A DNA stretch of 63,612 nt, filler included, from Reticulomyxa filosa (lineage: Eukaryota > Protista > Foraminifera), in NCBI GenBank assembly GCA_000512085.1. It is 23 parts of 23 records of this genome, joined end to end, with 100 filler letters (N's around TTAATTAATTAA, not from the genome) between each part and the next. Parts side by side here need not be neighbours in the genome. Positions count along the whole stretch, not along the records: positions 19,937 to 25,524 come from ASPP01003622.1; 22 more parts are not named here. One strand, 5' to 3'. Both the position numbers and the translations under genes were made by a program. This document shows positions 1 to 63,612 of this stretch, in pieces (within the stretch, counting starts at the first letter, position 1; every line of letters begins with the position of its first letter). The notes beneath the pieces were generated by a model. That model worked only from the letters and a program-made list of their open reading frames with translations. It was not told where the DNA came from and searched no databases.

Positions 1-24
1 TAATAAATAATAAAAAAACCTGTA

Positions 25-460
25 ATGCTTGAGGAGAGCAAGAAGAATGATAAAATCGCAACAAACGCGCTTTGTTGACATTTACAAAGCCAAAGTAGAC
101 GACAGGCAGAGCGAGACTCGAACAGACAGTAACGTATTGCGTTGACTTTGTCGACTTGGCTTGTACTGCCATGGTCGTCTCGTAGTAAACGAGTGGCAGA
201 TGCACATTCTCTTCTTCTTCTTCTTCTTCGTCCATCTTGTTGTCCCAATCGATCTGGCCCTTCGAATAGTGATTAGCACTCTCCAAAAACGAATTGAAGC
301 AATGTGCTGTCACTTTCAAGTCGACCAGCTCCACTTGGTATATCCCGTCGTCCGAGCTCAACAATTCTTTTCTATTGTCTCAGAGACTTTCTTCTCTAAA
401 TCAATGGCTACTAAAAACTCAAAGTCAATCCCATGTTTTTATCCATTTGTTTTATTATTG

Positions 461-497
<37 letters not shown>

Positions 498-971
498 CAT
501 TTATTAATTACAACATACACACATTACACACACACTCGGCTTTTTTTTTCAACTCGTAGTAGTTGGGTTCGGTGGCTGATACCACTCACATCCAATATCA
601 TCGTCCAACTCCAATAAACCCTTCCAATGTAATAACATCTTTTCAAATGTCGGGTTTTTCTGCCTATTGTATTGCTCCTCCATCATCTTCGCCAACTTCT
701 CTTGCCATCCTTCTTCCAATCTCAACGACCATAACGCTGTTTCGCCTTTTTCTTCTCTTTCTTGTTCTTGCCCACTTTCCTTTGGACTTTCTGTCTTTGT
801 TTTGCACTTTTGTATTGATGCCGTTTTCTCCATTTTTCCCACCATTTCTTTTACGGCGTTGTTCCAATCAATTGGATTGTCAGCAAATGTTAATCGGTCT
901 ATTTCACCGTTCATTTCTGTCCAAAAATGTTCCAAGGAAGACTCCATGTTTGGATCTAATTCGTTGGTCAT
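25..971 (-). CDS. Hypothetical multi-exon protein (3' partial; 5' end uncertain)
   Basis: A protein-like exon at 549-971 (MTNELDPNMESSLEHFW...) is followed by an (AAT)n-containing intron and a further protein-like exon (...LSSDDGIYQVELVDLKVTAHCF...DEEEEEENVHLPLVYYE). Confidence 0.55.
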
Positions 972-1493
972 TCAAGCAAACTTTGAATTGGCACAATAAG
1001 TTTAATCGAGTTTTTTTCTGGAAGGGGGCATACGCAAATTTCTGCTTGTACTTTGCGCAACATACTTCCCAATAAAGTACAAATCTTGGGAGACTAAAAC
1101 TACGTATTGTAGATAAAAAAGTATACGCCATGCTTGGGGCATTTTGTTATTGTTGTCGAGGGATGGATGGAAAGTCAAACATTTGCTTGAGCTCTAGCAT
1201 TTTTTGGATAAAAAGTCAGAATTTTCCTTGTTGGTAGTGAATAATAAAAAAAAATTGTCTGAAATAAAGTTTTCCAACTATAAATTTCCGCCTGTGGTTC
1301 AATAACTGAAAAGAGCTTACTTTTGTTAAACTTAAATAAGATATGAACAACTCTGCAATAACAAGAACTAATATATAACACAACATTGACGAAACGTTAA
1401 CGATAATGATTCCAAAAAAAAAAAAAATGAAAAGAAAAAAAACAAAAGACAATAAAATAGAGATATGTAAATGTAGTTTGCAATGTAAAATAA

Positions 1494-2237
1494 TTAGACT
1501 TCATGATCAACATCATCTGGGACCCGATCTCTTTCTTTTGTATGTTGTCTCATTTGGAGCAAATGTGTAGTCACCACGAACATAACACATTCATAACAAA
1601 TCATTACTATTGTGAGAGCTCCCACAATAATTCGAACATTTTGAACACTTTTCCGCATTGCATAATAGCATCCCTCACACTCAGTGTTTAGTGTTGCAAT
1701 GGTGTCATTGGTGGTTCCTTGAAATGATCCAACCCACTCTGATGTATCATAGGATGTGTCGAAATCGCAACAGTCCAAACTTTTTTCCAAGTGGCTCCGT
1801 TGTGAGTCGCTCAAATGCTCCCATCTTTGTTGCATCAATCTCTTCAACAGTGTCTCATTGAAAACTAGACAGGCAATCGCAATCTCAAGAAACAATGCCA
1901 AAACGAGTCCGATTAGATAGACAATCAACAGACACCGATTTTTGCTCCTTGCGCTGACACAACCCAAAGTCGACACCAACAATATCGCCACGCCTAATGA
2001 CAATGATAAGGCAAATAATATCTCGTTCACTTTGCCAATGTAGCTAATACTACCTTGAGTGAATCCATACACGGCCACTGATATTATTATTATCGCCAAC
2101 ACACTAAACCCAACGTTCACCCATACCACAATGCTACGTACACATCGAGTGCAGCACGGATCTTTCACTTTTTTCTCGCTATCGTATTCTGGCATATTGT
2201 AGTCATATCTGTTGTTTTCCATATACATACTTTCCAT
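1494..2237 (-). CDS. Tetraspanin-family protein
   Basis: 247-aa intronless ORF with four hydrophobic segments, GCVSAR..NRCLL between TM2 and TM3, and a large extracellular loop with LDCCDF ... CEGCY before TM4. Confidence 0.85.
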   Translation of the reverse strand: MESMYMENNRYDYNMPEYDSEKKVKDPCCTRCVRSIVVWVNVGFSVLAIIIISVAVYGFTQGSISYIGKVNEILFALSLSLGVAILLVSTLGCVSARSKNRCLLIVYLIGLVLALFLEIAIACLVFNETLLKRLMQQRWEHLSDSQRSHLEKSLDCCDFDTSYDTSEWVGSFQGTTNDTIATLNTECEGCYYAMRKSVQNVRIIVGALTIVMICYECVMFVVTTHLLQMRQHTKERDRVPDDVDHEV

Positions 2238-2894
2238 TCAGGTTACGTATGTTTTTGTTTTTATTTTGTTGTTCAGTGGAATACCACTGAACACAAAAGC
2301 TTTCAAAATCAAATATGCTTCTCTTATTACACTATCTCAATTTTGCACGTCTGTATCCGCACATGTTTCGTTTTCATGCGTTTTTTGCATTCGTTTTCAC
2401 AACAGCAAACTAACTCAAGCACAAATTTCACCTGTTCATCACAACACTGCCACGATTTGTTCTTGACATGTTGGATTTGTTGTTATTGTTAAACGAAAAA
2501 AGCCAAGGAAGACAAGTGTTCAGAAAATTCAAAAAAGGACGTGTTTCACTTTCATCAACGATTGCTGTGCACTTTCATTTGACGAATAGAACCAGGAGGA
2601 AAAAATTTTACCGTGTAGGTGTGGTTTCATCTTACAATTACTTTTGTCAAACTATTGATTCTCAACCCAAATTTGAATACTGTTCATTTTCTAAATATGT
2701 CGCAAAACAGTGCTTAAGAAATGTCGGTGCAATACTGTTCGTCTTAAAAAAAAATAGATATTTTCGTTGATGAACATGAACTCACATAAACTTTTCATGG
2801 TTTTGAGGAAACTAAACTTGTCCGAAAGAAAGAGATGGTAGTGTGAGGAAGGGGGGAGGGGAGGGATAAAAAAAAATCGAAATACTAGCCACCA

Positions 2895-4273
2895 ATGTCC
2901 ACTCTAAGTGATTTTGCAACCACACTTGCTCAAGGAAAATGCGACGAAGTAACAAATTTACGGAATCAAATCAGATACCTTTTTACATGGGTAAGTTTCG
3001 AATGCGTTAGTCTAACAAACAAAGCTGAATTAAGTTTGATAGTTGGAATATTTTGTTGTGTGATGTTGTAGTTGGAAGCACTGCGAGGACGCTTAGAGAT
3101 GCAGTTAGAAAATGATTATCCGTCTGCACTGAATCCTATTCGTCTTACACATCGAATCGATACCTTGCAACGACACCTCGAAACGCTAGAGCAGCGTGTT
3201 GCCCAGAAATTTCCGCGCTTACAAGTGTGTCCACAAAAAATTTACAATATAAAAAAAAAAAAAAAAAAAAGGAATATCCGAACAAAAAAACTTACGTGCT
3301 GTTTTGATTGAAACAGCAAACATCTATTGCATTGATTGAGGCCTTGCGCCAACAAAATGCAAATGTGAATCGACTACGTACTAAATGTGGTCTTGCATTC
3401 CCGGGTATCCCCCCTTATGTAACATTTGAGTTTGAGCAACAAGCGACTGAGTTCTTGCGGACATTTGAAACCATGAATGATCGCAAAGTGCCCAGCGACG
3501 CGTCATGTAGTACAACCACACAAAACTGGCCCTCGGATTCGGCCCACTTGAATGAATCGATGACCAATCGTGGTGTTTCCGACATGGCGTCTCATCTAAA
3601 TATTAATGTATCATCATTGACCGGTTCTCCTATCGTCGTCAGCCCTAGTTTATTTGATAACCCTTTTTTTTTTTTTTTTTTTTTTTTTTTGTAATAAATC
3701 TCCGATGATTGAGGGGGAAGAACAAATTTGATGAGTAATCATTTTCTTTTGTGGTGTACTTTTGCAAGATCGAAAGGATATGATGGACATTGACCAAAGC
3801 GATTTTACAATATCAACAAAAAACTCATTTGGAGTGTTGAGTAGAAGCCAATTTATAATATATAATATGAATTTTTTTTTTTTTTATGTTTATTTAAATG
3901 ATCATTGACGCTTTGTCTAGGACGCAGGAAATGTTTGATTCGTTACCTCGGCTTGTTCGACAGAGAGCAAAAATTGAACAACTGAACGACGCGTATAGTA
4001 TCATCTACGACGCTTGTTTGGCGAACCAAAGTGACAAGTATGTTTTGTTTATCTCTTCCCAATTCAAAAAAGACTTAAAATGTCCACATTTTGATGTGAA
4101 ATTTGTATAGTGGCGTCCAACAAGTCACTTTCAAACAATTGTCCGATAGTGGACTGACCTTGTCCGGACAAACAGGACAAGCAATTCTTAACTGTTTACG
4201 GCAATTGCATTTAATTTCATGCAACAAAAATGGAGTGGAGCTCAAAAAACCTTATCCAACACGTTCAAAATAA
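2895..4273 (+). CDS. SKA2: Spindle and kinetochore-associated protein 2-like (multi-exon)
   Basis: ATG at 2895, introns at 2991-3071 and 3225-3316 plus others, stop TAA at 4271-4273. The N-terminal LRGRLEMQLENDYPSALNPIRLTHRIDTLQ and C-terminal FDSLPRLVRQRAKIEQLN...GQTGQAILNCLRQLHLI resemble the Ska2 N and C motifs. Confidence 0.65.
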
Positions 4274-4696
4274 ATTCTATTGTATTGTATTGTTTTCGGT
4301 TACAATGCTTTTTTTATGACAATTTCTATTTAATTTCTGCGTTTTTTAAAAATTTTGCTTCTTCAAATTATCAATTATGCAAATATCTGTATTTTAGTAT
4401 TTAATTTCGTTACATGAAGCAATACTGTAAAATTGTCATAAAATCAATTATCTCAAAAGAGAAAATTATTTTTGCTTAAATGTTTCGGTTGTACATACCT
4501 TCGAGTTTTAATTAACTCGATATATACTGATGCATTGTTGATACTTGTTCATTTCCACGAAACTAAATTATCAATTGCATTGAGAAAACAAATACCAAAG
4601 TAAGTAATTCTTTAAAAAAATAATTATTAATTTTTCCAAAAAAAAAGTTGGGCAATGGGTAACCTTCACTTTTACTTCCGAAATATAATATTTCAG

Positions 4697-4879
4697 ATAT
4701 GTGTCAGTCTCCGAAAGTGCAGCTGTTCTGGAAACACAGATCCTAGTGCAGCTGCTACCTGTACGGAGCTGCTCATATAGGAAGAAAGCATCCGAAAGGA
4801 CGACTTCTCCGATCGAAGAGTGACTGTCTGCTGCAGACGGCTAATCTCGGAGAAAATCTCTCGTAGGAGCTTCTTCCAC
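4697..4879 (-). ncRNA. Candidate box H/ACA guide RNA (snoRNA/scaRNA-like)
   Basis: GC-rich island in AT-rich intergenic DNA. On the minus strand: long hairpin 4877-4780, hinge ATATGA (ANANNA H box, 4778-4773), second hairpin 4772-4705 with an internal pocket, and ACA 14 nt below the upper stem. TATAAA lies about 20 nt upstream. Confidence 0.7.
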
Positions 4880-5173
4880 CCTTTTTTATTGTTATTTATA
4901 TTGACAGCGCCGATTTAAAATTGATATATGCTGAATATAAATGCAAAACATAATGCAGAATGCAGAGAATCTTTCCAAAATATATTTTGTCAATCCAAAA
5001 ACTTTTTTTAAAGATTAAAAAGAGAGGAAATTGAGACGTTGGGAAAATCTTCAGTAATACACGCACACAAATACAACTGTACAAAAAAAATGATATTATC
5101 TCTCTTTTTTTTTTTTTGAAAGAATTGATGGATCACTTTTCAACAACTTTCCATTGGAAAATGGACATGTCAG

Positions 5174-5273
5174 NNNNNNNNNNNNNNNNNNNNNNNNNNN
5201 NNNNNNNNNNNNNNNNNTTAATTAATTAANNNNNNNNNNNNNNNNNNNNNNNNNNNNNNNNNNNNNNNNNNNN
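5174..5273. other. Artificial contig spacer (44N-TTAATTAATTAA-44N), first of 22
   Basis: An identical 100-nt spacer with stops in all six frames occurs at 5174, 6623, 7759, 9388, 10776, 13547, 16300, 18451, 19837, 25525, 27030, 28353, 31782, 36189, 40802, 42324, 45010, 49244, 52577, 54743, 58035 and 61216. Confidence 0.98.
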
Positions 5274-5297
5274 AAAAAAAAAAAAAAAAAAGAGCAT

Positions 5298-5843
5298 ACC
5301 TGGATTAATACGAACAAATACATTGTCTGAAGGTTTTTCACCTGATACGTGCAGCCCTAGGGATACATTAAAATAAAGACTATGAGTACTACTAATTTTT
5401 TTAAAAAGATAAAATAAATAAATGTGCAAGGCTTATACATGCAGTTTTTTACTGTTTTTTTTTTTGTTTTTTTTTTTTTTGATGATTGTTTTGATGAAAT
5501 AATTTATACCATGCACGTGCAAATTCGTGGTGTTTGGGTCCATGTGACTGCCATGGGTTGTTGGATTGAATCGTGACTCTGGACCCAAATTGTTTTTATA
5601 TAATATTTTGTAAGTGTTGCCTCGCGTCATTCGAATTGTTGGCCCTGGTATGTCACCGTTGATTGCCCTTGTTGTAAATGAAGTAGCTGTGTTTATATTC
5701 TTCTTGAACACATCCAATGTCAATGTTGCGTTGAAAACCCCTGGAGCCTCTTGAATCCAAACTAACTCTCTGGGATTGTCTAAACATTGTTGTGCTCCAC
5801 TCTCAAGAATGTGGAACGCACAAATTATTAACAGCAACAACAT
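5298..5843 (-). CDS. Secreted multicopper oxidase, first cupredoxin domain (3' truncated)
   Basis: Signal peptide MLLLLIICAFHILESGA, then INGDIPGPTIRMTRG and the Cu-binding TTNLHVHG spliced to LHVSGEKPSDNVF. Confidence 0.85.
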
Positions 5844-6777
5844 TGTTTTGCAAAGAAGCCAAGCGTCGAAACCTTTTCAAGAAAATGAATTTTTGGGAAA
5901 CCAGGCAATTATGATCAAAAACAGTTTCAAATCACAGATTAATGCAAAAATTAAAATTGCAATTTACCACACATGAACCTGTTGCAAATTTTTTTTTTTG
6001 CAAAAATGCCTGCTTTTTGAACTATCGCCTCAAAAAAAAAAGAAATATGTGCATAATCTTTCGTTTTCCACAAACGTTTTCGGTTAGGGGTATTAACGAT
6101 CCTTAAACAATGTAAAAAATTAATGTTTATTTTACTTTCTTTCTCCTTCCTTTCTAATCCTTTGATTTGGAAATGAATGCTGTACTTTATATTTTTTTTA
6201 TCCCCTACACTGAATAGTTTTTATTTAATAGATATGGACTCATGAAAGAGTTTTGATTTTCGAATCATTAAGTACTTAGCACGTATTTCATAACCCCACC
6301 TAGGTGACATCGAACAACAGTGCTGTTAGTTGCAGCACTAGAACATCCTTGACGTCATTCCACATCAACCCAATTATTTTTATTTATGTGAGTTGCAAGA
6401 ATGGCATTACAAAAAAACTTAAAAAAAAAAAGACAAAGAAAGAAGGAAAGCTGTGTGCATTGAGACGAACACAAAGTCAAAATAAAAATTTGTATTAAAA
6501 ATATTAAAAAAAGAAAAAAAAAGGGGGCAATATTCTTTTTGTTTTAACAACATTTAATTTTGATTTGAATGCTTTTGTGTGAAAAAGAAAAGAGGAAAAC
6601 AATAAAATAAAATAAAATAAAANNNNNNNNNNNNNNNNNNNNNNNNNNNNNNNNNNNNNNNNNNNNTTAATTAATTAANNNNNNNNNNNNNNNNNNNNNN
6701 NNNNNNNNNNNNNNNNNNNNNNTTTGAGATTGTCGAAAACTTTCCAACTATGTTTTTTTTTTTTTTTAATGTGTTGT

Positions 6778-7338
6778 TTACAATTGGAAAAAAAAACTTC
6801 TTTTGATATTGTTTTGTTTAAATTTTATTTTTTTTCTCTCTTCTTCTTTGTTGGAAACAGAAACATGAATTGTGGATATGTTGGTGATAGCTAAGTTTAC
6901 TTGCTGGCCCAAAGTTCGGACTAGCGTGGCAGTATCCTCAATTTGTTTGATAAAATTGTCATCAGTGGCGATGCTACCATCAGCGGCGAGTCTTTGCATA
7001 AGAAGCTCTTGATGATTTAATGCTTGTTGGTAGGTAGTCCATAACACCATTGCGTTTATTTGTGCTTGTTGTGATTGGATCGGTGCTTGTTCAACAGTTT
7101 GCGGAACTTGGTTGTACCATGTTCCTCCTCCCCCTCGATTCATTTGTGAGGGCCAAGTCTCGTTGGTTTGGTTCATTGAACCAATGTTTTGATTCATCGA
7201 ACCAAATGATTGATGAGATGTTGTCATTGTTGGCTGCTGTAATTCAGTTCCTGGGGGCTGCTCCGAAAATTCATTATACATTGAATAAGTTTGGTTGGTA
7301 CTTTCATTTGTCGAAAACTGATTTTGCGCACCCATCAT
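6778..7338 (-). CDS. Hypothetical Q/N-rich protein exon (partial)
   Basis: 186-aa ORF with a low-complexity Q/S/N region followed by helical sequence. It runs into a probable intron. Confidence 0.5.
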   Translation of the reverse strand: MMGAQNQFSTNESTNQTYSMYNEFSEQPPGTELQQPTMTTSHQSFGSMNQNIGSMNQTNETWPSQMNRGGGGTWYNQVPQTVEQAPIQSQQAQINAMVLWTTYQQALNHQELLMQRLAADGSIATDDNFIKQIEDTATLVRTLGQQVNLAITNISTIHVSVSNKEEERKKIKFKQNNIKRSFFFQL

Positions 7339-7858
7339 TTCATTTTTTGGCTTCTGTCCAATCCACCATCAATCAGAGTGTATTACAATATGTATGCATA
7401 TACTTGTTCTCTTTTTGAGTGTTTCAAATAAATATAAAAACATTTGTGAACAATATATATGTATATGTATGTACATATATGCAAGTGTATCATATAAAAT
7501 GTTTTATTGTTGAATTGAAAAATGTATCACATACTCTAGGGGGTCGACGAGCTCCATTTGTTGGATTTCTCTTTACAGTGTTTATGTTTTCTATCACACA
7601 AAATTTAAAAAAAAAGGTGGATAAATAGATGGATAAAAAAAAGTGGATAAAAAGCAATAAAAAATAATGATGACACACAATAATGGGTCTTCAAATAAAA
7701 TAAAAAAAAAAAGACTCATAGAGTGACAAGTACGTTTGCCTCAAAGTGATCCCAAAAANNNNNNNNNNNNNNNNNNNNNNNNNNNNNNNNNNNNNNNNNN
7801 NNTTAATTAATTAANNNNNNNNNNNNNNNNNNNNNNNNNNNNNNNNNNNNNNNNNNNN

Positions 7859-9048
7859 ACCTTTCAATTGAGACAAATAGCCATATTTCTTGATTCGTTC
7901 TTTAATTGGTTCGTTAAAAGAACGTTTTGGAATAGTAGCTGCGTATTTGTGAATAATCTTTGCCAGTATACCTCCGGTTTTTTTCAGCAAATTTGTTATT
8001 GCTTCCACGCTAACTATTCCGTCCAGAGTTTTATACAGCTCTTGCAATGTCATATCTTCTGGGAAATAAACTCTAAAGCGAAAATTAGTTGTTTTTTTTT
8101 TTTTTTTTTTTTTGAGAAAGCGGAAGAGTGAAAGAAGTAAGAAAGTTCTATTTTTTTTTTTCTCCTTTCTCACACAAGAAAAAATACCTTACGGTTTTCC
8201 CTGTTTCAGTTAATTTGCAAGCATGTTTGAGCTTTTCTCTTCCATTTATAGAATTTTTTGCCTTTCTTAAATCACATACTTCTTCTTTTTCTTTTTCCTC
8301 TTTGCTCGGTTTTTTTTCCAGATTTTCCTGGTTTTTTTTTTTTTGTGCAAAGCATAACAAGTGCGATTGCACAACATAGGAACACCTCGTTTTATTTTTA
8401 CAAAGTATTCTCCTTTTATTAATTATCTCTTAACTACATGAGATTCTTTTTTGTCGACTCTTAATTTTGATTCTTCAGAAGATAAAGGCGGACTATTCTC
8501 TCCGCACACGTCAGTAGTATTATAAGGAAACTCTTTTTGTGTAGGAGAATCACCGTATCTATGAAAATGAATGAAGCAAAGCAAGCAAAAAGTCTAAAAG
8601 ATGAAGACTCTAGTTTTTAGAGTCTGTTTTTTTTGTTTTTTTTTTTCTTATGAAAACTATCAACTCTTCTCTATGTCCCTGCTGTGCTTGCTTTTTCAAC
8701 GAAGCATTCTCATTGACCAAGCTAACATTGTGTTTATGAAACAACTCAATGTCTTGTTTCGCGTTTTGAAACATCTTTCGTAGGTCTATTATTTGCTGTT
8801 GTAGGTGTAGGTTCCTTCTTTCCTGTTGCAGGTGCAATATTTCCTGTTGTAATTCCATTTTTTCACATTGTACGTCTTCATATTCGGATATCGTTGTTTG
8901 TATATATTTTTTAAATATATTTTTGGGAAAAAAAAAAAGGTGGCCTAACTAGCTCCTTTTGAACGGCTTGTTGCGTTTCCTTGAGTCCATTTTCAACGCC
9001 TGGACTCATTGTCTCTTCGTCTAGTTGGAGCGTTATTGTCCTACTCAT
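7859..9048 (-). pseudogene. Fragmented hypothetical coiled-coil/repeat-family gene
   Basis: Consecutive protein-like pieces in different frames (MELQQEILHLQQE..., EVCDLRKAK...LKHACKLTETGKTVRYFFLCE, FRFRVYFPEDMTLQELYKTLDG...). Truncated by the spacer. Confidence 0.4.
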
Positions 9049-9594
9049 CTTTTTAAATTTTGATTATTTTCTTTACAAGATTTAACTTCTTTTTCACCGA
9101 GTTTGTGTTTTTGGAGTGGCTTTTTGTTCAGTTTTTTTTTAAACTGGGACACAATTTTTGAAAATCACACTGTCAGTTGTTTTATGACAACGATTTCTCA
9201 AAAAGCTTGAATGAACGACTACAACTATTGACAAATGCTCATAAAATCCTTACAAATGTACTGTTAATTTATTCAATTACCTACATTGAAATATGTAGAG
9301 ACATAAAATATAACAAAAGACTGCCTTTTCACTATTACCAGAAATTTTTCATTTTTATGAAAATTTGTGGTATCACTGCAAGAGGGGNNNNNNNNNNNNN
9401 NNNNNNNNNNNNNNNNNNNNNNNNNNNNNNNTTAATTAATTAANNNNNNNNNNNNNNNNNNNNNNNNNNNNNNNNNNNNNNNNNNNNAGTGGACAAGACT
9501 TTCACATTAGTCTTTTTTAAAAAAAAAAAAATGAAGGGGGGGGTGGGGATTTATACGTATACTCAAAAGTAAAAAAAAAAAAAAAAAAATCAAA

Positions 9595-10620
9595 ACTGTC
9601 CAAAAGGTTAAATACTTTTCAATGCATTCTTCATACTCACGTAAAATGACAAAGGCGTCATAATATTTTTCCATACGTTGACTAATCTCTGTCAAACTAT
9701 AATCGAGCACAATGCAGCGCAGTACTTCCATGACGACACGCAAAGACTCTCTGACGGAGAGTGTGAAGTACACTTGGATGGACGCTTGGTCTCGACGGAA
9801 AGAGCTCAGACTCAATTCGATGGCACTGCATAGTTCGAAGAACAGATCGGTGTTGTCGAGCCCACCCTCCATGTCACTGCTCTTGCTACTGTTTGCACTG
9901 GCGCTGCTCAGTTCATTCAACTTCATCCACCACTGTTGTCTCAGCGCCAAGCACATTGCCATTTGCTTGCGTTCCATTAACTCCGCCACATTCCACATCT
10001 GCGCCCCGCTCTTATTCCTCGTGTCTACACGTTCGTGTGTCAGCGTCGATGAGTTTTCCGCACCAGCACCAGCGCCAGCATCGGCAGGTTGCTCTACGTT
10101 TTCGTCGATTGTTTCAACACGTTGCTATAATAAAAAGTTATCATAAAATATAAATTAACAAAATACTATATGCATATACATATATGTATACGTATACTTA
10201 TTATTTATTACAAGCATGTACGTAAAAAAAAAAAGGTAGATACGTAGTTATTGAAAGAAACACACAACAGACAAACAGGCTGAAATGAAACTTGATGTTG
10301 AACCTTTTTGGATTCGCTATAAATCGTCTCCAAGGTGTTGTTTGACGGGGGTAAAATGACGCTGCTTGTGGGATTGTCAGTCCCGTCTGCTGGCTTCGTC
10401 GTCGACGCCGTTGGATCTAATTGGTACCGTGCCACTATTTGATCCTTTTCCAATAACATCATGTCTTGTTCCATTGCTAGCAGCTCTTGCAAGGTGCTAC
10501 ATGTTTGAGTCAGTAGTGTCCCCCCACGAGGGCAATTTACTCTTGTCGCCAGAAATATTTATTCGCAACTGATGAGCCACTTTTTGATCGAGATGCTTTT
10601 CAAATTGTTGCCACGTTTTG
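9595..10620 (-). CDS. Hypothetical alpha-helical multi-exon protein (partial)
   Basis: GC-richer exons at about 9600-10125 and 10290-10620 with protein-like helical translations, flanked by AT-rich introns. Confidence 0.55.
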
Positions 10621-10875
10621 TTGCCCATTTCTGTTATATACGTCTTTTTTTTTTTTGGTAACATTTTGGATTTTGGGTGTACGCACACATATACTTTTTT
10701 TTTTTTTTTTGATAATATGCATATGCAAATATGTGTCCTGCATACAGTGTACGCACAAACCTATTTATACATATTNNNNNNNNNNNNNNNNNNNNNNNNN
10801 NNNNNNNNNNNNNNNNNNNTTAATTAATTAANNNNNNNNNNNNNNNNNNNNNNNNNNNNNNNNNNNNNNNNNNNN

Positions 10876-13373
<2,498 letters not shown>

Positions 13374-13659
13374 CTTGGGGAGTGCTCTTTGTGGTTATAT
13401 ATAAAAAAAAATATCAAAGAAAGGTGATTTTTTTTAAAAAAAGAAAAACTTTTCTACTTGCCCCTTACCCCCCCTCCCTTCCCCCCTCCCCCTTTTTTTC
13501 TATGTTCACTCTACCACTCTCTTCACCGTTTCTTTCCCATTTCTTTNNNNNNNNNNNNNNNNNNNNNNNNNNNNNNNNNNNNNNNNNNNNTTAATTAATT
13601 AANNNNNNNNNNNNNNNNNNNNNNNNNNNNNNNNNNNNNNNNNNNNTTTTCATGGAGAA

Positions 13660-14432
13660 AATCAATTATCATCATAGGATATCGTTTTAGACGTTCAGTT
13701 TTCTTTGCAACTTACTGTATATTTAAACAATAGCATTTGATATTTTTGTTTATTTTTTTTTGCCATTTCTTGCCATTGTCTATTTTCTGAATTTGATACA
13801 AAGCAATGATAATCAATATAATCACTGGTTAGTAAAGCGTCATTTTTAATAAATTGAAATGTATTTAAATCAAACACACTAATATTATTTGATCGATAAG
13901 TGATAAATAACAAATTATTATTGCTTCCACCAATCACTACACGTACTCCTTGATAGTTGTGATTTTGACCTCTTTCAATGATAATTGGATTATTGTGATT
14001 GTCCGTGAAAGGAACTCATTCATTGTAATTGTTTAATTCATCTGATTTGCTTGATATATTACTACAAACACTTACATATTTCGTCACCAATGTATGTTTA
14101 TATTTTCCACCAAAAGATAACAAAGTGGTTTGATTGCTGTCTTTATTTCTGTTATCTACTAGTTTCACTACACAATGTCCATCTAATATAACATCGATTG
14201 GATAATTACAGATATGCTTATATTCGTTTTTGAGGGTATGATAAGAATAACAAATTCTTTCGTTTTTACCTCCACAAATGATGAGTTCGTGTTTGTGCGA
14301 CGCACATTGAGCGTAAGAAAGTGGAGTGTGCAGCTTCTTCAAAATTTGAAAGGAGGTAATAAGATGTTGATTTTGCTTAAGTTGTTCTGTTTCTCTTTCA
14401 GGAGAGTTTTGTGTTGTAGTTTGATTATCCAT
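13660..14432 (-). pseudogene. Kelch-type beta-propeller family member with a premature stop
   Basis: ELIICGG, LLSFGG and VIGGSNNNLLFI repeats. An in-frame TGA at 14016-14018 (NYNE*VPFTDNHNNP) is followed by continued homologous reading frame. Confidence 0.7.
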
Positions 14433-14671
14433 GTTGTTAATGTTGCTGAAGTTTTTTAAGTAGATATGACCCTTTTGAGAAAACAAAAAAAAAAGTATTT
14501 TACATTGATATTTTTTGTTTGGTTAACGAAACAAAAAAAATTGCACATAATTGAATAAAAAAACTAATCAGTATTGTAAAAAAATCCTTTTATATATTGA
14601 AATATCCATTATGTAACTCCATCCTTGCAGTGTTAATGGAAAATAAAAATAATTAAGATCAATTCATTTGT

Positions 14672-14750
14672 TTAGGATCAGAGGATGAAAGAGTTAGTGT
14701 ATGGGATGTTGAAACTAACAAGCAAATTCAATCATTCAATGGAAATTCAG
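14672..14750 (+). pseudogene. Isolated WD40 repeat fragment
   Basis: Translates as LGSEDERVSVWDVETNKQIQSFNGNS with no continuing ORF. Confidence 0.6.
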
Positions 14751-15773
14751 TATTTTTGTTTACTAACAACATATCATTTTTGGTTTATTTGATTTCTTTT
14801 GAGCGAATTGAATGAAATACATTTGAGCAATAGTATTTAATTAAGAAAAGACATAATACACAAATTTCACGAACAAAAATCAATAACAAAAAATAGTGAC
14901 TTCTGGATAATATCATTTTCTCAGAATAAAACTCATCGTCGTTGCTCGAATAATGAAGTAATTGTTTGACATCTGGTTTTCCAGCAATTGTTTGCTTGCT
15001 GGTAAAAGATATTTGTAGGAGAAATGAGAGAATATCTAGTTATTGGATGTCAAATCGTGCATAGTGTTGCCTGATAGAACTGCACAACGTTGCATATCGT
15101 AACATTTTGTAGGAAGTGATGACAAATCATTCCACTATTGATGTCTTTTTACTTTTCAATCTTCAATCAGCCAATTGTTTCCGTTGGTCATTTAGCCATC
15201 TTTTTTTCTTGATACTACCCAAATCTATTACATCTTTCCTTGCATTTTTTTCATTTTTTGAAAATTAAACGATACTGATTTTTTGAAAAGTTGTCAAAAT
15301 TAACAAATAAAACAGGTACTTTATATTAAAAAACTGGAGTCATCTAGGTTTTCGCCTGTCAAATGTAAAATTTTTGACAGTTTTTAAATCTATTGGCCGT
15401 AGCATCAATTACCATAAATGAAATGCTTTTCAAAATAAAAAATGTCCAATCCTTTTCGACGATAGTTGGAACAAGTTGATGCTTGCATTGACTCGTCTTT
15501 GTTTTATCCTTTTTTTCCCTTGTATGTAGTTTAGTCTCAGTGTGAGGTTGGACAAGAAATAAAATAACATTAACTGGTTCTTGTTATTGGTGCGATTATA
15601 TTGTTCGATGTTACAAAGGGATTGTGATAAAATATTACAAAACTTGTTTGTTTTGGCATAGCTTTATTCATACAAGCACACAAATATATCAAAAGAGGTT
15701 TGAGAAGAAATTAAAGAGAAGTGTCATCCAAGGAATTTAAACAAATTTAGTGCTTCATAAAAAAAAACCAAAA

Positions 15774-16299
15774 TTAAAGAGAAGACAAGGAAGGAATAAC
15801 TTGACAATGAAACACATCGGTATCAAAACAAAATTGAACAAATTCATCATCAATCCCTTCACTTTGAATAAGTTTGGGAAATTTAGATTGATAAAATTGA
15901 CGAAATTGGACTCGTTCAGCTGAATTAAGATATAACCGAAAATATATTTGATTGGATTCATCACGACAACAAGATGCCCTACTTTGACTTGTAGAAATGT
16001 TTGCTTTTGCAACAAGAGCTTGTTTAAATGCTATTCCATTATATACTTCATCAAATTCAGCTTTCAATTGCTTTGAAAGGATTTTCATCAATTCTGAAGG
16101 ACGAATATCACTTGGTTTCAAGATTGCATTGGAATTTCTTTTTTCGAACACAAAACTCTTGTATTCTTGATCTCTAAACCATTCATAAATTACATTACCT
16201 AAACGAATTCGATATCCAACATTATGACTTCTCAAATAACAATTTTGTGCGTCTGTTTGAATTGGACGATATGGCCAATCTTTCACAATTGATAATACA
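15774..16299 (-). CDS. Hypothetical protein exon (5' truncated), member of a repeated family
   Basis: 170-aa protein-like ORF. The motif FRQFYQSKFPK has a decayed paralog at about 52120-52160. Confidence 0.5.
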
Positions 16300-16619
16300 N
16301 NNNNNNNNNNNNNNNNNNNNNNNNNNNNNNNNNNNNNNNNNNNTTAATTAATTAANNNNNNNNNNNNNNNNNNNNNNNNNNNNNNNNNNNNNNNNNNNNG
16401 GAAAAAATGAAGATAAAGGCGGGAGTTGGGGGAAAAAAAGAGATTAAAAGGGTTGGGGAAAAAATTTTATTTAAGAAAAGAAAAAAGATGTTGAAATAAA
16501 AATAAAAAAATTAAAAAATAACAATGTGGAAAAAGAAAATGAAAAAAAAAAGATAAAAGAAAGATAAAAATAAAAAAAGAAGAAAAAGAGAAAAAAATTA
16601 GAAGAAAAAGTGTAGAAGA

Positions 16620-18420
16620 GCAAAGCAACAGCAGCAAACATTTCGTGGCGCCGGCAGATATCTAGTGAAGCCGACATTTGTGGAAATTAGCGCCAATTTT
16701 ATTTGATGAAAAGAGCAATCGATTAGTATAGACTGGTCTCTGATGTCGTATACATAACTTTGTTTTTAGTTTGGTAGTGATAGTGATAATCTCGTGACTC
16801 AGTTTGCCGAATAATCGTCAAGATCTTTATTTTATTGTCCAGTGATCAATATGTCCGGCAGATTTTTGAATTGTTTATGGGAATTGTTATTTACATCTTT
16901 AACGCGCAAAGTCGCCACTCGCGGGCGTGGCTAACTTCCCATCTCAAGCTCCAGTGAAAAACGAAAAACGATTGTGGAGATGTATATATTTGCAGCCCGA
17001 AGAATCCGAAGAATTTGCTCGCGATCAACGCCAACACGCAAGTCTCTGCAAATAATTATCGACTTGAATATCGCCAAAGAGTGTGCCGAACTACTGTCTG
17101 CCGGCGCCAAAAAACAATGGTACTCAATTGTTATGAGCACAAAAAAACATATATATAAATTATTTGTATGCGTGCGCACATTCGCAAATATAGAGCTTGG
17201 ATGGTGCATATGCCGATAGAAGCACAAACACGCCCAAGAATGAAAAAAAAAATGAATGATAATCACTTCGTTAGATCACAAATTGAAACGTTGGATACAC
17301 TGGAAATACCCGCGCAAACTTTGTCTCTCATTACAAGTGTGATTTTTTCAAGTGCAAACTCCATCAGGTCAATCCCGGACAATAGAGATTTAGCCGCCGA
17401 ATGACAAAAGCAAGCCTACCAAGAAGAAAAAAAAAGATGTCGTAATACGCGCAAGGTGGAGACTATACCAACATAATAGTGTCGCGACGGGCAGAGAAAA
17501 AGTTGAAAGCGAAGAAGTTGTTAAAAAATATCCATTTATGACGAGCAAGAAAACCACCACATAAGAAGAATCGTTCCATGAAAGTGGTCCAATTTAGTGG
17601 AGGAGTTGTGCGAAACTCCGTCGACACATCGGCAAACAAGAAGAAAAAGATAATGAAGATAAGAGAATATTTTTAATTTAGAAAACTCGTCTGCCAGATT
17701 TGCTGAGTTTGGTTATTGGTTCTTCACGATCGCGAGTGGAGATTTTGCGTTTCCAGACGTGCGTCGACTGCAATTTATTGGCTCCAAAACAAAGTTGTTA
17801 TAGAAATAGTACCAACTGTTCGTGTCAAAACAGGTCGTGTGCGTGCGCACAGTCGCAAGTTTGGATTTCGAATATTGAGTGTGCTGCTAATGTGAGGAGT
17901 GAGCTTGCGAGTGACATACATATTGCTTGTCTGTGACTATAGAAAGAGAAAGAAAGCTAGTTGTATTTTCTGGCTCCATCACTGTGAAAGTCTCGTGCCT
18001 TGCGTTATTCGGCAAAGATGATCGGCGCTTGTTCGACAGTCCACTATATCGACTATGGATTACGAATGATGTGTCGGATGCAACGCAATACTTTGTATTC
18101 ATTGCATTACCCCCAGTGCTTGGAGAAAAACGAATTGTACCCTCCTTCCATCATTGAAAATATTATTGAATGGACAATCATGGCGATGGGCGCAGAAATT
18201 TCTAATAGTGGCCTTGATCCAACACAAATCTATGTGTCCCTCATCATAATGGCGGCAATAGTGAACGAACATCATATTTTGAAAATATCCATCATATGAT
18301 GGCATTGGACTAGTTGAAAAAAATGGTCCCAGTTCAAGTCTTCTTCTTGGTAGGCTTGCTTTCGTTCGTAGTTAGACAGCACCAACATCCAGAAAAAAAA
18401 CATGAAAATACCGCGAAATA
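16620..18420 (-). mobile_element. Decayed tyrosine-recombinase element (DIRS/Crypton-like)
   Basis: Minus-strand frameshifted FFTGA*DGKLAT / LRVKDV (YR box I, TGARxxELxxL, with CGA>TGA), then ITIPINNSK and AGAT/EMFAA (box II-like). A 22-bp inverted repeat is at 17407-17428 / 18341-18362, and GC is elevated. Confidence 0.5.
17407..18362. repeat. 22-bp perfect inverted repeat pair (AAAGCAAGCCTACCAAGAAGAA)
   Basis: 17407-17428 is the exact reverse complement of 18341-18362. Confidence 0.9.
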
Positions 18421-19193
18421 AAAAAAAAAGACGATATCGGCATTACGGTANNNNNNNNNNNNNNNNNNNNNNNNNNNNNNNNNNNNNNNNNNNNTTAATT
18501 AATTAANNNNNNNNNNNNNNNNNNNNNNNNNNNNNNNNNNNNNNNNNNNNTGACAAGACTATCTTTTCCATTGTCAATCACCAAAGAGACATTGTGTTAA
18601 TTTAGGTGTTCAAATATTTGATCTTCGCAATAAATATGATGTATAAAATTTGTTTCAAGACGATTTATCGATGAACGGCAGACTGGAAAGACAGAAATAA
18701 TTGAAAAAATAAAACAAAGCAGAAGGAGTCTTTAAACAATGTATACATTTCAGCAACAAAAAAAAAGGCAACAAAATATGAACTCCAATTTTTGCAAATA
18801 TCAAATCAAACAAAAAACCGATCTATGTACTAGTAAATAAAATTGTTTTGGATACAAAAACAACTTTTTCTTTCTTGCAAACACACGGTAAACTCAGTAT
18901 TTTATTTATAATCAAAAACAGCATATTTGCGCATTGCTCTGCTCATTTCAGCAACAATTTTGTGCTGGAAAAGAGATAGGACTATGCATTTCTTTGGCTA
19001 TTTTATTTTGTATTAATTAATATAATATTGGCATATCATATAGAAAAAAAGAAAATAGAGAGTATATATAACACATTACTTAACATTCAAATCTCAACAC
19101 TTTGAAAAAAACGAATATTGACATTAATCAACGATTGACATAAGGCATTGTTCACTATTTACAGTTGATATAAATAGTTGAACATTGCTTGCT

Positions 19194-19834
19194 TCACTTG
19201 TATATACGCTTACTAAAGATACGAACATGTAATACTCTCTTATGATGATTTGTAGATTCCTTGAACATATCAAATCTCACAAAGTGTATACAACTGTGAA
19301 ATGTATTGCACGTCCATATCTTTTGTTGTTTTGTTAATACCACACAATATTTCTTCAGCAAGGATTGGAGCTCCATTTCTGTTTTGACCTTTGCAGAAGC
19401 TTCAATGTTTCAACCAATAAGTTATTTCAATTCGACCCAATTGATGGACTATTCCTGCATTTGAGTGACTACAAACACACAGGGACATCACTGGAAAAGG
19501 TGTAGCTTGACTACAAAGAAACAGAAGGAGAGGTATCCGAGCTTGATCTGAAGGAGGGGGATTTGTATTAACAGATAGTTGTGGCTTCAAGACAATTATG
19601 AATAAGGACAATGGCATTGGAAAGGGATGGAGTATAGTCATGTAAAAAGTGATCCGTCTGTGATATGTTAGCAAACGCATCATTGGAGTCATCAGCAAAT
19701 CGATACAAATAATTCACGTCATTGAAATCAATTTTTCCAACGATCGGCAATTTGCAGTATGTTTGATTTTTTTTGGATGTTGCGGGATTTACTTCTGTTT
19801 CTTCCAAGACGATGTAACGGCAGTCCAAACTCAA
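19194..19834 (-). pseudogene. Frameshifted hypothetical gene fragment
   Basis: Overlapping protein-like ORFs in successive frames (19568-19834, 19402-19698, 19194-19376). Confidence 0.35.
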
Positions 19835-19936
19835 GCNNNNNNNNNNNNNNNNNNNNNNNNNNNNNNNNNNNNNNNNNNNNTTAATTAATTAANNNNNNNN
19901 NNNNNNNNNNNNNNNNNNNNNNNNNNNNNNNNNNNN

Positions 19937-19970
<34 letters not shown>

Positions 19971-21237
19971 GCCGCCGTCACAATCACAGTCAAGACAACA
20001 AAAGCGACGACTACGAAAGCGGGGACGGTGGCGGCAGTTCAAGCCGTAATGGTCAAATGCGCATTAAAAATCTCAATAGCAATGATAGCGAAAGAGGAAA
20101 CAAAGGACCTGGTCAAGGTAATGATTTCTTCTTTGTTCCCGTTATCCAGGATGAAAAAAGAATGTCATGGATTAAAAATGCAAGAATAATTATTATACAT
20201 ACATATATTTTGAATATGCTGTATGTCATTTATGTGTATGTGTGTTTCTTGGATTGACTCTCTATGTCTTGATTCGCACATGCCAAAATCAAATCGAATA
20301 AATGGAATAACGGCAAAAAGAAATAGAGGCTGGCAGTGAAGAGGAGAAAATGCACGAAATAGAGCAATACCTTAGTAATGCAAATAACAGCATGTCGACA
20401 GACAAGAACAAGAACGAATCGACACAAGCAAAGCCGAATGTCCAGAAGCAACAATACAAAGCGCAACAGCAGCCACAGCAAGAGCGACAGCGGAAACAAC
20501 AACAACAGCCACAAGAACAAGAACTAGAATTAGAACAAGAACAAGAACAACAAGAAAAAGAGGAAATTGAAACGGTTGAAGAGTCATGGAACTTGAACGA
20601 CGACTACGAGGAGGAGTACGATAACGCCGATGAGGCCGGGGCTCACAAAGAACAGTCAATGAGCCATCAAGAGGAAGTAAAAAAAAGGAGTGCTTCGAAG
20701 CAGAACTCACCTTTTTCAGACAAAGGCGAGGCGGGTGGAGTGGTATCTCCTTTGGACCAAACTGTGGACCCCCTAAAAGCCTCCACTGGCCAAAACTCTT
20801 CTTCGTCCGCGACTTTCGAATCGAATATGAGAGAGGACGGCGATGGTGGACGTACCGTCAAGTATGACTTGATTTATCTCACGTCTTCTCCTTTGGTCAT
20901 CAAAACACTCAACGGACTAAAACCTTTGGCGCAGTTGAACATCAAGGAGGAGTGCGATCGTCTGTTTGACACTTTGAAGAGCTGCGGTCTGAGGATAAGC
21001 GTTAAGCACGTGGTAGCCACTGCTGGTGCCATGATCACCGCCTTTGTAAGCGGCTGTCGAGTCATGCACTACAGTGGCCATGGCATGCCTCAGTCTTTGG
21101 TCTTTGAAAACCCAAAGAATCTCGGTTTCGATCATTCTGTCAGTTGTGACTTGATTGGACGTGCTTGCAGAGATGCCAAGTATGGTCCCGAGCTTGTTGT
21201 TGCAAGTGCATGTCACAGTGAGGTTGTAGGTAAGTTG

Positions 21238-21274
<37 letters not shown>

Positions 21275-23456
21275 GGGGTAAGGAAAGTCCAAAAAGGAGA
21301 AGGTCAAATTATCCATAACATGTTCACAATTTTTTTTTTGAAATTTAGGAAAGGCCTTTGTGGAAGCAGGTATAAAACACGTGATCGCAGTGAAAACCGA
21401 GTTTGAGCTGAATGACGACGCGGCCAGTGAATTCACGAACCATTTTTATCACAGCTTGCTGACCGGCAACACGATATTGGATGCATTCAAGCACGCGAAG
21501 AACGCAGTGACAGGGATGCCCGGAGTGGGAAAGCAAGACGAAAAAAAGTTTGTGTTGCTCCCCATCGACCCGAATGATCGAATTCATAATGTGAAGCTGT
21601 TCCGTCCCGGCGGTCTGCCCAAAGGAGACCTGATCGATGACAGTACTCCACTGCCGCCCAACAACTTGCCTCCCCCAGTATCGAACTTTATGGGCAGGAA
21701 CGCTGACATGGTCAAACTGATCCAGCCCATTGTGGATAACGGAGTAAAAATGGTCGGACTTATGGGACCCGAAGGGGTAGGTAAATCCGCTCTGGCCATT
21801 ATGACGGCCAGATATTTATGTCATCGGTCTGCTTTCAAAGGTGGCGTGTTTTATGTCGACGTGGCCAAACTGATGCCCACGCACCCAACCTTGGAATCCA
21901 TGCTAATACATACCATGCAATTCAGCGAAAAATATCGCGACATTCCGGAAAACGAGTTCTTTGGCAAAATCCACAACTTTGATCGCCTGCTGCTTGTCTT
22001 TGATCACATTGACAAGTTTGGGGTCAAATCGGAGGAGGGCGATCTCAATCCCAGTGAGGACGAGGACGACACGGACGACAGTGGGATGGAAAGTGAAGAC
22101 GAGTTTGGACATTATCCTACGGAAGGGGGCATAAAGGGTGATCTGGCCGGGAGTGGTGGCAACAACAGTGGTAGTCGCATGTCGAAATCGCATGGCTCGC
22201 ATCGACGTATTCATCGTCGCAATGCGAAAAATAAAAGAAAGACGGAAATTTCCAAAAAAAATGCGCAAAAAACCAAAGACGCTATCAAACATTTTTTTAG
22301 TGCTGTCTTTGACTTGACTAGAAGTGAAATCAAAGTGCTGATCACGTCGACCACGAAACGACACGAGCTAAGCGAAATTCGTGGCGGGATGATGCGCTAT
22401 CACGTACTCCAGGAACTTTCCTCGGAAGATTCTGCAAAATTATTTGCACGCTTGGCCAATCAATTCCGATGGAAGGACATTCTCGCCAAACAGGATCTGA
22501 TGGCGTTGTTGGCAAACAACCCTGCCAAAATCCACAAAGTGGCTCAGTGCAAACACAACTTTGACTGCAATGACTTGGACAAAGTTATCAAAACGTACAC
22601 TGAAAAAGAAAAAATTCTTGCACGCAAATTTTTGAAAACTTCCGCTCTTGAACGCGGAGATAAACACAAAACTCATCCCAAACGAACCGGGCCCAAACGT
22701 GGAAATGACGAAAATAAAAGAAGGGCCCAGCAATTGCAAGCGCTCATGAACGAACATATCACCGACCCAAATGCGCGTAAATTATGGCTCGGCGCCAAAG
22801 GTTCAAAAACGGCAACATTCAAAGCGATGTTTGAACAGCTACGAAATAGCTTTGAGTTGGTCTCACCCTCACGTCCATTGAAAGAAGAAGATATCTTAGA
22901 GGTTTGTCAATCCTATATGGATCACAAAGGAAATTTAGTTATTGAGACCTTTGAAAAATTCTTCCGCTGGTTTGATGGAATATGTGATTTGGTTACTATC
23001 TTAAAAGATGTCTGGGTCGACACAAATCCTGTAAGGATACATGGCTTTATTGGTCGGGCAAACGCCGAAAAAAAATTACAAGTTCAGTACAGCGATGCTT
23101 CTTCCGTTCATAAAATTATAATGTTAATTTTTGCACAAATTTATATTCAAAATTATACACATAAACAAATATAAATAACTTATACAAATCCAAAGTCATC
23201 AAAACCTGGCACGTTTTTGATCCGTTTTAGCAACACTCAAACGTGCTCGATTGCAATCTCATACAGAGAGGAAGGTCCAATAGCGGTGAAACATGTTAGT
23301 GGGCAGCTGGTCAACCATAAAAAATTTTTGTTCAAAGGCGATCGAGAGGCTCACAGCTTGTCCCAAATTATCACTCGCTATGCCAAATTCACTCACTTGT
23401 ACTGTGAAACACAAGTCATACCAAAATCAGAAGTATTTTGGGGTGATGGAATTTAA
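19937..23456 (+). CDS. CHAT protease - STAND/NB-ARC NTPase - SH2 domain protein (multi-exon, 5' truncated)
   Basis: CHAT dyad MHYSGHG and VVASACHSE. Intron 21230-21348 joins in frame (EVVG/KAFVEAG). NNLPPPVSNFMGR precedes Walker A GPEGVGKS and Walker B LLLVFDHID. IHGFIGRANAEKKLQ is spliced (intron 23082-23195) to SSKPGTFLIRFS, the SH2 FLVR motif. Stop at 23456. Confidence 0.9.
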
Positions 23457-24309
23457 ATTTTTTTGTTTTTGTTCTTTTTCTTCTGAACGTTTTGCTTCAA
23501 TTGGATTTGTTTTGTTGGGATTTCTTGTTTATTTTTTTTTTTCTGTCTTTTTTTGTTGCTGTTTTGAAATTTTTTTAGAAAGACAAATTAGTGGCAGGGT
23601 TGTCGAGGACAAGAAAAACTACTGTGAACTTGTGTTGTTTCTTGTACTATTGGTATTTGGTGTTGTTTTTCTTTTTCCTCACTCCAGTTTACATTTAAAT
23701 TGCCATGATTAATCTTTGTTTTCACTATCTCCTTGTAATGTCTTTTGGTCAGTTTGTCTTGTGACTTTATATTTGAGTGTGATTATCACCTCAAAAATTT
23801 TATGATTTCCTCGTTTAGATTTTTTCTGGAACAAATAAGTCCAACGAAGTCAATTAGAGTGAAATTGTGTAGGGTGTCATTCTCCAAAAAATTGATAGTG
23901 CAACATTAGAACTTTCCAAAAATATAACAAATAATGAGCACTTGGCGGAAAAAATGATTAGAATAATATGTGGAAAGGCCAAAATATAATATTTTAATCC
24001 TTTCATTGTTTCACAAATTTTTCAAAAATTTGGAGTTGCAGTTCAAATGACTAAATAATAGGCATACAAAAGAAAAAAACTTTTGATGGATGCTCAATGA
24101 ACGGCAAAAAAAAAAGTGCATCACATACAAATCAAAATATGATACATCAAGAAATGAAAGAAAAAAAAGGTTTTTCTGAACAAAAATGAACAAACAATCG
24201 CTTGAAAAAGTGACATTATTCTTCTTCTTCTTTAACTTCAATTTTCCAAACGCTTGATAATATAGCTTTTGCTGCCTATGTTTGTATATTGTAAATTGTG
24301 ATCGTCTGT

Positions 24310-25463
24310 CTATTCTTGCTTTTTTTGTTTTGTACAAGTTACCTCGGTAATGGAACATGGACGAGTGGTGAATATATTGGCATCATTAAGAATAGCCCTA
24401 AAAATATCATGACAACGTAGTTCAGCAAGTTGTGAAATTTGGTCCGATCGACGAACATCTTGTAATATAGTTTGATCATAGCTCAATTTTCGACCAACGA
24501 ATACAACAATCAATACCAAATGTTCAATTTTGACTTTGATATTCAATCGTATTTCATTAAATTTCTCTTTGGCCTTGTGATCATCTTGAAAGGTCCAATT
24601 TGTGTTATGATTGGTGGTGGGTCCAATTTTGCTGATGATGAAATCATTTTGTTGCCGGAATATGGCATTTTGTAGTGTTTTAATAAATCGCATAGTTTTT
24701 TGAACTTTGATACCTAATGAAGGAGAGGACGGACTGTCGATTTTATTGAGGACATCACGTATGCCATAAAAATTTATTAATTCTTTTGTGACATTGGCAT
24801 CTCCTGATTGTTCTGCATTGATTTGACGGTCGAACAAGTCCACATCAACCAATGCTTGATAAAATAATTGGACAAACACAGTAAAAAATGCTTTTGCCTT
24901 AGAATTGCTCATTATGGCTTCCAAATTAATTAACTCATCCAATCGATTAACATAAGAGTTTACATTGACTTCTTTTAATTGTGCTTGGAGCGTTGACAAT
25001 TGTCGTTGGACCTTCGTCGCAAAATGTCTTCTCTCTCTTTCAATTTCGGTTGGATTGGCCTTATTTTTTTTATTTGTTCTTTAATTATTAAAACATATAT
25101 ATGTTTCTGGCTCTTTTTCTTTTAATGGCTCCAAGAGAGAGTAAAAAACTTACCACGGAGAGCCTTTTTTTGTCCCAAATCCAAAGCATCCGCAATTTCT
25201 ACATATTTATGCAAATCATAAATTTTGGCAAAAGTATTTTGACGAATTTTGGTGATTTCATGACGAACGCGGATGAGGTCAGCCTCCATTGTGTCAATCG
25301 ATGTTTGATAATCTTTAACAATAAGTTGTTGATGTTCGGAGAGGCTTTTCAATGATTTGAAAAACGTTTTCAAATCATTTGAAAATTCGTCATTGTGTGC
25401 CAACTCTTTCTTCAACTGTTTTTCATCGTTGCTATTATCACTTTGAAAAAAAAAACAAAACAT
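24310..25463 (-). CDS. Hypothetical coiled-coil protein (multi-exon, 5' truncated)
   Basis: Exons at about 25140-25445 and 24310-25060 give heptad-rich helical translations. The gene is convergent with the CHAT-STAND-SH2 gene. Confidence 0.6.
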
Positions 25464-25665
25464 AAATGTATTTCATTTACTTATTTCACATCGCCTAAAA
25501 AGGGGAAAAAAAAAAACAGAACAANNNNNNNNNNNNNNNNNNNNNNNNNNNNNNNNNNNNNNNNNNNNTTAATTAATTAANNNNNNNNNNNNNNNNNNNN
25601 NNNNNNNNNNNNNNNNNNNNNNNNAAAAAAAAAAAAAAAAAAGGAACTAAAAAAAAAAAAAAAAC

Positions 25666-25984
25666 TGTTATCGGGGATTTCTTGCTGTTGTTGTTGCTGC
25701 TGCTGCTGCTCGAACTGTTCGTCGGCCTCTACTTGCGCTGGCTCCGTGACCTTTGGCACAGCTTCGGGTCGCTTTGCTGGATCTTTTTCTGCGCGGTTAG
25801 AAATGCCGCGCCTTGGAAGATTGCTTTTGTTTTGTTGAGTATCGTCACTCCTCCATAGACTATTTGAAAATATCGTTTGGAAATTTCTTGAAACTACTGT
25901 CCAAGTTCCCAGATTATTCCCAAGAATATATCTATTTATTTTGGTAGCTTGCAATCCAAATGTGTACGCTGATTTGGACAACAT
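25666..25984 (-). CDS. Hypothetical protein, first exon (possible mitochondrial presequence)
   Basis: Basic/hydroxyl-rich N-terminus MLSKSAYTFGLQATKINR..., followed by poly-Q. Truncated. Confidence 0.4.
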
Positions 25985-26348
25985 CTCCTGCTTTTTGCGC
26001 AATCAATGATCAAAGGAGAAAGGGAGGAAAAAAAAAAAAATCTTGTAAAAACTAAACCAAGAATGTATTGGCTGTGCACTTACATTAAAACTGTGCTTCA
26101 GTGAAATAATCATTGATAGGCTGAAATGAAAGATGAAAGTGCAATAAATAACTAGAAAACGTGCCGTTCATAAAGTAATTGAAGCTCCAAGCTGTAAGTC
26201 AGAAACAGCTAAAAACAAATAGTTATCAATTCACGAAATAGTTAGACGGAAGGAGCAACCAAGCGTGTTGATGCAACGAAAATAGACGTTAAGGAGAATT
26301 AGTCTCTTGGAAAACCTCCATAGGTATTGTATTTATATATAATAAAAA

Positions 26349-26984
26349 ATGCAAAAATTTCCAGATTTGTCCCGACCGTCTCTGCTTGAAACAGAAGTAA
26401 TTGGTCCATTGAATGCAACACAAAAGCTGCATTGGCGACGTTTGGCGTTTCAAAAGCAAGGTCCAGCAGCGCGCAGTGGCCACGTGTCGCACACGTTGGA
26501 TGGTAAAATGATAATTTTCGGTGGTTATTCAAAACAGAATGTGTCCGACCATATTTTCTTAGTTGACATTGGTAACAAATACACCAACATACATATACAT
26601 GTATGTATATATTTTTTGAGTGGTGAAATTGGTGAATTGTATATTGAAATGGATATGCATAGATCATTTGCAATGCAATGACACATCGACAAGTGACAAG
26701 TTAGCAGCAACTCCAATATCCTCATTGGAGAAGGCGCACAAAATCTACCGTGTGGGACACAGCGCAGTGACATTGGATCATAACCACTCATTGTACATAT
26801 TCGGCGGTTGGAACGACCAAGAGTATTTGGACTTTGGGTTGCTTTTCAACCTAAGTACGTTGCGTTTGGTGGTGGAGCAAACAAAGAACCGGAAAAGGCC
26901 GCAGCCAAGAAGAGATCACACATTGGTTAAAATGGGGCCTTATCTGTTGCTTTTCGGCGGATGGTCTCATACTTATAATAATGG

Positions 26985-26985
<1 letters not shown>
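26349..26985 (+). CDS. Kelch-repeat protein (3' truncated)
   Basis: PAARSGHVS..MIIFGG, RVGHSAV..LYIFGGW and PRRDHTL..LLLFGGW, with an intron after 26571. Confidence 0.85.
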
Positions 26986-27017
<32 letters not shown>

Positions 27018-28254
27018 GGGGGATTTTTTNNNNNNNNNNNNNNNNNNNNNNNNNNNNNNNNNNNNNNNNNNNNTTAATTAATTAANNNNNNNNNNNNNNN
27101 NNNNNNNNNNNNNNNNNNNNNNNNNNNNNACTAAACCCTCCAAAAAAAAAACACGAGATAGTGTAGAACTTTCGACAGCCTTAAAAATCCGATTCAAGGT
27201 TTCTGAAATATCCAAAGATACTTAACTTGCATATTGTGTGATTTGTGTATTGTTTTCCTTTAATACAATTATCATATACTCTTTACAATTATCCTCTTTA
27301 TTATATATATATTTTTTTATTAAACGCTTTTTGACAGAAAGTTTGTAGATTCTTTATTGTCATTTGTATTATATGCAATTCTTTGTACTTCACACTGTTT
27401 ATTCCATCGAAAGTTTTTCAGATCAAATATTATTTATACAAAAAAATTGATAATCACGATTTAACTTGTTTATTCTAAAAAAAAACTCTACATTAATTGG
27501 AGTGACCACCCAAAAAAACTTTGTATTAATTCGAGCGACTCCAAAAAAGCTAGTTTGAGTTTTTAATGAATAAACACGATAAAAAAAGACCAAAAATCGC
27601 ATTAATGTTTGCTCAATTATTATCCAAAATATTTTTTTCAATAATATTTTGCATTCATTTTATCACAAACAAGTTTATAATGAATATTATAAAAAAACAA
27701 AAAAACAATTTTTGTGAAATCATTTCATGTTGGATTATTTCTACTTTTGTATCCTAATACATTCAAGAAACATTACATAGTTCAATGATAGTTATAAAAT
27801 AATTCAAATTGCAAATTAATAAATTTGTCCTAAATTATAATAACCTTCCAAATAAATAATCAAAAGCGATCTAGGAAATCAATGTAGTTTTTTTCACTCT
27901 ACTTTTGATTGAAAGTGTAAAAAAATACTACATTTTTTTTGGAGTCTATCAATAAAAGTCTGTATTCAAGGAAATGGCAACGTTTGACATGCCAACAAAG
28001 TTACTTATATCGATAGATTTTTAGAGCAAAAAATTGTCAAAAAAAATTTTGTCTTTTGACATGTACAAATATGTAATTGAATACTTTTCAATGAACATAA
28101 AAAATTTGTAAAAAATTGTTAAAACTTTATTAAATATATTATTTTGTATTTATTTGAAACAAAAAACCAAAATTGAATTGAGTAAGAAATTTCTAAAAAA
28201 GTAATACTCTAAAAAAAGTCTAATCATCAAAAAATCTACTTCAAAAAAAAAACT

Positions 28255-28352
28255 TAGCATAGAATTTCATTGTCCAAATCTTGTTAGCCGCATTGCGTTG
28301 CAATTTGTTGACATGACGATCAGAGTGACTTCCAAGTATCGACTTGCCAATC
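28255..28352 (-). pseudogene. Decayed actin C-terminal fragment
   Basis: IGKSILGSHS resembles actin WIGGSILGSLS, and the downstream sequence is degenerate. Confidence 0.35.
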
Positions 28353-28452
28353 NNNNNNNNNNNNNNNNNNNNNNNNNNNNNNNNNNNNNNNNNNNNTTAA
28401 TTAATTAANNNNNNNNNNNNNNNNNNNNNNNNNNNNNNNNNNNNNNNNNNNN

Positions 28453-28491
<39 letters not shown>

Positions 28492-28504
28492 GTGGTTTTT
28501 AGTT

Positions 28505-28808
28505 GATAATATAAAACTGGTAAAAAGTATAGTGCCAAATTTTTTCCATATCATCCCAATTTGTCACAACTCCACGTTTAATTGGATATTGTAATGAAAG
28601 GTCACTTTTGTCTTTTATTGTATCGCCCACATAAACATCTTGTTCTCCTAAACTCCCTATTTTCACATTTTTTGGCTCTCCCAACAACCGATTCGAAAAC
28701 AGCCCGGGGAGCGGCGTCTCCACCAAAGCCAGCCTTCATTGTTCTACTTCCATTATCTATCACACAACATACTGGCACATTTTTAGATTCCTCTTCTTCT
28801 TCAGACAT
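28505..28808 (-). pseudogene. Actin/actin-like N-terminus with a 1-nt frameshift
   Basis: [29 protein letters not shown], then in a shifted frame DVYVGD...[24 protein letters not shown]. Removing one G near 28675 restores VGRPK. Confidence 0.85.
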
Positions 28809-28974
28809 CTATTTTATTTTGATTATATAATTAAGATACGATAATCTTAAAAAAAAAAAAAAGGCGTTGGCCCACAAAAACTCAACAACGATTATTTCAA
28901 ACTTTTAAATAAAATATCACAAGAGTTTTATTTTTTTTTTTATGATAGACTCTAAAAAAAAAATGATTTAAAAT

Positions 28975-29560
28975 TTTGCATTCTCCCGGCAACACCATTG
29001 AACATGGTATTGCCTCCACTCATTACAATGTTGTTATATAATCTCTTTTGATATCGACTTCGCAATTCATAAATAATTGAAAGGCAAGCTGGTGAATGCC
29101 TTGTTAATAGGATTGAATGGAATATGAATCGAATAAAATTTTAGCACATTGAAATCCTTCAGTACCAACTTCAATTTCTTGGCCATTAGGTAACGTATAC
29201 TTTTGTGGCAAAATAATGAACTGAGCACTTTTCAATTCTTCGTTGTAAAAATAAATGTTTTAACTTTACAAAAATTACAATCTCATTCCATTTTTCAATA
29301 TTGTGAAAATTGTAACGACTAAAAAAATAATAAAAGATGGAAAGAATAAAAAATAATTTTGGAATCTGAAGATAAAATTTCGCTTGTTTGCTTACAATGG
29401 TCACATTTTGTGTTGGTCAGCTACACAACAGCATTACTTTGACATTGGATATTTAATTCTGGTATAAACACGCAGAAGTACGTGATAACTATTTTTAATT
29501 CATCTTTTTTCCATAAAAAAAATATGTATCAATATCAAGATCAATTCTTCACTGTCCGTT
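28975..29560 (-). pseudogene. Heavily decayed actin copy
   Basis: GIHQLAFQLFMNCEVDIKR / YNNIVMSGGNTMFNGVAGR match actin [36 protein letters not shown]. Multiple frameshifts are present. Confidence 0.7.
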
Positions 29561-29936
29561 GGCTTCAACAGTGAATTTTCCATAATTCATATCCTTTTGT
29601 AAAATAAAAAACTAAGTCGGATCTTTGGTTGTAAAATGTTCATCATTTTGAAATTTCACCTGTTTTAATCACAGAATTTAAAAATCGGTAAAACAAAATA
29701 AATAAATATTTAATCTTATTAGCTTTTAACTAGCGTAAAAGCTTTTTGTTTCGGTGGGTAAATGATGCAAATAATTGGAAAGTTTTTTGTTTCCATACAC
29801 CGAATGAATAACCTCTTAACCATTTTTATTTGTCACGCTCTATTAAGAAAAACAAGAAACATATGGAAAGTATTGGCACCAGCATGAACCCTAGTGCTCC
29901 AGAAAGAGACGGAAAAAAGTTCAACAAGAAATTCCA

Positions 29937-30884
29937 ATGTTAAAAATCTTGTATATACATGGGCTGGAAAGTGGACCCTCAGGGAATAAAGTGCGAATTC
30001 TTCGGAAGCATTTTCAAGTGACTTGTCCGGATTTGGAACTGTCCTCATTCAACCTTCTGAAGCCGAATTCGGTGCTTCGCAGCATAATCCTAAGTTTCCA
30101 ATGGCATATAATGATCTACTTTGGCGTGACAATGGCGGCATGCATAAAAACGTATAAAAACTTGGGTTCGTTTTTTTGGTTGGCAGTGTGTCTTGCGATA
30201 ATGTTGATATCGTGTTTGAGTATATTAATTTATTATCGGGATTACATATTGAAGCAAGGAGTGAGGAAGTCGTTTGAGCAAAGTGCGGACATAATTTTAA
30301 ACCAATTGGCATCTGGACAGCCGTACGACGTGATAGTCGGATCATCTTGGGGAGGTGCTATCGCATTGCATGTATTGGCCCAACGTAAGTTCCATGGTCC
30401 AGTTATTGCCTTATGTCCCGCCTACCAAATGCTGTTCGAGTGTATGTACGCCGGCTCCAAATCCCCGACGTCGAGTCTGACGACCATGCAGCTGTTCCAA
30501 AATGGAGCCAGACTGATTCGACGTGGTATTGTCTATTTGTGGAGGTGGTGCTTTCGAGGATTTCGAATGACAGAGGATGTTTCTAATAAAAAGTATGAGA
30601 CAGAGAATGACAATGCAATGTCGTCATCATCATCATCATCATCCTATGACGTCGTTGTCGAACGTATCAAAAAGATTGGAGGCGGACGTGACAAACGAGT
30701 ATTGATTATCCATGGCGATAAAGACACTGTCGTCCCATTGGAACACAGTGAACGACTAGTCCATTTCAATCCCTCCTTTAAACTGCTTGTTGTCAAAAAC
30801 CAAGATCATCGCTTGAATGACTTTGCAAACTCTTTGGTCGAAATTGTCAAAAAAGTTCACTCCCATTTTGAAGATATTAAGTAA
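29937..30884 (+). CDS. Alpha/beta hydrolase (YqiA/UPF0227-like esterase) with inserted TM segments
   Basis: Oxyanion motif YIHGLESG, nucleophile GSSWGG, and IIHGDKDTVVP ... DHRL completing the Ser-Asp-His triad. Intronless, 315 aa. Confidence 0.88.
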   Translation: MLKILYIHGLESGPSGNKVRILRKHFQVTCPDLELSSFNLLKPNSVLRSIILSFQWHIMIYFGVTMAACIKTYKNLGSFFWLAVCLAIMLISCLSILIYYRDYILKQGVRKSFEQSADIILNQLASGQPYDVIVGSSWGGAIALHVLAQRKFHGPVIALCPAYQMLFECMYAGSKSPTSSLTTMQLFQNGARLIRRGIVYLWRWCFRGFRMTEDVSNKKYETENDNAMSSSSSSSSYDVVVERIKKIGGGRDKRVLIIHGDKDTVVPLEHSERLVHFNPSFKLLVVKNQDHRLNDFANSLVEIVKKVHSHFEDIK

Positions 30885-31479
30885 CATTTGTCCCACCGAT
30901 ATAAACAATGGTTTTTTTTTTCAAACAAATCGTTACAGAAATTTTGCTGCAAATGCGGCTTTTTTTTTTTTTTTATTTTTTTGGTTACAAAAAGGTTACC
31001 TTTTGCTATCATTCTTTTTACACACCTGTGAGGGTCGACTTGTTCCGATTGAAAACGTCTCAAACAAGTTTTTTTTTTTTTTTGGATAAGCATTAGCACT
31101 TGCCTTTTCTCCTTCTTTTTTTTTTGGACCAAAGAAAACAATTTTGCAATCGACACAACGTAAGTCATACTTTGACTTTTTTTTTAAAAAAAAAAAGGGG
31201 GAAGAAGGTCATGTCGAAAAACAAAGATCGATTAAAAAAGAGTAGTCTTCTATTATTGTCACAGTCACAAAAGTGACTTATAACAGTATAAAATCTAAAG
31301 AGCAAAATGAAAAGATAATAGCAATAATATATATATGTATATTATGTATATGTCCTTTTTATTTATCTCTTATGACAACAGTTGACCCAGTTATGCATAT
31401 AATGCGTTGGCCATTTTTTATTTTGTTTGAAAAAAAAAAAAAAAATAGAGTGCAAAATTAGCAAAGAAAAAGATCCCAG

Positions 31480-31781
31480 CTAGTTGGGAATGAAACAAAA
31501 TTGTCTATCAAAGACAATGACATCGTTCAAATCATCAACCGCACCAAAAACAGTAAACTCTTTTTTTTCTAGAAAAATTAGGAGACGACCTCGTTGAGAA
31601 CAACTTTGGCTTGAAAGCGTTGGTTCTTAAAGAAACTAAGAACAGTGGTTGTCAAATCCAGAAACAACGTCACACAATCTCCAGAGCCGTACCATTCCAA
31701 TACATCACTTAAAACTTTACCACGTCCTTGAATAACCCCAAAAGGGCCGTCCCAACGATCCTCGTTTGAGGATGACAGTTT
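31480..31781 (-). CDS. C-terminal SPRY/B30.2-like exon (5' truncated, possibly frameshifted)
   Basis: YGSGDCVTLFLDLTTTVLSFFKNQ resembles the SPRY motif GDxIGxxLDxxxxxLxFxKN. Confidence 0.5.
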
Positions 31782-31939
31782 NNNNNNNNNNNNNNNNNNN
31801 NNNNNNNNNNNNNNNNNNNNNNNNNTTAATTAATTAANNNNNNNNNNNNNNNNNNNNNNNNNNNNNNNNNNNNNNNNNNNNCAATATCATTTTAAAAACT
31901 CAATACTTGTAGATTTTAAAAAAAAAAAATTAGGTCTAA

Positions 31940-32030
31940 ATTGATTTTTCATTGAGAAAATCAATTATCATCATAAGATATGTTTTATGCTTTCAGTTCT
32001 TTGCAACCTACTGTATATCTAAAAATAAAA
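31940..32030 (-). repeat. Remnant of the same Kelch family as 13647-13730
   Basis: gagaaaatcaattatcatcata.gata...ctttgcaac.tactgtatat is shared with 13655-13725. Confidence 0.6.
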
Positions 32031-33589
32031 ATGAATAACACATAACATTTCCTTCTTTTTTTTACAATTTCATTCGAAGTTTTTTTGTATAAAAGTTTAC
32101 GCAATCTTTAAGTATAAAAATATATACGTACTAGTTTTATATTATACTAGCTATCGCTATCATTACGAACGCTGAAAGTGCATCTTGCTTTACTTTTACA
32201 AACATATAGTTCATCATTTTTATTTTTACTTCGCAACACTACGCGTTCACTTACTAAATATGCGATATAAAAGACAACTACGAGTTTGCCATCATAGAAA
32301 TGTCTGCGTATGCATATATTGCTTACATAAATTGTTTTGTCCCTATTCGGGCAATTGTTCCAATTTGTTTACAAGATCTTCTTTAGTCATTACAATCATA
32401 GTATTACTTATTATCAAAAACTTTTCATCATTATATGTGATAATTTCAATTTAAGCTCTTTTTCTTTCTCTAATACTTATTGTTAGTCAATGTTTTTCTT
32501 GTTTTGTCAATTGCATCAATATCATTCTAGATTACTCTAGAAAAAAAATTTCATACTTGAATAAACGGCATTAATGATTAAAATTTTTTTTTATCATAGG
32601 TATATATTGTTTAATTATACAACACTTAGTTTTTTTTAAAACAATCTTTGTATAAAAAAAACTTCTAAAAAAAAATACTTTATTAATTGCGCGATATATG
32701 CATTAAATTTATCACATTATATGATCGACTTCCGTTGTTCTTCAATTCTATTTCTAATTGAGTTTTTGTTTTTTATTTGTCTTTTCGCTATTGCATATTT
32801 TGTTTTATTTGCCGAAACGTGTCACTTTTCCACTTGTTGGTGTTTTTCGTCGTTTATATTTTCTGTTGTGGGCACGAGAAGTTTTTTTTAACAAATTTCA
32901 TAAAATAACGCAAGATTTAAAAAAAGTGTTACTAAATTTCCTACTCCAAGGTTCACGAACCACTGTTTGCTTTCAAATGTGTGCCTGTTCGGCAAGGATC
33001 TGTCAAAAATGCAAAACAAAAAATTATCAAAAAGAAAAATAACATTTACAATAAAAAGTTAGTCCACGCTATCAAGTGACAACTTTCTTTTTTTTCCTCA
33101 TTTCTGTTTTTATGTTTATTATTTTTGCGTACATCATCGAAAAAATTGAAGAATCGGTATTTGTGTTAAGGATATTCTATGATTTTGCAGAAAACCAAAA
33201 ATTTATCAAACACATTGATAGTCCATTTGAAGTGATTTTATGCTGAAGCATTTCAGAGAATTTTTAGATTGAAATGGTGACCGTTTATCTTCACAAAAAA
33301 AAAACAAAACAATTTTTCCTGAATTCTAATTTAATTTGGTGACAAAGCCAAAAATGTGGTTCATTAGTCATTTCTCGATTTGATGGAAACTATGTGTATC
33401 AAGCACAACATTACAGATTAAAAGATAAAAACGAAACATAAATTTTGCAAAAACATTTTAATAGGCAAAAATAAAAAAGACGAAACAATAAGGCTTGAAT
33501 TGGCCTACTTCACGTTCTGGTCGTTCTATGTTAGCCACCAGATCAATTTTAAAAAGTAGTGTTTTGAGAGTTCAGTATGAAATGTGGTG

Positions 33590-34170
33590 TCATAATGATG
33601 TTACAAAACTTTTATTCGGAGGGGCTTGACTGTTTTCATTACCATCCTCTTGATTGTCCTCCGAACTGGTGTCATCTTCACTCGAGGATGAAGATGAAGA
33701 TGAAGATGAAGACGACGAGCCATTGCTTGCCTCCATGTTCACCAAGCTACTAATGCATGACTCGCGACACTTTAACACTCCACAAGTTGGAATGTCGCCT
33801 TGGGTTAGGCACAAGTTCACACACAAATCACTACAAAAGGCTTCATTGCCGCCAGGGACAGACACTTCGTTGTAATCTTTAGCGACTGTCTTGTATATTC
33901 GTCCCGCCTTTTCATTTTGTTTTGTGTATTGAGTGTTGAATATGGTCACATAAGTTATACATCCACTAAAAAAAAAGGAAAGCAAAAATTAATTTTGTGG
34001 GTTTCTTTTCGACTGGTCAATATCTTGACCATTTTGAATTTATTTCGCCCTACACATGCTATGCCACAAAACTTTGTAAGCAACGAAGAGCAACAAAATG
34101 TCAGCAATCACCAACAGGAGAAACAAGCAACAGAATGCGCGTCTTTTGCGAGCGCCCCGCCATCTCATAT
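33590..34170 (-). CDS. Small hypothetical protein with an N-terminal TM segment and Cys-rich domain
   Basis: Hydrophobic N-terminal exon (MRWRGARKRRAFCCLFLLLVIADILLLF) and an exon with FCSDLCVNLCL...CGVLKCRESC and poly-S. Confidence 0.45.
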
Positions 34171-34624
34171 GCTCGGATCTAAACGTGTTTGGAGATAAGG
34201 GTTGAGAGAAGCGTTCCATTTATTTTATTTTTTGTTGCGTAAAATTGAATAAAGATTTTTTTTTAGTTAGCCAACTTGTCACCCTTTTCACAACTGTCCA
34301 GGGAAGCGTAGTGATGACCAGATACAGTCTCCAGATATGCGAATACTGAAACTAAATTGGACAGTTGTCACCCACATATTTTGCTTTTAGTAAGACACGC
34401 TCGAAAAGATATTGCACAACCGGCATTTGTTCAAAATGAAAGCGATTTCTCTTGATATCTGACTAAATAAAACCAAATTGTACATACGAAACAAACAACA
34501 CGTACAAAGTTGGTAGCACATGCTATTTACTTGTTTTTTTTCTTTTAAAATGTTGTGAATATTTACAAATTTTATTCTCAAAAGAATTTTTTCTTGAATT
34601 ATCTTTCCTCAAACATTTGAACAA

Positions 34625-36070
34625 TCAAAGCGCGGGACGCTCTTTTTGGGTACTTCTTCTTTCAGTTCCGTGTGTCACCAATTTCAAGAACTCGACACAT
34701 TCCCTGTGACCAGCTTCCCTAGCCCTTTGTAATGGTGTTTTCCCTTTGCCATTTTTTAACTCCATCGCGGCACCATATTTGTGCAAGATCTCCAAGCATT
34801 GTAATGCACCTTTTTTGATTATTATTATTTTGCAATGAGAAAAAAAAAAAAATTTATTCAAGGCAAAAAAAAAAAAAAAAAAAGACGCGAAACCTGCGCC
34901 TGCAGCAAAGTGTACAGCAGCCTCAAAGAATTTGTTTTGTCGATCCAAAATGGCTCCATATCTAGCCAAGTGTTCTAACAAAAGTGGACGATTGTACATT
35001 GCGGCCCACATGACCGGAGTCATTCTTTCTTTGTCTTCTTTGTTAATAAAGTCTTTTGCGCTTTTGAACGACATATCGAGTTTGGCCATCGCCTCCAAGG
35101 CATTGAAGCTTCCAGTCATAAAGCAAGCCCTTTGCACAGGACAGCCATAGGCATCGACGACATTGAGTTGAACGCCTTGTGCGGCCAGCCATCTCATTGT
35201 TGCGCCGTGGTCATTCACGGCAGCACGATAAAAAGGAGTGTGTTGCAAATCTCCACGAATATTTAAATTGGCACTGGCAGTGGCCAACTCACGTAGGCAA
35301 TTGATATGTCCTCGTTCCGCTGCAATGACTATATTTGATTGTATGTAAAAAAAAAAAAAAAGGCAGCACTTATCGTTGTTATTGTTACTAATATTTATGT
35401 TTTTGTTTTTGTTTTTTTTTTTAAATGAAATGGAAGTAGTATCTTCTTTCTTAAACTTGCACATGTGTCACCATTGATAACAGATGCGTGGAAATCAACT
35501 TTCCAGTTAACCAATTCGATCAAAGCATCTGCGCTGCCGTGCACACAAGCGGTGTGACATGCATTAACTCCTCCTTTGTGTTTCATGTGCAACAAAGCCT
35601 CGTTTATATTTCCCAAGTAATGAATGACCCCAACTTGGTTCTTTTTGGCTGCCAAGTGGATTAATCCCTCGTTTAGTCCGCCCAAATCTTCGGGGAAAAT
35701 TTGGTCCTGGAAGTCCAGTCGCTTTGCAAATATCTCCAAACAGCGAACTGCCCCTTCGCTTGCCGCGACCATGCATGGCGTATAACCGGCATGGTTTCTG
35801 CGATTTAATGGAGCACTTTTCTGCATTTTTTTTAAAAAAAAAAAAAATGTACAGCACAGTACATTTGAGTGGACATTTACAATTTAGTTGTTCTGCCATA
35901 CTCCACACATTGTGTGTTATTTGGACATTGTTAAAAAAGAAATAACTCGTTTCATAATTTCTTCTAATAATTGCCAATTGTCAGTTTGTACACACGCATG
36001 CACGACTGTATTGCCTCGATAATCGCATTGAGTCAGTTTGGCTCCAGCATCAATTAGCAATTGTAACTTT
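34625..36070 (-). CDS. Ankyrin-repeat protein (multi-exon, 5' truncated)
   Basis: Repeated ankyrin motifs: GYTPCMVAASEG, LIHLAAKKN, HTPFYRAAVND, MTPVMWAAMYN, AAVHFAAGAG and GKTPLQRAREAGH. Confidence 0.9.
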
Positions 36071-37553
36071 AACAATAATAAAAAAACAAACAAACTGTCT
36101 CTTCTTTTCCAAAATGAGCCTTTTTATATATGTATACGTATATTTGCAGATATATATAAATTATGAAAAACGCGAAAAAGAGAGGGGGNNNNNNNNNNNN
36201 NNNNNNNNNNNNNNNNNNNNNNNNNNNNNNNNTTAATTAATTAANNNNNNNNNNNNNNNNNNNNNNNNNNNNNNNNNNNNNNNNNNNNAATAACAATAAC
36301 AATAACAATAATAATGGAAATAATAATCCTAACAACTCTCGTCCAAATAATGCCAACTCACAAAACAATAACTTTGCCAATTGGAGTCGTGATCCCAATA
36401 CAAAGACAAAAAATATCAGGAAATTTTAGACGCCTTCGAAGTCACCCAACACCAAACTGATCTCTTGTTGGACATGCTCAAACTTACCACACAGGAAATG
36501 AGAAATTTAAATAATCTGGCAATGGGAAAACAAAACAGATAGCTTGATTCACTATTCTCTTTTTTATCTCATTGTTTGCAATTCTTTCGTTTCTTGTCTA
36601 TCTTGTTTATTGTTTTCTTTTTTTTTTTCTCTCAATTCATTTATTCATTAAGTCATCCGGAGCTTGTACTTCATTTTTTTTCCCTTCATCAATCTATCAC
36701 CAAAAAATTAGTTCCAATAATAACTTGTGTTGTTTATTGTATTTGGAAGATAACTTTCACTTCGATAAGAAAAACAAATATTAAAGAAATAAAAACAAAT
36801 AATAGCTGGTATTTCTAAAAATTAGATTAAATGTGTTCATGGAGGAAATCGATTATCTTCATAAATTAGCCCATAAAAAATAGTTTTTGACGTACAAGTC
36901 AAAAATAGCGTGAACTAATCGTCAAAAATTATCACAAGTAAAAATGTTAACAGTATATATCAAAGTTGTGTGATCAACTAAAACATTACTATCAATAAAT
37001 AAAACAAACATACCAAAAATTCCAAAAAATAAAAGAACTTTATTCAAAGAAACAAGATTAAATGAAAAGACAGTATAACGAAAACAAGAAAAGAGAAAGT
37101 GTTATTGTTGTGAGATTTTGACCACCGTGACTTCTTCAAAGTTCCTTGAGAATTATAATATGAGATTTTATATTTTTAAAAAATTTTGATTTTTGCTTTT
37201 TATCACTATTTTTTCAATCGGAGTATTCATTGCTCAAAAAATAAAAAACAACACAAATGAAAGACGCAAGCATCTTTAATCTGTACAACAAACCATTGTC
37301 GGTAGTTTCGTTCGCTTTTAACAACACAGCCTGGTCTCGTTACAAAAAAGCTCCTGGTTTGGATAATAAATCTCATTTTTTTACCCTTGCTAATATAGAG
37401 CAAAAAAATGTCTGCTCCAGTTTCAGTAGTAAAATCTTTATTGACAAATCCAAAACAAGGCTCCAAGGACTTTTTTGCGTTGTCGCCGTCAAAAGGTATT
37501 TTGCAAAAAAAAGTGGAGTGGCAATAGTTTTGAAAATATTAATAAAGCAATAT

Positions 37554-40500
37554 ATGGCAATGTCTGTACAAACATTAGAGCAACTCTGGAAATTTTTGGA
37601 GTTTTTGATATGGTCTCACCAAGCACCGAGCGATTTTCCTCGATTGTTTGAGTGGTTGAGAGAATTGGCAAGCGCAGGACGCGGCTTTGCGAAGACTTTC
37701 ATCGAAAACCAGCCCAAGGGAGCATGTGGAAGACAGATTATTCCAGGAGAGGGTGTATATACGTGCAAGACATGTCAAACACATCCTTCCGCAATAATAT
37801 GTATCGATTGTTTTGAAAACTCGAACCATGTTGGACACGAGATAATGTTCCATCAAATTTCGTCCAACGGAGCAACTTGTGATTGTGGAGATGTATTCTG
37901 TTTCTCTCCTACCGGATTTTGCAAGTTTCATCCAGGACCAGATGCACTGGTTGAACGTATTCGTTGAGCACTTGTGTTGCAGTGACATACAATATGTTGT
38001 GTACATGCATGCATGTTTGATTGCAAAAAAAAAACTAATAGAATTGGATTCTGATGTGAGAGTGGCATGTCGATTAGTTTGTGGGTACATGATCTTTTTG
38101 TTGAGTCATGCCTTCAGTGGTGACCACCATGACGTGGTGTACTTGCCGCCTACAATGGTTCGTTACTCTTCATATTTTACCATCTTCAACACATTCAAAC
38201 ATAAGATTGACAACACGCGGTCATTTGAACAATTTACTTTATTGCTGCTCCAGCTGACAAAGACTCAGGATAAAATTTTAACTGTTTATGATGACAACAT
38301 TGCCAGCTTTCCAAATTGTTTGTTTGTTTGTTTGTTTGTTTTTTTTTTTTTTTTTTAAAGATAACAAGCAAAAAAAAAAAAAAAATGTCATTTTTATCCA
38401 AAGGGCATTACAATGCGCTCCAAATGATGCGTTAGACTTTGCATGGAGATTACAAATGTTCGGAAAAATGTGTTCGGCTGTTGCTCCAGATTCCATTATT
38501 CAAACGTCTCAAACAGTTTAATTTGTCATTGCATTACGTTTTGTATCTATTTGGTTATACATTACACACACACACATATCGTAGCATATGTACAAATATA
38601 CATATATATGTATACGTATTTATTTATTTATTTAATTTATGTACAAACAAAATGCACCAAAAAAAAAAAAAGAATTTGGGAGACAAATGGAATGCAAACC
38701 TTAGTAACCGGCATACAATCAGATGAGTACGTTCGTGTGCTATCGAATGAATTAGTGATTGAAATGATCAAGTGCATAAGTTCATGGACCAAAAGTGACA
38801 TATTAAACCGAGTCTTTGCACAATGTATGATGCAAGATGTGGATTGCTTAGCAAATTGGCAAGACCCTTTTTACGACACTACGACATTGAAAGTGGAGAT
38901 TCCGGGCTGGATCGACGACGGACAAGATTGGATCGAAAAACCAAGCCATAGCCCTTTGGGAAAACAGATAAGGGCAGATTATCACAACCGATACAAAGCC
39001 CAAGAGTTTATTCATGAGACTAAGACACCAATTTGGTATTTTTTTCTCAATGACTTTGCAATGAGCGAGTTGAGCTTTTTATATATATATATATATGTGT
39101 ATATATGTATATATGTATATATGTATATATGTATATAAAAAGATGGAGCTCTTCTCTTGAAACTTTGGAGCCTATATATTACATACATATGATATATATT
39201 ATGTGAAACGTTTTGAACTACCCAGACGATATCGAGAAGGGTCTAATAATTTGTGGTATGGATTAATGACCCTCTCAGCATTGAAGTGCCGCTTATGCCA
39301 TGTACTTACGTTTATGTATCAAAAGCTCATTGCCAATGTGAGTGTAATGGAACAGACAACAAGTATTTTAAATGTGTACACAGTACAATTGTTTCAAGTG
39401 GACAATATGATTTGTGACGTGATGCGAACGCACAACCTGCTCGGCATTGCAATACACGCCTTCATGCACACACTGTGTGACACCGCGGTCATGTACACAA
39501 AAATGCCGGCAACCAATCAAAATGACTTTGAGTTTATCGACACATCTCAAAAGGCCATCTTCGACAACTCTAACAATTTGGCATTTGATACTCTAAAATA
39601 TGACCTGTCCTATATGTTTGATCGCAAGAATACAGTTAGAATTCATTTTTACTCACTTTTTTTTTTTTTTTTTTCTTCCGAAAAAGAAAATGAGGGGGGG
39701 GGAAAAAAAAAAGGCTCATTTTTTATATTCGCAACGACCCGACTTATTGAAGAAATGGTGCCAAACGTTATGCTTGCTCCAAAATGTGTACGAAATATAT
39801 CGCGAGATCGGACATTTTGAAGCGCTGGCAGAGAGCGATTGGAGAAAAGTGGTTTTGCGAAATTCGAAAATTATGAAGCTCAGTGACCAATTGATAGCGT
39901 CAACCCATCGACTGTTGTCCTCGCCGACCACTTCATCGGAGCTGAAGGAGCGCATTAGGAAAGTCCTTCTTGTCATTATCGCGGAGGCCTTTCCAATGAT
40001 CGATTGGAAGCCGTGGAAACCCTTGCAAACAAAGCCATGGGTAATTCAAACATGCACAGTCCCATCCACGACCAAAAGCAGAGCCACGCCTTCGACTCTA
40101 TCTCAACTCCAAGTCGGAGTGCAAGATAGGCTCTTCCTGCCAAGCACGACAAAAACCACAAGTATCCATCCCGATACAATTGACGCATATGGTGATGATC
40201 TTTATGCACATAGCAGCGATGATCAGGATGAAAATGACATGAGCATACCCGATGTAACTGATCAAGTGGACCAGAAGGAACCACAACAACAACAATCACA
40301 ATCACAATCGCAACAATATTTGACACAAGAGCTGCAGCAGTCCCAAGCAATTAAAACGGAGGACGAGGACAAGAAAGAGAAGAAGGAAGAAGAAAAGGGC
40401 CTCTCTCCAATTATGGTGCTCAACACGTTTGAAGGAGGACAAGAAGAAGAAGAAGAAGAAGAAGAAAAAGAAAAAGAAGTATTGGAAATGGACTTTTTCC

Positions 40501-40801
40501 GAGTCGACAGAGATCGCTTGTCTTTGATTTTGCCTTTGTCACGGTTTATTGTTTATTTGGGGGCCATTTATTGCCAAACGTTTCGTGTTTCTTTTTTGAC
40601 AATGGGAAAAAGAAATAGAGCCACTTACTTTTTTTTTTTTTTTTTTAAATTCAAATATGATTTATAAGTAATTCACCCTTTTTTTTTTTTTTTTAACTAA
40701 AAATAAAATAAAAAAAAATCAGTTCTGGAGAAAGTTTTGCGGATGTGGTGGCACGTATAAAATACCTGAAAAGTAAGACTACGTACACAAAGGACGAAGA
40801 C
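37554..40801 (+). CDS. UBR-box N-recognin E3 ubiquitin ligase (UBR1/2-like; multi-exon, 3' truncated)
   Basis: UBR zinc finger CGRQI..GEGVYTCKTC....AIICIDCF..SNHVGH...GATCDCGD....GFCKFH, then downstream SILNVYTVQLF and LKYDLSY motifs. Confidence 0.88.
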
Positions 40802-40901
40802 NNNNNNNNNNNNNNNNNNNNNNNNNNNNNNNNNNNNNNNNNNNNTTAATTAATTAANNNNNNNNNNNNNNNNNNNNNNNNNNNNNNNNNNNNNNNNNNN
40901 N

Positions 40902-41100
40902 GTGATATGTTCTGGATCAATGGATAATACAATTCGATTTTGGGATATTCGATCAAATAAGAATGAATTGTATATGATCAAAGGAGATGAGATAGATAAC
41001 AATGGAATATTTTGTCTTAAGTTTATTGTGTTGAAAAAGAAAGAGAAGACAAAAAATGTTAATATGATTTGAATTTGTGTTATGGTTCATTGAAAGATCT
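40902..41100 (+). pseudogene. WD40 family C-terminal fragment
   Basis: VICSGSMDNTIRFWDIRSNKNELYMIKGD...GIFCLKF, followed by a frameshift/stop. Confidence 0.7.
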
Positions 41101-42782
41101 CATTTTTATTTGGTGATAATTGAATTTTTTGTTGAACAAGAAATGAAAGGGTTTTGTTTGAAATATTTGATTAAAGAAAAGTATGTTGATATTAAACTTA
41201 TTTGATTTGATTGAGCACAAACTAAAAGATGTGTTTTATCTTACTTTATTGTTTAAAAAAGTTGAAAAAACTACATTCAACGTTTTTTTGAAGAATTGAA
41301 AAGCATAATAAATGAAAACTGTACTTCGAAGAGAATTAGATTGTATTTTTGTGATCTTATAAAACTTTATTCAAATCAATATTGACTCATTACATATGGA
41401 ACATCAACAATGTAAGAATATTATTAAAAACGAATTTATGACTTTGACGAAATGATTTCTGAAAATGTTAAGTTATTTAACAATATAATATTTAACTTAG
41501 TCTAAAGTATTAAAGAAATGAAAATTTCATATGAATATTCCAATTACATAATGAAAAAATGCATTTGAATTATGACAACAGAGTTGATAAGTTTTCATTT
41601 GGCATTGAATGAGCACACTTTTTATATCAAATAATTAGAACGGATCAATAGTTTAGATATATGTTAAGCAAAACAATTTAATTTTGACATAATAAAGTAC
41701 AAAATTCATTTAACACACATCACATTCAATTTTTTTAATTTAAATAAGTGTGTTGATAGTTGTCAAAATTATTTCATTAAACGATTGGAAGTGTTTTCCT
41801 TTTTTTTGCATAAACACAAATGAGCTTAGCAAATCAGTTGGCTAATAAAGACAGTAATTTGTTTTGGGAATATATTGCAAATTATTGAACTATGAACAAA
41901 TATTTGTAAATGTCTCCACTTTTATATGTTTAACCCTTTTCTGTCACTTGTTTTGTTTCCACAATGATATAATAAGCAAAGTGTGAATTGTGCACAACAT
42001 TAAATGAACGCTCAATATCTTAAATCCACATCCTGTTGATAATAATTTTAATCAATTTTTCTGTTCGAAAACATGAAAAACTGGATATAATGTCTTTGTT
42101 TAGAATAATTCAAGTCTCTTGATTATTACAACAGATCTTAGATAGAGAGTATTGAATAAAAGCACAATCTGAAACTTCGTTCATTGTGTTCCCATTAGAC
42201 AATTTCTTCATATCAAATTAAATTTGATGAATAGTGTCAAAACATAAAAAATTAAAGTGCCCTAATTCAATCGATTGAGTTATCGAAATTATGCAAAGCA
42301 AATATATTCTTCCAGATATCATANNNNNNNNNNNNNNNNNNNNNNNNNNNNNNNNNNNNNNNNNNNNTTAATTAATTAANNNNNNNNNNNNNNNNNNNNN
42401 NNNNNNNNNNNNNNNNNNNNNNNATGAATCTGCTAATCAAAAAAACAAATATATTTTGATTTAAGAAAGTTTACATTTTTGAAGTTTTTTTTATACAAAG
42501 CAATAGTTTTGGAAAATTTATTTTCATGAAGAAAAACAAGATTTGTTTTTTTGATAGAACTAATAGTTTGTTATTTACTTGAAGATATTGATTTTTAAAT
42601 AGACAAAGAGCTACGAAAAAGTTTGTTCAATCTTTTTTTTATTGTTTTTAATTGCCCCTTTGTTGATCACAAATTATATCAGAAAAAACATTTCATATAC
42701 AAAATGAATCTTGAAGGTTTGTTTGTTTTTTTGAATGTACAAGTTATTTATAAAATAAACAGAAAGATGTATTGTATAAATC

Positions 42783-44766
42783 TTGGTTAAACGGGCTGAA
42801 ACAAAAATAGCCAAGTCGAGTAGATCAAGTACTTCCCAAATTCAACAATCACATGATCGCAAAACAAAAAAAAACCGAAGCAACACATTGATGCAACGAA
42901 TCACAGGAAAGCTCTATTCCAGCTTTTCATCATTTCCAGATGACCCAAGAAAAGCACATTTTTGGCTTCACATGGCTCACCAAAAAGAACATTTGCAGTT
43001 GAGTACTAATACGGACGACACGTTGGGAGTAAAGGCCCTGTTTGGGGGGTATGCTTGGCGTACGTTTGATATGTTTTGGGGATAACAAAACCAAAACAAA
43101 AGAAGAAGAAACATGGTATTTGGGAATATGGTCTTGGGAAAGTCAAAAATATGAAGTTATGAATTGTCAATGGTACTGGACATGCAGTCAGGTGATATTA
43201 ATTGCATTAAAGCAAAAAGGTGTAATTCATATTTAGAATAAATGTTTTCAAACGAGACATGTTTGTATACATTTGTGGACAAGATCGTATCGCTCATCCA
43301 AGACATTGCCAACACCAACGAGAGCGCCGAGACAGACATCAATGTGCATTTATGAGTCATTATAAAGTCTGCTACGGCGACGACTCTGACAAGTCGCACA
43401 GTAATGAAATACAAAGCTATTGTGCAGGTGTTCCGATAGTGTATGACCACCCTTTTCGTTTGCATTAAGTCAGCTGCTGTTTAAAGAATTCGCAATCAAA
43501 GTGATGGACGTGGCGTGCAGTACATTGCAATGCAGTTGTTGGTAGCATATTATGCGGCAATATAAACTAGCGATATCTCAAAAAAGTGATTAAAACGAAG
43601 CAAGGCCAGCGAAGTAGCATTCTTTTTCATCTGCGATGTGGAATCGGGCTATCGGCTGCAGTGGGCAGGCTTGGGGCATGTTTGTGGAAGTCAAAATGAA
43701 AGGGCTTCAACAGTTTTCAAAAAAAACCAGAGTTTGTAATTGCAATAGACTGGACAGACGACGATGTCTTCACATCTACCACGTTGCTGTCTTTGTATAT
43801 ACTCTTGATCAATCACTTGTGTCATAGCTGTGGACACTTGGGCTGCAAGTTGTCAAAAGATAGCCTTTTTTCACTTGCTAAGAATGCTATTCATTATGAT
43901 GGGAGTCTCGTGCGGATTTGCAATGTTGCGAAAACAGCCTTTTAAGGAATGAACGCTTTGTATCAATTGTATTTGCTGTTTCGTGAAATGGTAGACTAGA
44001 ACCCCAATATAGCGACAACAAAGGGGTATCTCTGTTGTGACTGGTAGTGGAACACAATATTGCAAATGAACATCACATAAATGACTAGGACAGTTTGGAC
44101 TTTGAAATGGTGGCTCTGTGTCACTGTTGCTAATGTCTTTAATCAAACCATTGAGATTTCATTTGTTCAGATTATTGATGTCAACAAAGTTGTATCGTCC
44201 CAACTGTTGAGTATCTCGTCTTGCATCCATTTGAACAGTGCTTTCTCGGTCCAGTATCGACATGTTGACTTTCATAGATTTGTATTTGCGTAACAATCAC
44301 ACCTTTTTAGAAAGCGTCCAAGTCCATGGGACCAGCGTGCAAGGGACTCTACACTTTCAGATTGTTTCGTCCTCCACGTCTTTACTCAGTTCATTGAACA
44401 CAAGCAATGAGAATTGTATCTCAGCGTATGATCTTCTGCAAAAAACAGTCATTGGTGAAACGTATGAGTAAAAAAAAGCCGTTGGTGTTGGAGATCCAAT
44501 TCGCATTGGAAAACTGAGAGAATATTCCAATGCGTTTGGGGCCGATTGCCGTGATTCCTGTCCAATGGCATGCCTTTGCGTACGTATCAAATCTCGTCAA
44601 AAGTGGACAACAGTCCTGGAAACAAGCATATGATCCGCCAAAGCCTCATCGATCAATTACAGAGTTATCAAATGAGTTACTTGTGTCTGCACAGAGTAAT
44701 GACAAAGCAGAAAAAGCAGATATTGAACAAGAAAAGAAAAAGAAAAAGAAAAGCAAAGAGCAATGA
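42783..44766 (+). mobile_element. Decayed Mutator-like (MULE) DDE transposase with SWIM finger
   Basis: Frameshifted pieces GVIHI.., GDDSDKSHSNEIQSYCAGVPIVYDHPFRLH (MULE D..A...P...CxxH-like) and CNCNRLDRRRCLH (SWIM CxCxnCxH, 43735-43773). Many stops, no introns. Confidence 0.4.
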
Positions 44767-45941
44767 AATATAGCGAAATAGACAACCAATCAACTTACTA
44801 CGCAACAACACAATGCTCTTATCGTCATGACACACCCTCGCGTCTTCATGTTCACAACACAAAACCAAAGACTGTTCATATCTTCGACTATAAAAATTCT
44901 TCAACTCTTGGTTTGCTCCATCTTCTTTTTTAAAAATTTTTGGAGTTATTTGCGTTGGTGATATATAATAATTGAATAAACAAAAAAAACATCGCTGCTC
45001 AACTGTCGCNNNNNNNNNNNNNNNNNNNNNNNNNNNNNNNNNNNNNNNNNNNNTTAATTAATTAANNNNNNNNNNNNNNNNNNNNNNNNNNNNNNNNNNN
45101 NNNNNNNNNCTTTATGATTGTGATGTTAAAGAATTATCTTTGGAGACTTTGTGATGTATGAGCCATTAAACAATAATAAAGAGGTGTCAAAAAATATATC
45201 TCCAATGATTTTTTTTCACTTAAAAAATTCACTAGTTTTCAGTTTAACGAACAAAACCAGTGTTTTTTGTTCACGCAAGAGTTTTTTTTATCGTTTTTTC
45301 TTTTTCCCTTTTTTTCAGTTAATTTGCGGTATAATGCAGCTTTTTTGTTTTTGTTACCTGTGTGATTGTGTTTTGAAAAAATAAAGGTATGTGTTCTTTT
45401 TCTCTTTTTTTTTTGTAAGAATGAACGCGATGAAAAAGTGTTACTAACTTGAAAAATCTGAAAAAATAAATGTTGAAAAAAAATTGCACAAAAGGACTAG
45501 CATTCTGATTTTTCAATTTTCTATTGTGATTTTTATTTGGTTTCTTTTTATGAATTTTTTTTTTGTTATTGCGAAATTTCGAATAGGTGCAATAAGTGAA
45601 AAAATTTCCGTATTGTTTGAAGTTGGAAATGGAAGGATTGGGAAAAATAATAAGGGGCTTTGTGATTGGATGGTTACAAAGTAATTGTAGTGTGAGAGGA
45701 TGTGTTCGTTTCAAATTAAAAATTTTTAAAATAAAGACAAATTTCAAACAAATATTCAAACTAGCTTTTTTATTGATATTTCATATAAAAAATAAAAGAT
45801 CGTTATCTTCACCAAGCACACAAAGTCAGTAATTATCTGAAATTGAACTATTTTCACTTATTTTGAATTAACATAAATTTGCAAAAAGTTGAAAAGGGTT
45901 TTGTTTTAGAAAAAAACTAAAAAACTAAAAACTTCTTAATA

Positions 45942-48900
45942 ATGCATTCTTTAGTTCAATACGTGGAGAAAGGGTATCATCATCTAAGACAATCTAATCG
46001 ACTTCGAACGGTAGTAAAAGATAGATATTTACGTGATGATATAGGTTGTGGGTCAGTGGGTTGTCTTGACTGTACTTATGGAGGAAGCAGTCGAGCAACA
46101 TTAAGTGATGATGAAACTGCAACTAATATCCACATCATTCCAGATACAAATGTGTTATTGTATCAATTGGATGTATTATTTCACGATGAGTTTTTGCGAA
46201 AACGAGACAAATTAAAAGGTTCACAGTATACAATGAATATGATTATATTAGGAAGTGTGATGGAACAAATTGAAAATACGAATCGAGGAAAACATCGAAA
46301 GATCAAAACATTGTTACAAAAGAAGCGTCCAGAGGAAGAGGAATGGGATGAATATGGACATTCACATGATGATGCATCATTATCAAAAAGTAAATCAACT
46401 AAAATTAATCTGGACAAAGACATATTTCATATGTATACATTTGCAAATGGTTATCATAAACATATTTACAAACCAAGAAAAAAGGGACAATCATTGAATG
46501 ATTATTCAACCGATATGCTTTTGCGTACATATCATTGGTATAATGCACATTGGCAAGCCAAACTCAAACAAAAAAGGAAAATGTTTATTATTTGCAACAA
46601 CGATCCAAATGAAAAGAAGAAGTATTTCAAGCATTTGAATGAGAAAAAGGATAATGAAAATGATGAAGAGAAAGAAGAAGAAGAAGAAGATATTCAAGTG
46701 TTATGTATTGATGAATTATTGGCAAAATTTTATGCTCCAGTTGACGAAATAGCATATAAACTGCTCACAGATTGTTTATCTCATATCGTGATCACATCAT
46801 CAATGGATCTGTCACGTGGATTCTTTTCATCGTCATTGGCATTTACAAACCATTGGAGCTTGGATCGCATCGAACGCGAATTAGAAAATAGTACGATAGT
46901 GAAAGGTAAGTACTTGTCATTATACGTCCGAGGACCTGGAGAGAACTGGCAAGGTAGCATAACTCCAGAAGGACATACTTATAAAGTCCTTATTCAAGGC
47001 CTGTCGAATATCAATCGCGCCGTTCACGATGACATTGTCGCAGTGCAATTGTTGCAAGATACAGACGAACAAAAGGATGATAATAAGGTAAAAACAGTCA
47101 AAGGAAAGGTGGTTGGAATTATTGCCAGAAATTGGCGTGAATATGTTGTAAGTATCGAAGAAACAGATAAAAAATCAGGTATGATATATATATATATGAA
47201 CTATATGAATATATATAATATATATATATATGTATATATATTCATATATGATAGGCATTGTCAAGTGTATTCCAATGGAACGTCGTATTCCGAAAATATT
47301 GATTGAAACACAACAAGTAAGTAATCTGTTGGATAAACGCATTGTCGTACGCATCGACAGATGGGATGCAGATAGTATGCTTCCTTATGGTCATTACATT
47401 CAAACAATTGGAAAAACTGGAGACTTTGAAGTAGAGACACAATGTTTGTTGATCGAACACAATATTCCTAATACAAACTTATGGAGTGATGCAGTATTAC
47501 AATGCTTGCCTCGAAATGATGAAATTCCTGAATCGGAACGGAATAATCCTAAACGACGAGATATTCGTCATTTGTGTGTATTTAGCGTGGATCCACTTGG
47601 ATGCACTGATATTGATGATGCTTTACATTGTTTGGAATTAAGTAATGGTAATCTAGAAATTGGTGTGCATATTGCAGATGTGGCATTTTATGTAAAAAAT
47701 GGAACTCCATTGGACGATGAAGCAAGCAAAAGAGGTACATCAGTATATTTAGTGGATCGACGTTTAGATATGTTACCATCATTATTATCAACTGATGTAT
47801 GTTCACTTGTGGAAGGAAAAGATCGATTGACATTTAGTGTAAGTTGGGAAATGACAAAAGATGGAGAGATTCTTGATACACAATTTTATCGATCTATCAT
47901 TTGTAGTCGTGCTGCATTATCATATCGAATGGCTCAAGATCGAATTAATTCACAAATGCCAAAAGATGATATTACTGATGGTTTAACTCATTTATTGGCC
48001 ATTTCTGAAATCTTAAAAAAAAAAAGAATTGAAAAAGGATCATTGGTTTTAACTTCTCCTCAACCTTATTTTCGATTAGATAAAGAAACAAAGAAACCTA
48101 CTAAATTAGAACCTTATCCTATGTTACCAACTAATTCTATGATCGAAGAATTTATGTTATTGGCTAATATTACTGTTGCTAAACAAATTGTTTCTAAATA
48201 TCCATCTTTTGCAATGTTACGAAGACATCCTTATCCTTCTCCTAATATGATGGAACCTTTAGCTAAATGTGCCTCTGTTAAAGGCTTTCGATGGGAAATG
48301 GAAAGTCCAAAACAATTAAATCAATGGTTAAATGATTTTGCAAAAAAAAATCAGCATTTGGATATATTAATTCGATCTCTTGCTATTCGTTGTTTAACAC
48401 AAGCTTTATATTTCACAAGTGGAGATGTTGATCCTGTTCAATTTTTTCATTTTGGTTTGGCTACTGATATTTATACACATTTTACTTCTCCTATTCGAAG
48501 ATATGCTGATATTGTTGTTCACAGACAATTAGCCGCCAGTATTGGTATGTTATCATTAGATAAATAATATATGCATATACATATATATATATATTTTTTT
48601 TTTTTTATATAGGTATTGCACCATTACCAGAATCAATCAAAGATAGAAATCGTATGTCAGTCATTTGCGAAAATATCAATCGCAGACATCGAATGGCACA
48701 ACGAGTTGGTATAGCCAGTGATGAATTATATACATTAATGTTTTTTGATGGAAGATGTGTCGAAACAGATGCTGTTATATCTTCAGTAGATCGTTTATCC
48801 ATTGATGTACATATATCCGAATATTGTATGGAGAGAAAAATATTTATTGTAAGCAAAAATGATGCTGATAATGATAATGGCTCTGCTTGGAAATTTGATG

Positions 48901-49112
48901 ACAAATCACTCATCTTATACAGAGTTACACCACCAGCTGTTCAATATCAAGTTTTTGATCCTGTTCGCGTTCAAATCACTGTTCATACTACTAAAGCCAC
49001 AAATCAAAAAAAACTTGTTGTTAAAATTATTGGAGATGATAATGCTTCTAAATTGTTTAAACCTGATATTGAAAATGAGGACATACATCAACCTGCGAAT
49101 GCTGCTGAATAA
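45942..49112 (+). CDS. DIS3: DIS3/Rrp44-family exosome ribonuclease (3 exons)
   Basis: YLRDDIGCGSVGC, PIN domain IPDTNV, CSD INRAVHDDIVAV, RNB SVDPLGCTDIDDALH and YTHFTSPIRRYAD, then S1. Introns 47179-47254 and 48545-48612 join in frame. Confidence 0.95.
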
Positions 49113-49343
49113 TTTTTTTATTATTGTTGTTTGTTTAACAGTTTGATTGTTAATCAAATTTTTTTGAATTAACTTGTTTTTATTATCAGACCGAACCAAG
49201 CTTCTTTTCAAAACTTAAAAAAACACAAGTATTTCATTGTTCTNNNNNNNNNNNNNNNNNNNNNNNNNNNNNNNNNNNNNNNNNNNNTTAATTAATTAAN
49301 NNNNNNNNNNNNNNNNNNNNNNNNNNNNNNNNNNNNNNNNNNN

Positions 49344-50038
49344 AAACGATATGAAGAATATAATAATATAGTGACCTCCTCCATAATAAACAGCAAATAG
49401 TTTCAATTTGAAGGGCATATGAAGATATTGAATCGGAAAACAATATCGGGAATAACACATCCAATCAATCAAATACAAACTTGGTGGGGCCTTTTCCAAT
49501 GCGATATTCAAGCCAAGAAAATACAAACTCTCAATACCACATCCTGTCCTTGGTAGTAATACCTGCGTTCTCAAGGATCACTCCGTTTCGCAGATACATG
49601 GACAGTCCTGCCATCTAAACACGAGCGAGATCTATCATTCCACATTTGAAACAATGCCGGTTCTCTGTCTAGAGACAACTATTCAACACATTAGACAATG
49701 ACCAAATCATTGTATTTAATGTGAATAAAAATAAGGCCAAATACTGCCTTCATCGATTGTTATTTCCATCATTGTGAATACTACGCGATGTGTGAGTGTG
49801 ACCGTGTTCGTAATCCATTCAGTTTGTTTTCTACTAACAACGCTTCATCGTGTGCGTCCATGTTGTGTCCGTTTGCCGGTACCGTCACACGCGCCCAGTC
49901 TTCTGTTGGACAGTTTTGCACTTGATTGCACCAAATGCAATGGTTGTCTGAATGGTATGTGATCATGTCGCCAGTCGTACACACAACCAAAGTGATACAC
50001 AATAACGTCCACCACAATGACACGCTCTTTTTCATCAT
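49344..50038 (-). pseudogene. Hypothetical secreted/membrane protein, broken frame
   Basis: Signal peptide-like MMKKSVSLWWTLLCITLVVC and a Cys-rich segment. Downstream protein-like pieces are interrupted by stops. Confidence 0.35.
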
Positions 50039-50444
50039 TTTTTTTTTGTTGGCTCTTCAATAGCTGTTTGCACTTTAAAAGATCATTGATTACAACATCA
50101 AAAAATAACTTTTTATTCTCACGACCTGTTCCGTGTGTTGTTTAACTTACCACCATTATCAAATCCAAAAAAAATGATTCTCAATTCTTGTTACTAAACT
50201 TTTTTTTATTTATTTATTAAAATTGTTTTAATTTCAAATTACAATTTATGTTTCTATACACATACGCACTTTTGTTGCTTTGGCGAACTTTTTTCTCCCT
50301 CTTCATGTTTGTTGTATGAAAATCTTTCTTTTATACATTAAAGAGCTGAGAAACGTACAACACTTTACTCAATTGCATGCTTATCTTGCTGTTTATCCCG
50401 CGAATGTGGTCTGACAGCCTGTCAGTGTCAGTGCATTGTCTCGT

Positions 50445-50700
50445 ACGACACGCTCTTGGTGCACAAGTAGCAAATCTTCAAAAACGGGAAGTTCAATGGA
50501 GACATCCATCCAAACAACATCATGCCCATGCCCGGTGGACGTCTTTGGTCTATTGACTACGGTCAGTTGAAGTACATTTCCAAGGAAGAACTCGCTCACT
50601 TGATCGAGCTGATCATTGACCTGGCTGATCGCAATTCGGAATATGTTGACGAAAAGGTCGATGAAATGGGGTTTCGATTCCCAAACTTATAGACCATTAC
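50445..50700 (+). pseudogene. ABC1/UbiB (ADCK) atypical kinase fragment
   Basis: LLVHK*QIFKNGKFNGDIHPNNIMPMPGGRLWSIDYGQLK resembles the ABC1 motif FNGDPHPGNI...LIDYGQVK. It contains an in-frame stop. Confidence 0.7.
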
Positions 50701-53399
50701 TTTTCAAAGTCATGACCACTATTAGAGTTGGGATGCGTGAGACGACAAGTGTATTTGCAAGAGGTTGGAGTTGTACAGGTATCTTTTTTTGGGGGGGTTT
50801 TCTCACTTGTTTACTTGTCTACAAGTCAAAATGCAATCAATCAATTTTTTTAGATAATCTTTTTTCATCCAATCAAAAAAAAAAGTGTAAAACGATTGCA
50901 ATATATACAATACACAAACACATACACAGATACAAATTTGATTATATGAAAGATTGTGAAATATTAAGAGAGCATTTTTACACGCATGGAGGCTCCGAAC
51001 ATTTTGTTCTTGTTCTTTTTTGGAAATTGTTGAAGCATTTACTGTGGCCACTTTTTTCGTTAAACTTTTTTTAAAAATTGGAGTATGCTTCTTTTTAATC
51101 TATTTACATTTAGTCTTTTTAAGTGAAAAGAATTTTTAGATTAGAAAAAGACCAACTTTTTTCTTATTGATCTATGATCCACAAAACAAAGTATAACAAT
51201 TGCGTTTCCAATCAGCTCGGCATTTCTACAATTTGTCAAAAACTTTTTCTTATTTTTGTCTTAAAGTGGCTTTATTGTTCATTGCATGTCCTTCTGTTTC
51301 AGTGTGTCCAGTAGAAGTGTAGGGAGGGGGACAAACGGAGGAAAAAAGATTGAGTGAAAAGCTTTGGCTATTTAACAGCATGAAATCGTTGTTGGATTTA
51401 TTTCAGAGACGAAGCTGTAATGTGATTTAGAATTAATAAAATGTTGATAAGTGTAAGAATTTCTCAATTACACAATATTGCAAAACCGACATTGAATAAA
51501 TAAAAATAATTAAATTAACATTTCAATTGAAAAATTTTTGTAATAAAAGCAAAAACAAAACACAAAAAACGTTACAGTAGTTCTTTGTTCAAAATGTTCA
51601 TTCATGGTAAAAGATTTTTGGCGATCTGTGTTCGCTGCCTTTCCTACTTGGAGTTCATTTGTTTGTCCTTCATTCGAAGAGAAGTGAAAGAACAATACAC
51701 TGTTTTGGTATCATTTGCAAGAGTAATGTAATGCAATAATTTTACTAACAAACAAATTGTTTTGATATATTGTCCTACGAGACATCTGCGATAATATTTT
51801 TAAGAATGTGACGATAGACATAGAACCTATACTTCAAATCAAAGGAATCAACAGTGTGTTATTCTATTAGCAAAACTGAGTTTTGATGATTTGTAATTTG
51901 GAAATTTTGCTTTTAGCATATACGTGTCATACACCAAACCTTGCAGCTCCAACAATGTATTACATTGATGTGAAAAATTAAAGGGAATAATTTGAACAAA
52001 CTAAATTTGTTTCGTCAAAAAAAAAATATAGCTTCAAAAAGAGAAAATCTATTGACAGTTAAATACAAAGTATCAAAATAAAAAATTATTTCTGACAATT
52101 TCTTTGATGCTTTGAACATGTTTGGGTAGTTTAGATTGATACAATTGGCGAAATTACGTTGTTGTCTTCTGTACAGAGGAATTCACAACTCACACATTGA
52201 CAATGGAATATATAAGTAAGTGGAAGCAATCATCATTTGCCATTTATCACTTCTCCTATTGGCAACGTTAATTTACTTCAATTAGATCAATTTCAATTTA
52301 TTAAATATGAAAATTTATACCACAAATACAAACTTGATTTTTCAAGTAAACAGACAGGTCTCAAATTGAATAAAAAGTAATTTTGTTTTCAGCAAGAAGC
52401 ACGATCCTTGAAATAAAACTGTACTTCGATACAAAATGAAACTTTTCCTTTGTCTCAAAAGGTACGGTAAATCGAAGTATTTTACTTGTAACTTAAAAAT
52501 TAAGGACACATCCAATTCCACTTTAATCTACAAAAAACACAACTGCAATAGTTCTTACATATTTTTTTCTACATTCNNNNNNNNNNNNNNNNNNNNNNNN
52601 NNNNNNNNNNNNNNNNNNNNTTAATTAATTAANNNNNNNNNNNNNNNNNNNNNNNNNNNNNNNNNNNNNNNNNNNNCCACTGTTTTCGGCACTATATTGA
52701 AACACGCACAAATATGATAATACAAGGTAAGTCGAGTCTCTTTTTGTCGTTGTTGTGGATTTGGAAATATTTTTTTCATCGTAGTCATTGATTCACCAAT
52801 CATCGAGTTCGACTCCCAACATTTCTTTATCAAAACTAAAATCAGCACACATTGACTTTTCCGTCACTGCCACCACCCCCCCCGTGTACATTGAGCAACA
52901 CCAAAACGATCACTTCTTCACCTTTACTAATTTTAACGAATTTAACATCGCTTCATTTTACCACGAGCCCAATCTCAAGCAGCAAATCCCCACTCAAAGT
53001 TTCGTATCCGTCTTGGCAATGTGAATGGGCAAAATTCTCCAGTTAAACAATGGAGTCACATGTTCTTCCTTCACTCGCAAGTGTTTCTTTTCTTTCTTTT
53101 TATTATTGTTACAATTTCATTTTCATCGTCGTTTTTCTTATACGTATTCTATTGTCCTTACAACTCGGCCATTGAATTTTGTCATACTTTGCAAATAGCC
53201 ATCTTTTTTATGCGGATCCTCACTGCATTAAAGATTGCCTTTCTCATCAAAAATCACTTTTTCGCCTTGCTTCAATCTTTTGCATTTTACATCACACGAA
53301 TCGAGTCTTGAGCACAAAAGCAAAAACAAATTAATAACAAGTATACATATAAACATGTACATATTTATTTATTTGTTTGTTTGTTGCAAACTGGAAATA

Positions 53400-54500
53400 C
53401 TATCTATGTAATGTTCCAATGAGTTGTTTCTCGATTGCAGTAAGTAAGCATTTCTTGACAAATTCCGATCTCTTTTGTTCATCGACTCCAACTTCTTCTC
53501 TGCCGCCGTTGTGACACCACAATGTTGGTATTTTTTCTACTTTACGCATATCTCCACACTTTCTTTTTTTTCTTCTTAGTGAGCTTTCTTTCGTCGTCTG
53601 GCTGACCAAGATCCAACTTTCAGTGCATGAACTGGTAGAATCTTGTCCAACTGTTCCACTGGAGCGGATGGAGTTTGTATTTTAAAAAAATTGTCTTATT
53701 TGTGATGAGACACATTGAGCAGTCATTTCCAGTACATCCAAAGTTTGGATTGGAACTTTAATGATAGAATAACATTTTTTTTTATTCTTAGGCGTATTTG
53801 TTGTAAACGATTTCTCCCATCAGCTTATGCAAGGCTCAAAATCAAAGCTGCGAATGTGCGTATGCATACAACCAGTTTCGGCACTAGTTCTTAATTGCTG
53901 CGTTTCGATTGTTGTCATGAATTGTTAAAGGTTGCTTGCCGATATCTTGACGGAGTTTCGCCACCAAATTGGACCAATTTCACACGAAGCATCCTCCTAA
54001 TGTAATGATTTTCTCAATTGCCATTAGTAAGTGTTCTTAACAGCTTCCACTTTTTTTTCACCACCTTCAACTTCTTCTTTAATGCCGTTGCAACACCACG
54101 ATATCGTTATCTTTTTTAATTTGCGCGTATCATCGCATCTTTCTTCTTTTTCTTCTTGGTGAGCTTTTTTTTGTCGTTTGGAGGCACCAAGACCCAACTT
54201 TTCGAAATTCATCTGGGAAAATCTTACCCGACTGTCCCACGATAGCGGATGGACGTTGTAGCTGAAAAAAAATCTCTCACTTATGATGATGACACACTTT
54301 GAGATGCATTTCCAGCACATCTAATATTTGAATTGGCGATTTAATGATGTTGGACTAACATTTTTTTCATCTTTTTTCATTATTGTGCGTGTTCGTTGCG
54401 AACAATCTATCACGTCAGCATATGCACTGGGCAAAATCCAAAAGCTGCGAATGTGCGTACGCACACGACAGTTTTTGCACGAGTTCATGATCTCTTTGTT
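53400..54500 (-). repeat. Diverged tandem duplication (unit about 590 bp) of a decayed coding segment
   Basis: Paired motifs ccaaga.ccaacttt (53606/54187), agcggatgga (about 53663/54243) and aaagctgcgaatgtgcgta (about 53845/54441). Confidence 0.75.
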
Positions 54501-54842
54501 GATCCAATCTTCTTGTGCTTTTTTCTATTCTTCATTTTCATCCAACTCCCTTTTATTTTTTCCTCTTCTCCTTTTTTCTCTTTTTCATTTTTTTCTCGTT
54601 TTGTTTTTTTTTTTTACAAATTTCCATTTTTTTTAATTTTTCAATATTTTCCATTTTTTTATTTTCTCCTTCTTTTTTATTTTCTCCTTTTTTATTTTTT
54701 TCATTTTTTCACATTCTTAAATAAAATTTTTCTACATTTTTTNNNNNNNNNNNNNNNNNNNNNNNNNNNNNNNNNNNNNNNNNNNNTTAATTAATTAANN
54801 NNNNNNNNNNNNNNNNNNNNNNNNNNNNNNNNNNNNNNNNNN

Positions 54843-55300
54843 TATGGCAAAGCAGCAATGATATTTGACATACTTATGTTCATACAAAGGTATCAGACCA
54901 AGTTTATCCATATATAATCTATTATATAAAACCATCATTCGTCCGAGTCTCGAGTATGCATAAGAGACGATTGGAAAGGATACAAAGAATTTCAATGTGT
55001 AAAATTCTTGGTGTAATGAACCAGACTGCTTATGACACAATCAATGTTATTTCCCAACTTCCTCTTGAATTACGACGAAGACAAGAAGAGGTAAAGTTGT
55101 ATCACAAATGTATCAGATGGTCAGGTCGATTCAATGGTCATAATCTTGTGTTGGCATACAAGATTTGGAATGAATCAAGACCTATCTCATTGATTGGTAA
55201 ATTATCGACATGGCCTAAATCCATTTTTCACTTCCGAATGGAATAAACACTGAACCAAGAAGGAAATGAGATGATGCCATATCGACATCCGAAGAGATTT
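54843..55300 (+). mobile_element. Non-LTR retrotransposon (LINE) RT C-terminal remnant
   Basis: LYKTIIRPSLEYA and RLERIQRISMCKILG...LPLELRR are typical post-RT thumb motifs of LINEs. Frameshifted. Confidence 0.8.
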
Positions 55301-55604
55301 TTACGTGACTTAAAAGATTGTTCTGCACAAATTAGAAAGGAAAATCGTGTGTCGAATTATCACAGGCAAAGTAACAAAAAGTTGAAGCATTTTTTCTTTG
55401 ACTGTTTCTTTGATCGTTGCTTGTATCGGACCTTTTTAGTTGTTTCTCGGCCTCGGGGACCTTTCCTTTGGTCTCCGACCTTCGGGACCTTTTCCTTTGG
55501 TTTCCAGTCCTTATGGTCTTGCTCGGTTTCAGGGTCTTCTTTGGTTTTATGGCTTTCTTGATCGGAGCTTGCGGCTCCTGGATTATTTTATTTTTTTTTA
55601 GAAC

Positions 55605-55900
55605 TTGGATATGAAGTGGAAGAAGTTGAAAGATTTAAGGACATACCAGTTGTGAAAGTATATTCTCGAATGCCAAAGACGTCCAAAGGGCACTTCAAGA
55701 ATTTAATGAGGCAAAATGTGAAATCTTTGATCACATTTTATCCAATGCAGAAAGTTTCAAGTTGAATCACTTTGAGAAGACAGAAACTTATAATTTTCCT
55801 GAGATTTATTGGATCAAAGGACATTCTGGCATTCCTGGAAACTAACGAGTGATGAAGTGGCAAAGAGAGCGAGATTCCAAGCAGAATTTGAACAACCTGA
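55605..55900 (+). mobile_element. Decayed LINE ORF1 (gag-like) fragment
   Basis: LGYEVEEVERFKDIPVVKVY followed by a degenerate QCRK..LNH zinc knuckle. Confidence 0.4.
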
Positions 55901-56564
55901 ATTATTTAAGACCCACCTAATTTTTTTTTTTCAAGTTAAAATGAGCACCTCGTCCCAAAAGGAACACAGTACTCTAATAAAAACAAAAAAAATGGAAAAG
56001 ATCAACAAAGCATATCAAAAACACACAATCAACAACAAGTGAAAAAAAAATTTTAAGTTTTAATTTAATAAAAAAAAACAAAATCTCAAAGGTTGTACGG
56101 CGAGATCAATCAACGGTTGTGAAAACAAAATTGGCCTTCCCTCAGGGGAAATTACAGGAGCAATGCTAATGTTCAACCGAATCCTCTGAGCCTTGTTTTC
56201 GAAGTGTTGAAATCTCAAGGAAACATTGAGATTCACCTCTTTTAACAAATTAAAGCAAAAAATACAATTTAAACACTTATTATTAAAGAAAAGCATGTGA
56301 ATGTTTATATTGCCATTTAGGCTTATTTAATAGAAAAGTGGTTCAATTTTGTTCGCAATTCTTTCTTTTTAATCGACTGTTCATTTTAGGTGTTGTTATC
56401 TTGAAAGTTTTCAACTAGTAAAAAGATTTTTTATCACGATAAAAAAAAATGTTACTAGTTAAAAAAAAATTATTTTCTTTGTATCTTTGTCTTTATTTCT
56501 GTTTCGCCACAATCTTGCTGACGAAAATCGTTGTTAATAATCGAAGATTAACTTCGAACTTCTT

Positions 56565-57400
56565 TCAGATATTGCTAGATGTTGCAGTATCACTTCCTTC
56601 AAAATACAACTTTTTTTTCAAAAGTTTATCTCGATGATGAATGATGTTTAAATTAATTATTTTTTTTTGCCACCTAATTGGTTTTATAGTTGTACTTTTC
56701 TTTTGTTTACTTAGATTTTGGGCCAGGTGCTTTTTTAACTTGCTTTTGTTTGCACTTTGGGGCTGAGGAAAGGGCAAAAAACAGTGATGAGTGGATGATG
56801 AAGCAATGAGTAGTCTGACACCTTCCAGTGTAAAAGCTTCAAAAAAAAACATTTTTGTATCAATATTTTGCCGCTTCGTGATTTGCCAATCCGCAATACT
56901 TACATGCTTTGTGCTTATTTGGGCATTCACGAACAATATGGTCAATCTGTAGCATTTCATGCATTGCCTGAAATGAGGTTTTGGCCTTGATTTGCTTTTG
57001 TGAATTGTTCCACTTTCACCATTGAATATCCAATCGAATATCTTCAGTCTTGGATAGAAGCATTTTGATACTCCTCGAAGCAGGACATATCTATTCACTT
57101 CAAGATTAGTCACTGCTTCTTTACATCTTGGCTGCCTTACAATATGTTTACCATCTTAATTTTCTTTTTGTTCCATTTGTCCATAATTCTCATCATTGAA
57201 GTTATGAGCTAGTTGCTGCTCATTAATATCAACTGCAAAATGAACAAATAATTTCCAGAAAATGTATGCGCTAATACTTTTCTGGACAACATATTCTTGT
57301 TTCTTAATCCAAGGAACTTAATCACAGATGTTGCTGACTTAAGTTCTTTGGCGACGATCGTTGGCGTATTCATACATAGGAATTGTGTCGAACTTGCATG
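56565..57400 (-). mobile_element. Decayed LINE ORF1 (gag-like) with CCHC knuckles
   Basis: KPHFRQCMKCYRL shifts frame into HIVRECPNKHKACKYCGLANH, giving tandem CX2CX4HX4C knuckles. Confidence 0.7.
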
Positions 57401-57816
57401 TTTTTCTTCAACACATTTTCAAATGTGATTCATCAATCTTTTCTTCGTTTTATTGCATACTTGAGCTGTGTAATACAACTTGAAACGTCGATGATTGATG
57501 CTTTTCTTTCTTTACAATTTCATCCATCTGGAGTCTTTCATTTTATGGCTATTCGTTTGTACCATTTGTGTCGACGTCCATGTCATTATTCGACGTCATT
57601 TTGGATTATCGTTGTTTGTTTCTAGTATCATGCATATCAATATCATATCTAGTGGCAGACATATTCTGAACATGTCTTAACTTTTTTTTTAGGAGATAGA
57701 ATGTTGCTGTTGAATTCATAAAGAAAAATAATGTGAACAAGCACCTCACCCAAAAATGAGTACAGTACTAAATACACACTGCAATACAAAAAGTACAAAA
57801 AACAAAAATAAGTGTC

Positions 57817-58034
57817 TTCAATGTTCTTGTGGCTGTTCGTATCCTAATATCGCCTGAATGAAGCAGTCTTCGAATATCTTGGATACTGCAGCTCGAATTG
57901 CATCATTGAAGGTAATCTTGTGCATGTTCAATCCTGTAAGTCTTTCTTTGAATACAGTTACGTCTTTAGCCCCGATCATAGATAACAATCTGGTGCTTGT
58001 AATGTATTTATAATCTTTGGAAATATATTCTTTC
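57817..58034 (-). CDS. C-terminal exon/fragment of a hypothetical repeat-family protein
   Basis: Open frame KEYISKDYKYITSTRLLSMIGAKDVTVFKERL...QAILGYEQPQEH* starting at the contig edge. Confidence 0.4.
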
Positions 58035-59056
58035 NNNNNNNNNNNNNNNNNNNNNNNNNNNNNNNNNNNNNNNNNNNNTTAATTAATTAANNNNNNNNNN
58101 NNNNNNNNNNNNNNNNNNNNNNNNNNNNNNNNNNCACACGATTTAATCTCAGCTCGAACAATCTTTGACTTCTTTTTTTTTGAAGTAGTATTTCTTAGCT
58201 CCAAACTTTTAACATTTTAAAAAGCAAAAAGTTGTTTGTCTACCTTCTTCGAAGCGAAATACACGAGGGGATCAACAATATTTTCTCCACCGACACTGGA
58301 CACTGGACAAACTTGTTGAAAAACTGTAGAAAAAGGGGAGAAAAAGTTCCTCACCAACAGCAAATCAAATTTCTTTTTTAACATTAAAAAATCTATTATA
58401 TTCGCAATTTGATTTAGAATAAATGCAGAAAAACTGGCTCTGTTGTAGGTAAGACTTTTTGAAAAAACAAAGTTGAATATTTAATACAACTAACTATTAT
58501 TTCATGAATTTAAGAATCAAAATCAAGATTAATGTTTGAGTTTTCTCTTTTTTTGATAATTGCAAATTTGCTATAACGCTTTAATTTTTCCTTGAAAAAA
58601 TTAAAATCTTTGAGTGATAAGACGGCCTTGTGTCAAGGTCAAATTCAAATCTTAATTGAAAAAATTAATTGCAAAGATTTTTTATAAAAAAACAAAAGAC
58701 GTTACCAAAAATCGAATGATAATCAAATTTTTTTCATTTCACTTTTTCCTTCGTCTGATTATAGTTAATGACTGCAATTCGATTGGAATTTCAAAAAAAG
58801 CTTGTAGAAAACAACTCAATAATTCGTTTTTTTATTTCATTGTCTTCTAACTCCTAATTTCACCACTTTATCGAAAGAAATATTTTATAAAAAAATTTCT
58901 CATTGAAGTGGTTCTATACAAACAGTGTTAAAAGCACTCAAAAACTTTTGAAACAAGGAGAAAAAAAAAATCAATAGCAACAAATACAACAATTTCATTA
59001 TCGACAAACAAGTGACAAAAAACCATTTGATAGAAAAAGAAGAAATGTTCGTTGGG

Positions 59057-61174
59057 TTATGGTCTAGGTTGCAATAAAGTGGACAAAGTATGAGCTCCCT
59101 TAATATGAGTGTCATCAAAGATTTCAATATTGTTGGTTAACCAAAATATCATTAAATCATATAACATTCTTTCTGATGGATTGTTTTCTTCATTTGCATC
59201 TGTTCCGCTGACCGGTGATGCTGCATCTGTACTTTTTATTGTCGCATCATCCTTTTTTTCTTCTTCCTTATTCTCTTTCTCATTTTCATTTGTATTATCC
59301 TTTTCTTTCTCTTTTTCATCTTGAAATTGAGTAATATTGACAGTTTGAATATTTTTAGTTTGACTTGTAACGGTCAATTGTGTTTGAGACAATTTGACAC
59401 GTTCAATAACACTGGAAGAGACTTGGGGATTGCGAAACAGCAACGGGACCCACTCAGATGCAATATCACTGACACGAATATTATTGGTATGAACACATTG
59501 TTTAATGAAAGAGATCAATCGGATCAAAGCTTTTAAGTTAAATTCACTCATATTTTCCGCAAGCATAGTATTCCACTGATCAATATATTCATCCAACTTT
59601 GGATTTCTCTTTTTTTTATTCGCCTTTTCATTATCAGCATTCTCATTTTTGTCCTCTTCATCATTGTCGCTATTGACAAGTTCATTATGCAGAGGAAAAT
59701 GTTGAAACATATTTCGATTGTTACGGTACGAATCAAAAGGAATGGAATGAGCAATGCTTTGCTCACGAACATGATGAGCCATTTGCGTTTGAAATTCCAA
59801 GCATTTGGAATAAAAATGGAAAGGAACAAGTGGCTCCACTAAATTTTTGAGCCAAAACTTGAGAAGGCCAACAGCATGTTTATAATTGCGAATCTCTGGC
59901 AAGGATTTTGTATGCAAGCTATTGGAAGAAGGAGAAGAATAATCAAATATCTGTTTTAAAATGGAGTGATACTCTTGAATATCATCATCATTTAGCAGAT
60001 TCAAATTGGGTTGCAACAACAAATATCGATCATTTCCATCCAGAACCAAAGGATCATTTTCAATATAATGCAGCAAAAATTCCAAAACAAATGGGACATG
60101 TAATTCATCAAAGCGACGAGCCTGATGGAACATAATATCTTGAATCAAATGAGTAGGGCCTCTCCATTTGTGATTGTGATAGAGCTCTTTTGGAATGGGC
60201 ACAATACTGGCAGTAACAATGTCTCTTATTTTGATTTGCACATACGATTGAAAAGTGGGAAGTGATGGCTGCAACAAATCGACATTGGATTTGAAATGGG
60301 TGAATGAGTTTCTCAGGCTAATATTAAACAAATGTTCATTCATGGTTTTGGCAAGGAAGTGATACGAGTCATAAAAAGCATTCAAACGAGTCAACTCAAT
60401 GGCCTTCAATTTATCCAAAGACTGCTCTCGGATCAGGTCATAATTGGCATAAAAATGATTGCAAGTTTGGACTTGCAGTTGATACATACCCTCATGTTTG
60501 TGTAATTCATCGCGCAAAGGTTCATAGTGCTTGCAAATGCACCAAAGTATCAGCGAGTCATTTTTGTACGCTTGCGTCAATGTGCTGTTGCTCAAGTTGC
60601 TATATTTGCGAATACTCTCTTCATATTTCCTTTCTAATTCCGTTTTATTGTCATCATCATCATCATCATCATTGTCATCACCATCATCATTATCATTACC
60701 ATTATTACCATAATCACCATTTTCATTCTTATTATTGCCATTGCCATTCTCATTTGTCCCATTGTTAGCATCAACAGTACTGCCATTGCCATTGTGATCA
60801 CGACTTGATTTGATATCTTGCTTATTTGTGGCCGGCGTGACCGAGGGCATGGAGGATGTCCACTTGGCCATGAACCCGCCAGCCCTCGGTGAAACATTGT
60901 CCAACAACACATCGGACAAAGAGGTATGATGTTTGTGCCCCGAGGCCGTGGTGTTGACAACAGGAGGGTCAGTCTTCCAAAGACCAGAGATCGAAAAGCC
61001 CCCTCCCACCGACTTGCTGGCCACATGTTGTGCGTTTGAATCCTTCATCTTGTGGGCATCATTGTCGGCCTTCTGTACCACCGACGGCGATCCTGATTTC
61101 GATATGTCACTCGCTTGTTCTCGACTTACACGAGGACTTGTGCTATTGCCTCCGAATATCTTTCCAACCCACAT
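59057..61174 (-). CDS. RhoGAP-domain protein (with an F-BAR-like helical segment)
   Basis: 705-aa ORF. VPFVLEFLLHYIE, HAVGLLKFWLKNLVEPLVP and IASEWVPLLFR fit the RhoGAP fold, and a coiled-coil segment (LDKLKAIELTRL) lies upstream. Confidence 0.75.
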   Translation of the reverse strand: MWVGKIFGGNSTSPRVSREQASDISKSGSPSVVQKADNDAHKMKDSNAQHVASKSVGGGFSISGLWKTDPPVVNTTASGHKHHTSLSDVLLDNVSPRAGGFMAKWTSSMPSVTPATNKQDIKSSRDHNGNGSTVDANNGTNENGNGNNKNENGDYGNNGNDNDDGDDNDDDDDDDNKTELERKYEESIRKYSNLSNSTLTQAYKNDSLILWCICKHYEPLRDELHKHEGMYQLQVQTCNHFYANYDLIREQSLDKLKAIELTRLNAFYDSYHFLAKTMNEHLFNISLRNSFTHFKSNVDLLQPSLPTFQSYVQIKIRDIVTASIVPIPKELYHNHKWRGPTHLIQDIMFHQARRFDELHVPFVLEFLLHYIENDPLVLDGNDRYLLLQPNLNLLNDDDIQEYHSILKQIFDYSSPSSNSLHTKSLPEIRNYKHAVGLLKFWLKNLVEPLVPFHFYSKCLEFQTQMAHHVREQSIAHSIPFDSYRNNRNMFQHFPLHNELVNSDNDEEDKNENADNEKANKKKRNPKLDEYIDQWNTMLAENMSEFNLKALIRLISFIKQCVHTNNIRVSDIASEWVPLLFRNPQVSSSVIERVKLSQTQLTVTSQTKNIQTVNITQFQDEKEKEKDNTNENEKENKEEEKKDDATIKSTDAASPVSGTDANEENNPSERMLYDLMIFWLTNNIEIFDDTHIKGAHTLSTLLQPRP

Positions 61175-61315
61175 TTTTATTTTTGCAAAAAAAAAAAAAA
61201 TATATATATATATTTNNNNNNNNNNNNNNNNNNNNNNNNNNNNNNNNNNNNNNNNNNNNTTAATTAATTAANNNNNNNNNNNNNNNNNNNNNNNNNNNNN
61301 NNNNNNNNNNNNNNN

Positions 61316-61354
<39 letters not shown>

Positions 61355-61454
61355 ACAATACATTATGTGATGTAAGCAAACAAAAATAAATAAATAAATA
61401 GTATGAAAGGTTTTGTGTTGTACGTATATTTTTTTTATGAACTCGTGAGTAGTG

Positions 61455-62220
61455 TTGAAAATGGTCATCCTCGTATGTTTGACCATAGCCAGTGAACGCT
61501 CCTCCTATATCAGTCCCTTTTGGTGTCCATTTTATTGTTGTTTTTGTTTTTCTCCTCCTCTCTCTCTCTCTCTCTCTTTGTATTTATATATCCCGTTCTT
61601 TTTTGTAGTGTTAACCTTTCAAAGTGACAAACAAAAAAATATGTGCAATAAGATATACAGGAAAAAAAAACACAAACACAAACACAACACACAACACACA
61701 ACACACAACACAAACACACAAACACGGATTAAATATCTTTCGTAATCAATGAAATCTGTCTTATCCCACCTGTTTGTTTGTTGTCTCCATTTTCATTGCT
61801 CAATGAGGATCCCACATTTGCGCCTCCTTTCGACATTTGGCTATTGTTGCTTCCAGTTGCTCCGATTGGATATGATATGTGCGAATCCACATAACTTGGG
61901 TCTAGATACGCTTGTCCCCATATCCCGTCGTAACTTGTATAAGGGGCACCATTCGTGTGCTTCGTGCAAAAAATAATGATACACAATTTACATTTCAAAA
62001 AAAAAAACACACACACTTGCATCTCGCTCGTCTCTTTTTTTTTTTTTTTGCTTAAACACAAAAACAATCACAATTTATTACCTGGTAGGAATGAAAAAGA
62101 TGTGAATTGTTATAATATTCCATCAGTTGTTTCTTTCCTTCAAATATTATTTGCGAACCAATGATTTCAATTTCAACTGAATTCAACTGAAAAATTCACT
62201 CGACCCTCGTTCCGTAAGTG
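61455..62220 (-). CDS. Hypothetical multi-exon protein (partial)
   Basis: GC-richer exon GAPYTSYDGIWGQAYLDPSYVD... flanked by (CA)/(TC)-repeat introns. Confidence 0.4.
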
Positions 62221-62773
62221 TTTGTGACTGTCAGTTTCTAAAAGGAGAATATTTTCGCACTGATATTCAAGTATCGTAAAGCGAACAAAAAGTGATAAAA
62301 AGTAATATACATATGTTGGATGTCTTAAAAGTGTTAATAATTCGCTGCTTCTACTATTTTAATTTTTTAACAGTCTATTCACTTGTTTGCCTGAATCGTC
62401 TATAAAAAATAGAACATTTCAGTGCAAGCGAACGACGGTTAAAAACAAAAATTCGAGATACTAAATGTAAGGATTTTGATAAGCAAATGTAAAAAGAGGA
62501 TTTATTTTTACTTTTAACACGATTAACTTTTTCATTGGATTTTATTTAACAAAATAATAAGATTTTTGGAAACGCTTTCAGTGGCAGAATAAAAACTCTA
62601 GAATTTCCCCTAATAGATTCGCACATTGAAGCTACAAAGTACTTTGTATATTTCATCCTATATTAACTAGAGAGAATTCACACAGAACATTAACACCCAT
62701 TAGAAACTTTGGAAAACAAACAAAAAAGGATTCGAAACTAAATAAACGAACTAAACAAATTAAATAAAATACA

Positions 62774-63612
62774 ATGACGGACTATCCAGGTAACAAAGCA
62801 TTTACGACACTTTCATACAAACTTGCAAAGCAAGAAGCAACACGGATAACAAATATTTGCATGATCGCTTGAATGTCCCCCCTTTTTTTTTGACCTGTCC
62901 CCTTTTCCTTCTTTTTTTTCCCCCGTTGGAAAAAAAAAAACAGAGATAAAATTGAGTGTGGAGGTGCCAAATGAAAATGCGGATGAAAACAATGATGAGT
63001 TGGAAATGGGACAAGAAAATGAAGAAAACAAAGTATCTCTCGATTTACAACAAGGGGACAATGAAGAAACAGAAAGAGCCAGATATGGGCTTAATTCACC
63101 AAAACGAGAAGTATACCTTTATAAATATATATGTTTATATTTTTTTGGTATTCAATTCCTTCTCCCTTTTCAAAAAAAAAACTTTCACATTTTTTTTTAG
63201 TAAATACATTTCCCCCCCCCCCCCCCCCCTTCTTGTCTTTTTGCAAACGAAAAAACGGCTAATAATTTTTTTTTTTTTTGCAAGACGTATACTTAATTTG
63301 ATTGTGCTGTATAAAGAAAAAACCTGTGGACGGAGAGGCGGATGGTCAAAATGATGGAGAGATTACCCCTGCAACGAAACTTCGTCAAACAGCCGGCATC
63401 AATTCACCCAAACAACAAAAAGCTTTGGTAACGAGTGTGTATTTGGTTTTATTTGTGTTTGTTTATAGCATGTTTTTGCTTTTGTATTTTCAAATATTAA
63501 CAACATTTATAAAAAAAAAAAAAAAAAAAAACGTAGATAATAATTAATAATAATAACAAAATAAAATGAAGAGCTGGGGAAATACAGACGCAAACGCAAA
63601 TGCAAATGAAAA
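62774..63612 (+). CDS. Hypothetical multi-exon protein (3' truncated)
   Basis: Acidic exons (EVPNENADENNDELEMGQ..., KPVDGEADGQNDGEITP) separated by poly-T introns. Confidence 0.45.

What the first reader, a model, noticed from the sequence alone, without database searches (positions are those of the whole stretch)
19937..23456. CHAT caspase-like protease + STAND NTPase + STAT-type SH2: candidate phosphotyrosine-triggered NLR-like protease
Seen in sequence: one spliced ORF, with both introns canonical GT-AG and frame-preserving, carries an intact CHAT His-Cys dyad (HYSGHG at 21079; SACH at 21211). It then has an NB-ARC-like P-loop (FMGR, GPEGVGKS at 21765, LLLVFD), a helical region, and a C-terminal linker (FEKFFRWF...W...IHGFI) plus SH2 with the pTyr-binding Arg (GTFLIRFS). 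Established knowledge: STAND proteins have an effector-NTPase-sensor layout, with sensors usually TPR, WD40, LRR or ankyrin repeats. CHAT-STAND proteases act in bacterial and fungal cell death and defence. The W..IHGFI...GTFLxRFS unit is typical of STAT/Dictyostelium SHK-type SH2 domains. Inference: here SH2 sits in the sensor position, which could couple tyrosine-kinase signalling to oligomerisation-activated proteolysis in a protist. I do not know this architecture as a characterised system.
Basis: partly seen in the sequence, partly recalled or inferred. Interest (0 to 1): 0.9.

Follow-up and report, generated by a model that had tools for sequence, protein, structure and literature searches.

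The report
Protist NLR-like protease with SH2
This is a real three-exon gene of the foraminifer Reticulomyxa filosa that fuses a caspase-like (CHAT) protease, an NLR/Apaf-1-type NTPase switch and a STAT-like SH2 phosphotyrosine-binding module; the family is conserved but unstudied in Rhizaria and brown algae, and the public gene model misses the SH2 domain.

Summary
The piece is a Reticulomyxa filosa contig carrying gene RFI_03936. A paralogue (RFI_09060) has the same two intron positions and a conserved SH2 exon (dN/dS about 0.1). Transcript-derived homologues from other Rhizaria run uninterrupted across both junctions. Pfam supports CHAT, NACHT/NB-ARC and SH2. Catalytic His and Cys, Walker A Lys, Walker B Asp and the SH2 phosphate-binding Arg are invariant across 16 members sharing 24-32% identity. 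A predicted linker+SH2 structure matches STAT linker-SH2 best. The NTPase model matches Apaf-1 and plant NLRs, tied with Cdc6/ORC. SH2-bearing proteins form one subfamily inside a larger CHAT-NTPase family whose other members carry TPR repeats at the same C-terminal position. The architecture is therefore widespread (Foraminifera, Cercozoa, brown algae). I found no paper describing it. Phosphotyrosine-gated activation is a reasonable inference, not shown here. No RNA run was listed for this gene.

The parts
20350..21229 (+). Exon 1. It holds the start ATG, a Q/E-rich low-complexity N-terminus (to about 20856) and the N-terminal half of the CHAT domain (from 20857). The catalytic His codon is 21079-21081 and the catalytic Cys codon is 21211-21213.
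   Evidence: ORF and sequence. Pfam CHAT 29 bits on the GenBank protein P0001. His/Cys motifs align with homologues.
21230..21348 (+). Intron 1: 119 nt, GTAAGT..AG, phase 1, with long T and A runs.
   Evidence: Sequence. All homologues lack the 16 residues that the GenBank model takes from this intron. The paralogue has an intron at the same position.
21349..21605 (+). Start of exon 2: the C-terminal half of the CHAT domain.
   Evidence: Pfam CHAT positions 217-267 on exon 2. This is the most conserved stretch in the exhaustive search.
21648..22560 (+). STAND-type NTPase: nucleotide-binding domain plus a four-helix HD1. Walker A is 21765-21788, Walker B is 21987-22013, and the GxP-like NNPAKI motif is 22515-22532. 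A low-confidence acidic/basic insert lies at about 22038-22190.
   Evidence: Pfam NB-ARC/NACHT/AAA. AF2 model with pLDDT 82. Apaf-1 Z 15.2 and plant NLRs Z 14.8, tied with Cdc6/ORC. Foldseek.
22575..22763 (+). One long helix followed by a basic, probably disordered stretch. No winged-helix domain is recognisable here.
   Evidence: AF2 secondary structure and pLDDT.
22764..23030 (+). STAT-like helical linker domain that precedes the SH2.
   Evidence: Alignment A3. The model of the homologous module matches STAT linker+SH2 over about 203-210 aligned columns in Foldseek and 182-192 aligned residues in the ESM Atlas search. Weak STAT_linker Pfam hits occur in relatives.
23031..23081 (+). SH2 N-terminal part (betaA and alphaA). 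The alphaA2 Arg codon is 23055-23057. Exon 2 ends here.
   Evidence: Alignment with full SH2 domains of homologues.
23082..23195 (+). Intron 2: 114 nt, GT..AG, phase 0. It splits the SH2 domain, and the GenBank model reads through it to a stop.
   Evidence: Sequence. GenBank protein tail. The paralogue has an intron at the same position.
23196..23456 (+). Exon 3: SH2 from betaB to the C-terminus. The betaB5 Arg codon is 23223-23225 and the stop TAA is 23454-23456.
   Evidence: Pfam SH2 1.3e-08. 59% identical to the paralogue's exon, with differences concentrated at third codon positions and pN 0.225 against pS 0.72.

Best explanation
Shown: gene RFI_03936 of Reticulomyxa filosa encodes, by coordinates, a 957-residue protein. 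In order it has a disordered N-terminus, a CHAT caspase-like protease domain, a STAND-type NTPase (NBD plus HD1), a helical spacer, a STAT-like linker domain and an SH2 domain. It belongs to a conserved subfamily of a larger CHAT-NTPase family. In that subfamily the protease dyad, the Walker A and B residues and the SH2 phosphate-binding Arg are all kept. The linker-SH2 sits where sister proteins carry TPR repeats. Inferred: the protein works as an NLR/apoptosome-like switch. Binding of a phosphotyrosine motif on another protein by the SH2 (with its linker) releases or nucleates NTP-dependent oligomerisation of the NTPase. This brings CHAT domains together and activates them to cleave so far unknown substrates. 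The likely setting is a stress, self/non-self or cell-death response of the giant multinucleate cell.
For: Gene model: the exon pieces abut exactly where uninterrupted homologues are continuous. The paralogue L001 shares both intron positions and a conserved SH2 exon under purifying selection. Transcript-derived proteins carry CHAT+NACHT/NB-ARC+SH2 on one mRNA, from MMETSP Mataza, Norrisiella and Partenskyella and from a Trinity assembly of Euglypha. Domains: Pfam. The NTPase model matches Apaf-1 at Z 15.2 and ZAR1/NRC at Z 14.8. The linker-SH2 model has pLDDT 85 and its top 34 PDB hits are all STATs; the Atlas top hits are STATs and plant SH2 protein B. Function retained: H..GHG, the Cys, GK[ST], the Walker B Asp and the betaB Arg are invariant over 16 members at 24-32% identity (per-protein list). 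Sensor position: 21 of 55 non-SH2 relatives with long C-terminal tails carry TPRs there (examples). The SH2 label needs only 3 changes on the core tree, against 29 in shuffles. The effector-NOD-sensor logic of STAND proteins is established knowledge.
Against: Nothing here shows phosphotyrosine binding, oligomerisation or proteolysis. No RNA run was listed for this gene. No winged-helix domain, a normal part of the STAND switch, is seen between HD1 and the linker. Structurally the NTPase ties with Cdc6/ORC and generic AAA+ proteins. The window protein's own NB-ARC score is just under Pfam's cutoff. Whether foraminifera have tyrosine kinases was not established. Some members have lost the catalytic Cys, for example Nonionella P0005. 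PADLOC models of bacterial defence proteins gave no meaningful hit.
Confidence: 0.45

Rival explanations
1. STAT-like or Src-like homotypic use of the SH2. The ligand is a phosphotyrosine on the same protein family. Either reciprocal SH2-pTyr contacts between protomers help oligomerisation, or an intramolecular contact locks the protein. The trigger would then be a kinase or phosphatase acting on the protease itself, not a separate ligand protein.
For: The linker-SH2 module is closest to STATs, which dimerise by reciprocal SH2-pTyr contacts (STAT mechanism is established knowledge, see PMC6895964). Foraminiferal relatives P0006, P0007 and P0153 have Tyr-containing tails after the SH2 with a shared SWNP motif. 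The window protein has an acidic DDYEEEYD stretch in its N-terminus.
Against: The window protein and its paralogue end right after the SH2 with no tail. The candidate tyrosines lie in low-complexity, poorly conserved regions. No phosphorylation data exist.
Confidence: 0.2
2. The SH2 is a targeting module rather than the switch. It recruits the protease-NTPase to phosphotyrosine-marked complexes or membranes, and activation is controlled otherwise, for example by nucleotide state or by the N-terminal region.
For: Most characterised SH2 domains act as recruitment modules (established knowledge). There is no winged-helix domain and only a short helical spacer between the NTPase and the linker, so an autoinhibitory sensor-NOD contact is not evident.
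Against: The SH2 takes the place of TPR sensors in sister proteins, and the whole module is conserved with the NTPase as one subfamily.
Confidence: 0.2
3. The SH2 fold binds something other than phosphotyrosine, such as phosphoserine/threonine (as in Spt6) or an unphosphorylated or acidic motif. The family would then have nothing to do with tyrosine-kinase signalling.
For: Tyrosine kinases were not shown to exist in these lineages. SH2 domains with other specificities are known (own knowledge). A foraminiferal subgroup has RFR instead of RFS at betaB.
Against: The betaB5 Arg is invariant. The alphaA Arg and the G-T-F-x-x-R-x-S context typical of pTyr-binding SH2 domains are conserved. In Dictyostelium, tyrosine kinase-like enzymes serve STAT SH2 signalling without canonical tyrosine kinases (stated in PMC4758236).
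Confidence: 0.1
4. Annotation or assembly artefact: the SH2 exon is not part of this gene, or the gene is a pseudogene.
For: No transcript data are available for this locus. The donor of intron 2 (CAA|GTTCAG) is weak.
Against: The paralogue has the same exon order, phase and intron position. Exon 3 is under purifying selection. Homologues are continuous across the junction with the same spacing between the GF and GTF motifs. All frames are open.
Confidence: 0.03

Closest known systems
CHAT-STAND proteins with C-terminal TPR (or LRR) repeats, including the sister clades of this same family (e.g. P0174, P0179) and the CHAT/caspase-like NLR-type proteins of bacteria and fungi
   Same: An N-terminal CHAT protease with a His/Cys dyad is followed by a P-loop STAND NTPase with the same conserved inter-domain stretch. 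The layout is effector-NTPase-C-terminal module.
   Different: The C-terminal module is a STAT-like linker plus one SH2 domain instead of a repeat solenoid. No winged-helix domain was detected. No member of the SH2 subfamily has been studied (no paper found).
Apaf-1 / CED-4 apoptosome and plant NLR resistosomes
   Same: The best structural matches of the NTPase model are Apaf-1 at Z 15.2 over NBD+HD1, then ZAR1, NRC and Sr35. The concept is the same: nucleotide-dependent oligomerisation activates a caspase-fold protease by proximity.
   Different: Here the protease is fused in cis, whereas Apaf-1 recruits caspase-9 through CARD. The sensor is an SH2 rather than WD40 or LRR. Sequence similarity is marginal. 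The structural score ties with Cdc6/ORC.
STAT transcription factors (animal STAT1/3/5/6, Dictyostelium STATa) and plant linker-SH2 proteins (Arabidopsis SH2 protein B)
   Same: The linker+SH2 supradomain superposes as one unit: TMq 0.62 over about 205 columns against PDB STATs, and TM 0.64-0.72 in the Atlas, whereas ordinary SH2 domains align over about 90-130 residues only. It shares the GF-I-x-R...PGTF-L-x-RFS sequence context.
   Different: No STAT coiled-coil or DNA-binding domain was found by Pfam in any member. The model keeps strands where STAT-type SH2 domains have a helix. The window protein has no C-terminal tyrosine tail.
Allosterically controlled CHAT proteases of bacterial defence (TPR-CHAT/Csx29 of type III-E CRISPR, SAVED-CHAT of CBASS-like systems); named from my own knowledge
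   Same: A CHAT protease is kept inactive until a sensor module is engaged. There is a weak SAVED_CHAT profile hit for homologue P0153 (E 6e-4).
   Different: There is no SAVED, CRISPR or TPR partner. The context is a eukaryotic, intron-containing gene. The similarity is restricted to the CHAT fold.

Membership tests
CHAT domain (Pfam PF12770, caspase-fold clan CD peptidases) | Profile match above the curated cutoff | tested here: met
   P0001 (GenBank protein of this gene) scores 29.0 bits against a cutoff of 24. Homologues score 33-53 bits. The separate exon pieces fall short on their own: the C-terminal half of CHAT on exon 2 scores 23.2 bits, just under the cutoff, and the exon-1 piece gives only a weak Peptidase_C14 hit.
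CHAT domain (Pfam PF12770, caspase-fold clan CD peptidases) | Catalytic His (H-G) and Cys in the caspase-like order | tested here: met
   The HYSGHG His codon is 21079-21081 and the SACHSE Cys codon is 21211-21213. Both are invariant in 16 members and present in nearly all SH2-bearing members.
CHAT domain (Pfam PF12770, caspase-fold clan CD peptidases) | Proteolytic activity | not testable with these tools
   Needs an enzyme assay.
STAND NTPases (NACHT / NB-ARC) | Walker A GxxxxGK[ST] and Walker B hhhhD | tested here: met
   GPEGVGKS at 21765-21788 and LLLVFDHID at 21987-22013. The Lys and Asp are invariant. Relatives show the NACHT-like hhhhDGxD form.
STAND NTPases (NACHT / NB-ARC) | Profile match above the curated cutoff | tested here: inconclusive
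   The window's exon 2 scores NB-ARC 23.4 against cutoff 23.5 and NACHT 21.1 against 26.7. Homologues pass: NACHT 48.1 bits (P0015) and NB-ARC 46.6 bits (P0094).
STAND NTPases (NACHT / NB-ARC) | Helical domain HD1 with a GxP motif after the NBD | tested here: met
   The AF2 model has a four-helix domain after the NBD. NNPAKI lies at 22515-22532, and the family consensus is G-N-P-x-x-I with an invariant Pro. The Apaf-1 alignment spans NBD+HD1.
STAND NTPases (NACHT / NB-ARC) | Winged-helix domain following HD1 | tested here: not met
   In the window's own model, HD1 is followed only by one long helix and a low-confidence basic stretch before the linker domain. Structural alignments to Apaf-1 stop at HD1. 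This rests on a prediction only.
STAND NTPases (NACHT / NB-ARC) | Fold closer to STAND than to other AAA+ proteins | tested here: inconclusive
   Apaf-1 Z 15.2 and ZAR1/NRC Z 14.8 tie with Cdc6/ORC at Z 14.9. Foldseek mixes NLRs with proteasomal ATPases and p97.
SH2 domain (PF00017) | Profile match above the curated cutoff | tested here: met
   Exon 3 alone scores 35.3 bits against a cutoff of 21. Homologues score 22-41 bits.
SH2 domain (PF00017) | Phosphate-binding Arg betaB5 (and the alphaA2 basic residue) | tested here: met
   The Arg codon is 23223-23225 in GTFLIRFS and is invariant in the family. The alphaA Arg is 23055-23057 and is conserved.
SH2 domain (PF00017) | Phosphotyrosine binding | not testable with these tools
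   Needs a binding assay.
STAT-type linker-SH2 module | Helical linker domain packed on the SH2, superposable on STATs as one unit | tested here: met
   This was tested on homologue P0005 (32-36% identical to the window pieces). The top 34 PDB hits are STATs with about 203-210 aligned columns, whereas other SH2 domains give about 90-140. The Atlas gives TM 0.68-0.72 to STAT_linker+SH2 clusters.
STAT-type linker-SH2 module | STAT_linker profile (PF21354) above cutoff | tested here: not met
   There are only sub-threshold hits in relatives: P0171 at 23.7 bits and P0015 at 17 bits, against a cutoff of 27. The window has none.
STAT-type linker-SH2 module | C-terminal alpha-helix (alphaB') instead of the betaE/betaF strands (criterion quoted from PMC6895964) | tested here: inconclusive
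   The AF2 model shows extra strands between betaD and alphaB and after alphaB, plus short helices. The best sequence matches of exon 3 among solved structures are Src/Fyn SH2 at E 0.016.
STAT transcription factors | Coiled-coil (STAT_alpha) and DNA-binding (STAT_bind) domains N-terminal of the linker | tested here: not met
   No such Pfam hits in the window protein or any homologue scanned. This is not a STAT.

The most novel reading that the evidence does not exclude
A lineage of SAR eukaryotes (Rhizaria and brown algae) has a phosphotyrosine-gated, apoptosome-like protease switch. A STAT-like linker-SH2 module has replaced the repeat sensor of an NLR-type CHAT protease, so tyrosine phosphorylation directly licenses oligomerisation-dependent proteolysis, possibly regulated cell death or immunity. 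This would be a signalling logic with no described counterpart. It would also be evidence that the linker-SH2 supradomain had a life outside transcription factors.
Probability: 0.3. Interest if true: 0.85.

Novelty: new variant of a known kind. Interest (0 to 1): 0.65.

Why it matters
STAND/NLR proteins are the common currency of innate immunity and regulated cell death from bacteria to plants and animals. Their sensors are almost always repeat solenoids that bind ligands directly. A conserved subfamily in which the sensor position holds a single SH2 domain would link such a switch to a post-translational mark, so that kinase signalling would feed straight into a caspase-fold protease. It would also extend functional SH2/phosphotyrosine signalling to Rhizaria and brown algae, where it is almost unexplored. 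It gives a second context, besides STATs and the plant SH2 proteins, for the linker-SH2 supradomain. On the practical side, two GenBank models of R. filosa are wrong in ways that hide the SH2 domain and, in the paralogue, the catalytic Cys. Domain surveys based on those models would therefore undercount this architecture.

Tried and rejected

The spliced protein was never assembled. The full SH2 and CHAT domains were therefore judged on exon pieces, on the imperfect GenBank protein P0001, and on uninterrupted homologues. The structure of the linker-SH2 was predicted for homologue P0005, not for the window protein.

A word-index search restricted to the linker region of P0001 found only itself. 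A profile of exon 2 against solved structures gave only marginal hits to AfsR and a plant NLR. PADLOC defence models gave nothing meaningful.

Literature searches for CHAT+SH2+STAND, Reticulomyxa+SH2, SH2+Rhizaria, Ectocarpus+CHAT+SH2 and STAT-type SH2 in protists found no description of the architecture. The only SH2 mention in the Kaur et al. eLife paper concerns other proteins. The R. filosa genome paper and the Liu and Nash SH2 review are not held, so an earlier mention there cannot be excluded.

Rejected: that the GenBank model is right; that the protein is a STAT (no STAT_bind or STAT_alpha domain); that the SH2 exon belongs to another gene. Complex prediction was not used, because no specific pair of binding partners is claimed.
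Full report
**What the piece is.** The usable piece (19937-25524) is AT-rich, with coding GC of about 45-50%. A protein search with exon 2 returned a 100% match to 'hypothetical protein RFI_03936 [Reticulomyxa filosa]' (P0001, 917 aa, on a contig of 5588 bp, the length of this piece). It also returned a 54% identical paralogue, RFI_09060 (P0002). The organism is therefore a freshwater foraminifer (Rhizaria).

**The observation.** Reading the sequence and the ORF list confirms every element at the stated coordinates.
- Exon 1 is 20350-21229. The catalytic His is at 21079-21081 and the Cys at 21211-21213.
- Intron 1 is 21230-21348 (GTAAGT..AG, phase 1).
- Exon 2 is 21349-23081. Walker A is 21765-21788, Walker B is 21987-22013 and a GxP-like NNPAKI motif is 22515-22532.
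- Intron 2 is 23082-23195 (GT..AG, phase 0).
- Exon 3 is 23196-23456. The SH2 betaB strand GTFLIRFS is at 23208-23231.
- By coordinates the three exons add up to 957 codons.

All searches used the exon pieces by reference, the GenBank protein, or natural homologues.

**Domain calls.** Pfam on the pieces gives the following.
- SH2: 1.3e-08 (35.3 bits, cutoff 21) on exon 3 alone.
- NB-ARC: 23.4 bits (cutoff 23.5) on exon 2.
- NACHT: 21.1 bits on exon 2.
- The C-terminal part of CHAT on exon 2.
- CHAT: 29 bits (cutoff 24) on P0001.

**The gene model.** It takes 16 extra residues (…GKLFFFFFFFFKKKKG…) from intron 1. It also reads through intron 2 to a stop, which cuts off everything after the SH2 alphaA helix.

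1. The paralogue locus (L001) has the same layout. Its exon ends …SACHSEVIG and is followed by an intron at the same phase-1 position, here with an apparent GC donor. It has a phase-0 intron after …AEKKLQ and then an open SH2 exon. The GenBank model of the paralogue also reads through that intron. It additionally skips the stretch that holds the catalytic Cys.

2. The two SH2 exons are 59% identical, like the rest of the protein at 56%. Their differences are concentrated at third codon positions (47, against 25 and 14). pN is 0.225 and pS is 0.72. The flanking intron and 3' sequences show only the roughly 59% identity that a forced global alignment of AT-rich DNA gives.

3. Uninterrupted homologues run straight through both junctions with the same spacing. 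Nothing corresponds to the 16-residue GenBank insert (alignment A6). The window's exon-2 end and exon-3 start abut exactly in the alignment of complete linker-SH2 modules (A3).

No RNA run was listed for this gene, so direct transcript proof is still missing.

**A family, not a one-off.** An exhaustive HMMER search with a profile of the two exon-2 sequences found 2490 proteins at E<=1e-3 and 445 at E<=1e-10. Most match the CHAT C-terminal half, a conserved inter-domain stretch and the P-loop region.

Pfam scans show CHAT + NACHT/NB-ARC + SH2 in single proteins. Source look-ups place them in the following groups.
- Foraminifera: Reticulomyxa (a third gene, RFI_01709), Nonionella stella and Bolivina argentea.
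- Cercozoa: Euglypha rotunda (Trinity transcripts), Mataza sp. D1, Norrisiella sphaerica and Partenskyella glossopodia (MMETSP transcripts).
- Brown algae: Ectocarpus sp. 6 and Scytosiphon promiscuus, where Pfam detected CHAT and SH2 at the threshold used.
- Many metagenome contigs, some very long.

Because several of these are transcript assemblies, the fusion of the three domains on one mRNA is documented for the family.

A home-made HMM of the linker-SH2 module found it at the C-terminus of 47 of the 164 proteins held at that point, and later 58 of 194.

Across 16 full-length members sharing only 24-32% identity, the invariant columns include both His of H-x-x-G-H-G, the catalytic Cys, the Walker A Gly/Lys, the Walker B Asp, and the Phe and Arg of the SH2 betaB strand (per-protein list). 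All three activities therefore appear to be under selection.

**The sensor position.** Relatives without SH2 but with long C-terminal extensions carry TPR repeats there in at least 21 of 55 cases (e.g. P0174 is CHAT-NB-ARC-TPR). Others have N-terminal LRRs, a kinase or a receiver domain.

I built a quick maximum-likelihood tree of the shared core: CHAT C-half plus NBD, 176 columns, 90 rows. Left out were rows with incomplete cores, rows with short tails and no SH2, and the distant bacterial-type hits. On this tree all 51 SH2-bearing rows fall inside one group of 56. The SH2 label needs 3 changes, against a mean of 29.3 in shuffles. Support for the group is moderate (SH-aLRT 85). The window protein groups with its paralogue and then with other foraminiferal sequences. 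This fits a single replacement of a repeat sensor by the linker-SH2 module, but the tree is unrooted and quick, so that is not proven.

**Structures.**
- Linker-SH2: the module of the best-scoring homologue (Nonionella P0005, 32-36% identical to the window pieces) was modelled with alignment A3 at pLDDT 85.4.
  - In Foldseek against the PDB the first 34 hits are all STATs (STAT5a, STAT6, STAT1/3, Dictyostelium STATa). They give about 203-210 aligned columns and TMq about 0.6, whereas ordinary SH2 domains align over about 90-140 columns.
- The ESM Atlas search agrees and adds the plant linker-SH2 protein 'SH2 domain protein B'.
  - Strict 'STAT-type' status, meaning a C-terminal helix instead of betaE/betaF (criterion in PMC6895964), is not established. 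The model keeps additional strands. By sequence, the best solved matches of exon 3 are Src/Fyn SH2 at E 0.016.
- NTPase: the window's own NTPase region (21648-22763) was modelled at pLDDT 82.3.
  - It consists of an NBD, a four-helix HD1, one long helix and a disordered basic stretch.
  - Its best matches are Apaf-1 (Z 15.2, rmsd 3.0, 218 residues over NBD+HD1) and plant NLR resistosomes. These are statistically tied with Cdc6/ORC.
  - No winged-helix domain is visible, which is a departure from canonical STAND proteins.

**Mechanism.**
- Shown: the architecture, its conservation, and the retention of catalytic and binding residues.
- Inferred from established STAND logic (effector-NOD-sensor, proximity activation of caspase-fold proteases): engagement of the SH2 by a phosphorylated motif controls NTP-dependent oligomerisation and thereby CHAT activation.
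- Equally untested variants are STAT-like or Src-like SH2-pTyr contacts within the family, or a pure recruitment role. Foraminiferal relatives have Tyr-containing tails with a shared SWNP motif, but the window protein has no tail.
- A non-pTyr specificity cannot be excluded. Dictyostelium shows that SH2/STAT signalling can run on tyrosine kinase-like enzymes (PMC4758236).

**Comparison and novelty.** CHAT-STAND proteins and STAT-like linker-SH2 modules are both known, so this is a new variant of a known kind rather than a new kind. I found no paper on the combination. Two likely sources, the R. filosa genome paper and the Liu and Nash review, are not held. Databases label the members only as 'CHAT domain-containing' or 'SH2 domain-containing'.

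**Verdict.** The functional interpretation is plausible but untested. Interest is moderately high.

Noticed in passing
window 21230-21348 and 23082-23195; L001 7330-7510 and 9199-9304: Both public gene models are mis-spliced. RFI_03936 gains 16 residues from intron 1 and reads through intron 2, losing most of the SH2. RFI_09060 skips the stretch holding the catalytic Cys and also reads through the SH2 intron. Domain surveys based on these models would miss the SH2 in both, and the Cys in one.
   Followed up: yes
L001 7410-7422: Intron 1 of the paralogue appears to use a GC donor (ATAG|GCATGT) at the position where the window gene has GTAAGT.
   Followed up: partly
window 24310-24999 and 25122-25463, minus strand: Two open frames (229 and 113 aa) lie on the opposite strand downstream of the gene. 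They are probably exons of a neighbouring gene with a coiled-coil-like composition. Neither Pfam nor the ESM Atlas feature search gave a usable hit.
   Followed up: partly
window 19937-19969: An (AAT)n microsatellite lies at the 5' edge of the piece. The upstream region to 20349 has only short ORFs.
   Followed up: no
protein P0005 (Nonionella stella), residues about 140-160: This otherwise complete CHAT-NACHT-SH2 protein, the closest non-Reticulomyxa relative, lacks the catalytic Cys motif (ALGPRYANH in place of SACHSE). It is possibly a protease-dead regulatory or decoy paralogue.
   Followed up: partly
proteins P0006, P0007, P0153 (foraminiferal subgroup), C-terminal tails: After the SH2 these proteins have low-complexity tails with a shared SWNP motif and several tyrosines, in two cases at the very C-terminus. 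This recalls the phosphorylated tail tyrosine of STATs. The window protein and its paralogue have no tail.
   Followed up: no
proteins P0013/P0154 (Norrisiella sphaerica), P0115, P0177: Other architectures occur in the same CHAT-NTPase family. One has a response-regulator receiver N-terminal of CHAT-NB-ARC; isoform P0154 also matches my linker-SH2 HMM. Others are LRR + protein kinase + CHAT, and LRR + CHAT + NACHT. Two non-SH2 relatives carry Macro domains.
   Followed up: partly
L002 3001-5835 and L003 3001-5736 (ENA metagenome contigs of 0.69 and 1.41 Mb): Intronless CHAT-NACHT-SH2 genes lie on very long metagenome contigs next to eukaryote-like genes (an 890-aa CLC channel and an ABCG-type transporter). 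The organism is unknown, presumably an intron-poor protist.
   Followed up: no
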